A program made the translations under genes and the position numbers. Below are positions 1 to 64,000 of a DNA stretch of 64,000 bases, one piece after another (the first letter of the stretch is position 1; each line of letters opens with the position of its first letter). Source of the DNA: Macrostomum lignano. Lineage: Eukaryota. Location: contig NIVC01000218.1 in assembly GCA_002269645.1 (NCBI GenBank), positions 204,407 through 268,406 of the forward strand. Reading direction: 5' to 3'. The notes under the pieces are model-generated. The model saw nothing but the letters and a program-made list of their open reading frames with translations. It was not told the DNA's origin and did no database searches.

Positions 1-3000
1 GTCAGTAGCCCGGCTGAGCAGCCACTCGGCAGAATTGGAGCGTCAGAAACTTCAACTAGCCGACGCCTGCGTTCGTTGGAGCGATCAGCACGCCGAGACT
101 CAGGCAGCTCTGGACACCGCCGAGTCAAGGATCCAGCAGCTCAGCGCGGAGAGAGATCAGCTTAAGTCGCGTCTGGATGACTTGACCGACGCTTGGGATG
201 AGGTTGGGGTTGCGGCCTTTGCTTTTGCTGGTTCGGTTGGAAACGGGGGGTTAGACAGTTATCCTGCGTAACCTGTTAGACACACTGTGATATCTTAGAC
301 ACACCTGTGATATGTTAGACACACCTGAAACCTGTTAGACGCACCTGTGATATGTTAGACACACCTGTGATATCTTAGACACACCTGTGATATGTTAGAC
401 ACACCTGTGATATGTTAGACACACCTGTGATATGTTAGACACACCTGTGATATCTTAGACACACCTGTGATATCTTAGACACACCTGTGATATGTTAGAC
501 ACACGTGTGATATGTTAGACACACCTGTGATATGTTAGACACACCTGTGATATGTTAGACACACCTGTGATATCTTAGACACACCTGTGATATGTTAGAC
601 ACACCTGTGATATGTTAGACACACGTGTGATATGTTAGACACACCTGTGATATCTTAGACACACCTGTGATATGTTAGACACACCTGTGATATGTTAGAC
701 ACACCTGTGATATGTTAGACACACCTGTGATATGTTAGACACACCTGTGATATGTTAGACACACCTGTGATATCTTAGACACACCTGAAACCTGTTAGAC
801 ACACCTGAAACCTGTTAGACACACCTGTAACCTGTTAGACACACCTGTAACCTGTTAGACGCACCTGTAGTTATCTGTTAGACACACCTGCAACCTGTTA
901 GACGCACCTGTAGTTATCTGTTAGACACACCTCTTAGACACAGCCCCGATAAAAATCAAATCGATCGAAATTTCTTATCAACTTTATTCTTCTTTTGTAA
1001 ATAAATCACGGAAAATGTCGTTATTTCTACTTTTTATCACAAATCAGTAGTATAAAAAGCTAATTAGAATTCAACAACTGAAAATCCAACAAAACTTGCC
1101 AGGTTCGCGGCGAAGTGGAAACCGGCTACGGGGCCCGGGCCAGGCTGCAGTCCGAGCTGCGCGAGTCGCAGGCGGAGGCGGCCACCTGGCGAGCCAGCTG
1201 CCTGCAGCTGGAGGAGGAGCGCCGCGGCCTGGAGCATCGGCGAGAAACCTTGGAAATTGAGCGAACTCGGCTGCAGACTGAACTGGCCGAAATGCGCTCG
1301 GAGCTGCAGAATCGAGAGACTGCGACTTCTAGGCTGGCCTGGGAGAAGGAGCAGGTACAGAAGGAAATTTACTGTCGGCTTTTTATAACAAACACAATAA
1401 ATTTTATTCTCCGACATTGCTTATAATTTAGCTAGATACATGTATAGCAAGTTTAGAACTTTTAATATTTTCAAGATTTAGCACTTTCTTAGAAATAAAA
1501 AGTCTTGTATAAAATTTGCTTTCTTAGAAAATTTCTTCTAATAGCTTTTCTAAGAAATAAAGCATACGCTTCTAAGGAACTTCAAGAAAATCTGGTTCAG
1601 TCATTTATTACTTTTCATTTTAACTTGCACTTATCATTTTTTAAAATTGCATTTTTTGTTTTAACCTTTGAGCAAAGCAAAAGTGAGTTGTATTGGGGTC
1701 TCCCTAAAACACGCCCCGCACCGCCCAGCAGCGCTACACATTAAAACAAATTGGACTATAACTGAAGACACTAAAAAATGCGTTTTCTGTTAAGCTTCAA
1801 AGTTTTTAATAAATTTAGTTTCTTTAATTTGAAATATAAAATTCGGTGAATAATAAGTGATATTAATAATAATATTAATAAAATAATAATAAAATAATAT
1901 TAATAATAAGATAATTTAATAATGAAAACGAGAATATAAAAAATTATAATAATATTTATAATAATAATTAAAGATATTTATTCCATTACTCTTACAACAA
2001 ATATTTTTCCTTGCAATCAAATACTGCATTAACAAAAATGTTGTAATGTGTAGCGGTTCGGGGCGGTGCGGGGCGTGTTTTAGGGAGACCCGTTGTATTG
2101 ACTTGGACTTTTTTACAATCGTAATTTTTAGCTCACATTTTTATTAGAAACGATTCCCACTTTCTGAGAAATCACCCATCATTTTGAAATTCTTTCTGTC
2201 ACATCAAAAAATCCGGAAAAAAATTAACTACTTGAAAACGGCAAAAAAATCAAACTGCTTCCCAGACCGAGCAACAACGCACCGAGCTTCTTACTGAAGT
2301 TGATCGCCTCCGATCTCAGCTATCCGCTGCCGACGCTGCTTCTCGTTGTCATGGCAACAACTGCGCCGCGGCCGTCTCAGTGCAGCAGCAGCAGCAGCAA
2401 CTGGAGGCTGTGCAGCGGTCGTTTTCTGAATTGTCAGAAAAATGGGAGCGAACTTTAGAAGAGAATTCGGTGCTACAGGGCACAGCGATTGAGTTAAGGA
2501 CTAAACTCAATAGCCGAGCAATGTGAGTTGATATTTATTGATTCATAAAACTACAATTTGCTTTCAAAGCCTATGCGCAAAATTTCCACTATTTGAAGCG
2601 AGTGAAAAGGTGAGTTGCAAATTTAATAATTTCCTAACTATACTACTTATTTCAGTTTAAGTAGGCAAGTAACGAGTTAAAGCAACTTTTTATTCAGATC
2701 AAATACAGATTATAAAGTAGCTTTAGATACGTTGACTGACTACAAAGCCTATCGACTTTGATTGTCAGTAGTAGGTTGTGTTTTCTTTGAATTTTTTTAT
2801 CAAAACAAAGAGAAAACTATTGTTTATCTTCTTCTTTTCAACGCACGCAGCCGACTGGACCAGTGCATGGCTGAGAATGCCCGTCTTCGGGACCTGCTGC
2901 GCAAAGGCCAGCAGAGCAGCTCTCGCATGGCCATCGAGTTCGGTTCCAACACCAGCGGATTCAGTGAAACAACAGTCTCCGAAACGTGAGCAATATGCTA

Positions 3001-6000
3001 CTGAAGCAGCTTTTTCTTAGAGCACAATTCGTAGGAAGCTTTCTTAGAAATCTGTTTTTCCTAGAAACCTAACCATGAAAAAGTGATTTTCTTAGAAACT
3101 TAACCATAAAAAAGTGATTTTCCTAGAAACTTAACCATGAAAAAGTGATTTTCTTAGAAACTTAACCAAGAAAAAGTGATTTTCTTAGAAACTAACCATT
3201 AAAAAGTTATTTTCTTAGTAGCTTAACCATGAAAAAGTGATTTTCCTAGAAACTTAACCATGAAAATGTGATTTTCTTAGAAATTTGACTATGAAAAAGT
3301 GATTTTCTTAGAAACTTACCCATAAAAAAGTGATTTTCTTAGTAACTTAACCATGAAAAAGTGATTTTCCTAGAAATTTAACCATGAAAATGTTTTTTCT
3401 TAGAAACTTGACTATAAAAAAAGTGATTTTCTTAGAAACTCAACTATGAAAACGTTATTTTCTTAGAAACCATGCAATCACGTGTATTTTATGCATAGAA
3501 ACCCTTTCTGGACACTTTAGTATAAAAATGCATGAAGGTTTTATAGATAGACATGCTAGTAAAAAGGTTCCCATTGAACTAGCTTACTAAGGTACCCTCA
3601 CATTAATTGTTCTTTGCAGCATCCTTGAAGAGAAGAACCGCCACATTCAGAGGCTTCTGGCTCAGATCAGCCGGTTGACAAGTGTGCTGAAATCTACCAG
3701 TTCGCTTGGCGGCTCAGCCTCCGAGCTGCATCAGCAGAGCCTGTCCGACAGTCGGCCAGCCACTCCGTCTCCAAAGTTTGCAGCTTCATCGGAGGCTGTG
3801 TCGGCAGCGGCGGCTGTCACCTCGTCAGCGTCTAGCGTTGTTGGCTGGCGAGGCAGTCAGGCAGAGCATTTGAGAACTCGTGTTTTGCAGGTGAGCACCT
3901 TTCTGGATCAATATGTCAGCGTTTTCTCAAGTTCAATTTTTTAAGTTTGTGAGTCTTGGTGCTTTGTGAGGCTTGGCGCTTTGTGAGGCTGGGCGCTTTG
4001 TGAGGCTTGGCGCTTTGTGAGGCTTGGTGCTTTGTGAGGCTTGGTGCTTTGTGAGGCTTGGCGCTTTGTGAGGCTTGGTGTTTTGTGAGGCTTGGTGTTT
4101 TATCAGGCTGGCGCTTGTGAGGCTTGGCGCTTTGTGAGGCTTGGTGCTTTGTGAGGCTTGGCGCTTTGTGAGGCTCTGTGAAAGTGATCCATTGGGTAGA
4201 ATGCTCTATTAATTATATCTACCCACACTACGAATATGTTAGTCCAAAGAAGGATCTGGAATACTAAAGTAATGTTCTAGTGGTCCTTGTATTAGACTTC
4301 TAGGAACTGCAAGTAAACTTTGCTGTCATTTGAAATGGTTTTAATGTAAGACTTTCTTAAATTACTATTCTCTTCGTTATATACACAGTTTTCACTGGTC
4401 AACTATGTACTTTGAAATTTCCTAATTCTGCATGCATACATTACTAATTAGATTAGAAAGCTACTAAAAGTAGTGTTATGGCTTATAATAGCTTTAATTA
4501 TACGACAATCCGCAGGCCCTAGTCGAGGCTCTTCAAGCCGAGCTCTCATTAAAGGAGGACCTGTCTCAGCTGATAGCCGGCCTGCCAGAAGACTGGCAGG
4601 CCACCCTGACCCGGCGAGTCACCGAACTCGCCGATCTGCGTCGTCGACTTGGCGACGTGCTGTCGGATATTGAGCTGGCGGCGAGGCGGCTGCGCGACCG
4701 AGGCGGCGAACTGGCCGCCCAGCTGCACCGTCTGGAGCGGGAGAATGCCGGCCTGCGGGATCGGCTGCGGACTGGCGGCGTCTCTGCCGGAATTTCCGCT
4801 CCGTTGACCCGTGAGTTTCTTAGAAACATCAACCGCTAAGAGAGTACGCGCACGATTTTTTTGAAATAGTAAAACAAATTTTGGATGCCGTGTAGCCCAG
4901 TGGTCTGGCGCGGCGCTCTGATGCCGATTCCAAGTGCAGTCACACAAATTTGGGGCTAAATTGGAATCTGTCAGGGGAGTGTCTGCGGCGCTAAAATGAG
5001 TGCCTGCGGCGCTAAAATGAGTGTCTGCGGCGCTAAAATGAGTGCCTGCGGCGCTAAAATGAGTGCCTGCGGCGCTAAAATGAGTGCCTGCGGCGCTAAA
5101 ATGAGTGCCTGCGGCGCTAAAATGAGTGCCTGCAGCGCTAAAATGAGTGCCTGCGGCGCTAAAATGAGTGCCAGCGGCGCTAAAATGAGTGCCTGCGGCG
5201 CTAAAATGAGTGCCTACGGCGCCAAAATGAGTGCCTGCGGCGCCAAAATGAGTGCCTGCGGTGCTAAAATGAGTGCCTGCGGTGCTAAAATGAGTGCCTG
5301 CGGCGCTAAAATGAGTGCCTGCGGCGCTAAAATGAGTGCCTGTGGCGCTAAAATGAGTGCCTGCGGCGCTAAAATGAGTGTCTGCGGTGCTAAAATGAGT
5401 GCCTGCGGCGCTAAAATGAGTGTCTGCGGCGCTAAAATGAGTGCCTGCGGCGCTAAAATGAATGCCTGCGGCGCTAAAATGAGTGCCTGCGGCGCTAAAA
5501 TGAGTGCCTGCGGCGCTAAAATGAGTGCCTACGGCGCCAAAATGAGTGCCTGCGGCGCCAAAATGAGTGCCTGCGGTGCTAAAATGAGTGCCTGCGGTGC
5601 TAAAATGAGTGCCTGCGGCGCTAAAATGAGTGCCTGCGGCGCTAAAATGAGTGCCTGCGGTGCTAAAATGAGTGCCTGCGGTGCTAAAATGAGTGCCTGC
5701 GGCGCTAAAATGAGTGCCTGCGGCGCTAAAATGAGTGCCTGTGGCGCCAAAATGAGTGCCTGCGGCGCTAAAATGAATGCCTGCGGCGCTAAAATGAATG
5801 CGTAAATGAGGGCCAAAATTTAGTCATGTACATGTTGAATTCTTGGCTTTGTCCCCCCTCAGATCCGTTTTCGCGATTTTAAAATTATTTTATGTAGAAA
5901 ATTTTAATTTCAGAAAAAATTTTCGTATAAAGGAAGACAACATCATTTTTCACTAAAAAACTAGTCTAATAAATTTGTCACGTGATTTGATAGTCTACTT

Positions 6001-8235
6001 ATAGTAGACTATTTAGTTGCAGAATGATAGAACAAAAAACTTAGTTAAAACACAGTCACCAGTTAGAATTTACTCTGTGTAAATGTACACCATTGTTGTG
6101 GTTTTGTCTCGCATAGAGACGCCTAACCGCAGTACCCCTGTGACACCTGTCTCTGCCTGGCCGAAAGCTTGTAATGAGTTAGTAGGCTGGGTTGGAGGGT
6201 AATAGTCGATCAGGAAGGGCTGTGGGTAGCTGTATAGGAATGCAGGCCTATACCTGTTCCAGTTGGTGCTCTGACGGTCCCCCTCGGAGTGCCCTCTGAG
6301 CGAACAGCCAGCGACCCTATTAAAGCTGGAGTGTGCCAGAACCAGGACTGAGTCTGAACAGGACGGGGCCGTTGGCACGGTCACAATAGAAATGGTGGGT
6401 TGGCGAAGCAAAGGGTGAAATAGTCCCGGCGATTAGCCCTCCTGCCGCTTCAAAGATAAGAGACTGTCTTGGCAAGAGTACCCGGGGTTTAGTTGGGGGG
6501 GGGGGAGGCTCCTTCGGGTTGCCACGGCCGTGGGGGCGGTCATATGACCGGTTTTTTGGCTCTACTAACCCTGGTGAAGGCACGGGCTTCCCTGATTGGT
6601 TCTCTCAACCCCCTCTGGCCCCGGGGAGGTTTTGATCTGAGCTTGGAGTAGGTTTAACGCCCCGAAGGCAGGGGTAGGGCCCGCCCTTTGCCCGACTGGT
6701 GTTGCCTGCTCAGCTTGTTGGCCACAGTCACTCTCACTCTAGCTTGGAAACCTTGTGTACCTGAGTACACTCCTAATCTGGAACCTTAATTATTACTAGT
6801 GGCGTAAGAGCCTGCTCAATGGCTCAGGCGCCGGATTACTTATTTAGTTTAGTTTTAGTTAGTACACCATTGTTGTAAAATATCTTTCGGAAACAATGCG
6901 TTTAATGTCAATACGCCTACTTAGAGTAGACACTTAGCAATCTAGACGAAAAAATTGCGAATTCTCTCCAATCAGGACGCCGCAGCGTAGGTCCCACCAC
7001 CGAGTCCACCGATCTGCTGCTGCACGCCGTCTGCCGGCTGGACGACTTCGAGCTGCTCAGAAAAGAGTCGCGCGAAAATCTTCGAGAAATACGCAGCGCC
7101 AAAAATCGAGTAGACGAACGCGCTACGCACTATAGAAGCCTGGGCGTGCTGGAGCGATCGCAGAGTGTGGATTACAGCTTGTTAAAGCATCTGGCCAGAG
7201 AGCTGGCGGGAATCCAGTTCTATGCTGAGGAGCGCGACAGGCTGCTCAATAAATTCTGGATTTGCGAGCTGCCGCCATGGGCTGTTCATAGTCGGCAGGT
7301 GCGAATTCATTAGCAAAATGTGTCCCCCTGAATCCAATCCGCAATTCCTAGAATCGAATCCCTAATTCCTAGAATCGAATCCCCAATTCCTAGAATCGAA
7401 TCACCAATTCCTAGAATCGAATCACCAATTCCTAGAATCGAATCCCCAATTCCTAGAATCGAATCCCCAATTCCTAGAATCGAATCCCCAATTCCTAGAA
7501 TCGAATCCCCAATTCCTAGAATCGAATCCCAAATCCTAGAATCGAATCGCCAATTCCTAGAATCGAATCCCCAATTCCAAGAATCGAATCCCCAATTCCT
7601 AGAATCGATTCGCCAATTTCTAGAATCGAATCCCCAATTCCTAGAATTGAATTCATCCCCAATTCCTAGAATCGAATTCCCAATTCCTAGAATCGAATCC
7701 CCAATTCCTAGAATCGAATTTATCCCCGATTCCTAGAATCGAAATTATCCCCGATTCCTAGAATCGAATCCCTTATTCCTAGAAACGAATCTTTAATTTC
7801 TAGAATGGAATCCACGATTCCTAGAATCGAATCCCGAATTCCTAGAATTGAAAGTAACCCTAGAAACGAATGTAGTCTTCTTAGAAATGAAATGGAATTC
7901 CTGGAAATTCAAAACTATCTTCCAAAATCGTAATTCGAATTCTCAGACGCAACTAATCGAAAGCCCCGATCTCCCATCCCATCCCGTTATCAAAGGCCCG
8001 CTATTATCACCAGTACCTGCACCAGGGCTCAGCCAAGCCCAACCTTGAAGCGGAGCGCTGGAAAGGTCGCTACGCGGCTCTCAAAGAAATGCTCGAACAG
8101 CGACTATCAAGCGACGAGGCCCGATCGGTGTTCAATGAGAATTTCTCCGGAGCCGAGACGCTGCTTTCGGTTGCCAGGCACAATCTCGAACGAGCCTCAT
8201 CTCCGGCTGAAAGCGCGTACACCGTGCACTTTTGA
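1..8235 (+). CDS. 3' part of a multi-exon coiled-coil protein gene (5'-partial); exons <1-202, 1103-1354, 2266-2522, 2851-2985, 3620-3890, 4516-4810, 6976-7298, 7996-8235
   Basis: GC-rich exons with GT-AG boundaries; all seven intron phases are compatible (0,0,2,2,0,1,0). Joined translation is open and heptad-rich (LERQKLQLADA..., LQSELRESQAEA..., ERWKGRYAALKEMLEQRL) and ends at TGA 8233-8235. Family not recognised. Confidence 0.8.
275..940. repeat. 20-bp minisatellite (GACACACCTGTGATATGTTA)n, intronic
   Basis: About 30 contiguous tandem copies with variants and no spacers. Confidence 0.95.
1696..2091. mobile_element. Mutator-like MITE, copy 1 (396 bp)
   Basis: TIR GGGTCTCCCTAAAACACGCCCCGCACCGCCC / GGGCGGTGCGGGGCGTGTTTTAGGGAGACCC; perfect 9-bp TSD GTTGTATTG at 1687-1695 and 2092-2100; AT-rich interior; second copy at 17015-17383. 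Confidence 0.9.
3058..3470. repeat. About 32-bp minisatellite (CTTAGAAACTTAACCATGAAAAAGTGATTTT)n
   Basis: About 13 tandem copies in an intron. Confidence 0.9.
3955..4178. repeat. 17-bp minisatellite (GTGAGGCTTGGCGCTTT)n
   Basis: Tandem copies directly after the exon ending at 3890. Confidence 0.9.
4883..4969 (+). mobile_element. Truncated tRNA-derived SINE head (same family as 44751-45111)
   Basis: TAGCCCAGTGG A-box; shares GATTCCAAGTGCAGTCAC..ATTTGGGGCT.AATTGGAATCT with the copy at 44751; internal deletion. Confidence 0.7.
4980..5803. repeat. 21-bp minisatellite (GCCTGCGGCGCTAAAATGAGT)n, intronic
   Basis: About 39 tandem copies; source of the spurious MSACGAK ORF. Confidence 0.95.
6100..6861 (+). 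mobile_element. Non-coding non-LTR retroposon (762 bp) with 15-bp TSD
   Basis: TSD GTACACCATTGTTGT at 6085-6099 and 6862-6876; 3' stem-loop GCCTG..CAGGC followed by a (TTAG/TTTAG)n tail; GC-rich body in an AT-rich intron; no TE ORF. Confidence 0.8.
7345..7850. repeat. 21-bp minisatellite (CCTAGAATCGAATCCCCAATT)n, intronic
   Basis: About 24 tandem copies. Confidence 0.95.
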
Positions 8236-8429
8236 ACCCTGGCGAATCCTATAGAAAAAGTCAATTAGTTGGCCACTACTTCAAGTGAACTGATATTTTC
8301 TGCTTTCTCTGTCACGCGCGCGGCTTCTCTGCACTACACCAGTGACTGCGCGTACGCGAAGGTATGGCAGGCCTCGCCCCGATTGAAAACCCACGATTTG
8401 GTAGCCTATAAAGCGCCACTAAGACGGCC

Positions 8430-9150
8430 TGTCATCGCCCCCTATGGCGCCCCCTCAGCGCCCTCTTTGGCGCACCCCACAGCACCCCTATGGCGCCCCC
8501 TCAGCGCCCTCTTTGGCGCACCCCACAGCACCCCTATGGCGCCCCCTCAGCGCCCTCTTTGGCGCACCCCACAGCACCCCTATGGCACCCCCTCAGCGCC
8601 CTCCATGGCTCACCCCAGCACCCCTATGGCGCCCCCTCAGTGCCCTTTATGGCGCCCCCCACAGCACCCCTAAAGCACCTCTTCAGCACCCTCTATGGCG
8701 CCCCCCACAGCACCCCTATGGCGCCCCCCACAGCACCGTATGGCACCCCCCACAGCACCCCTGTGGCACCCCCACAGCGCCCTCTATGGCGCACCCCACA
8801 GCACCCCTATAGCACCTCTTCAGCACCCTCTATGGCGCCCCCCACAGCACCGTATGGCACCCCCCACAGCACCCCTATGGCACCCCCCACAGCACCCCTA
8901 TGGCACCCCCCACAGCACCCCTATGGCACCCCCACAGCACCCCTATGGCACCCCCCACAGCACCCCTATGGCACCCCCACAGCACCCCTATGGTACCCCC
9001 ACAGCACCCCTATGGCACCCTCACAGCACCCCCTATGGCACCCCCACAGCACCCCTATGGCACCCCCACAGCACCCTCTATGGCGCACCCCACAACGCCC
9101 CTATAGAACCTCTTCAGCACCCCTATGGCGCCACACCTTCAGCGCCCCTA
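8430..9150. repeat. C-rich minisatellite (GCACCCCCACAGCACCCCTATG-like units)
   Basis: Degenerate tandem array downstream of the stop codon; source of spurious Pro-rich ORFs. Confidence 0.9.
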
Positions 9151-12100
9151 TGACAAATGCGAGCGTTATCACGGATTCACTTTTGCCTATTTTGCGTATT
9201 TATTGCATCTACGAGTACTTATAGTTTCAATTTCCATTCTTCGTATTCACAGAAGAAAAAAGTTTAAATTGCCGTGTTGTTGTTTCTATCAGCCAAAATT
9301 TCATAGAAAAATATACAGGTAGCTGATTACTGGGCTTTACTGGAGACACTTATCACAGATTAACTAAACGGTCACAAATTTTTGTTTTATTAATTTATAT
9401 ACGAGTACAGTATAGGAATTATAGCTATAAGATCTAACATTTTCATGTGTATTTGCACTAATTTGTACTGTTTGTTACTATAGTACGAAATATACGAGTA
9501 TGTACATGTATAGTAAATGCATTTTATGTTGGCTGCTTGTTCTTCGCACATGCATGTACTAGTAGGCTTTTATTTGCCTTTCACACGCGTTTGTCGAATG
9601 TCGATGTGAAATAAAATTCAAACAGGCAGTTTACGTGGATCACAACTGTTTTTGGGAGTTATTAAAAATATCTTTTTCTGAATCTGCCACCCTTCGAAGC
9701 AATCATTGAAATGAGAGTAGAATGATCGAGAAGTACACACATGTACATTTACATACATGTACTTTACTTGGTATGTACATGTAGAGCTCAAAGTAAAGAG
9801 GTACAGTAAAGGTGCAGCTAGGTAGGATCGATGACTATAGATAAGAAGCACACATGTTGCAATTATGTCTCGGATCTATCCATTTCAAATACTGCTACAA
9901 AAGAAGACTTTCGGTGTAGCTGTAGTAGTAGCCATACACTTGTGCATGTATGTATTATTTGAGCCAGTGAAGTACTTTTTTATTATATTTATAAATTTTT
10001 ATATGCAGGGTTAAGCGCGTCATCTAAATGTACATGTAAAATTTAATTTGGTAGTTATCTGAAGGCGCCTGCTTCCTAGTGCTTGCGTGACAATGATGAT
10101 TTTACTTCTGGTGTTTTATATTTTGCAATGTACATGTACAATCCAAATTATGCTTGAACCTCACATTTATATGCTTATAATAGTGCAGTGTTAGAATTGT
10201 ATACGCATTTTTAACTGCATGGTCGCTAGTAAATAAACTTATATTAATCGATATCACAAAGCCTATACATGTACAATTAGTTTAAAGCTCAACACGACGC
10301 AAAATTAAATAACTCTCTCTCGGCATCGCTCTCTAACAGTATCTGTCTCCCAGAAGCGCCCCGGCCCCTGGCCTGGTCTCTAAGTTTGGGCGCCATCGTC
10401 TCCCTCTCTCAGTAGGTATTTCCACGCGATGCCTTGTAGTTGGCTGAAACTGCATACAAGGAAGGTACAGTACGTGGATACATGGCCATTTTACTGTTAT
10501 TCATATCGAGCTTTCGTGGTGAATTTTTCCCTTTCGTTTGGGCGGGCGCAATTTACGGAAAATTGCATGGTATTGTACATCGGGCTTGCAGGAAACTATA
10601 TTAGGCAATAATGGGGCGCAATTTATGGGATGCATTGTTTTGACGGATGAGGGTTATCCTGCTTGAAAAAGGTAAAAGAAATATTGTACGTCGGCTCCAA
10701 TGTAGCCATTGTGAGAGCTTCTCACGGGCCGGGCCGTATAAATTAGTTATGTAAATTCAAAATAAATAATGGCAAAAAATTAGTTATACAAGACTATCAA
10801 AAATATCATGCTACATATAATTTTACCCTATTAATTTTGTACCGCATGGCTTTCCTAGTCTTCTTGGCAAAATTGCTTGTAACATTTGTTCAAATTCGTA
10901 AAGTTAAATTGCATTGACAAAAAATTTACGCATTTTTAAAAGATGTTCTCCCTCAAGCCCGCTCCATAAACTGGCACTGAGAGGCAGGAGAGCGTGATCA
11001 CTAGGCCTAACCTTAGTACAGCCTACTTCGTCTACTTAAACAACTGTGTATCTGTGGAAAAAAGTTTTTCTGCCTTGTTTGGCTTCGCTTCCCTTTTAAT
11101 TGTAACTCCCCACCACCTAGCCCTATGATCTATGTCTAAATCTGTTTTTTTATTTTAGTCTAGCCTAGCCTAGCTTGCCTTAGGCCTACTTTGTCTATGC
11201 TCGGCCTGCCATAGCTAATTTCCTAGACCTGCCTGGCCCTTAGCAAAGAAGAGCAATGCTTTGTCTTTAGTATAGGGCCTACTTCTAACAGAGGCATGGA
11301 GTTCCCATGGACACTGCTAGGGCTAGTATACCGCAAGCCGGCACTAGCCCTAATCTATATCAGATCAGATTGAAATGTTAAATGTAAGTATCCTAGGCTA
11401 GGCAGCCTAGCAAACATCCTTTGACTACGGGCCTATGACTACATGTATTAAGAGTTATAGGGCAAATGGTTTAAGCTGCAGTAAAGTTAAAGTAGGCCTA
11501 AGTGAGCTGGCTAGGCCTAGTTCTTGTTGTAGTATTAGGCGAGGCCTAACTCTAAACTAGGGCTAGGCCTAGTTTCAATTTTAAATGTACTAGGGGCCTA
11601 CTAGGGTTAGGTACATGACTAAGACTGCCACAGCTATTACTGGCTACTGGTATTGAGAAGAGCTACCAATCTTCTAGGCGCTAGCATTGCTATTCCTCTC
11701 CTAGACCTAGGTTCCTCTTTTGCAGCCTTGTCTTACTGGCTCTCCTACCTACTCATTAACTCATCTCTTTAGCACTATCCAATAATATATTGAGCCAAAT
11801 TCCTCCCTTAGCTCCTCAAGTGTGGCCATCTTGGTATGTGGTAGTCTTGGTCTTATAAGTTATACCATGTTATAAGGGCCTATCTTAGTACTAGAAATAG
11901 CCTAGTAACCTACCTAGGCAAACTGGACTTAGTATTTAGGCCTAATATATAATCTTGTGATTTTTTACTACTTTAGCCTAACTTTCAATTATATGTAGCT
12001 TTTTAAAATTATATTTATCCCTATTGGAATAGAATTAGCAAAGCCTGTAAACGCTGCATTGAGCATTACGAAAGATAGGCTCTACTTCAAGTTCAAAGGG

Positions 12101-12169
12101 TGAAAGTAGTTGTTATTTGTCTAGTGACTAGACAAATAACCTTTTGCTATTTCGGTTTTTTGTTAAAGA

Positions 12170-12365
12170 CAAGATGCAAAATCGCACCTTAGGCTTTACT
12201 CATTTTCATTATGCAATTTTAGGGCTCAAAGTGCAATTTCTCTTTTTCTTATTTTAAAGCAGTGCAAATAAGGTTTTAATAGAAAAATAATAGGTTGAGA
12301 CCACAGTTACGTTTCAATTTCAGGGTGCAATTTTTTGATTTAAGGTGCATACATTCTATGCACAA
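12170..12365 (-). mobile_element. Degenerate uninterrupted relative of the hAT-like element at 16709-19574
   Basis: Reverse complement aligns by eye to about 16730-16875 joined directly to about 19480-19550 (GCACTGC.TTAAAATA...AGAGAAATTGCACT.TGAGCC.TAAAAT). Confidence 0.6.
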
Positions 12366-12571
12366 AAATAAACCTAGTTGCTATTTGTCTAGTTAAATTG
12401 CTAACATGAATATCTATTTGTTTAGTGATAAATATTCTTAATTTTTAAGACCTTTTCTAGTATCCTGATTAATATTTTGTTATACTAGTGCAAGCAAAGC
12501 AGATATATGTAATGCATATGCAATTTGGCATAATTTGGTATACAAATAAAAGTCTTTAAAATCGTGGAATA

Positions 12572-12750
12572 TTCACCCTTGGAGTTTCTGTAAAATAGAA
12601 TATCAATTTAACTAGACAAATAACAAAATGTCTATTTGTCTAGTATTAACTGGATGAATAAAAAAAAGATGGCTGTTATCCAGTAACCAGACAAATAACC
12701 ACATTGCTATTTGTCTGGTCACCAAACAAATAACAATTGCCAAGGGTGAA
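12572..12750. mobile_element. Short MITE-like element with TTCACCCTTGG...CCAAGGGTGAA termini and internal palindromes
   Basis: 11-bp terminal inverted repeat; repeated AGACAAATAAC / CTATTTGTCT motifs, also present at about 12095-12145 and 12370-12400; no clean TSD. Confidence 0.5.
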
Positions 12751-13054
12751 AACCTACAGATGTGTGCTTGAAAATAGTGTCAATTTATTATATAATATAT
12801 TGCACTTTACACCTTTAGCATTATTAAAAGATGTTCCAAAAGAGCATTTTTTGTCATAAATCAAAATTTGCTAATTTTTAAAAACTTATAATTTTGACTT
12901 TTTATTGCATATAATTTAAAAAATCTCATTCTTGTTACTTGTATTAGTCTTTATTGCAAACTAAAATTGACTAAATTTTGACTAAAAAGCTTAAGGAAAC
13001 TTATTTTAGGCAAATTTGTAGCTACTTAAGGTACCAATGTAAGATAAGATGCAA

Positions 13055-13122
13055 CAGTCATGATTGCAAAATAAAAATATCAGAGTATTATGATGATAGT
13101 ATTAATCCATTCTCTGACCAAG
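13055..13122 (+). ncRNA. C/D snoRNA, guide for 28S U3797-equivalent (copy a)
   Basis: ATGATGA 13090-13096, CTGA 13114-13117; guide TTAATCCATTC antisense to 28S GAAUGGAUUAA; the +5 rule gives the U in GAA[U]GG (human Psi-m3797, SNORD17 target). Upstream box C degenerate (ATGATTG). Confidence 0.65.
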
Positions 13123-13503
13123 TTTATGTGTAAAGACTGGCTTATCATCTATTATATAAGTCTTGTCTTTTGCACTAAGTTGGTGTGCGCGCCACCTTGG
13201 AAGCTTCTCTATTTGTGCTGCTAATTTATTGTCACTTGGATATCTGGCAACCTATTCTAGCATTACAGGTTGTTAGTTTTCTGTCCTTTTTAAACAGAAA
13301 CACCTGTTTTGTATGCCTGATAATCCAATATGACTGCATGCATATTTGGAGATTGCTGTTAAGATGTTAAATTTGGATCTGAATGACTCTGATAAACTTG
13401 ATAGTATCTGTAAATTTTCATATTGCAATTGTATTTAACAATATTATCAAACTAATTATCAAAAATGCTTGTTTAATTATCAAAAAACCCAGCCTATTTG
13501 AAT

Positions 13504-13580
13504 GCATAAATGATGCTACCCAACGTGTTTCGAGTCACAATGACTATGAATTAATAAAAAGAAACGATAACTGATCAATG
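13504..13580 (+). ncRNA. C/D snoRNA candidate, guide antisense to 18S AUCAGUUAUCGUUU
   Basis: Box C-like ATGATGC 13510-13516, box D CTGA 13571-13574, 91 nt from the acceptor; guide AAACGATAA; +5 target is the C in UUAU[C]G. Confidence 0.55.
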
Positions 13581-13767
13581 TAATTTTGTGTGCTTATTTA
13601 CAACTTAATCAATATTTGCAACTATGTCCCTCTAAATATTGTTCTTTGTTTACACACATTTGCAGACTTGCTGTTTTTCCCCTTGTCACGAGCAATTAAC
13701 AAAAGCAAATCTGCTTCTGAAAATGTAAGTTCTGAAACATCTGGTACTTTAACAATTTGCTTTTTTA

Positions 13768-13848
13768 ATTTAATGATGAATACTTGACAAGCATATGTCG
13801 GAATGCACTCTTGTGCTTTCTGTAGATACTATTTTCATTCTGAATTTT
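13768..13848 (+). ncRNA. SNORD27: C/D snoRNA, U27/snR74-type (18S Am27/28)
   Basis: Box C ATGATGA 13773-13779; 12-nt guide GACAAGCATATG antisense to 18S CAUAUGCUUGUC before D' CGGA; box D CTGA 13840-13843. Confidence 0.85.
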
Positions 13849-13994
13849 AAATTTATTCAATCAACTTTTAGGCATTGGCGCTGTCTCATGTATGGCATTG
13901 GCGAATTTTATTTCAATCAACTTTTGCAAATTTCAGGAGCTGGCATACAAAAATCGCTACAAAGTCTTAAACATTTATTCGGTGAGTTTTCTTC

Positions 13995-14056
13995 GAAGCT
14001 GTGAAACAGTTGTCAGAGAAACGATGATGAATGCTTTAATCCATTCTCTGACTGAG
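13995..14056 (+). ncRNA. C/D snoRNA, guide for 28S U3797-equivalent (copy b)
   Basis: CAGA..ATGATGA (14024-14030)..TTAATCCATTCTCTGA (D 14048-14051), same guide as 13055-13122; 89 nt from acceptor 14140; box C unclear. Confidence 0.6.
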
Positions 14057-14168
14057 CTTTTCAAATGTGCTTGAATAGTTATAAAAGGTCTTCCAAATTG
14101 GGGTTTTTTGCCTCTATTGTTCCTTAACCTTTTCTTTCAGGCACAATTTGATTTGCTGTGTGCGCGCC

Positions 14169-14373
14169 NNNNNNNNNNNNNNNNNNNNNNNNNNNNNNNN
14201 NNNNNNNNNNNNNNNNNNNNNNNNNNNNNNNNNNNNNNNNNNNNNNNNNNNNNNNNNNNNNNNNNNNNNNNNNNNNNNNNNNNNNNNNNNNNNNNNNNNN
14301 NNNNNNNNNNNNNNNNNNNNNNNNNNNNNNNNNNNNNNNNNNNNNNNNNNNNNNNNNNNNNNNNNNNNNNNNN
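14169..14373. other. Assembly gap (about 205 N) inside the snoRNA host gene
   Basis: Run of n. Confidence 0.99.
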
Positions 14374-14520
14374 ATCGTTAAGAATCGATGCAAGTTTTCA
14401 TATTCACTTATTTCATTTTAGAGGACGCTAAAATCCAGCTGGAAAATTGTAAGCCTTCTTAACAGTGCTTCAGGTCAGTTAGCAATGCTTAAGTATTTTT
14501 CCCCACCCTTATTTTACTTT

Positions 14521-14604
14521 TTACAATGATGAATTAATTATAGCATAGTTCATATGAACTGTACCCAGTGTACGGCATGTACAGAATTTTCAAGCCTGAT
14601 ATTT
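14521..14604 (+). ncRNA. SNORD77: C/D snoRNA, U77-type (28S Am1521 / yeast Am817)
   Basis: Box C ATGATGA 14526-14532; guide GCATAGTTCA antisense to 28S UGAACUAUGC before D' ATGA, same register as U77; box D CTGA 14596-14599. Confidence 0.75.
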
Positions 14605-14779
14605 TATCTACCTATTAGCTACCTATTAGTTGTACCTATTTGATAAAACGACATCTTTTTTACAAGTCAGATATTTTTTTAATTTCTTTCCAGTTTGCCG
14701 CGTCAATGAAGTTTCACTGCTACATCCATCCAAGGTAATTTTTATTGCTCAGCTCTATTATATAACATATCTATAAATG

Positions 14780-14854
14780 CAGTGGCGGATCCAGGATTTT
14801 TTCCGTGAGGTCGGCCGACCCGATCCCCTTGACCCCCTTCTGGATCCGACAGTG
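14780..14854. mobile_element. 75-bp hAT-like mini-MITE
   Basis: Termini CAGTGGCGGATCCAG / CTGGATCCGACAGTG; 8-bp TSD TATAAATG / TATAAATA (7/8 match). Confidence 0.75.
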
Positions 14855-14857
14855 TAT

Positions 14858-14935
14858 AAATACGTGATGAAAATAACACATCTGTGTTTGATTTGGTCAT
14901 GATATATAATTTCCATGCATCACCATCTGATTTGC
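14858..14935 (+). ncRNA. SNORD33: C/D snoRNA, U33-type (18S Um1326), copy a
   Basis: Box C GTGATGA 14864-14870; guide CCATGCATCACCAT pairs 18S GUGGUGGUGCAUGG (with G-U pairs) before box D CTGA 14927-14930. Confidence 0.85.
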
Positions 14936-15104
14936 TTTTTTATTGGTATTAATAAAAAAAATATGTGCTTTTAATAAACTCGTCTCTACTGTAGCCATAT
15001 TTTCACTTGCCCATTTTAGTGCATTTTTCCTGGTTGGATATCAAGTCAAGTGTTAACTTGCAAAGTCAGGTAGGCTTACATTGTTGAACTTGTGTTTTTG
15101 TTAA

Positions 15105-15270
15105 TTGCGACTTTCTCGTTTCAATCACCGACACGCAAAAAATATCTTATTGGTGACTGATTCATTTAGTCGCTAGATTACACTGACAGCCGCATAAAAT
15201 CCAGAAGCAGAGTAGAGATCTTTTGTTTATCTCCCAAAGTGTCTGCTTTTGATGAGCGCGGATTACATTA
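15105..15270 (+). ncRNA. H/ACA snoRNA; 5' pocket predicted to guide pseudouridylation of 28S U3801-equivalent
   Basis: Hairpin 1 GCGACT..AGTCGC, H box AGATTA 15175-15180, hairpin 2 CCGC..GCGG with upper stem AGAAGCAGA/TCTGCTTTT, ACA 15265-15267. Pocket strands TCTCGTT and TTCATTT pair 28S GAAUGGA-[U]U-AACGAGA, 14 nt from the H box. Confidence 0.75.
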
Positions 15271-15334
15271 CTATTAATAGTAGTATTTAACAAAACCGAC
15301 CTCTTTATAATGGCAGAAATGGCACGCAATGTTA

Positions 15335-15418
15335 TAAATAATGATGATAACCCATAATTCTTCACTTTGAACTGAACAAATATCAACTGTGATGTTAGCA
15401 CTGGGTTCTGAACTATTA
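15335..15418 (+). ncRNA. Double-guide C/D snoRNA: U37-type (28S Am3697) plus SNORD88/snR76-type (28S Cm3680), copy a
   Basis: C ATGATGA 15341-15347; TTCTTCACTTTGA + D' CTGA 15372-15375; C' GTGATGT; AGCACTGGG + D CTGA 15408-15411; targets 28S UCAAAGUGAAGAA and CCCAGUGCU. Confidence 0.85.
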
Positions 15419-15454
15419 TAATCATGGCTGCCACCTATATTTGTTTAGATTCTT

Positions 15455-15546
15455 GTTAATTATGATGAAATTTTAATTTCCACAGTTCAATCGTCCGATA
15501 ATGCTTGATTAGATGCGGACTATTATTAGCTCTACCTGATAATTAA
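15455..15546 (+). ncRNA. SNORD44: C/D snoRNA, U44-type (18S Am166), copy a
   Basis: C ATGATGA 15462-15468; guide TATTAGCTCTA antisense to 18S UAGAGCUAAUA; D CTGA 15536-15539; terminal stem TTAATTA/TAATTAA. Confidence 0.85.
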
Positions 15547-15705
15547 ACAGTTGTTTTGTTATTAAAGTGAGTTTTTTGCATTTTTAATTGCAATTTTCAT
15601 GTTATTTTTTTATTTCAGATGTCTTCTACCGACCAATGTCATCTCGGGCTTTGAGGGGTAAGGCGTCTTTTTTATCTACTATTAGTAGCATAATTTTCAC
15701 TTTCT

Positions 15706-15811
15706 ATTTACATGATGATCTCTATTGATTAGTCTTTCTGAGCTTTGTAATTAGTTAATAAACATTTTAACCAATTACAAAACTGCTGACTAACGCCCCT
15801 ATCTGATAATT
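15706..15811 (+). ncRNA. SNORD80: Double-guide C/D snoRNA, U80/snR60-type (28S Gm1612) plus a second guide to AAAG[A]CUAAUC, copy a
   Basis: C ATGATGA 15712-15718; GATTAGTCTTT + D' CTGA 15738-15741; CGCCCCTAT + D CTGA 15803-15806; both antisense to 28S AUAGGGGCGAAAGACUAAUC. Confidence 0.8.
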
Positions 15812-16008
15812 AGTGTGTTAGTTGAAACTTTCATATGGTATTGAAGTATTTCATAAGACACCCGTCTAAGAAATTCATCCATTGTTTGTTTTAACACCGT
15901 TTTAGAATCCGATTCGTTTTTATGGCAAAATGGCACTGGTTCAACAAGTCTACAGAGCCAACAGGTGAGTTAATAGCCAGAATTATTTTAATATTTTTGC
16001 CTATGCTG

Positions 16009-16094
16009 ACTGTTATGATGATATGAATCACCTTTGGCTTTTGATAGGTTTCTTTAAATGAAAATTATCTACCATGCATCACCATCTGAGAAAT
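16009..16094 (+). ncRNA. SNORD33: C/D snoRNA, U33-type (18S Um1326), copy b
   Basis: C ATGATGA 16015-16021; guide CCATGCATCACCAT identical to copy a; D CTGA 16086-16089. Confidence 0.85.
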
Positions 16095-16257
16095 TTTTCT
16101 AACATTTACCAAAATCAGCCAGATGTGTGTGTCCAGAAATTCTACAGAAATTCTCCATCTCTACTCTGCATTCCAGTTGGCCCGTTCAAATTTTCAAACA
16201 AGAGTTAAAACAGGTAAAACTGACATTGTTTTAGTTTCTAACATCAATATACAATTC

Positions 16258-16348
16258 AGCATCCATTAATGATGATTTCATTTTACACCGTCATGCTGTT
16301 TGATTTCAATAATGAAATTTAACCATATTGGCAGCTGAGATGGATGCT
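16258..16348 (+). ncRNA. C/D snoRNA with 9-bp terminal stem; tentative targets 18S C18 and 28S ACAG[C]AGGACGGUG
   Basis: Stem AGCATCCAT/ATGGATGCT; C ATGATGA 16269-16275; D CTGA 16335-16338; D guide TATTGGCAG pairs 18S CUGCCAGUA; D' guide CACCGTCATGCTGT has one mismatch to the remembered 28S sequence. Confidence 0.75.
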
Positions 16349-16545
16349 CTACGGTGTACATTTGGTCTTATAGCATATTTAAGAAAATTATACTCGTAGA
16401 TAGCTAATTTGACTGCGTGTGTTCTAAGACGAATTTCTCTAAGTTTCTTCTTATCGTGTAACTTATGAATGGATAGTTTTGAGCAAACAAGCTGGCAATG
16501 GTGTAATAATCTTATCTATCAGATAGAATACACGCTTGGCTATTT

Positions 16546-16627
16546 TTATCATGACGATCCAACAATTTAGTATCAACCTTATCAGTGTATTGGATTCAAT
16601 ATAAAGCACTACAGCGCTCTGTCGTCT
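16546..16627 (+). ncRNA. U48-like C/D snoRNA candidate with degenerate box D (CTGT)
   Basis: ATGACGA 16551-16557; guide CTACAGCGCT pairs 28S GGCGCUGUGG in U48 register; box D reads CTGT 16619-16622, so possibly decayed. Confidence 0.45.
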
Positions 16628-16982
16628 AGATAAAGCTGGTATTTTAGCTCCTATTCGAGGCCTAAGTGTTTTGCTTAACGTATCTTCCTTATTTTATGTT
16701 GGTGCCTCCCAGGGTTTTTTTTTGTGCGCAGAGTGTGCGTATGCACCCTAAATTTTAAAATCGCACCCTGAAATTAAAAAAGTAGGTGCGGTTTAGGTGC
16801 GGTCTTATAACCATTTTTCTTTAAAGGCTTAACCATGCTTAAGCTATTTTTTATGCACTGCCTTAAAATATGAAACAAAATAACTCTTTAATTCCTATTA
16901 AGTCATATAGGCAATATAGCCTATAGCTATAGCCTTATGTAAGATATTAAAATATACATTCCCAGTTGTCTGAACTGTGAGC

Positions 16983-19466
16983 AATGTGAGGGTTTCACGA
17001 GAGATATTCAGACAAAGGCTCCCTAAAACACGCCCCACACCGGGCCCCGAACTGCTACACATTATAACATTTTTTGTCAATGCAGTATTTGATTGCAAGG
17101 AAAAGTTAAAATAGTAATGGAATAAATATCTTTATTTATTTTTTTAAATATTATTATTTTTATATTCTCGTTTTCATTATTAAATTATAATATTATTATT
17201 TTATTAATATTATTATTAATATCACTTATTGTTCACCGAATTTTATATTTCAAAGTAAAAAAACTAAATTTAATAAAAACTTGAAGCTTAACAGAAAATG
17301 CATTCTGAAGTGTCTTTAGTTAGTCCAATTTGTTTTAGTGTGTAGCGCTGCGGGGCGGTGCGGGGCGTGTTTTAGGGAGACCCATTCAGACAGACATTCA
17401 AAATGATTGTCTGTAACTTCAAACAAAATTGACCCGCTTCAACCATCTTTTTGGCAAATACTTACGCAAGTGTTGGGCGTCGAATAAGCTTTAATTTATT
17501 AACTGAAGTAAAAATCCTTCTGACATACATTGATTTAAAAATTGCTTAGCAACACTAGCTCTGATTAGAAATCGCTTTACTGTTGACTAAAATTGTTTTG
17601 ATCGTAGCAGCCTAAAGCAGATACTGGATTTAAAAATGCTTCGATTTACTCTATACGCATGTCTCAGCTTTAAAATGACACCTCAGGCGTCGCAAAAGAC
17701 AGCTTTGATGCTGAGATATTCGACACTAAACATGCATTGCTTTGCGCAATCTCACATTCAGAAATTTCACTGATTTTTTGTCGATATTTGTGCAGTTGCC
17801 ATGTCCTTGTTTTTCATCAGAATCTTGTCAAATTCTAGTCATGTCTATACGCATGTCTCAGCTTTAAAATGACACCTCAGGCATTGCAAAAGACAGCTTT
17901 GATGCTGAGATATTCGACACTAAACATTGCTTTGCTCAAACTCACATTCGGAAACTTCACTGATTTTTATTCAATATTTGTTCAGATGCTTGTCTACTTC
18001 TCCATTTATTAACCATCGCATGGAGCCTTGCTAACGTACAAGTGTATGTAGTTACAGTAAATGGGGTTTTTGTGACTCACTTAAACTTGTTTACGCATTC
18101 TGCAGCTATTCGCCGCCTTTCATTGGAGTGATTCATGGAGTCCAGTTGATAAATTTCCACAAATTGGACTGCTTCTACGTCAGATCTCAACATTTGGAAC
18201 CGTCCTTGAACTATTTCAGAGTTAAGTGAGCTAATGGCATCAAATGGAAGGCTAGTGCTCGTACTTGTAAGCGAAGCAGGTTCACAATTGAAATGGTTAT
18301 ATTCATGGCCATGGGATCTAAACTGATCTGTTTTACTTTCACGATCGCTTTGGTCTCAGAAGGAGCAGCAGTTGATGGACTGAGGTGAGAAGAAGATGTG
18401 TCACGACTTGAGCTGTTTATAGAAAATATCTTTATCCAATTAAATATTTTCATGCGGCTCCTTAGGTTGTTCCGAATTCCGAGTCTAGAAGTCAAGACAG
18501 AAAAAAAGTTAAGAACTGCTACTGTAGTCCGTAGGGATTGGAAAGCTTAGCAGTACATTAGAAATCGCCAGTTCAATCTAAAAAGTTTGAAGTACATATA
18601 GCTATTGGGTTGCAACAACAGTAGAAAAAATTCTTCCTTTTTATTTTATTCCCACCGCTTACCTCATTCCGATTTGGATAGCAGAATTGCCACGCAAAAA
18701 AAGTAAAAACATAACAATAAACTATTTGCTTCATATTAATTGCCACTGACTGTTAATAAACGCGACGTCAATTTCTCTCAATAACAGTTGGAACATGTTT
18801 CTCGTACACTCGTATATTTATTTGAACCGCAAAGCGGTGAAAAAGTCATGATTGGTTGCCATATGTACAAATGTACACTCACAGACTCACTGACTCAGGT
18901 ACAATCTATGCAATATAAAGGCAGGAATCATTAAAAATCAAATACTTAAGACAGTTTAAGAGAAGTCCAGGTTTAAACTGGACATGACTAAAATTTGACA
19001 AGTTTCTGATGAAAAACAAGGACACGGCAACTGCACAAATATCGACAAAAAATCAGTGAAATTTCTGAATGTGAGATTGCGCAAAGCAATGCATGTTTAG
19101 TGTCAAATATCTCAGCATCAAAGCTGTCTTTTGCGATGCCTGAGGTGTCATTTTAAAGCTGAGACATGCGTATAGAGTAAATCGAAGCATTTTTAAATCC
19201 AGTATCTGCTTTTAGGCTGCTACAATCAAAACAATTTTAGTCAACAGTAAAGCAATTTCTAATCAGAGCTAGTGTTGCTAAGCAATTTTTAAATCAATGT
19301 ATGTCAGAAGGATTTTTACTTCAGTTAATAAATTAAAGCTTATTCGACGCCCAACACTTGCGTAAGTATTTGCCAAAAAGATGGTTGAAGCGGGTCAATT
19401 TTGTTTAAAGTTACAGACGATCGTTTCGAATGTCTGTCTGAATATCTCTCGTGAAACCCTCACATT
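16983..19466. mobile_element. Foldback-type element with about 485-bp inverted arms (16983-17845 minus MITE; 18981-19466)
   Basis: Arms are near-identical reverse complements by eye; an about 140-bp part of the left arm is duplicated at about 17845-17990; no clear TSD; no transposase recognised. Confidence 0.85.
17015..17383. mobile_element. Mutator-like MITE, copy 2 (inverted relative to copy 1)
   Basis: Same TIR and interior as 1696-2091; 9-bp TSD ATTCAGACA at 17006-17014 and 17384-17392; the mirrored arm (about 19435-19443) has a single ATTCAGACA, i.e. the empty site. Confidence 0.9.
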
Positions 19467-19705
19467 CTAAACAAGACTCAAGAGAAATTGCACTCTGAGC
19501 CTTAAAATCGCACCTTGAAATTTGGCACAAGGTGCGATTTCGCACCTTATCTCTGGCGAAAAAAAAAACCCAGGACTGCCTCCCTAAAATCCTCAGATTA
19601 TGTGACGCACCTAATGCTGCATGATTCAGTTTACTTGTAAGTGACTGCCAATATGCTCGTAATATAATTAAATAAATATATAATTTGTATACTCGTACCA
19701 GAAAC

Positions 19706-19793
19706 TAACTAGTGATGAATAATTCCTTACCTACTATGATAATGTTTTAGAAAACTCCAGTTGTGATTTAAAAATATCCCTAATCTGACTTTA
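19706..19793 (+). ncRNA. C/D snoRNA, guide antisense to 28S GUAGGUAAGGGA
   Basis: C GTGATGA 19712-19718; TTCCTTACCTAC + D' ATGA 19736-19739; D CTGA 19785-19788, 88 nt from the acceptor. Confidence 0.7.
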
Positions 19794-19962
19794 TTACTAA
19801 TTATAGTATTTTACGCTACTATCTTAGGCATTTTTTTCAATTACTTTAAGTAGTCACTTTCCTCTCAAAATTTTAGTACATATTCTTGCTTGGCTGGCTA
19901 GTGCTGCAACTAATTTAGCAAGGTAAGATCAGTAGGACCTGTAGAGGCTTATGTTATATTAA

Positions 19963-20042
19963 GAATCCGTGATGATAACTCAGAATTCTTCACTTTGACC
20001 TGATTATTGACAATGTGATGATAGCACTGGGTTCTGAATTGT
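19963..20042 (+). ncRNA. Double-guide C/D snoRNA U37-type plus SNORD88-type, copy b
   Basis: C GTGATGA 19969-19975; TTCTTCACTTTGAC + CTGA 20000-20003; C' GTGATGA 20015-20021; AGCACTGGG + CTGA 20034-20037. Confidence 0.88.
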
Positions 20043-20092
20043 TTTTAATATAACTAGCCTCTAGTTTTTTAAAATCAGATTGCTTTTTTATT

Positions 20093-20179
20093 AGCTAAAT
20101 GATGACAAAAACAATTTGACACCTCTTGTCCGATGTAAATAACATAAATGCGGACTGTTATTAGATATACCTGAGAAAT
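20093..20179 (+). ncRNA. U44-type C/D snoRNA, copy b with diverged guide
   Basis: C ATGATGA 20099-20105, D' CCGA, C' ATGCGGA (as in copy a), D CTGA 20171-20174; guide TATTAGATATAC has 2 mismatches to the U44 target. Confidence 0.65.
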
Positions 20180-20362
20180 CATTTCTAGGACTCTAGTAAA
20201 ATGCGAAAATAATAAGCTACTATTGTTTAAGTCAATCAATTAAATCTTTTCAGCAGCGAATGCGGCTGATTGCTTCAAAATATGTCGAATTCAATTTTTT
20301 TCGCAGGTAGGCGTCTCTTATCAGTTGTTTGATTCTGAACTCTTAAGCAAGCTACTCCACCA

Positions 20363-20437
20363 CCTGTAATGATGATTTATATGGATTAGTCTTTCTTAGT
20401 TCTCAAATGTGCAGACAAACGCCCCTATCTGACTACT
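20363..20437 (+). ncRNA. SNORD80: U80-type double-guide C/D snoRNA, copy b
   Basis: C ATGATGA 20369-20375; GATTAGTCTTT + D' CTTA; CGCCCCTAT + D CTGA 20429-20432. Confidence 0.8.
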
Positions 20438-20616
20438 GTCAATTATAGCTATGCAAAATAGCTCATTTATGTAGTGTGCCAGACCTTTTATTGTCTGATT
20501 GTTAATTTACCATTTTATTTTTGCAGGAGTTCAATCAAATCCAGTTTGTGCTCTAAGATCTGCAGCTTTAAGGTGAGACAATGCTATTTCTAACCCAATA
20601 AATCAGGAGTTCACGT

Positions 20617-20707
20617 TGTAAAATGATGAGACATTTTTGGATCAACCATATGAGTCAATGTAGCTATTGGCTAAATGAATTGCGTCTAAAATTCTCTCTG
20701 ATTTATT
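20617..20707 (+). ncRNA. C/D snoRNA, guide for the 18S 5' end (U8), copy a
   Basis: C ATGATGA 20623-20629; GGATCAACCA antisense to 18S UGGUUGAUCC before D' ATGA 20650-20653; D CTGA 20698-20701. Confidence 0.75.
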
Positions 20708-20738
20708 GCCCCTTTCCAATATCCTACTAACCAGCTGT

Positions 20739-20828
20739 ACATCAATGATGAGACATTTCCTGGATCAACCATATGAGCCTGACTATTGTTAGGTCTATGA
20801 ATGGTGCCTAATCTTCTCTCTGAATGAT
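20739..20828 (+). ncRNA. C/D snoRNA, guide for the 18S 5' end (U8), copy b
   Basis: C ATGATGA 20745-20751; same GGATCAACCA guide + D' ATGA 20773-20776; D CTGA 20820-20823, 85 nt from the acceptor. Confidence 0.75.
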
Positions 20829-21375
20829 AGCAAATATCTACTAGGTCTGTTACTACAGGATTAAGCTGGGTAACTTTTAAGCGTCACTTGCTTCTCTTTA
20901 CATTTCAGAGCCTCGAAATTGCTTCTGGAGATTTCCTTTTTTATATTATCCGGCTCTACAAAACAATTGTGATAGACATTTTATTTGATTTGATTTGATT
21001 AAAGTCAAATTTTGACAGCAAATTGTAACTAATTTCTGTTATAATATATTTATTTACTGAGCCTATAAGCTTGCTAACAAACGAACGGTCTTTCTCTGTT
21101 TTCGCTGTTTCATGTATTTAAAGAGTTTATTAAATACAAATACGTAATATTATCTTGAAATCATGATATTCGTGATTTGATTACACCCTGAGAACATTCT
21201 GTCACTTTCACTAAAGGCATATTAGGATAGAGGATAGAAAAATGCAAGGCCCGTAACAGAAACTAGATATGTATAGAACGTGAAGGAATGTGCAGTTCTG
21301 AAAGCTAGTGTGTGAGGGAGCTGTAGTCGGGTAGTAGGTAGTAAGGGTGGAAAATGTAGGTTAGTAGTCATACTT

Positions 21376-21529
21376 GCGCAACCTTGGGAATCACTCGGCC
21401 GTTTCTATTGGCAACACGCATGTAAGTCGCTATTGGCTGAGAGCAGTCGCGTGACTACTATTCCGTCCAATAGCGGCTTACATGTGTGTGTTGCCAATAG
21501 AAACGGCCGGGTGAATCCCTAGGTTGCGC
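21376..21529. mobile_element. About 154-bp near-perfect palindrome (hairpin MITE-like)
   Basis: Arms GCGCAACCTTGGGAATCACTCGGCCGTTTCTATTGGCAACAC..GTAAGTCGCTATTGG and its near reverse complement; no TSD seen. Confidence 0.65.
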
Positions 21530-21552
21530 CCAAGCATGGTAGTAGTGTTAAA

Positions 21553-21843
21553 GACGCAGGTTTAGGGTAGCAGTGTAAAGGGAGGCAGGTGTAGGGTAGC
21601 AGCGTGAAGGAAGGCAGGTGTAGGTAGCAGTGTGAAGGGAGGCAGGTGTAGGTAGCAGCGTGAAGGGAGGCAGGTGTAGGTAGCAGTGTGAAGGGAGGCA
21701 GGTGTAGGTAGCAGTGTGAAGGGAAGCAGGTGTAGGTAGCAGCGTGAAGGGAGGCAGGTGTTGGTAGCAGCGTGAAGGGAAGCAGGTGTAGGTAGCAGCG
21801 TGAAGGGAGGTGTAGGTAGTAGTGTGGAGGGAGGCAGGTGTAA
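21553..21843. repeat. 28-bp minisatellite (GTGTAGGTAGCAGCGTGAAGGGAGGCAG)n
   Basis: About 10 tandem copies upstream of MCTS1. Confidence 0.9.
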
Positions 21844-21944
21844 GTAACAGCTTTAAGAGCTACGAACTTACTACTTTCGTTTCTACCTATATTCAGTCTT
21901 GCTTGATAATAATTTAAACAAATCACTACAACTTTCCCACAGCC

Positions 21945-22493
21945 ATGTTTCGCAAATTCGACGACAAAGAGAACATCTCGTCCGTAAACAACGCCAAGAA
22001 CAGTGTCCAGAAGGGTATCAGAAACACCATTCTGACGCAGTATCCGGGATGCGCAGATTACGTTGACCAGATTCTACCCAAGAAGGAGACGCTCAGCGTT
22101 GTCAAATGCCACGAGCACATCGAGCTGTACGCCAACCCGGCTGGCGAGGTGCTGTTCTTCAGGCAGCGCGACTCGCCGCTGTATCCCAGCTTGAAACTGC
22201 TGCACAGATATCCGTTCATGCTGCCGCACATGCAGGCGGACAAGGGCGCTATCAAATTCCTGCTGAACGGGTCCAATGTGATGTGCCCGGGCCTGACCAC
22301 GCCTGGCGGCCGGCTGTCCCAGGTGCCAGCTAGCACAGTTGTTGCCGTCATGGCCGAAGGCAAACAGCACGCGTTAGCAATCGGCTTGACGGCGATGAGC
22401 GCGGACGAGATTGCCAGCAAGAACAAAGGAGTTGGCATCGAGACTGTGCACTGTTTAAATGACGGCCTGTGGCGGCTGCGTTCTGTCAAGTAG
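21945..22493 (+). CDS. MCTS1: Malignant T-cell-amplified sequence 1 / Tma20 (PUA-domain translation re-initiation factor), 182 aa, intronless
   Basis: MFRKF..KE, KCHEH, LFFRQR, PSLKLLHRYPF, DKGAIKFLLNGSNVMCPGLT, EGKQHALAIG, NKGVGIE..H.LNDGLW all match the MCT-1 family. Confidence 0.97.
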   Translation: MFRKFDDKENISSVNNAKNSVQKGIRNTILTQYPGCADYVDQILPKKETLSVVKCHEHIELYANPAGEVLFFRQRDSPLYPSLKLLHRYPFMLPHMQADKGAIKFLLNGSNVMCPGLTTPGGRLSQVPASTVVAVMAEGKQHALAIGLTAMSADEIASKNKGVGIETVHCLNDGLWRLRSVK

Positions 22494-24105
22494 ATTTTCA
22501 TTTGCGCTTTTTCCCCTACTCATATCGTGTTAACTTGGAAGCTCAGAAATATAATTATTTAAGATAAGCCTTAATTGACGGGTATTAGTAAGATGTTTTA
22601 CTGTGTAAAATATTTCAACTACAAATATTTAATGACGTGTTAGTTATCCAGTCTTAATTACGATCGTATTTGATACAGAGGTACAAATCTTGTGGTGTAA
22701 CTTGTCATGTCATATAGACGCTTCTAAAAAGCTGAATTAAAGTAAACAGAAGGCATGTATCGCAGCAATGAAGCGAATGTGTCATCCAGTCTTGTAATAA
22801 ATGGCAGATCGGCAGGCTGTACAGTATTTTAGACACCCGTTACAGAATTGAATGCCCGTACAATCACTGATTCATAACAGCATTTCGAAAATTTTATTAC
22901 AAAAAATTGCCGCAGTACATCGGTACATGCATGCTACCTTCAACTAGTAAAAGTAAAAGTAAATCTGCTTACTATATGTACTTATACGAGTAATCCGATA
23001 AATGAGAAGAACTAATATCAGTCTACCACTAAATCGATGTCTTCTGCCGTGCTCTGTAGTCTCACAATTGAGATCGCCGCGGTTGGCTCTATTTTCTGTA
23101 ATTAAACTTGAACTAAAAAAACTTGCAGACTGAATTGTGTAAGCAAACAGAAAAAAGGATCGGAGAAGAGATCGAATTTCGTCCCATGCGGTCTATGGGG
23201 TGGGATCTCACATGGTTAACAATGGCAGGGTTTATACAAATAGAGCATGAGAACTAACTCTAGACCTGCATTGGTTGCTACGGGGGGCGAGGGTTAGGCG
23301 GTTAGGCTCCTCAGTTTTACAGTACACATACTCTGGTTGCGTTGGAGTATCTGGGAGAGGTTCAGTCCAAGTTCTTTTGCTGTTCTCTTGTGCGGGCCGC
23401 GGTCCGCGCGTCCATCCCTCGGTTGCCACGCCACTCGGGGTTGGGCGTCGGTCCTGGGCGTGCCCGCAGCTCCTCCCCAAGAGCTTCGTCTTGCGCTGCT
23501 GGGCACAATTGTGTTGCTGGGCACTATTGTTTTTATTCTTTGGCACAACGAACGCTCAAATTTCCTCTATCTTTGCCTTTCTTTCTGTCTCTAAGCTTTA
23601 GTTTCTATTTAAGTTTATTCTGCCGAATTTCTAAGCCCTATATAGTAAGTACTTTGACTCAACTTTTATGCTAACCCAATAAAATTATCTAATATATGAT
23701 TTTACCAAATAATGAAACTGCCTAGAATAGATTGATTCGTTATTGCACTATTAATAAGTGTTCAAAGCTTTCACCTTTAATTCTACTTGTGTTTGTCCAT
23801 CAACACATGGATTTTTGTCTGTCCGCGTCAACTTTATTTTTGTAGGATTCGCAAAGGCTGTACAAATAGAATAACTCAGTCTCGTTAATTCCATTCACAG
23901 TGATCTTTCTTCATCAATACTATTAAGCTGAAGCTGCAATCGTGATGGGGATGAGAGGAAGTCATATCGAGCACTAGTCCCCTAATTTCATAATACTATA
24001 ATTTATCTCATTTATCACCATATGGAGAATGTTCGACAAAGATTACACTTTCGTACAAGGAGTCAGGAGTTTTCCTTACACTTTCGTATAAGGAAAAAAG
24101 CCAGT

Positions 24106-24107
<2 letters not shown>

Positions 24108-24136
<29 letters not shown>

Positions 24137-24410
24137 ACAGGGACTGAGACTGGGACTGGGACTGGGGACAGAGACTGGGACAGGGACAGGGACTGGGGCT
24201 GGGACGGGACTGGGACAGGGACTGGGACAGGGACTGGGACTGGGACTGGGACTGGGGACAGAGACTGGGACAGGGACTAGGACAGGGACAGGGACTGGGA
24301 CAGGGACATGGACTGGGACTGGGACTGGGGACAGAGACTGGGACAGGGACTAGGACAGGGACAGGGACAGGGACTGGGACAGGGACATGGACTGGGACTG
24401 GGACAGGGAC
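24108..24410. repeat. Hexamer satellite (GGGACT/GGGACA)n
   Basis: Direct inspection. Confidence 0.95.
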
Positions 24411-24934
24411 AAGCAAAATTTTGACTGTAAAATCCCAGTGTCGGGCAGGTAAGGCCAGTAGTGCTGTCAAGTAGATCGAAAAGCTATAGTCGTGAGGTCG
24501 AGTCCGGCAATTCTTCGTCTCCTCCATCAGCCAAGCCAGCGATGTGCTGCATTGCGCTGCACTGGCTGCCAAGGACCTGCTCGCTCACCAGCTGCTGGTC
24601 TTCATCCCACGAGACGGTGCTCAGCAGCCCCTATGCATCGTGGGACGTGAGTCCTGGCTGCATTGGTGTTGCTGGGAAGTGTCCCTGTCGGTCTCACATT
24701 GTCTGCTGTGTGTGAGCAATCAGACACTCACTGCACGAATGGAATTTGAAAAGAACATTATGATTGTAATAACAAATATGATCTTATTTTTTCTTTAATC
24801 TGATTAGCTTTGTTCATTTCTCATAATGCTTCTGACATAGTGACAATTAGTATAGTCGTTTTTATGGCAAGTTTGAGCACAAAAGTCTAGATAATATGGA
24901 ATTGAAGGCTTTTAAAATGTGAGTCATGGATGAA

Positions 24935-25130
24935 TTGGCGGTGAATAGTGGGTGAATCATGGATTAATCAGGGGTGAATAGTGGGTGAATCATGAATGAA
25001 TCAGGGGGTGAATAGTGGGGTGAATCATGGATTAATCAGGGGGTGAATAGTGGGTGAATCATGGATTAATCAGGGGGTGAATAGTGGGTGAATCATGGAT
25101 TAATCAGGGAGTCAGTGGTGGGTGAATCAA
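24935..25130. repeat. About 33-bp minisatellite (GGTGAATAGTGGGTGAATCATGGATTAATCAGGG)n
   Basis: About 5-6 tandem copies. Confidence 0.85.
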
Positions 25131-25589
25131 TGCTAATTGGAGGGTGAGTTGTTTGCGACAGGCTAAAATACTTTCCTACATGCTACATGCTACGAGCTAA
25201 TTTTGACAAAGGGTGGCGACAGAAGTTGGGCATTTATTCTTGGGCTTGAGAATTCGAGCAAGACAATGGGTCCTGACCAGAATTTCACTATTACTGCATT
25301 CGCTGTGTCATGGTAGCCGGCCACTGTCTTCAGACGAAATTTCTGTCATTCAGACAGCGAGTTTGAACTCGCCAAGCAACTCAATTGGGAGGCTGGCTCA
25401 TTTTCTTCCTCATTTTTCTCCAATGGGAGATTCAGGCTCAAAAAGGCAGCCTTAGCCAACTAGAGCAACACAAGAGCAGAGGGAAAGCATTAAAATACAA
25501 AAAGCTGCTGAGAAGCTTCAGTCTGCAGCTGCATTGCAATTGTCAAAACTGATTTAAAAGCAAGAACGAGTCTACAGCGTCACCAAGGC

Positions 25590-26516
25590 ATGAGTTCCAG
25601 CATCTTAACTGGACTGACTGCGGCGATGCTGCTGCCACTCCTGGTGCACTGCGGCAATGGAACCATGCACAGCAGCATCTCGCTCGGCGGCTGCGTGGTG
25701 CCGCAGACTCCGCAGCACTCGCTGGCGGCCTCGAGCGCCCGCATGTGCGCCTTCCTGTGCTCTCAGCTCCGTCGTCCTTGCATCGCCTGGAGCCACCGCG
25801 CAGGCGTCTGCAACATGTCGGACAGCCTCCAGACCGCCAGTCTGACGAACGACACCGACTGCCAGGCGTGGAGCGCCCTGCGCCAGCTCGGCCTCGTCGC
25901 CTTCTGGCCCATGAGCAACGTCACTCGGACTCGCAATGCGGTCTCGAACAGCGGCCATCTCGACCTGCAGGAGAACATCCCGATGCAGTACACGGACAGC
26001 GCCGTCAACTTCACTGGTCAGTCGGGTGTGTCAGAGCGGTTCAACATTGACGAGCTGACTTCGGTGTGTCTCACCAGCCTCACCATGTCAGTGTGGGTCA
26101 AGGTCACCAACCCAGCGAGAGGTTCGATGCCTCTGCTGGAGGGCCTCACAATGCCTTCTTCATACCACACTCGGTTTTGGCTTCATCCTACAACTACCGA
26201 CATCGAGTTCACCGTTGCATTCAAGGTCCGAGTGTCCGGACCCACCGACACGGCCAGCGGTTGGACCCACATCGCCGCGGTGTACGACAAGCAGACACCG
26301 GAAGTCAGGATCCTCGTCAACGGAACTCGACAGGCCACCAGCGGCTCGGCCACCGCTTTGACCTCGTGCGCGGACTTCGGCAGCAGCGTGCAGATCGGAG
26401 CCGTCAGCCGCAATGCCGATCACAAACGCGTGTTCCAAGGCTTCATGAGATGCTTCGGAGTGTCAGAGAGAGCTCTGAGCGACTCTGAAATTGCCGCTTT
26501 GATCCAGCTGTGCTAA
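25590..26516 (+). CDS. Secreted protein: signal peptide + Cys-rich PAN/apple-like module + LamG/ConA-like (pentraxin-like) domain, 308 aa, intronless
   Basis: Hydrophobic N-terminus; C..LC....C.AWS....C spacing; GLVAFWPM, LTMSVWVK, GWTHIAAVYD, ILVNG, IG..FQGFMRCFGVSERALSDSEI typical of LamG-like jelly-roll domains. Confidence 0.85.
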   Translation: MSSSILTGLTAAMLLPLLVHCGNGTMHSSISLGGCVVPQTPQHSLAASSARMCAFLCSQLRRPCIAWSHRAGVCNMSDSLQTASLTNDTDCQAWSALRQLGLVAFWPMSNVTRTRNAVSNSGHLDLQENIPMQYTDSAVNFTGQSGVSERFNIDELTSVCLTSLTMSVWVKVTNPARGSMPLLEGLTMPSSYHTRFWLHPTTTDIEFTVAFKVRVSGPTDTASGWTHIAAVYDKQTPEVRILVNGTRQATSGSATALTSCADFGSSVQIGAVSRNADHKRVFQGFMRCFGVSERALSDSEIAALIQLC

Positions 26517-27686
26517 GCTGGGTGCCAGCAGACTTAGAAAACGATTCAATCTAATGTTAGACGTCCAATGTACTCAGGTCTCCAAACATTCCTACCAACA
26601 GCTTATCCATCTGAATGCAAGTCAGTTACATTGCTGTAAGCAGCTGGCTACAGAACCAGCATTCAAGGGGTGTTTCACTATAACGTACGGTCTGTTTCGC
26701 GGTCACTTCGGCTGTCTGCAGATTTCCAGATATTTTTACTATCTACATGTACTTCTAGAAGGACCCCCTACTCACTTACAGTAAGCAATTGGGAATTAAC
26801 GTGCAATTGACGCGATATTTTTTGGATTTTAAATAACAGTTCAGATTTGAAGGACTAAAATACAACTATACCAATCAGAAGCGTTACTGTCATTTTTTAC
26901 CCTTGCAGAAGTTCAGTAAGCAATATTGCCTCAGTTTATAATATACATATCACATGTACAACATATCCAAGCAAAGAGACTTTACTACGAGTAATAACAG
27001 AATGCGCTCAAACATGTGGCATCCGTGAAGGAAAGATTTGCACCAGCTGCCTAACAGGTGACCCCCCCCCCTAAATAGATGCCTGGCTGGTGCTAAACAG
27101 CTACCGCGCCACTGCGTTTTCACAGCCCTAGGGATGAAAATATGTACATGTAGGCAGGTGTGATCACAAAATTATTGGCTTAATTTGTGTGAACGAGCCT
27201 CAAGCAGGCTAACTGCCCTTAGTGCAAGACAATCCTTATGGTGCTCGTTGATTTTGAAGTAGGTGCAGGCCAGCGCGCCTTTGCGACTGCTGGCTATGAC
27301 GATTTCAGAAACAAGTTGATTGGTACTCTCGTTAATTTTTAATGATGTTTTTACTCCTCTATTTAAAATAAAAAAGCGATATTTCTAACATATAAGGTGC
27401 AATTGATTCTTTTAATATGTATGAAATCCTTCCATTTGTTTAAACGCAAAGAGCCAATGTCAACAAACGTTTAATTTTGCAGGTCGCAGATTGAATTTTA
27501 AAAGTTATCGCGTCGTGATAATTTTTTATTGGTCCATAGCTTTCATGTACCCAATAGGCAAATGGCTGACTAAAATAATTCAGTTATGAAAGAAGCATAT
27601 GGAATAATTCTTACTAGAGAGAATTCAATCCCATGATTTGTCACTGATTGAACTAAGTTTTTGTCGCCCCCATCTAGCCTCCAAGA

Positions 27687-28285
27687 CCATAGTCAGGAAG
27701 GTGGCAGAGTGTGCGCCGGAACAAATTTTGGCCTCTCCCAAAATTGTGCGCCGTGCGCCGACACAAAAACTCTCGTGTGCGCCGTTGTGCGCCCGCCACT
27801 ACCTGCCTTGCGACAATAAAATACCTTTTTTTTGAGAAATTGAGATCGTTAAACCGAAAATAGAAATTTAAAAAATTTTTAATTTAATTTCTAATTTTTA
27901 AAACAAAACAAACATAAAAAGTAAGCAAATGGCAAAAACAAAGGTAAAAAGGAAAAGGAAAATATTTTTTTTTATTTTTTATTTTTTGGTAGAATGCAGT
28001 GTTACATTAGACAGAACAGTGAATAGTGTACTGTAACAAGTAACGACTTACATCGTTACATGGGATCGCCACAAGGGTAACGCTGCATGTGGCGCGGCGC
28101 CCGCCGCGCCGCGCCGCCATGCGCCGGTGTCCTCTGGTGTGCGCCGTTGTGCGCCGCTGTGCGCCAGTGCGCCGCTGTGCGCTGTTGTGGCGCGCCGCTG
28201 TGCGCCGTTGTGCGCCGTTGTGTGCCCAAAAAGGGCTTGTGTGCGCCGGAATTTTCCGACCAAACTGCCACCTTCCTGACTATGG
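27687..28285. mobile_element. hAT-like MITE (599 bp)
   Basis: 21-bp TIR CCATAGTCAGGAAGGTGGCAG / CTGCCACCTTCCTGACTATGG; perfect 8-bp TSD CTCCAAGA (27679-27686, 28286-28293); many subterminal GTGCGCC motifs. Confidence 0.92.
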
Positions 28286-29057
28286 CTCCAAGACAAGAGT
28301 TGCACTGCATGTACATGTACGTTTTTATTTAGAAGTTTCTAAATGACCTTTAACTACAGTATCACTACTCAAGGTTTGTTCGTTGCTAACTTAACCTTTC
28401 TTGTTTTTATACTCACAGAAGTTGTTTTTATAGCATTAGTTGGTTTTTTATTTAAATTTTTTGTGGCGATTTTTATATCACATAAATTGCGCATTACTAA
28501 TGATAACATCTTAATTATTTCCTTTTATGCGTGGTTATTATATAGTTGTTTTTATAGGAAAAAATATAAAAGCAGGATAAAACTTTGATATATTTTATCA
28601 TTATGAATTCTATTTGTCATTTTTACCTCATTGAACTTCTTTAGTAACAGAAAGTATTAAAATAAAATGGAACATTTATTTATGAATTAAAGTAAACTTT
28701 TGATTCTGAAAAACTTTGTTCATTCAAATTTTTATAACTGTACAATAATTTTACTGACTATGCAACTTTTAATAAGTAACGAAATAATTCTTATTTAATT
28801 CTTAATAACTAAATAAAATATGGTGTAGCAAATCCATAAACTGTTATCATTATTAAACAGTTGTCTAAGTGCAGTTAGCCAACCTAATTTGATGATGGGT
28901 TTCACTTTTCTCACTCAATTATTTGTGTATACACTTACAGTGGAGTTCTTATCAAGCATATAATATTAAAGGTATATTAAGTTAAGTTCGTACATATACA
29001 TAGAAACTCTTTAGGTTTTTAGTTTTTGACAAGGCATAATACGATCTTGCTACTGAA

Positions 29058-29245
29058 CAGTGGCGTAGGGAGGGGGGATCAGGGGGGATGTATCCCCCCC
29101 CGAAGAGCCTGACCAAAACTTTTTTGTTGCACTTTTTCGCTATACATGCTACCATGTGAGCACTTTTACCTTGGTGTATCCCCCCCGTAGGAAATTCACC
29201 TTGGTGTATCCCCCCCCCCGTAGGAAATTCCTGGCTACGCCCCTG
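29058..29245. mobile_element. hAT-like MITE (188 bp)
   Basis: TIR CAGTGGCGTAG / CTACGCCCCTG; perfect 8-bp TSD CTACTGAA (29050-29057, 29246-29253). Confidence 0.92.
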
Positions 29246-29577
29246 CTACTGAAAGTAGATCAGCTGTCATCCAAAAATATTTTTGCTTCTTAGCAACAAT
29301 TTTGCCGCCATGCATCATCCATGACCTTAGAAAAAGTATACGAGCCATGTGTTCTCAATCCATCCATTATAGTTTAAGTAGAAAAAAAATCCCGCACAAC
29401 TTGCACAACTTGCATGTTCAGTGATTTCATGAAAAATTTCGTACATCAATTTACCAGAACTGGACACAAGAGTGGAGCATGGTTAATGGAGTTCTGCATG
29501 TTGACAGCCAGCCAAGATAAATTTGCTGACTAAAATCTCAGTCTCACTTTGGGTCTTCGATTTTTGTTTGGATTGCG

Positions 29578-30103
29578 ATGCTTCTGCTTCTGCCGCTGCT
29601 TCTCGGCCTGCTTTTCTGCATCGGTGCGAACGCCGAGCTGCACAGCACTCGCTGGCGGCCTCGAGCGCCCGCATGTGCGCCTTCCTGTGCTCTCAGCTCC
29701 GTCGTCCCTGCATCGCCTGGAGCCACCGCGCAGGCGTCTGCAACATGTCGGACAGCCTCCAGACCGCCAGTCTGACGAACGACACCGACTGCCAGTCGTG
29801 GAGCGCCCTGCGCCAGCGCGGTCTCGTCGCCTTCTGGCCCATGAGCAACGCCACTCGGACTCGCAATGCGGTCTCGAACAGCGGCCATCTCGACCTGCAG
29901 GAGAACATCCCGATGCAGTACACGGACAGCGCCGTCAACTTCACTGGTCAGTCGGGTGTGTCAGAGCGGTTCAACATTGACCAGCTGACTTCGGTGTGTC
30001 TCGACAGTCTCACCATGTCAGTGTGGGTCAAGGTCACCAATGCGTCAAGGGGTTCGATGCCTCTGCTGGAGGGCCTCACAATGCCTTCTTCATACCACAC
30101 TCG
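29578..30103 (+). pseudogene. Frameshifted, 3'-truncated paralog of the LamG-domain gene
   Basis: Near-identical to 25713-26173; own signal peptide MLLLLPLLLGLLFCIGANA is out of frame with the LamG reading because of a 43-bp deletion between CAGCA repeats; homology ends at 30103. Confidence 0.8.
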
Positions 30104-30764
30104 ATTGTGCTTCGTCCTTCAACTGCCGACATCATGTTCGCCCGAATGCATATCACTTTTATATTGTTTTAAGCAGTCGTCTTCAGAACCAAGCATACAT
30201 CTACATGTACATCACTAGAACTATAACGCCTTTATGTACACGTCTATGTTTTGGCTTCGTCTGTCTGCCCATTTCCAGATATGATTATCTATCTGCTTCT
30301 AAAAAGACATTTAGACGCGATCGTACGCCCGAGAAGGGCTCATGACGTTGAAAGTTAAAAATTTAGTAGTGTAGCATAAAATCACTATATATTTTTTAGT
30401 TTTATTCGTCAGACCCTACTTACAGAAAGCAATGAGAATTTAATAAAATCGCAATCAATTATTTTATGCTTGGATTTGGAGCATAGCATTCAACTATTAG
30501 GTAGTATTCTATAATATTAATCAGAAGCATCAATACGACAGCTCCCTCAAACAGGATAAAAACCGACACCGTACAAACGCAAGCGGTCCCTTTTGAGTAC
30601 AAAATTCTTTTTCGCCTCAGTTTACACGTCTCAAAGCAATTTGAGACTTTAATGACTAACAATATATGCACGAATAACAGTGACACTCGTCAGACTGACA
30701 GATGGCATGCACCTCTCCAACAGGTGACCCTCATCTGTCTGGCTTGAGCTAAACATCCATCTGT

Positions 30765-31199
<435 letters not shown>

Positions 31200-31989
31200 G
31201 ATTCCCACCCGAATCCCACACCCCAATCGACCCCGAATTCCATTTTTGCAAAGCTACGCTTCTCTTTGTCTCGCTTTCCCGTTTTCTCGCTTCCTCCAAC
31301 CCCTCTCTACCCTCTTTTCGCGCTCTATCCCCTCTCGCCTTTTCCAAGAGGGGGCCGTTGCGATGGCAACCTGGGGGATGAGATTGCGGTGGGGGGGGGG
31401 GGGTTGGCCACCCGCCGCGGCCGTACTGCAGCATTGTTGTATTAACGTTGAGCCCTAAATGAAACAAAAAACCCAAAGCCCCAAAAGCCAGTTTGCTGTG
31501 CAGGCGCAGGAGTAGCAAGAGACGGTCTAGAAGAGCCTGCATGATTGGGTTGATGGGACAGAGAGCTTAGGAGATGTGGCAGCGGATGTCCCATGCACAC
31601 ACAGAGGCGGTGACTGCAGTCAAATAGTGGAAGAGTTTGAGGCATGAACGGATGCTTTGCGTCATTCAGAAATATTTTAATTATAGATATGATTTTTAGT
31701 ATATGGAAGGAAGAATTGTTTTTTATGAACACTAATTGACTGGCGTTTGATTGACGTCAAAAATAATAGTCTGCCAGCTATATCAGTCTGACAGCAGGTT
31801 CTCCATTATCTTGTGCTTTGACTTTTTAAACTCTGCAACAGTTATTGTCAAGAGGCTTGGTTAGAGCATTGTTGCAAGGTAAGCTTATCCATATATTATT
31901 CTTATGCATTTTTTGCTGTTTGTTTGTAAATCAAGTTCTATTGTGGTACAGGGCTCACAGGAGTTTTTCCTATATACCTTCTGCAACGG

Positions 31990-32480
31990 AGAATATGGAC
32001 AGTGTTGTCTATGGCAGCGGGGAATATGGACAGTGTTGTCTATGGCAGCGGGGAATATGGACAGTGTTGTCTATGGCAGCGGTGAATATGGACAGTGTTG
32101 TCTATGGCAGCGGGGAATATGGACAGTGTTGTCCATGGCAACGGGTAATATGGACAGTGTTGTCTATGGCAACGGGTAATATGGACAGTGTTGTCTATGG
32201 TAACGGGGAATATGGACAGTGTTGTCTATGGCAGCGGGGAATATGGACAGTGTTGTCCATGGCAACGGGTAATATGGACAGTGTTGTCTATGGCAACGGG
32301 AAATATGGACAGTGTTGTCTATGGCAACTAAGGGAATATGGACAGTGTTGTCCATGGCAACGAAGGGAATATGGACAGTGTTGTCTATGGCAACGAAGGG
32401 AATATGGACAGTGTTGTCTATGGCAACTAAGGGAATATGGACAGTGTTGGCCATGGCAACTAAGGGAATATGGACAGTGT
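31990..32480. repeat. About 31-33-bp minisatellite (AATATGGACAGTGTTGTCTATGGCAGCGGGG)n
   Basis: About 15 tandem copies. Confidence 0.93.
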
Positions 32481-32548
32481 TTTCTACGGCCAGTTGACCA
32501 TTTCATCTGCCGAGGCCAACATAATATTTTCAGCACCCTCAGCTGAAA

Positions 32549-47914
<15,366 letters not shown>

Positions 47915-48099
47915 ATTCGCGTGTCAGTTGTCAGCTTTAGATAGCGATCTCTTTACAGGTATTTAACTGCGTATTGCATTCCGAGCGGCTTCAACCTGAC
48001 GCTATCAGATGAAGAAACTTAGCGGTCTGAATAGCGAAATTCAACATTTGTGCGGTCAAGTCACTTAGCACGTTTAGTCATCCCTATATCTAGCCCTGT

Positions 48100-48500
48100 C
48101 GAGGGTTTAGGATAGGGTTTAGGATAGGGTTTAGGATAGGGTTTAGGATAGGGTTTAGGATAGGGTTTAGGATAGGGTTTAGGATAGGGTTTAGGATAGG
48201 GTTTTGGATAGGGTTTAGGATAGGGTTTAGGATAGGGTTTAGGATAGGGTTTAGGATAGGGTTTAGGATAGGGTTTAGGATAGGGTTTAGGATAGGGTTT
48301 AGGATAAGGTTTAGGTTAGTTTAGAATAGGGTTTAGGATAGGGTTTAGGATAGGGTTTTGCATAGGGTTTAGGATAGGGTTTAGGATAGGGCGGATTTAG
48401 GATAGGGCTTAGGATTTAAGATAGGGTTTAGGATTTAGATTAGGTTTTAGTATTTAAGAAGATTTAGTATAGGAGGATAGGGTTTAGGATTTAGGATTGG
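48100..48500. repeat. Telomere-like 12-bp satellite (TAGGGTTTAGGA)n
   Basis: About 24 clean copies degrading 3'-ward. Confidence 0.95.
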
Positions 48501-49299
48501 GTTAGCTTCGGTAATAAGAGACTGAAGTTCTCAGACAGTTTGTAGCGAACAACGAAATAAAACATGAAAAAATGCGCAATCCTTTCAACTTTGGGTTCAT
48601 TCTTTTTATCCCATTTATCTTTATGAGAGACCAAAGGAAGGGATCTGGGTGGGATGTCTCGGCACTTCTTGCCAACTGTTTTGAAAAGTTATTGACTGCA
48701 GAAGTGACGTCTCGATGCCGTTGATTTATTTTAATTTTTGTGAATATTACCTTTCCCCTCGTACGAGCGTAACTTTTTACGAGCGTACGAGCGTAACAAA
48801 CCGGATTTTTTGTTTGATATTTTTATTTTATTATTTTCTGTTTAGTTTGCTCCATGCCTGCCGATGAGCCTGCTCCGCTGTACTATGCAGTCGTCACCTT
48901 TGCTTGCCGCAGTGACCCAAAGGTTTTAGGGCACAGAGATACGAATAGAAGAGCACATTATAGTTTGTACGGCTATCCTAGCAGCTAAAATGAGCATTAT
49001 TTTTTTCATTGAGTACGTTATCTACTGCAGCCAACTTCGGCAAATATTTTATTACGATAATACGTGCAATATCCTGTATATCTAAATAAATAAACTAAAT
49101 ATGTGTCATACACGGTGCACTTATCCTTAACTATAAAGTCGTCAAACGCACAGAAGTTAATTGCAGTTTCAGTTAGCGTTTCTAAAACAAATTCAACCGG
49201 CACCAAGGGCTTTAGCACCAGGGGCTTTAACACCAGAGGCGCCAGCACCAGGGGCGCCAGCACCAGGGGCGCCAGCACCATCCGGGGTGCCGGCGTCAG

Positions 49300-49640
49300 C
49301 CAGCAGGCAGTCAACGAGACGCCGAGTGCGGGCCGCGTCAACTTGTTGCTCCGTCAGCGTCCCAGGCCTCGGCGTTGTACAACAGAACGGTCTCGACCAC
49401 CGCCTGGAACAACGCCGCCCTCTGGCGGTCAGGTTGGGCCTCGGACTGCAGGACCGCCCTCTCAGAACGAAAGGCAGCCCAGACAAGACCGCGGCGACGC
49501 CGAAAATCTTCAACAGATGGCGCCAGGTGACTATGGACACCCTGTTGCGAATTCCTCTAGTTTCGCTGATTAAGACTGGACAGTGGGCAAGCCTCAACTG
49601 CTGGACATCCTCAGCTAGTCTCTCAAGCATTCAGTCAATC
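49300..49640 (-). mobile_element. Fragment of a LINE (RTE-like) reverse-transcriptase C-terminal region
   Basis: Minus-strand frame DFRRRRGLVWAAFRSERAVLQSEAQPDRQRAALFQAVVETVLLYNAEAW, then after a frameshift TLTEQQVDAA; matches the ..VE.VLLY..E.WTLT motif downstream of non-LTR RT domains. Confidence 0.75.
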
Positions 49641-49952
49641 ACCCTGAACTGCGGAGTCACAGTAGAGAGAGAAACGGGGGTTAGAGAAGGCGATCGATAA
49701 TTTTATTGCACCCGCACACCACCGTCCTTGTTGAACTGTATTTTTTGTTTTGTATATTTACGTTTGAAAATTCTGAATAGCTCATATTTCACTACAGCTG
49801 TATAAAGTTGCTTGTATTAATAGCTGTTTGTTATGTAAAAAAGCAACAGTGTTTCATAAAGCTGAATAATTGTTCTATAATACCAACAACAGCAAAACAC
49901 ATGAGTCCAATAAACGTTCAGTGTAGTTTTGATTGCTCATTTTGCGTCACAT

Positions 49953-50717
49953 TCAGTGCTTGTGATCCGAGTGATGGTGCCCCTGGTGACCAGGCTCGTG
50001 CTGATGATGATGGCGGTGACCGCCCTCGCCGTGCTGATGATGATGATGCTGCTTCCCAGCCTCCGACTGACAGCAGTCGTTTTTCTGGCAGCAATCGCCG
50101 GAGTTGCAATCGCTAGGCGGGCATTTGCACTTTTCGCCGCACAATTCGGCCGAATGCTTCTGCTGAGTGTCGCCGCATGGCTTGCAGGATTTGTGGTCGG
50201 CTTTGCGTGTCGATCGGTGGCGCGGTGGATGGGGCGAAGGCTATGTAGATTCGTTCATTCGCTGCGATGTACATTTCTGTAGCCTTCTAACCCTGCCTAG
50301 CCTGCGTATATTTCTCCAACACTCTAACCCAGCCTAGCTTGCGTACATTTATCTAGCCCTCTAACCCTGCCTAGCCTGCGTACATTTCTCCAACCCTCTA
50401 ACCCAGCCTAGCCTGCGTACATTTCTCCAACCCTCTAACCCAGCCTAGCCTGCGTACATTTCTCCAACCCTCTAAGCCAGCCTAGCCTACGTGCATTTAT
50501 CTAACTCTGTTTAGACTACGTACAATTTTAAGTACAGTAATTCTAACGTATGTAAACTAGAGTGAACTTTCTAGTTTGTGTACATTCTGCTAGAGACTGC
50601 CTAATATCAGTACATTTATATCGACTCTTAACTAATACGTACACTGTTGACATCAAATACGGCTGAACAAATGCTATTCAAAATCGAAACAAGAGTGGAT
50701 AAATATTACTTACACAT
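49953..50717 (-). CDS. Small Cys/His-rich metallothionein-like protein (83 aa); exon 1 ATGT 50717-50714, exon 2 50200-49953
   Basis: Model MSDHKSCKPCGDTQQKHSAELCGEKCKCPPSDCNSGDCCQKNDCCQSEAGKQHHHHQHGEGGHRHHHQHEPGHQGHHHSDHKH; 10 Cys, 18 His, no aromatic residues; GTAAGT donor right after ATGT; phase-1 AAG acceptor; AATAAA at 49707-49702. The exon-2 frame is well supported; the start model is inferred. Confidence 0.7.
50282..50520. repeat. 37-bp minisatellite (CCCTCTAACCCAGCCTAGCCTGCGTACATTTCTCCAA)n
   Basis: About 6 copies in the predicted intron of the MT-like gene. Confidence 0.9.
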
Positions 50718-51258
50718 CCTCACGGAGACTTGTTGAAACAATAATAGATAGCCAGAAAATTTGAATTCGAGAGCTCGAGAATGCGATCTTATAGACGCAT
50801 GGCAGTCGTCTTCTGATATCCTCGATCGCTTTTATAGACTAGGGTCTTGAATTTTAATTGGTCAAAACACGCCATGGAAGATTTCCCAATTTTGGGTTTT
50901 AGAAAACAGTGCTCATTCGTCGCTCCCATATTCGTATAAGTCCAGTGAGCACTTGCTTCCCATCTATATGCTCCACCATGCATCTGGGAGGAATGGAGTT
51001 GAGCTGAAACAGAGGGCGCATTCGAAAAATTCAGCCAAAAACCAACCGAAGAGAAGTCCCGAGAGTGAGGGATCCCAGTTTTGTGAAGCGCATTTAGCAG
51101 CTAAATCATCCACATGCATAGCTCGCAGAGGCAGCCCGATATGGGCGATGCATGATATTGCGAATGCGCTGCTTTTTATCTCAACACACAGTTGGACAAC
51201 CACCACATTAAGTATGCATTCACTCCTGACCTTAGATTGTATGATGTCTATCTATCTA

Positions 51259-52227
51259 CTTCGGGTGTGTCATAAGTAATGTCACTGCAGGCCTCTGTCT
51301 AAAATATGTAGGCACATGGACTTGTGGGTAGTGTAGCTGCAAAGTATACTTAGTGAAGCAATAGCAGTGCATTTGAGACGTGCATAGGTTGTTTATGGCC
51401 CAAGCTATCGCAAGAATACGCCAAGCAGATTTAGCAAGTGCAACGCGATGAAAAATCATCTATGCAGTGAACAAAAATCACCATGAATCTCGACATGACG
51501 CCTGCACCAAGCAGATCCGCAAGGTGTTTAGCAGCCGGGGCTTGAATGACATCCTAAACTGCCTGGTTGCTGAGGATGAAAGCTGGCTCCACCTGGATGG
51601 CAAGGGCAGCAAGGCAGATAATCGCTGCTGGTTGGGAGCTGGGGACTTCAGGCCGATGGTGACTAGGAAGTCCATCTCGGACAAGAAGACCATGCTGCTG
51701 GTAGCCTTCACGCCAAACAAACGAGTCTCCATCTGCACAACTCCACCGAACATCAAGGTCGATGGCCAGTATTTTATCGACTTTTTCCGGCACACTGGGG
51801 ACCTCTGGTGCACTCTCCGGTCAAATCCATGTCACCTGGACGAGGTTCTGTGGCAGATGGACACCGCACGGCTGCACACCTGAAGGCTGTTTCGAATTTT
51901 CTGCCTGCACGGCGAGTGAATCTGCTCTGACAGTCCCTACAGCCCGGACTTCAACTTTTGCAAGAGATTCCTGTTCAAATGGCTGAAGGCTGACTTTTCC
52001 AAGAAGAGTTTCGCAAACCATGAAGAGGTAAAACAGGCTGCGTTGCACTGGTTATGGCAGTTGGAGGAAAAACACCTGCAGGCTGAGGTGGACAAGCTGT
52101 ATGAGCATTGCCAGAGGGTGATTGATATTGGGGGACTCTATGTTGTTGAGTGGTACAGTTTTGTTCATCTGCGATTGCAAGTTCGTCTGTTTTCACATCA
52201 GTGACATTACTTATGACACACCCGAAG
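51259..52227 (+). mobile_element. Internally deleted mariner-like DNA transposon (969 bp)
   Basis: Perfect 29-bp TIR CTTCGGGTGTGTCATAAGTAATGTCACTG; TA TSD on both sides; transposase remnants AEDESW, QMDTARLH, PYSPDF..., HCQRVIDIGGLYV; frameshifts; third catalytic Asp position reads Lys. Confidence 0.93.
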
Positions 52228-52314
<87 letters not shown>

Positions 52315-52365
52315 TTATCTATCTATCCATCTATCTATCTATCTATCTACCAACATCTATCTATC
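52228..52365. repeat. (TATC)n microsatellite
   Basis: Direct inspection; a short TATC run also flanks the left TIR. Confidence 0.97.
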
Positions 52366-52779
52366 TAGTGTATGGAAATACATCGAAATGTATATAAAAA
52401 TCTAAAAAGTCTGCTCACACTGAACTCAGAAGAATTCGAAGTCACACTCTCCCACTCTACAATTCGATGCGATAGACGCCCCGGCCTCTCAAAAATCCCA
52501 AGTGGATCGAGTACGATTCGAAAACAGAAGCCGAAAGTTTATTAGGCAGGATAATTAAGCCGAAAGTTCTAGTCCCATTGTGCAGCCGTTCTGCTGGATC
52601 CAGAGGAAAAAATGGACGAAGTACAATTCGTACTACGTACATGTAAAAGTTTTCTCAATTTATATGCAAAACTGCATGACAACCTTACAAATGAAATTTT
52701 TTGACACATGCGTAAATAAAAAAATCTATTGGGAAATCAATCATGTTGGCCTTGTCATCAGACAGAAGTCTACGCTTGT

Positions 52780-53372
52780 ATGACTCAATGTGCCAAGCAG
52801 ACAGATAAACAACTCTAGCTCACGGATAGTCTATGACTCAATCTGCCAAGCAGACAGATAAACAACTCTAGCTCACGGATAGTCTATGACTCAATCTACC
52901 AAGCAAACAGATGAACAACTCTAGCTCACGGATAGTCTATGACTCAATCTGCCAAGCAAACAGATGAACAACTCTAGCTCACGGATAGTCTATGACTCAA
53001 TCTGCCAAGCAGACAGATAAACAACTCTAGCTCACGGATAGTCTATGACTCAATCTGCCAAGCAGACAGATAAACAACTCTAGCTCACGGATAGTCTATG
53101 ACTCAATCTGCCAAGCAGACAGATGAACAACTCTAGCTCACGGATAGTCTATGACTCAATCTGCCAAGCAGACAGATGAACAACTCTAGCTCACGGATAG
53201 TCTATGACTCAATCTGCCAAGCAGACAGATAAACAACTCTAGCTCACGGATAGTCTATGACTCAATCTGCCAAGCAGACAGATAAACAACTCTAGCTCAC
53301 GGATAGTTTATGACTCAATCTGCCAAGCAGACAGATGAACAACTCTAGCTCACGGATAGTCTATGACTCAAT
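52780..53372. repeat. 53-bp minisatellite (GACTCAATCTGCCAAGCAGACAGATAAACAACTCTAGCTCACGGATAGTCTAT)n
   Basis: About 11 contiguous copies. Confidence 0.95.
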
Positions 53373-54190
53373 TTAATAACTATGAAAACTTTTAAATAAA
53401 AAATGAAAGCAGAACTTCTGCACCATAGCCAGTTGCTTTTTACTACAAATAGCGTCAAGAGTGCTGTGTAGGGCTAAGCTCATAAATCTCAGCCAACTCA
53501 AATATAAATTTATTGCGTCAAAATTGGGCCTTAGCACAAGTGAAAAGTCAAAGCAGCGTATTAATAGATACAATAGGTATTAAGCAAATGTTTAAACTAT
53601 ACATGTGAACTAGGCAGCTAGGACATCAGACTACATGAAATACAACAAAATAAATAAATATATCGCATATTTATATACACAAATAACAAAACAATTTACA
53701 AATTTAATTTGAGCCATTTTAACTTTTTAGTATAGGGAACGCAGTTTCACTAGGAATTCCGTTTTAAAGAAGAGGACAAAAATGAGAAACGTTGAACTAC
53801 ATACACTACTACGAGTAATTCGATAAATATAGATTGATAATTTAAACACTATTGTTTCTCTTAGAGATTCGAGCCATTTAAACTTAGAATAAAAATCATA
53901 ATTTGTAGGCAAGAGAAATAAAAAACCAAGACTTAAAAATTAAAAAAAAATGTTGTGGAGCTAACTTTATATACGAGTATAAAAAGCTACTTAAAGTAGA
54001 GCAAAGAGATAGTTGTCTCCGTAAATTGGTATATTGCGTTAAAAATAAAACACTGATTTCTAAGCTAAAGACTAGCAAGTAAAATGACCTAGATCTAGCG
54101 TTATAAGATCGATGCTTGCTACTCAATAAAAAAGTAGTATGAAAAGAATGTTACTGTATCATCCAGAACGAGTAAAAATGAGACTTTTTA

Positions 54191-57100
54191 CTACTTAGGC
54201 CGCTGACTGTACTTGTGCCGTATGGTTGTCTCGAGTTCAGCCAGTTGCTGTTCGTCGAGGGCCTCATTGAAGTTGTCGATGCTAGCTAGGATCTCCGGGT
54301 TGCTTTGGAATTCGTAGTACCTGGTTTGTTGGTCACAGGTAGTTGGTTAAGTTCGCGAGTTCGTGCATAATATAAAGATATACAGATCCAAAAATGGCGG
54401 GTAACCTTGGAGCTAAATGGTTGAACACTGAACAGATTGATCTGCCATTCAGGCGGTCCCAAGTTCGAATCCCAGAAGAGGCGAAATACAATAATTATGG
54501 GGCAGATTGTTATTTATGAGAGTTATTTATAGCTACGGGACGAGATTTAGCCCAGTGGTGTAACGAGCGATTCTGTTAACCGGTAGGTCGCACGTTGGAA
54601 TCCCGGTACAGGCAAAACAATTTTCTAGATTATTTACTACGACATGACAAACATCTCTAATCTCTAATCATAATCTCTAATTTCGACGGTCACGGGTTCG
54701 AATCCTAACAGCAGCCAAAGTAATTTCTAGGCACATACTGTTAAAATCACTTACATAGAATTGGCCGAGTAGCGCTTGAATTTGATGCAAAAGTCCAAGC
54801 AGTTATAGGACATCCAGTACTTCCAATAGTTGATCACTGGCCCAACAGCCCGTGCCCGCTCCACCGGATAACTGGCCGGCAATTGTCGGATTTCGTCGTT
54901 GCCAATGACGCCCTCGTGAATTCTGGTCAGATATTTCAGCACCTCGCCAACGTGAGGCACCAGCGGCGGCTCCGTAGTGCTCATATTGCGAAAGTATTCC
55001 CGCGCAAATGCGGACTGGTTGGCCAGCTTGCTAGTGAAGTCCTTCAGCTTGCGGCGAACTGAGCGGCCTGCGGTTGAGTGGGGTGTACTTTTATTTATTG
55101 CAAATTGCTACTACTGACACATCACTCATGAATAGTATCTCACCAGGCCACGGCAGGCGATCCAGGCTAACCAGACACAGCACAATAGCCAGGTGAGAAT
55201 TGAAATTGTGATGCCGCCGCAGCTCCTCGGCCACTTTGCAGAAGAAGCTCATGAAGCGCTGCCGGTCGCGCATTCGATCGGCTGGCCGGCCCAGCACCAG
55301 CGTCTTCGCCCAGAAGCCGAGGCGATTGAAAAAGTTTATAAACGCCTGCAGATTAACAAACTGTTCCCCGGATCTGGCGCGCACGAAGGCCAGGTACTCC
55401 TGGGGGATCGGGGATTACAGAGGGGATTAACACTATATCGTGGGGATTAACACACTGTATCCTGAGGGATTAGCACACTGTATTCTGGGGATTAACACTG
55501 TATCCTGGGGATTAACTCACTGTATTCTGGGGATTAACACACTGGAATCTGGGGACTAACACACTGTATTCTGGGGATTAACACACTGTATTCTGGGGAT
55601 TAACTCACTGTATTCTGGGGATTAACTCACTGTATTCTGGGGATTAACACACTGTATCGTGAGGGATTAGCACACTGTATTCTGGGGATTAACACACTGT
55701 ATTCTGGGGATTAACACTGTATCCTGGGGATTAACACATTGTATGCAGGGAATTAACACACTGTATCGTGAGGGATTAGCTCACATTGTGAGGGATTAAG
55801 GTGTGAGGGATTAACACACTGTGATCTGGGGGATTACCGCACTGTATTGTAGGGATTAAAACTACATTTATGGGATTAAGGCACTATAAACCGTAGGTTT
55901 AACACACCTGGACTCTACTCTTGGGAGTAGAGCAATCTCACCTGAATATCGATTCTCCTATACAACCTGGCATCCATCAAGGTGATTTGCTCGGCCACCT
56001 GTCTGGGACTGAATTCCACTATGTTGCGTCGTTTTATCGACAAGGAGGTCGACAACGACAGAGTGGATTTTGCTTTTTCGCTCTCTTCTTCGTCTCGCTG
56101 CTGCTGCTGCTGAATGCGAAGGCAGTGCAGAGCGCTGCCAAGGATCTGCACTTCGGCCAGGTTACCGTCCGCTAGGAGACGCTCTTTGAGTTTAGCCAGC
56201 TGCTCCATCAATGGCGAGCAGGAGGCTGAGTCGGAGCCGGTGCTGGATGAGTTCAATCGATTCTCCCGGTCCTGCTGGGTCGACTCGTCCAACACGCGGA
56301 TTAGGAAAGCAAAAGCCGACTTCCACAGGGTGTCCTTGTTGGCCTGGGTCTGGGGTTTAATATTATTAGAGCGTTATAACTGGATTGCTAATCTAGTCAA
56401 TATTACACTGATTCAGGAATAGAATGGATTGCTAATCTAGCCAATACACACACTGATGCAGGAATATAATGGATTGCTAATCTAGCCAATATCACACTGA
56501 TTCAGGAATAGAATGGATTGCTAATCTAGCCAATATCACACTGATTCAGGAATAGAATGGATTGCTAATCTAGCCAATATCACACTGATTCAGGAATATA
56601 ATGGATTGCTAACCTAGCCAATACACACACTGATGCAGAAATAGAATGGATTGCTAATCTAGCCAATATCACACTGATTCAGGAATAGAATGGATTGCTA
56701 ATCTAGCCAATACACACTGATGCAGGAATATAATGGATTGCTAATCTAGCCAATATCACACTGATTCAGGAATAGAATGGATTGCTAATCTAGCCAATAT
56801 CACACTGATTCAGGAATAGAATGGATTGCTAATCTAGCCAATATCACACTGATTCAGGAATATAATGGATTACTAACCTAGCCAATATCACACTGATTCA
56901 GGAATATAATGGATTGCTAATCTAGCCGATATCACACTGATTCAGGAATAGAATGGATTGCTAATCTATCCAATATCACACTGATTCAGGAATAGAATGG
57001 ATTGCTAATCTAGCCAATATTACACTGATGCAGGAATATAATGGATTGCTAATCTAGCCAATACACACTGATGCAGAAATAGAATGGATTGCTAATCTAT

Positions 57101-57839
57101 CCAATATCACACTGATTCAGGAATAGAATGGATTGCTAATCTAGCCAATATTACACTGATGCAGGAATAGAATGGATTGCTAATCTATTGAAACTCACCT
57201 TAAAGTGCAGGCACCGTTCCACAATCTTGGCCAGCAGCTCGGCAGGCTTAGCAAAGCAGGGGAAAGTGGCGGCGAAACTCTCGCAGAACAGAATATGGGG
57301 CCGGTCGTTGCCAGGCAGACAGGCATAGACTAGCAACGCGTCCAATGGTCCGCCTCGAACTAGAATGCAATCGTCTCCAGACGTACTACTATTAGTAGCA
57401 TTAGCGGTACTGTTGGCATTGTCCCAGACTAGCAAATCGCTGAGATCTTCCTGGCAATGAGGCGGCAGCTGCGCAGCGGTGGCGGCAGCGACCGATTCAT
57501 TTGATGAAGCAGCCGGCTGCTGAGCGGCTTGTTGCTGAGGCTGCCTAACAGTCCTGCTGACTGTGGCGCTGCGCTGTACATACAGACCCGGCTGCAGTTC
57601 GCGCTGTTCAGACACTAGGCAGACGGTCTTGGTTCGCTCACCGTTAACCAACGGCGCGTCGGCTTCGGGATCGTCTGGCTCGGCTGCCGACAGCAGCTGA
57701 CGCCACCTGGCTCGGCACAGATCAAAGGATTCAATGGCCGAATGCCGGCTGAAGTCGATTGTCATCAGGTCGTCGCGATCAAAGCTGCCGCCGCTGCTTC
57801 TGCCGCTACTGTCGCCGAGTGCTTGCATGTACTGGGTAA
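54191..57839 (-). CDS. RAPGEF1: RasGEF (REM + CDC25 domains), RAPGEF1/C3G-like; exons 57839/57828-57199, 56343-55942, 55399-55144, 55067-54755, 54320-54191; may be 5'-incomplete
   Basis: Phase-consistent junctions (0,0,1,2); VRGGPLDALLVYA..FCESFAATF..F.KP.EL, KSAFAFLIRVLDE, QVAEQITLMDA, FFNRLGFW, HNFNSHLAI, RLPW, EPPLVPHVG, INYWK, NFNEALDE parallel the C3G REM/CDC25 sequence; TAG at 54193-54191. Confidence 0.8.
54401..54716 (+). pseudogene. Three tandem tRNA-derived / SINE-head remnants (54401-54483, 54540-54613, 54680-54716); middle one tRNA-Asn(GTT)-like
   Basis: B-boxes AGTTCGAATCC, CGTTGGAATCC, GGTTCGAATCC; A-boxes TGGAGCTAAATGG and TAGCCCAGTGG; CTGTTAACCG anticodon arm as in tRNA-Asn; no intact cloverleaf. 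Confidence 0.6.
55420..55880. repeat. About 22-bp minisatellite (GGGGATTAACACACTGTATTCT)n, intronic
   Basis: Direct inspection. Confidence 0.93.
56375..57188. repeat. 44-bp minisatellite (GGATTGCTAATCTAGCCAATATCACACTGATTCAGGAATAGAAT)n, intronic
   Basis: About 18 copies. Confidence 0.95.
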
Positions 57840-57904
57840 CTGCGGTGTGGGTTTACGGGAGGGGACTTGTGCTGTAGAACTCAACAATTGTTTGGTACCT
57901 AGTA

Positions 57905-59060
57905 GTTTCCTGTCCAGATTTCAAGTTTCGAGCTTCCTTGTTGAGCGAGCTTAGGTTTCTCCATCCAGATTTTAAGTTTAGAGCTTCATTGTTGAGCGAG
58001 CTTAGAAGGTTCCTCCATCCAGATTTTAAGTTTAGAGCTCCATGGTTGGGCGAGCTACAAGTTTCCTCCATCCAGATTTCATATTTAGAGATTCATTGTT
58101 AAGCGAGCTAGGTTCCTCTATCTATATTTCAAGTTTAGAGCTCCATGGTTGGGCGAGCTAGAAGGTTCCTCTATCCAGATTTCATGTTTAGAGATTCATG
58201 GTTAAGCGAGCTACAAGTTTCCTCTATCCAGATTTCATGTTTAGAGATTCATGGTTAAGCGAGCTACAAGTTTCCTCTATCCAGATTTCATGTTTAGAGA
58301 TTCATGGTTAAGCGAGCTACAAGTTTCCTCTATCCAGATTTCATGCTTAGAGATTCATGGTTAAGCGAGCTACAAGTTTCCTCTATCCAGATTTCATGTT
58401 TAGAGATTCATGGTTAAGCGAGCTACAAGTTTCCTCTATCCAGATTTTATGTTTAGAGATTCATGGTTAAGCGAGCTACAAGTTTCCTCTATCCAGATTT
58501 CATGTTTAGAGATTCATGGTTAAGCGAGCTACAAGTTTCCTCTATCCAGATTTCATGTTTAGAGATTCATGGTTAAGCGAGCTACAAGTTTCCTCTATCC
58601 AGATTTCATGTTTAGAGATTCATGGTTAAGCGAGCTACAAGTTTCCTCTATCCAGATTTCATGTTTAGAGATTCATGGTTAAGCGAGCTACAAGTTTCCT
58701 CTATCCAGATTTCATGTTTAGAGATTCATGGTTAAGCGAGCTACAAGTTTCCTCTATCCAGATTTCATGTTTAGAGATTCATGGTTAAGCGAGCTACAAG
58801 TTTCCTCTATCCAGATTTCATGTTTAGAGATTCATGGTTAAGCGAGCTACAAGTTTCCTCTATCCAGATTTCATGCTTAGAGATTCATGGTTAAGCGAGC
58901 TACAAGTTTCCTCTATCCAGATTTCATGTTTGAGATTCATGGTTAAGCGAGCTACAAGTTTCCTCTATCCAGATTTCATGTTTAGAGATTCATGGTTAAG
59001 CGAGCTACAAGTTTCCTCTATCCAGATTTCATGTTTAGAGATCCATGGTTGAGCGAGGAA
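57905..59060. repeat. 53-bp minisatellite (TCCAGATTTCATGTTTAGAGATTCATGGTTAAGCGAGCTACAAGTTTCCTCTA)n
   Basis: About 21 copies, homogeneous in the centre and diverged at the edges. Confidence 0.96.
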
Positions 59061-60459
59061 GAAGTTTCCGAGCTTTACGAGTAACAATTTAAAACTCTAG
59101 AATGCCTTCAATCCGCTTCAATGGTTTATTCAGGCTGTTCAAGCATGAATCCCTGTAGGCAGTTACTAGCTAAGCAAATTTATAGCTAAAACCAGTTTGC
59201 GCAAGTTCCAGCAGCTTCCAGCATGCTAATGCCAGTACAGTACACTGTGCTTATACGGAATTGAAATTGCAATGTTTAATTATAATAGCAATAAATTATC
59301 CCGATAGCTACTAAAGTGCAAATAGTCACAAGCACTAAAATTCTGGATACGATAAAAACGCGACATTGCGACTTTACACATAGATTGGGAGATGTTAGGC
59401 CTAGTATTGAGTCAACGAACGACCAACCAAACCCAGTTAGAAATTAGGTAGGCACAAGGATACACCATAGTCACAGGACTTACAGAAGGTAGAGATGGCG
59501 AAGGGGTAAAAAGGGAAAATGGAGAGTAGATAGGGAAATGAGAGGGAGAGAAGGGGAGAGACTACTACTAAGGGGATTAACAATTCGAAAAACGAGTTTT
59601 TATAATGCTTTTAATGGGGCGATCATTGATTTCTATGAAGATTGCATCATAACTGCAGCATATGAGCAGAAAGGAGATGTGCAAATAAACAATCAGGGCA
59701 ACCCACTACACACAATCAAGAGAAGCAAATTGGCTTTAGCAGTAACCAGATGATAACACAGTTAACAGGGCTTAGCAGATAGGAAAGAGACACAGACTTA
59801 TACAAGACTAAACCCAATTAGTGTACCTGCAGTGCCCAAAGTCGCACGGGCGGACTATATAGGAAAAGCTATCGGATAGTTCGTAAAATGAAGTTAACTG
59901 TCTGTGTCCAACGACAAGAACACTCTTCGTATAACACAGGCTCAAAATGATTTTATACACATAGGAGAACCCTGCGCAGTTCAGACACGCGATAATACGA
60001 GCAGAAAAGCTTTAGAGTGCGTGCCTTTGCATGTCTATTGCATGTTCGCTTATTAGATGGACTCAGCGACTTCCTGTCACCCCGGTAAGGAAAAACTGCG
60101 ACAAGCGACATCCGGCGTCCACAAAAATGACGACAATTTTCTTTTATCAAAAAAGACCCAAATTTGAACTTTTTTAGTAGATTCTTTTGCGGCTCTTTCA
60201 GACGTTTCAGTTCGAGTCTGGAGACTCAATTGATTTGAAGAGATTATTGAAAAAAGATAATAAAGCTTAATTAGCAGTGCACGCAGGACAACTCGAGCAC
60301 TTTCGGCGCTTTTCTGATCCAGAATTTTGGTACTTTTAAGCTCATTTTTTGCACTGGTGTTCTTAAATGCCTGCCTTTGCCGCTCATTGACTTTTTAGCA
60401 ATCAAATATTCCGTTTTAAAATATTTCATACGAATGGTTGTTTTGGATTTCGGAATTCT

Positions 60460-61080
60460 ACATATGGTTATTATGGCCCTACACACTGAAGTATTATCAT
60501 CTTGTCACTCTACATATGGTCGTCTTGGGACTCTACATATGGTCATCTTGGCACTCGTCATATAGTCATTTTGGCACTATATACTGAAGTATTATCATCT
60601 TGTCACTCTACATATGGTCATCTTGGCACTCGTCATATGGTCATTTTGGCACTATATCCTGAAGTATTATCATCTTGTCACTCTACATATGGTTATTATG
60701 GCCCTACACACTGAAGTATTATCATCTTGTCACTCTACATATGGTCGTCTTGGGACTCTACATATAGTCATCTTGGCACTCGTCATATAGTCATTTTGGC
60801 ACTATATACTGAAGTATTATCATCTTGTCACTCTACATATGGTCATCTTGGCACTCGTCATATGGTCATTTTGGCACTATATACTGAAGTATTATCATCT
60901 TGTCACTCTACATATGGTCATCTTGGCACTCGTCATATGGTCATTTTGGCACTATATACTGAAGTATTATCATCTTGTCACTCTACATATGGTTATTATG
61001 GCCCTACACACTGAAGTATTATCATCTTGGCACTCTACATATGGTTGTCTTGGCACTCTACATATGGTCATCTTTGCTCT
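60460..61080. repeat. Composite minisatellite (ACTCTACATATGGTCATCTTGGC-based, higher-order)
   Basis: About 23-bp subunits arranged in longer repeated blocks. Confidence 0.9.
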
Positions 61081-61869
61081 TTAAATGTGTTCATCTTGGT
61101 ACTGCATATTTTCAATAGCAACATTATGAACTCGAAACCAGTTCCGTTCTTTCAGCAGAAAAATCTACATCTCCAGAAATCGAAAACCATACGTCAAAGC
61201 AAGTCAGCTGTTGCACCATACATATCATCTCTGAACGTGCGCCTGTCTATACAGTATGTAGTAAAAAAGGAAACGTATTCGGCAGAACAGGAAGTATCAC
61301 TTATTCAGCTCTCTTTGGTAACGGCACAGTTCACTCTCTACCAAGAGGCTTACAGCTGAAGATACGGAATGGTCGTAGACAGACAGACGCATCTGACACG
61401 CTTTGCCCTTAACTGACCCTTAAAAGTTAGCGCTAGAGGGGAAGGGAAACGCCGCCACCAAAAAGGAAATCAATTTCGCACGCCGCAAAGGAAGATGAAT
61501 AAATATAAAACGGGCGCGCTTTAATACTGCGCCCAATCAATGAATTAGTTCGTGAGCGAGCGTGTGTGCGTAATGCAAGTTTACTATAAATGTCAGTCCT
61601 ACATAAGTATACGTCAGTGAATCATTGCCCTGGCAACGGCCATACACTTTTGGCGATAGACTTTGCACAGCATCTAGCTTTATTCTGGGCTATAGGTTAC
61701 AGCGAAAATGATCGGACGGATCCAGAAAAACAGCGTCATTTTTTATGACGGACACAAAACATTCGAGTATGAAATATTCTAAGCACTCTCAAAATCTATT
61801 AATAGTCCGCTCTTATTCGATTGACAGATAATAAACTCAATATTCGATGCACAGACGCAACAATTTCAA

Positions 61870-63058
61870 TCTGATCCCATGCAGTGACACAATAGTCTCA
61901 CTCTGATCCCATGCAGTGACACAATAGTCTCACTTTGATTCCATGCCGTGACACAATATTCTCACTTTGATTCCATGCCGTGACACAGTACTCTCACTAA
62001 GTTCGATACAGTGACACAATATTCTCCCTTTAGTTCGATGCAGTGACACAATATTCTCCCTTTAGTTCGATGCAGTGACACAATATTCTCACTTTAGTTC
62101 GATGCAGTGCCACAATATTCTCACTTCAGTTCGATGCAGTGACACAATATTCTCACTCTGATCCGATACAGTGACACAATATTCTCCCTTTAGTTCGATG
62201 CAGTGACACAATATTCTCACTTTAGTTCGATGCAGTGCCACAATATTCTTACTTTAGTTCGATGCAGTGACACAATATTCTCCCTTTAGTTCGATGCAGT
62301 GACACAATATTCTCACTTTAGTTCGATGCAGTGCCACAATATTCTCACTTTAGTTCGATGCAGTGACACAATATTCTCACTTTAGTTCGATGCAGTGACA
62401 CAATATTCTCACTTCAGTTCGATGCAGTGACACAATATTCTCACTCTGATCCGATACAGTGACACAATATTCTCCCTTTAGTTCGATGCAGTGACACAAT
62501 ATTCTCACTTTAGTTCGATGCAGCGACACAATATTCTCACTTCAGTTCGATGCAGTGACACAATATTCTCACTCTGATCCGATACAGTGACACAATATTC
62601 TCACTTTAGTTCGATGCAGTGACACAATATTCTCACTTTAGTTCGATGCAGTGACACAATATTCTCACTCTGATCCGATACAGTGACACAATATTCTCCC
62701 TTTAGTTCGATGCAGTGACACAATATTCTCACTTTAGTTCGATGCAGTGACACAATATTCTCACTTCAGTTCGATGCAGTGACACAATATTCTCACTCTG
62801 ATCCGATACAGTGACACAATATTCTCACTTTAGTTCGATGCAGTGACACAATATTCTCACTTTAGTTCGATGCAGTGACACAATATTCTCACTCTGATCC
62901 GATGCAGTGACACAATATTGTCACTTTAGTTCGATGCAGTGACACAATATTCTCACTTTAGTTCGATGCAGCGACACAATATTCTCACTTTAGTTCGATG
63001 CAGTGACACAATATTGTCACTTTAGTTCGATGCAGTGACACAATATTGTCACTCATCC
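61870..63058. repeat. 32-bp minisatellite (CAGTGACACAATATTCTCACTTTAGTTCGATG)n
   Basis: About 37 copies. Confidence 0.96.
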
Positions 63059-63819
63059 GATGTAGACACTTCTCTAGACACTCTTCAGCAACGTACAGAC
63101 ATGATAATCTCACTGTGATCCAAAATTGAGATAGCGACAGTAGTATAATATCTGTAGATAAAATATAGGACATTGCCCGATGCTACATAGCAGCCGGCAA
63201 TCTCTACTGCAATGCTGCTACGATTAACGACACGCACAAGCATAGCAAATTATATTATTAGGCAAGTATATGCAATGTGCGTATTGAGCAGTTAGTGGCC
63301 TCGACTGAGCACAAAACACTACAAAGTACAAGAGATTGAGCAGAAAAAGTAGAGAAATTTTGTTCTCATATTTAACCGCACGCAATAAATCAATAATTGG
63401 GATCGGATAGGGGGCATTTCTATAACGAATAAACTCCCTCTTTTCCATCACTTCTTCTTGAGCATATTTGAGCATATATAAGCACGAACACAGTTCACCT
63501 TCTGAAAGAGCCATCTAGCCAGTCAGTCAGGCTGGTTTAACTTCCAGATCAGGCCACTTAACTCATAAGTCAAAATGGATTTTTTTCTTGAAAAATAAGC
63601 CGGCAGCCCGCCAAGCAGAACGATATGAAATATTAATCTGGTCAAAGCTAAGCGATGAAAATCCAATAGTCACGCTTCAGCAGTATTGATGAAAATTCAG
63701 CTATTTTATTAAGGATTTAGGGGCCATTTATTCTTCAAAAAGGTTCAAGACAAAGGAATTATAAGGAACTCCATCATTTTGCTAGTTGCCAAGCTAAACC
63801 CAGGTTTTCGAAAAAATTC

Positions 63820-64000
63820 CGAACCTTTAGTCGAGTCGCGGAAATCTCACTCCAGATGAAGCTTAAGACACGGAAATCTAACCCCCTAGATCCAATGCAG
63901 AGCCATGGAAATCTCACTCTAGATCTATAGCAGAGACAAGGAAATCTCACCCTAGATCTAACGCAGAGACACGGAAATCTCATCCTAGATCCATACAGAG
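63820..64000. repeat. About 33-bp minisatellite (GAAATCTCACCCTAGATCTA..CAGAGACACG)n, runs off the window
   Basis: 4-5 copies. Confidence 0.8.

What the first reader, a model, noticed from the sequence alone, without database searches (positions are those of the whole stretch)
15070..15618. Several snoRNAs per intron (intronic polycistrons)
Intron 15070-15618 holds an H/ACA, a U37/SNORD88 double guide and a U44-type RNA with no recognisable exon between them. Introns 19923-20253 and 20573-20908 each hold two C/D RNAs, and the intron starting at 16214 holds at least two. Vertebrates follow a one-snoRNA-per-intron rule because release is exonucleolytic after debranching. Multi-snoRNA introns need internal endonucleolytic cuts (RNase III-type in yeast and plants) or hidden micro-exons. 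Inference: a different processing route.
Basis: partly seen in the sequence, partly recalled or inferred. Interest (0 to 1): 0.75.

Follow-up and report, generated by a model that had tools for sequence, protein, structure and literature searches.

The report
Flatworm introns carrying several snoRNAs
A non-coding snoRNA host gene of the flatworm Macrostomum lignano packs two or three guide RNAs into single introns; this layout is already known from rice and fruit flies, but here each upstream RNA is wrapped in a long flanking stem that suggests how it is matured.

Summary
The window is Macrostomum lignano (GCA_002269645.1). Positions about 13.6-21.2 kb hold a UHG/GAS5-like non-coding host gene with at least 16 snoRNAs on the + strand.

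By sequence, four of twelve introns hold more than one snoRNA:
- 15070-15618: one H/ACA and two C/D.
- 19923-20253: two C/D.
- 20573-20908: two C/D.
- 16214-19596: two C/D plus a transposon.

Hidden micro-exons are unlikely. No GT in the four short spacers scores above -0.2 bits, against 4.9-14.3 for the 12 predicted donors. There are no GC donors and no AGGT sites.

New here: the last snoRNA of each intron lies 79-99 nt from the 3' splice site. Six of seven upstream C/D snoRNAs are enclosed by 21-27 bp external stems (-17.7 to -25.7 kcal/mol, Mann-Whitney p = 0.0017 against last-position snoRNAs). Paralogues show compensatory changes in these stems.

This fits the two known C/D assembly modes, splicing-coupled and stem-assisted. 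It also offers a double-stranded target for an endonuclease. No transcript data could be reached, so splicing and processing are inferred.

Intronic snoRNA clusters are already described in rice and Drosophila, so this is a new member of a known kind.

The parts
15020..15069 (+). Predicted host-gene exon upstream of the focal intron
   Evidence: Bounded by a Y-tract-TAG acceptor and a CAG|GTAGGC donor scoring 11.6 bits.
15070..15618 (+). Intron holding three snoRNAs (one H/ACA and two C/D)
   Evidence: GT-AG boundaries. No internal GT scores above -2.4 bits in the two spacers. No GC donor and no AGGT site.
15107..15270 (+). H/ACA snoRNA candidate
   Evidence: Minimum-free-energy fold is hairpin, AGAUUA, hairpin, ACA+3 at -39.6 kcal/mol (z = -1.95). 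Upper stems end 15 and 12-15 nt from the boxes. No Rfam family match. Its flanks do not form a significant stem (p = 0.21).
15301..15338 (+). 5' arm of the external stem around C/D 15341-15411
   Evidence: RNAduplex with 15415-15450 gives 25 bp at -17.7 kcal/mol (z = -3.1, p = 0.007). The stem is kept in the in-context fold.
15341..15411 (+). C/D snoRNA with two guides (SNORD37-type D' guide and SNORD88-type D guide); upstream member of its intron
   Evidence: Boxes are C AUGAUGA, D' CUGA, C' UGAUGU and D CUGA. Both guides are identical to the Rfam consensus (SNORD37 29.3 bits, SNORD88 17.8 bits). It lies 207 nt from the 3' splice site.
15415..15450 (+). 3' arm of the external stem around C/D 15341-15411; fills most of the 50-nt spacer
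15462..15539 (+). C/D snoRNA of Z102/R77 (U44) type; last member of its intron
   Evidence: C and D boxes with a 6-bp terminal stem. The D guide is identical to the Z102/R77 consensus (26.5 bits). It lies 79 nt from the 3' splice site. No external stem (z = 0.27).
15619..15657 (+). Predicted exon downstream of the focal intron
   Evidence: TTTCAG| acceptor and GGG|GTAAGG donor scoring 11.1 bits.
16214..19596 (+). Intron with C/D 16269-16338 (upstream member, 26-bp external stem 16233-16268 / 16339-16375), degenerate C/D 16549-16630 and a 2.87-kb transposon (about 16706-19575)
   Evidence: The exon that follows, 19597-19636, was found by the donor scan (CTT|GTAAGT).
19923..20253 (+). Intron with two C/D snoRNAs, a paralogue of the 15341/15462 pair
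   Evidence: Members are C/D 19969-20037 (SNORD37 38.2 bits) and C/D 20099-20174. A 27-bp external stem, 19933-19967 / 20040-20069, encloses the upstream one at -25.7 kcal/mol (z = -6.3). The last member lies 80 nt from the 3' splice site.
20573..20908 (+). Intron with two tandem paralogous C/D snoRNAs (20623-20701 and 20745-20823)
   Evidence: An 11-bp perfect stem, 20596-20606 / 20698-20708, encloses the upstream copy and overlaps box D. The last copy lies 85 nt from the 3' splice site.
13666..21160 (+). Whole non-coding snoRNA host gene: 13 predicted exons of 27-60 nt plus a terminal exon, and at least 16 snoRNAs
   Evidence: Exon and intron table. The spliced ORFs have no homologue. Paralogous exons are no more alike than background.

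Best explanation
This is a UHG/GAS5-like non-coding snoRNA host gene of Macrostomum lignano that grew by segmental duplication. Four of its twelve introns are intronic snoRNA clusters: two or three snoRNAs lie in one intron with no exon between them.

Within each such intron the snoRNAs are set up differently according to position.
- The last C/D snoRNA sits at the canonical distance (79-99 nt) from the 3' splice site. It most likely assembles its snoRNP in the splicing-coupled way (Aquarius/IBP160) and is then freed by debranching and exonucleolytic trimming.
- The upstream C/D snoRNAs lie too far from the branch point for that. Each is clamped by a 21-27 bp external stem formed by its own two flanks. 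The stem brings boxes C and D together for splicing-independent assembly.
- I infer that the stem, or the short U-rich single strand left next to it, is where an endonuclease cuts. An RNase III-type enzyme or an EndoU/XendoU-type enzyme are the candidates. The cut gives Xrn2 and the exosome entry between the snoRNPs.
- The H/ACA RNA needs no such stem, because H/ACA assembly is co-transcriptional and independent of position.

Shown by sequence analysis: the snoRNAs, the splice signals, the lack of internal donors, the spacing rule, and the stems with their covariation.
Inferred: transcription, splicing, the assembly mode and the endonucleolytic step.
For: snoRNAs are real:
- Strand-specific excess of C boxes, 17 against 0, with 1.1 expected.
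- Guides identical to the SNORD37, SNORD88, Z102/R77 and snR55/Z10 consensus.
- The H/ACA candidate folds correctly.

Exon model:
- All 12 donors score 4.9-14.3 bits.
- In all 11 snoRNA-bearing introns not split by the transposon, the last snoRNA lies 79-99 nt from the 3' splice site. The transposon-split intron would give about 96 nt before the insertion.

No hidden exons:
- The best GT in the four spacers scores -0.2 bits. There are no GC donors, no AGGT sites and no usable U12 donor.
- The spacers are only 43-70 nt long and are largely taken up by stem arms.

Selection on both members of a shared intron:
- The unit 15020-15964 and its duplicate 19877-20572 keep only boxes and guides. Exons and spacers are at background identity.

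External stems:
- Six of seven upstream C/D RNAs give -17.7 to -25.7 kcal/mol (z = -2.6 to -6.3). Thirteen last-position C/D RNAs give -2.8 to -14.2.
- Mann-Whitney p = 0.0017.
- About 5% of control windows reach -17.7.
- The stems persist in the in-context minimum-free-energy folds.
- Paralogues 16269 and L002:93 have perfect stems of different sequence, AGCATCCAT and TGTATTCACC, so both arms changed together.

Second contig: L002 shows an intron (about 331-888) with three C/D RNAs obeying the same rule.

Literature:
- The optimal C/D position is about 50 nt upstream of the branch point, and long external stems make assembly splicing-independent (PMC5519232).
- Rnt1 acts in splicing-independent release of yeast intronic snoRNAs, and XendoU releases Xenopus intronic snoRNAs (PMC10557570).
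Against: - There is no transcript, small-RNA or cleavage-site evidence of any kind. A search with translated spliced exons found nothing.
- Exons are predicted with a crude, generic splice-site matrix.
- One upstream C/D RNA (20623) lacks a flank-only stem. Its 11-bp stem overlaps box D, which might hinder assembly rather than help it.
- The stem idea came after looking at the data. It rests on 7 against 13 snoRNAs from one gene family, several of them paralogues and so not independent.
- The external stems have no terminal tetraloop and enclose a 70-nt RNA, so they are not classical RNase III or Drosha substrates.
- No Rfam match reaches its gathering score.
Confidence: 0.6

Rival explanations
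1. Hidden micro-exons or recursive splice sites put each snoRNA in its own intron, so the ordinary one-per-intron exonucleolytic route is enough.
For: - The exons of this gene are already tiny, 27-60 nt.
- Each spacer has one acceptor-like Y-tract-AG (15316, 15448, 20078/20094, 20734). That is 5 sites against about 1.5 expected.
Against: - No GT in any spacer scores above -0.2 bits, against 4.9-14.3 for the real donors.
- There are no GC donors and no AGGT zero-length exon sites. The single ATATCC has no upstream AG.
- An upstream snoRNA would then lie less than 50 nt from a 3' splice site, against 79-99 nt for every other snoRNA.
- The spacers are largely occupied by stem arms.
Confidence: 0.07
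2. No endonuclease is involved. Each excised intron yields only one mature snoRNA, whichever snoRNP assembled, or it yields a stable snoRNA-ended dimer like a mammalian sno-lncRNA.
For: - In mammals two snoRNAs in one intron give sno-lncRNAs (PMC11028025, PMC10557570).
- Spacers folded alone are unstructured.
- The external stems are explained well enough by assembly alone (PMC5519232).
Against: - Both members of the duplicated pair have kept intact boxes and guides while everything else diverged. This argues that both are productive.
- The spacers of 43-70 nt are far shorter than known sno-lncRNA bodies. That comparison is from my own knowledge.
- Rice and Drosophila intronic clusters are described as a snoRNA expression strategy (titles of the cited primary papers, seen in PMC3089462 and PMC5932544). 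Those papers were not readable here.
Confidence: 0.17
3. The predicted exons are not used. The region is an unspliced polycistronic snoRNA precursor of the plant or yeast type, cut between all units.
For: No transcript evidence for splicing was obtained. The exons are not conserved between the duplicated units.
Against: - Thirteen segments are each bounded by a Y-tract-AG and a GTRAG donor.
- The distance from the last snoRNA to the acceptor is strikingly constant at 79-99 nt.
- External stems are found only on snoRNAs that are not next to an acceptor. That pattern has no reason to exist without splicing.
Confidence: 0.08
4. The upstream copies are decaying duplicates, and only the snoRNA nearest the 3' splice site in each intron is functional.
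For: One internal copy (16549-16630) has degenerate boxes, CAUGACGA and CUGU.
Against: - The upstream copies 15341, 19969, 16269 and 20623 have perfect C and D boxes and conserved guides.
- The SNORD37/SNORD88-type RNA occurs only in upstream positions in this window.
- The degenerate copy is the one next to a transposon insertion.
Confidence: 0.05

Closest known systems
Intronic snoRNA gene clusters of rice (Liang et al. 2002) and Drosophila melanogaster (Huang et al. 2004, 2005), as cited in PMC2780460, PMC3089462 and PMC5932544
   Same: Two or more snoRNAs lie inside one spliceosomal intron of a host gene, which breaks the vertebrate one-per-intron habit. Review PMC11028025 treats this layout as a standard category.
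   Different: - The Drosophila clusters are described as H/ACA clusters (PMC3089462), and H/ACA next to C/D is called uncommon there (PMC5932544). Here the clusters are mainly C/D, and one mixes H/ACA with C/D.
- The host phylum is new. No flatworm snoRNA organisation paper was found.
- I am not aware of a position-dependent external-stem rule being reported for those clusters. The primary papers were not readable here.
Two modes of mammalian intronic box C/D snoRNP assembly (Hirose & Steitz 2001; Hirose, Shu & Steitz 2003; IBP160/Aquarius 2006), summarised in PMC5519232
   Same: The optimal position is about 50 nt upstream of the branch point for splicing-coupled assembly, and long external stems allow splicing-independent assembly. 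In this gene, last-position snoRNAs obey the distance rule and upstream ones carry the stems.
   Different: In mammals the two modes were described for single snoRNAs in separate introns. Here both would operate side by side within one intron. Nothing has been tested biochemically in flatworms.
Yeast Rnt1 (RNase III) release of intronic and polycistronic snoRNAs, and S. pombe Pac1 (PMC10557570, PMC12508059, PMC10932220)
   Same: An endonuclease cuts double-stranded RNA next to snoRNAs so that exonucleases can trim them. The Rnt1-Nop1 case acts on an external stem flanking a C/D snoRNA in an intron (PMC10932220).
   Different: There are no NGNN/AGNN tetraloop hairpins in the spacers, and spacers alone are unstructured. 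Whether a flatworm RNase III touches these stems is unknown.
XendoU/EndoU release of intron-encoded snoRNAs in Xenopus (PMC10557570)
   Same: Splicing-independent endonucleolytic release of intronic snoRNAs in an animal. That the enzyme cuts at U-rich single strands, which the spacer remnants here would offer, is from my own knowledge.
   Different: It is described for single snoRNAs per intron. No cleavage data exist here.
Mammalian sno-lncRNAs (PMC11028025, PMC4234469)
   Same: Two snoRNAs share one intron.
   Different: There the outcome is a stable long RNA capped by snoRNPs at both ends, with no separation. Here the spacers are 43-70 nt and the snoRNAs carry conserved rRNA guides.
UHG/GAS5-type non-coding snoRNA host genes
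   Same: Short unconserved exons, no conserved ORF, and conserved snoRNAs in the introns.
   Different: Classical UHGs hold one snoRNA per intron. Four of twelve introns here hold two or three.

Membership tests
Box C/D snoRNA (15341-15411, 15462-15539 and paralogues) | Box C (RUGAUGA) near the 5' end and box D (CUGA) near the 3' end, brought together by a short terminal stem | tested here: met
   Perfect AUGAUGA or GUGAUGA and CUGA boxes with terminal stems of 3-7 bp. Strand-specific excess over chance.
Box C/D snoRNA (15341-15411, 15462-15539 and paralogues) | Guide of 10 nt or more upstream of D or D', complementary to rRNA | tested here: inconclusive
   The guides are identical to the SNORD37, SNORD88 and Z102/R77 consensus guides. 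The M. lignano rRNA was not available. Matches to 28S and 18S are from my memory of the human sequences only.
Box C/D snoRNA (15341-15411, 15462-15539 and paralogues) | Rfam family gathering score reached | tested here: not met
   No gathering-level match in the window. Best scores are 38.2 against 45 (SNORD37), 26.5 against 40 (Z102/R77) and 17.8 against 46 (SNORD88). Low scores are expected for short, fast-evolving snoRNAs of a distant phylum.
Box H/ACA snoRNA (15107-15270) | Hairpin, hinge (ANANNA), hairpin, then a tail with ACA 3 nt from the 3' end, with pockets 14-16 nt from the boxes | tested here: met
   The minimum-free-energy fold gives this layout. AGAUUA is at 15175-15180 and ACA at 15265-15267. 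Distances are 15 and 12-15 nt. The fold z-score is only -1.95, and no target or Rfam match was found.
Intronic snoRNA gene cluster (rice and Drosophila type) | Two or more snoRNAs between one 5' splice site and one 3' splice site, with no exon between them | tested here: met
   Met at sequence level only: strong outer splice sites and no plausible internal donor.
Intronic snoRNA gene cluster (rice and Drosophila type) | The host transcript is spliced as predicted and each snoRNA accumulates as a separate RNA | not testable with these tools
   No flatworm transcriptome or small-RNA data were reachable. The translated spliced-exon search found nothing.
UHG/GAS5-like non-coding host gene | No conserved protein-coding potential; exons evolve freely while the intronic snoRNAs are conserved | tested here: met
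   Spliced ORFs of up to 81 aa have no homologue among 5.8 billion proteins. Paralogous exons are 12-37% identical, against 80% for the SNORD37/88-type C/D RNA.
UHG/GAS5-like non-coding host gene | One snoRNA per intron | tested here: not met
   Four of twelve introns hold two or three snoRNAs.
Yeast-type RNase III (Rnt1) processed polycistron | Stem-loops with NGNN/AGNN tetraloops in the spacers between snoRNAs | tested here: not met
   Spacers folded alone give -0.9 to -7.4 kcal/mol, with z from -1.1 to +1.3.
Stem-assisted (splicing-independent) intronic C/D snoRNA | Long external stem formed by the sequences flanking the snoRNA, on snoRNAs outside the optimal distance from the branch point | tested here: met
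   Six of seven upstream C/D RNAs have 21-27 bp stems and none of the 13 last-position ones does. p = 0.0017. Paralogues show compensatory changes. The function of the stems was not tested.

The most novel reading that the evidence does not exclude
Flatworms may use a position-coded, two-track pathway that lets many snoRNAs share one intron. The branch-point-proximal snoRNA matures by splicing-coupled assembly. Every upstream C/D snoRNA is a stem-clamped module that is cut out of the same intron by a double-strand-specific endonuclease recruited to the snoRNP. That would be an animal counterpart of the yeast Rnt1-Nop1 reaction on U18. If general, it would identify the so far unknown step that resolves intronic snoRNA clusters in animals.
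Probability: 0.25. Interest if true: 0.55.

Novelty: new member of a known kind. Interest (0 to 1): 0.4.

Why it matters
How animals separate snoRNAs that share a precursor is largely unknown (PMC12508059). This locus offers a compact natural test set. It has paralogous snoRNAs in the last position and in upstream positions, and those positions differ in having or lacking external stems, which show compensatory changes between paralogues. To my knowledge M. lignano is also amenable to RNAi and transgenesis. The locus extends intronic snoRNA clusters to Platyhelminthes. It also suggests a simple design rule, distance for the last snoRNA and a stem for the others, that could be checked genome-wide and in Drosophila and rice. 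It does not overturn current views of snoRNA biogenesis.

Tried and rejected
- **Rfam at gathering thresholds.** No match in the whole window. Only sub-threshold matches were usable.
- **Transcript evidence by proxy.** I translated the predicted spliced exons, which give ORFs of up to 81 aa across the junctions, and searched 5.8 billion proteins that include assemblies of sequencing runs. Nothing came back. This says nothing for or against splicing, because in the 20-kb locus only MCTS1 had a called gene.
- **Spacers as RNase III stems.** Folding the spacers alone showed no structure. The relevant pairing turned out to be between the two flanks of a snoRNA.
- **Other splice-site types.** GC-AG donors, recursive AGGT sites and U12 donors in the spacers: none usable.
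- **External stem around the H/ACA RNA.** Not significant (p = 0.21).
- **Metagenome scans.**
  - The double-guide pattern gave 0 hits.
  - The SNORD37-type guide alone gave two contigs from an unidentified eukaryote. Each has a single snoRNA in an intron of a protein-coding gene. They are not informative for this locus.
- **Primary papers.** Liang 2002 and Huang 2005 are not held, so their content is cited only through later papers.
- **Second contig.** L002 is 99.9% identical over 14374-24000, so it gives no evolutionary contrast there. Only its different upstream 2.4 kb was useful.

Full report
**Origin of the window.** The intronless MCTS1 gene at 21945-22493 is found, identical, on two contigs of assembly GCA_002269645.1: NIVC01000218.1, which is the window, and NIVC01004954.1, fetched as L002. 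From memory, this is the Mlig_3_7 assembly of the free-living flatworm Macrostomum lignano (taxonomy).
- L002 is 99.9% identical to window 14374-24000.
- To the left of the window's assembly gap (Ns at 14170-14373) L002 carries a different 2.4 kb that holds seven more C/D snoRNAs.

**The snoRNAs are real.**
- Rfam at gathering thresholds finds nothing. With permissive thresholds the matches are all on the + strand and all to C/D families.
- The guides are identical to family consensus guides.
  - C/D 15341-15411 carries AAUUCUUCACUUUGA (SNORD37) before D' and AGCACUGGGUU-CUGA (SNORD88) before D.
  - C/D 15462-15539 carries UAUUAGCUCUA-CUGA (Z102/R77; the link to U44 is from my memory).
  - C/D 14864-14930 carries CAUGCAUCACCAUCUGA (snR55/Z10).
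- From my memory of human rRNA, these guides pair with 28S around A3697 and C3680 and with 18S around A166. The flatworm rRNA was not available to check this.
- In 5 kb of the gene there are 17 RTGATGA motifs on the + strand and none on the - strand, with 1.1 expected. Nine full C/D candidates were found against 0.08 expected.
- The H/ACA candidate at 15107-15270 folds as hairpin, AGAUUA, hairpin, ACA+3 with correct pocket-to-box distances. It has no Rfam match, and its fold z-score is only -1.95.

**Gene model.**
- Thirteen short segments of 27-60 nt are each bounded by a pyrimidine tract plus AG and by a GTRAG-type donor scoring 4.9-14.3 bits.
It ends the intron that starts at 16214.
- In every intron not disrupted by the transposon, the last snoRNA ends 79-99 nt before the 3' splice site. 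Removing the transposon gives about 96 nt for the 16214 intron as well.
- This regularity matches the position optimum known for mammalian C/D snoRNAs, about 50 nt upstream of the branch point (PMC5519232). It is the best internal evidence that the exon model is right.
- The spliced RNA has only chance ORFs of up to 81 aa, and these have no homologue.
- Between the duplicated units 15020-15964 and 19877-20572 only snoRNA boxes and guides are conserved. Exons and spacers are at background identity.
- This is the signature of a UHG/GAS5-type non-coding host gene.

**Several snoRNAs per intron.**
- 15070-15618: H/ACA, C/D, C/D, with spacers of 70 and 50 nt.
- 19923-20253: C/D, C/D, with a spacer of 61 nt.
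- 20573-20908: C/D, C/D, with a spacer of 43 nt.
- 16214-19596: C/D, a degenerate C/D, and a transposon.
- On L002 the intron at about 331-888 holds three C/D snoRNAs, with no donor of 4.5 bits or more between them.
- The U37/88-type plus U44-type pair was duplicated as a unit. It has kept its two-in-one-intron layout in both copies while everything non-functional diverged. Both members are therefore under selection.

**Hidden micro-exons are unlikely.**
- In the four short spacers the best GT scores are -2.4, -3.0, -6.2 and -0.2 bits.
- There are no GC donors and no AGGT recursive sites. The single ATATCC has no upstream AG.
- Each spacer does contain an acceptor-like Y-tract-AG, 5 sites against about 1.5 expected. 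I cannot explain this.
- A micro-exon would also place the upstream snoRNA less than 50 nt from a 3' splice site, against 79-99 nt everywhere else.

**A structural rule not in the finding.**
- Spacers folded alone are unstructured.
- An inverted-repeat scan and duplex folding of the 40 nt on either side of every C/D snoRNA show that the upstream members are enclosed by long external stems:

| Upstream C/D | Base pairs | Energy (kcal/mol) |
|---|---|---|
| 15341 | 25 | -17.7 |
| 16269 | 26 | -22.1 |
| 19969 | 27 | -25.7 |
| L002:93 | 21 | -21.1 |
| L002:369 | 24 | -22.7 |
| L002:578 | 21 | -19.2 |

- Against shuffled flanks these give z from -2.6 to -6.3.
- The thirteen last-position snoRNAs give -2.8 to -14.2 kcal/mol with z near 0. 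Mann-Whitney p = 0.0017.
- About 5% of control windows reach -17.7.
- The stems survive in-context minimum-free-energy folding for 15341, 19969, 16269, L002:369 and L002:578. For L002:93 the in-context fold differs.
- The exception, 20623, has an 11-bp perfect stem (20596-20606 / 20698-20708) that overlaps box D.
- Paralogues 16269 and L002:93 have perfect stems of different sequence, AGCATCCAT and TGTATTCACC, so both arms changed together.
- The H/ACA flanks form no significant stem. This fits the position-independent, co-transcriptional assembly of H/ACA snoRNPs (PMC10557570).
- The stem arms fill most of each spacer, which also explains why the spacers are so short.

**Mechanism.**
- The pattern reproduces, inside single introns, the two assembly modes described for mammalian intronic C/D snoRNPs. 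One is splicing-coupled at the optimal distance. The other is splicing-independent when long external stems fold the RNA (PMC5519232).
- Assembly alone does not separate two snoRNPs on one excised intron. In mammals that situation yields sno-lncRNAs (PMC11028025).
- I therefore infer an endonucleolytic cut. Two precedents exist: RNase III at a flanking stem, as yeast Rnt1 does (PMC10557570, PMC10932220), and a U-specific EndoU/XendoU-type enzyme, as in Xenopus (PMC10557570).
- Which enzyme acts, and whether the cut happens at all, cannot be decided from sequence.

**Comparison with what is known.**
[quoted passage not shown] It is a standard category in a recent review (PMC11028025). The Drosophila cases are H/ACA clusters (PMC3089462).
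- The layout is therefore not new.
- What is new here is the phylum, since no flatworm report was found; the dominance of C/D members and one mixed intron; and the position-dependent stems.

**Limits.**
- There are no expression data.
- The splice-site scores come from a generic matrix.
- The stem rule was noticed after the fact and rests on one gene family in one genome.

Noticed in passing
window 16706-19575: A 2.87-kb transposon-like insertion with an 8-bp target duplication (TGCCTCCC), CAGGG-T(9-10) termini and long internal inverted repeats (17384-17845 against 18981-19443, 97% identical). It sits between the C/D-like RNA 16549-16630 and its 3' splice site. That RNA has degenerate boxes (CAUGACGA and CUGU), while its paralogue L002:728-801 is intact. 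The insertion may have broken the distance rule and released the copy from selection.
   Followed up: partly
window 14170-14373 and L002 1-2424: At the assembly gap the two near-identical contigs diverge completely on the left side. L002 carries seven other C/D snoRNAs and two exons there. The window's left flank may therefore be misjoined, or the gap may hide several kb of further host gene.
   Followed up: partly
window 15462-15539 against 20099-20174 and L002 2322-2393: The U44-type paralogues share the D guide but differ in the D' guide. The window copy at 15462 has AAUUUCCACAGUUCAAUCGU, and the other two have UUGACACCUCUUGU. One guide seems to have changed its target after duplication.
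   Followed up: no
window 15316, 15448, 20078, 20094, 20734: Each short spacer between snoRNAs has an acceptor-like pyrimidine tract plus AG but no donor, 5 sites against about 1.5 expected. To my knowledge M. lignano uses spliced-leader trans-splicing, so use of these sites as trans-splice acceptors cannot be excluded.
   Followed up: partly
window 13090-13117 and 14023-14051: Two very short C/D-like elements (C box, then UUAAUCCAUUCU, then CUGA, only about 28 nt) are each followed 70-110 nt later by the motif TGTGCGCGCC (13183-13195 and 14157-14168). They may be truncated snoRNAs or repeated promoter-proximal units of tandem host genes.
   Followed up: no
window 21384-21521 and 21538-21851: A near-perfect long hairpin of about 138 nt hits the plant MIR851 and MIR399 models far below their thresholds (50.7 bits against 90). 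It is followed by an array of about 28-bp tandem repeats just upstream of MCTS1. It is probably a MITE-like or hairpin repeat and not a plant-type miRNA.
   Followed up: no
window 21945-22493: An intronless, GC-rich MCTS1 (Pre-PUA and PUA domains) gene lies immediately downstream of the AT-rich host gene. It is present identically on both contigs.
   Followed up: partly
window 14780-14856: A GC-rich inverted repeat (GGATCCAGG ... CTGGATCC) lies upstream of the snR55/Z10-type C/D RNA in intron 14735-15019. It is possibly a small inserted element.
   Followed up: no
window 38898-40895 (- strand): A 665-aa ORF lies in a GC-rich block surrounded by microsatellite-derived pseudo-ORFs. It was not examined and may belong to a mobile element.
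   Followed up: no
L003 1196-1225 and L004 925-954 (- strand): Two metagenome contigs from an unidentified eukaryote carry a SNORD37-type C/D RNA. It stands alone in an intron of a protein-coding gene, which is the ordinary one-per-intron layout.
   Followed up: partly

What the first reader, a model, noticed from the sequence alone, without database searches (positions are those of the whole stretch)
49953..50717. Bipartite Cys-cluster / His-tail metallothionein-like microprotein
The minus strand encodes a CxxC..CxxxCxC..C..CC..CC cluster followed by a His-rich tail (10 Cys and 18 His in 83 aa, no aromatic residues), with the GC-rich codon usage of real exons in this window. A perfect GTAAGT donor immediately after ATGT (50717-50714) splices in phase 1 to AAG|CC at 50200 to give MSDHKSCKPC...; a very short first exon and phase-1 intron are typical of MT genes (established). 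AATAAA follows. Classical animal MTs are nearly His-free, so a two-part soft-metal (Cys) / Zn-Ni-Cu (His) binder may be an undescribed MT type. An alternative start is a spliced-leader AUG joined in frame at the acceptor 50240.
Basis: partly seen in the sequence, partly recalled or inferred. Interest (0 to 1): 0.8.

Follow-up and report, generated by a model that had tools for sequence, protein, structure and literature searches.

The report
Flatworm Cys-cluster/His-tail metallothionein-like gene
This is a real, already-annotated but uncharacterised two-exon gene of the flatworm Macrostomum lignano. Its 83-residue product joins a metallothionein-like 10-cysteine half to a 50%-histidine tail, has no detectable relatives elsewhere, and is a plausible but untested first metallothionein candidate for flatworms.

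Summary
Minus-strand exon 1 (…ATGT, donor GTAAGT) joins exon 2 at 50200. The product is MSDHKSCKPC…HSDHKH: 83 aa, 10 Cys in residues 7-45, 16 of 18 His in the last 32, and no Phe/Tyr/Trp.

The window is Macrostomum lignano. GenBank's RNA-seq-based annotation carries exactly this splice: PAA84756.1 has a CDS identical to the window's, and PAA64456.1 is a 95%-identical homeologue. Both are named "hypothetical protein".

The homeologue keeps the structure and all 10 Cys. The Cys core shows 0 changes in 127 nt, against 14% divergence in the intron. The spliced-leader start proposed at 50240 is not conserved: the homeologue has a stop and a frameshift there.

No relative was found among 1.84 billion representative proteins, in Pfam (no metallothionein family even at E≤10) or in PDB sequences. 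No conserved MRE, HSE or ARE lies upstream. AlphaFold gives no confident fold. No paper or supplement searched mentions the gene.

Best reading (about 0.55): a cytosolic, metal-folded, metallothionein-like buffer with a thiolate-cluster domain and a slippage-generated poly-His domain. It is metallothionein-like by composition only; metal binding and regulation are untested. I class it as a new variant of a known kind, of moderate interest.

The parts
50857..50861 (-). CCAAT motif, 144 nt upstream of the ATG
   Evidence: Motif scan; identical in homeologue L001. A candidate only, because short motifs occur by chance.
50829..50836 (-). TATAAAAG, candidate TATA box, 119 nt upstream of the ATG
   Evidence: conserved in L001 and L002. 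It lies only 18-20 nt upstream of the 5' end of the annotated transcript model, which is shorter than the canonical 25-30 nt. Its function is inferred.
50718..50816 (-). 5' UTR part of exon 1. The 5' end is approximate (50816-50818), taken from the start of the partial GenBank CDS PAA84756.1.
   Evidence: P0002 begins SEDDCHASIRSH..., which is the in-frame translation from 50816. It is 93.9% identical to the homeologue. No AG dinucleotide precedes it, so it is not a trans-splice acceptor.
50789..50800 (-). Three-codon upstream ORF in the 5' UTR (ATG CGT CTA TAA)
   Evidence: retained in L001 as ATG CAT CTA TAA. Its role is unknown.
50714..50717 (-). Coding end of exon 1: ATG plus the first base of codon 2 (phase-1 junction); A at position -3
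   Evidence: identical in all three copies.
50201..50713 (-). Intron of 513 nt, with donor GTAAGT at 50713-50708 and acceptor AG at 50202-50201
   Evidence: It is 86% identical to the homeologue, with 95 gap columns. Its last 40 nt carry a 19-bp insertion with a stop and a 2-bp indel in L001.
50269..50505 (-). 37-bp tandem repeat inside the intron, 6.4 copies
   Evidence: TRF. The GenBank copy L002 has one more unit, and L001 has a different number.
50052..50200 (-). Exon 2, Cys-cluster domain (residues 2-51): C-x2-C-x11-C-x3-C-x-C-x4-C-x4-CC-x4-CC, plus His4 and His17
   Evidence: All 10 Cys are conserved, and 50182-50056 is a 127-nt run of perfect identity with the homeologue.
49956..50051 (-). 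Exon 2, His tail (residues 52-83): 16 His in 32 residues, built from (CAT)n runs and an imperfect 33-bp duplication
   Evidence: TRF gives period 33 and 1.9 copies at 49985-50045. The homeologue differs by R64G and one deleted His codon.
49953..49955 (-). Stop codon TGA
49690..49952 (-). 3' UTR, with AATAAA at 49707-49702
   Evidence: It is 253/253 identical to the homeologue and forms part of a 432-bp perfect-identity run at 50009-49578. There is no Rfam match and no unusual fold.

Best explanation
The locus is an independent, expressed, two-exon gene of Macrostomum lignano (GenBank BOX15_Mlig034277 g2-type copy). It encodes a 9.3-kDa, very hydrophilic cytosolic protein with no signal peptide and no hydrophobic core. 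Such a protein can only acquire structure by binding metal.

Proposed mechanism, all inferred:
- The N-terminal half has 10 Cys plus His4 and His17. It would wrap about 3-4 divalent ions (Zn, Cd) or about 6 Cu(I) in a thiolate cluster, as metallothionein domains do.
- The C-terminal half has 16 His in 32 residues. It would add several imidazole sites for borderline ions (Zn, Ni, Co, Cu(II)). These sites would release metal on mild acidification, because His has a pKa near 6.
- Together the two halves would make a two-chemistry metal buffer or sequestration protein.
- The tail was generated, and is still being remodelled, by triplet slippage and duplication.

Shown here: the gene structure, its transcript-based annotation, the composition, conservation of the Cys core between homeologues, and the lack of relatives.
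Inferred only: metal binding, stoichiometry, physiological role and regulation.
For: Gene model. The spliced CDS equals the RNA-seq-based GenBank models PAA84756.1 (CDS identical) and PAA64456.1 (95% identical). That annotation was built with StringTie/TACO/TBONE/TransDecoder from RNA-seq (PMC5730564).

Composition. The protein has 10 Cys and 18 His in 83 aa. GRAVY is -1.79 and there are no aromatic residues. It contains CxxC, CxC and two CC motifs. The Cys domain is 19.6% Cys and the tail is 50% His. There is no hydrophobic N-terminus.

Fold. AlphaFold finds no autonomous fold: mean pLDDT 58.8, pTM 0.29. This fits a metal-dependent fold.

Conservation. All 10 Cys are kept. The Cys core has 0 differences in 127 nt, against about 5% in the flanks and 14% in the intron. 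The only indel in the CDS is one whole codon.

Precedents from the literature. His-containing C-terminal extensions tune the Zn/Cd selectivity of C. elegans MTL-1 (PMC11134313). His-rich Hpn with CC pairs stores Ni (PMC5312948). M. lignano tolerates Cd up to about 330 uM (PMC11641670).
Against: - There is no sequence relationship to any described MT family.
- No conserved MRE, HSE or ARE lies within about 540 bp upstream. The single TGCRCNC match at 51014-51020 is lost in the homeologue, and the motif is not enriched in the window (31 found, 46 expected).
- Substitutions between homeologues are 3 non-synonymous to 1 synonymous. The non-coding 3' UTR is even better conserved than the CDS. The low divergence could therefore reflect gene conversion rather than selection on the protein.
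- Overall Cys content is 12%, below classical MTs.
- No expression, induction or localisation data could be retrieved.
- The gene is known from one species only.
Confidence: 0.55

Rival explanations
1. It is a young, lineage-restricted orphan gene. The odd composition is a by-product of repeat expansion, and the gene has no selected metal-handling role: it is transcribed and perhaps translated, but functionally neutral or doing something unrelated.
For: No homologue was found anywhere outside M. lignano. The tail is made of (CAT)n runs and a 33-bp duplication, and it differs by slippage between copies. Non-synonymous changes outnumber synonymous ones 3 to 1. The UTR is as conserved as the CDS, which fits gene conversion. 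The surrounding genome is saturated with tandem repeats.
Against: The Cys-rich half is not a simple repeat, and TRF finds nothing there. Ten Cys in MT-type motifs with no aromatic or hydrophobic residues is a very specific composition. The frame, the splice sites, the ATG context and all Cys are intact in every copy. The Cys core is a 127-nt perfect block flanked by substitutions.
Confidence: 0.2
2. It is a tissue-specific structural or packaging protein, for example of the intracellularly formed stylet, of sperm, or of gland granules. Cys cross-links and His-metal coordination would harden or condense a material, as in His-rich jaw, beak and byssus proteins.
For: His-rich and Cys-rich small proteins are used in this way in other invertebrates (general knowledge, not tested here). 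Many M. lignano orphan genes are linked to reproduction (titles and abstracts of PMC7336406 and PMC5977470).
Against: The protein has no signal peptide. It lacks the Gly, Tyr or DOPA-type composition of such proteins. It is very small. Searches of supplements from reproduction, germline and ageing studies found no mention of the gene, although the stored files may be truncated.
Confidence: 0.12
3. The Cys/His ORF is not an independent gene. It would be the terminal exon of a longer protein (for example the RasGEF gene about 3.4 kb upstream on the same strand), or it would start from a spliced-leader AUG joined at acceptor 50240.
For: A 955-aa RasGEF gene lies upstream on the same strand. The genomic frame stays open for 14 codons upstream of the 50200 acceptor. 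About 39% of M. lignano genes are trans-spliced (PMC5730564).
Against: Both GenBank models keep the gene separate and start at the exon-1 ATG. The stretch 50240-50201 carries an in-frame TAG and a 2-bp indel in the homeologue. The exon-1 ATG, its donor and the TATA/CCAAT pair are conserved. Trans-spliced genes are enriched for conserved genes and non-conserved ones are mostly not trans-spliced (PMC8629364).
Confidence: 0.04

Closest known systems
Caenorhabditis elegans metallothionein MTL-1 (His-containing C-terminal insertion)
   Same: It is a small cytosolic Cys-rich protein whose C-terminal extension supplies His ligands. That extension forms a Zn-specific His3Cys site and shifts Zn/Cd selectivity (PMC11134313). 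The general logic is the same: a thiolate cluster followed by a C-terminal His part.
   Different: No detectable sequence similarity was found. [quoted passage not shown] Here there is a separate 32-residue tail with 16 His and no Cys. MTL-1 has 19 Cys, against 10 here.
Helicobacter pylori Hpn (His-rich Ni-storage protein)
   Same: It is a very small, hydrophilic, cytosolic protein with poly-His runs and two CC pairs. Hpn has 60 aa, 28 His (46.7%) and two EEGCC motifs, and binds several Ni2+ ions reversibly (PMC5312948). The tail here is 50% His and the protein also has two CC pairs.
   Different: Hpn is bacterial, with no homology to this protein. It is His-dominated throughout with only 4 Cys. 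Here the Cys and His parts are spatially separated and the Cys part resembles a metallothionein.
Classical animal metallothioneins (vertebrate, echinoderm, mollusc and arthropod families; Pfam MT families)
   Same: Shared features are low mass, no aromatic residues, Cys in CxC, CC and CxxC motifs, an apo-form predicted to be unstructured, and a small intron-containing gene.
   Different: Pfam returns no MT family even at E<=10. Overall Cys is 12%, against about 20-30%. His is 22%, against about 0-3%. No MRE cluster is present in the promoter.
ATCUN (NH2-X-X-His) peptides such as histatin-5 or the albumin N-terminus
   Same: After removal of the initiator Met, the N-terminus would be S-D-H (S-E-H in the homeologue), with His in position 3. 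A His-rich sequence is present as in histatin. This is read from the sequence and from general knowledge of the motif.
   Different: Those peptides are secreted. Here an N-terminal Ser may be acetylated, which would abolish the site. This was not tested.

Membership tests
Metallothionein superfamily (operational definition) | Low molecular mass (below about 10 kDa) | tested here: met
   83 aa, 9.29 kDa.
Metallothionein superfamily (operational definition) | High Cys content (about 15-30%) arranged as CxC, CC or CxxC motifs | tested here: inconclusive
   The Cys domain (residues 1-51) is 19.6% Cys, with one CxxC, one CxC and two CC motifs. The whole protein is only 12% Cys because of the tail.
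Metallothionein superfamily (operational definition) | Absence or scarcity of aromatic residues | tested here: met
   No Phe, Tyr or Trp. His, however, is 21.7%, which is atypical.
Metallothionein superfamily (operational definition) | High metal content bound in metal-thiolate clusters | not testable with these tools
   This needs recombinant protein with ESI-MS, ICP, and CD or UV spectroscopy.
Metallothionein superfamily (operational definition) | Metal-inducible expression, or metal-response elements in the promoter (typical but not universal) | tested here: not met
   One TGCRCNC match lies 303 nt upstream of the ATG and is lost in the homeologue. The motif is not enriched in the window (31 found, 46 expected). 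No HSE or ARE was found. Expression data were not retrievable.
Any described metallothionein sequence family (Pfam MT families, and MTs in NCBI/UniProt including nematode MTL-1/2) | Detectable sequence similarity to family members or profiles | tested here: not met
   Pfam hmmscan gave 0 families at E<=10. phmmer of the Cys domain against 1.84 billion representatives found only the paralogue and one spurious repetitive protein. The best PDB sequence match had E=1.3 and was not an MT.
Hpn / Hpn-like His-rich nickel-binding proteins | About 45% or more His, with poly-His runs and Cys pairs, and homology to Helicobacter Hpn | tested here: not met
   The tail is 50% His, with HHHH and two HHH runs, and two CC pairs lie in the other half. 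There is no sequence homology, and overall His is 21.7%. The resemblance is in composition only.
Spliced-leader trans-spliced mRNA with an SL-donated AUG | A conserved in-frame coding stretch downstream of the proposed acceptor at 50240 | tested here: not met
   The homeologue has CCT TCC TAG directly after the equivalent acceptor, and a 2-bp indel further on. SL-containing reads could not be examined.

The most novel reading that the evidence does not exclude
This would be the first metallothionein of Platyhelminthes and the founder of a new, Macrostomum-restricted MT family. In it a 10-Cys thiolate-cluster domain is fused to an autonomously metal-binding poly-His domain generated by triplet slippage. 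The result would be one small protein with two ligand chemistries: soft metals (Cd, Cu(I)) on sulfur, and borderline metals (Zn, Ni, Co, Cu(II)) on imidazole, with pH-switchable release.
Probability: 0.3. Interest if true: 0.65.

Novelty: new variant of a known kind. Interest (0 to 1): 0.45.

Why it matters
Parasitic flatworms are reported to have no recognisable metallothionein genes, and phytochelatin synthase is proposed as their main metal defence (PMC3561135). No paper found here describes a metallothionein of Macrostomum.

A metallothionein-like gene in M. lignano would fill that gap. This early-branching, free-living flatworm tolerates high cadmium (PMC11641670), and stable transgenesis is established in it (PMC5730564), so the question of how flatworms buffer metals becomes testable in vivo.

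The clean separation of a Cys cluster from a 50%-His tail would also be a natural experiment. It could show how His ligands tune metal selectivity, extending what is known from the single His3Cys site of C. elegans MTL-1 (PMC11134313).

If the protein proves irrelevant to metals, the locus remains a tidy example of a lineage-restricted microprotein gene shaped by repeat slippage in a neopolyploid genome.

Tried and rejected
- Pfam scan of the product at E<=10: no family.
- PDB sequence search at E<=10: only an irrelevant Brugia protein, E=1.3.
- phmmer of the Cys domain against 1.84 billion representatives: the only non-paralogue hit, P0003, is a 1067-aa repetitive junk translation that matches through multiple short stretches. 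I rejected it as spurious.
- AlphaFold2 on the homeologue protein: mean pLDDT 58.8, so no fold search was run, because it would be meaningless.
- Promoter motif scans (MRE, HSE, ARE, AP-1, CRE): nothing conserved. GATA-type matches are conserved but at chance frequency.
- Searches for the gene ID in full texts and in supplements of seven M. lignano studies: no text hit and none in the supplements of five of them. One paper had no stored supplement. The stored files may be truncated, so absence there says little.
- Rfam search and RNA folding of the perfectly conserved 3' UTR: no family, z=+0.96.
- My guess that the ORF at 51467-51883 is a mariner transposase fragment: not confirmed by Pfam.
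- The idea that the window is the GenBank contig itself: rejected. The window differs from NIVC01000363.1 by one 37-bp intron repeat unit, one 3' UTR base and about 1-6% in the flanks.

Full report
WHAT IS THERE. On the minus strand the frame ending at TGA 49955-49953 is open back to an in-frame TAG at 50243-50241 and contains no ATG. Joining ATGT (50717-50714, followed by a perfect GTAAGT donor) to the acceptor ...CGCAAAG|CC at 50200 gives a 252-nt CDS. The product is MSDHKSCKPCGDTQQKHSAELCGEKCKCPPSDCNSGDCCQKNDCCQSEAGKQHHHHQHGEGGHRHHHQHEPGHQGHHHSDHKH.

There are 10 Cys, all within residues 7-45, and 18 His, 16 of them in the last 32 residues. There is no Phe, Tyr or Trp, and also no Ile or Val. 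Mass is 9.3 kDa, GRAVY is -1.79 and pI is 6.8. Among 227 open frames of at least 80 codons in the window this one ranks first for Cys+His. The other Cys-rich frames are translations of (TCTG)n and (TGTC)n microsatellites. AATAAA lies at 49707-49702, 246 nt after the stop.

WHOSE GENE IT IS. A search of 5.8 billion proteins returned a single cluster. Its members are PAA64456.1 (P0001, 82 aa, MSEHKSCQPC..., 95% identical) and PAA84756.1 (P0002, a 116-aa 5'-partial CDS). [quoted passage not shown] P0002 is the window's own product preceded by the in-frame translation of the 5' UTR from 50816.

That annotation was built from RNA-seq with StringTie/TACO, boundary evidence (TBONE) and TransDecoder (PMC5730564). 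The junction and the expression are thus supported indirectly by transcript data.

The window is not the GenBank contig itself. Against NIVC01000363.1 (L002) the gene region is identical except for one 37-bp intron repeat unit and one 3' UTR base, and the flanks are 94-99% identical. It is therefore another assembly, allele or copy of the g2-type locus. The g1 homeologue lies on NIVC01001749.1 (L001). In both GenBank contigs a 955-aa RasGEF gene lies a few kb upstream on the same strand (about 3.3 kb in L002, about 2.6 kb in L001) and is annotated separately.

ANATOMY.
- Upstream of the ATG lie a CCAAT (50861-50857) and TATAAAAG (50836-50829). Both are conserved in the homeologue.
- The TATA-like element is only 18-20 nt from the 5' end of the g2 transcript model, so its role is inferred, not shown.
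- The 5' UTR holds a conserved three-codon uORF (50800-50789).
- The ATG has A at position -3.
- The 513-nt intron carries a 37-bp tandem repeat (50269-50505) whose copy number differs among all three copies.
- The His tail is encoded by (CAT)n runs and an imperfect 33-bp duplication.

COMPARISON OF THE HOMEOLOGUES. Identity between the window and L001, by segment:
- upstream: 94.8%
- 5' UTR: 93.9%
- intron: 86%, with many indels
- exon 2 CDS: 98.4%
- 3' UTR: 100% (253/253)
- downstream: 95.7%

The CDS differences are D3E, K8Q, one synonymous change (Gly50), R64G and the loss of one His codon. All 10 Cys are kept. The longest perfect-identity runs in the 2-kb alignment are 432 bp (50009-49578: the end of the tail, the 3' UTR and beyond) and 127 bp (50182-50056: the whole Cys core).

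This fits constraint on the mature mRNA and on the Cys core. However, the UTR is at least as conserved as the CDS, and the substitution ratio is 3 non-synonymous to 1 synonymous. Gene conversion between homeologues explains the pattern equally well, so I do not claim purifying selection on the protein.

The 40 nt upstream of the 50200 acceptor behave as intron. In the homeologue they contain a 19-bp insertion that places TAG in frame right after the equivalent of the 50240 acceptor, and also a 2-bp indel. This argues against the alternative start from a spliced-leader AUG at 50240. Trans-spliced genes in this species are also enriched for conserved genes (PMC8629364).

RELATIVES. None were found.
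- Pfam gives no family even at E<=10, so no metallothionein model matches.
- phmmer of the 50-residue Cys domain against 1.84 billion cluster representatives finds only the paralogue (E=1e-23). The other hit is a spurious multi-stretch match to a repetitive 1067-aa translation.
- PDB sequences give nothing.
- AlphaFold2 gives no confident fold: mean pLDDT 58.8, pTM 0.29.

The gene is, as far as these databases reach, restricted to M. lignano. Transcriptomes of other Macrostomum species are evidently not represented in these collections, so its real taxonomic range is unknown.

HOW IT MOST LIKELY WORKS (inference). The protein has no signal peptide, no hydrophobic core, and strong metal ligands at 34% of its residues. 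If it is made, it will almost certainly bind metal in a reducing cytosol.

The N-terminal half has the size, Cys density (19.6%), motif types (CxxC, CxC, two CC) and lack of aromatics of a single metallothionein domain. By analogy with M(II)3Cys9 and M(II)4Cys11 clusters it could hold about 3-4 Zn or Cd, or about 6 Cu(I). His4 and His17 are possible extra ligands.

The tail (50% His, with HHHH and HHH runs separated by Gly, Glu, Gln and Pro) resembles Hpn in composition. Hpn binds several Ni2+ reversibly (PMC5312948). The tail would add imidazole sites for Zn, Ni, Co or Cu(II) that open near pH 6.

C. elegans MTL-1 shows that a few C-terminal His can form a Zn-specific site and bias an MT towards Zn over Cd (PMC11134313). 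The present protein would be an extreme, modular version of that idea.

After Met removal the N-terminus (S-D-H, or S-E-H in g1) would fit the ATCUN pattern X-X-His, unless it is acetylated.

WHAT SPEAKS AGAINST A METALLOTHIONEIN ROLE.
- There is no family membership.
- No conserved MRE, HSE or ARE was found. The one TGCRCNC core at 51014-51020 is lost in the homeologue, and the motif is not enriched in the window.
- Overall Cys is only 12%.
- No expression, induction or localisation data exist. The gene ID occurs in none of the searchable full texts or in the stored supplements of five M. lignano studies; a sixth study had no stored supplement.

RIVALS.
- A young orphan gene whose composition is a by-product of repeats, with no metal role (about 0.2).
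- A tissue-specific structural or packaging protein that uses Cys cross-links and His-metal bridges (about 0.12).
- Part of a longer transcript, or started by a spliced leader (about 0.04).

CONTEXT AND NOVELTY. Parasitic flatworms are reported to lack recognisable MT genes (PMC3561135). No paper on a Macrostomum MT was found. M. lignano tolerates cadmium up to about 330 uM but copper only to about 10 uM (PMC11641670).

The gene is already in GenBank as a hypothetical protein, so the sequence is not new. Its reading as a bipartite Cys-cluster/His-tail metal-binding protein appears to be undescribed. I class it as a new variant of a known kind: metallothionein-like in how it probably works, but not a member of any described MT family. 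Interest is moderate (0.45). It is a clear, cheaply testable candidate in a tractable animal, but every functional statement is still inference from composition.

Noticed in passing
window 50009-49578 (minus strand), compared with L001 10769-11200: A 432-bp run of perfect identity between the two homeologous loci. It covers the end of the His tail, the whole 3' UTR and about 120 bp past the AATAAA, while the flanks are about 5% diverged and the intron 14%. There is no Rfam match and no unusual RNA fold. Gene conversion or sequence-level constraint are both possible; the cause is unexplained.
   Followed up: partly
window 50800-50789 (minus strand): A three-codon upstream ORF (ATG CGT CTA TAA) in the 5' UTR. 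It is retained in the homeologue as ATG CAT CTA TAA.
   Followed up: no
window 50269-50505: A 37-bp tandem repeat inside the intron. Its copy number differs among the window (6.4), GenBank contig NIVC01000363.1 (one more unit) and the homeologue.
   Followed up: partly
window 51259-52227: About 970 bp that are present here and in L002 but absent from the homeologue L001. The stretch contains a 138-aa ORF (51467-51883, plus strand) whose C-terminus looked transposase-like to me, but Pfam gave no match.
   Followed up: partly
window about 54190-60300 and beyond (minus strand): A RasGEF-domain gene (955-aa product, PF00617) on the same strand upstream of the finding. It is interrupted and flanked by large tandem arrays: period 53 at 52779-53372 and 57913-59069, period 44 at 56381-57187, and period 22 at 55422-55778.
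   Followed up: no
window 33857-36920; 30760-31198; 43392-43699; 46331-47468: A 3-kb purine-rich 15-bp satellite (GAGACTCGGGGAGGG, about 200 copies), long (TCTG)n and (TGTC)n microsatellites, and a CT-rich 15-bp array. The microsatellites create spurious Cys-rich open frames that could mislead a composition scan.
   Followed up: partly
window 49200-49280, compared with L001 11479-12027: A 15-bp GC-rich repeat (AGCACCAGGGGCGCC) downstream of the gene. It has about 4.5 copies here but is expanded to several hundred bp in the homeologous locus.
   Followed up: no
window 50198-50190 (minus strand; codons 3-5): After removal of the initiator Met, the N-terminus would be Ser-Asp-His (Ser-Glu-His in the homeologue). 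This is an ATCUN-type X-X-His Cu(II)/Ni(II) motif, provided the Ser is not acetylated.
   Followed up: no
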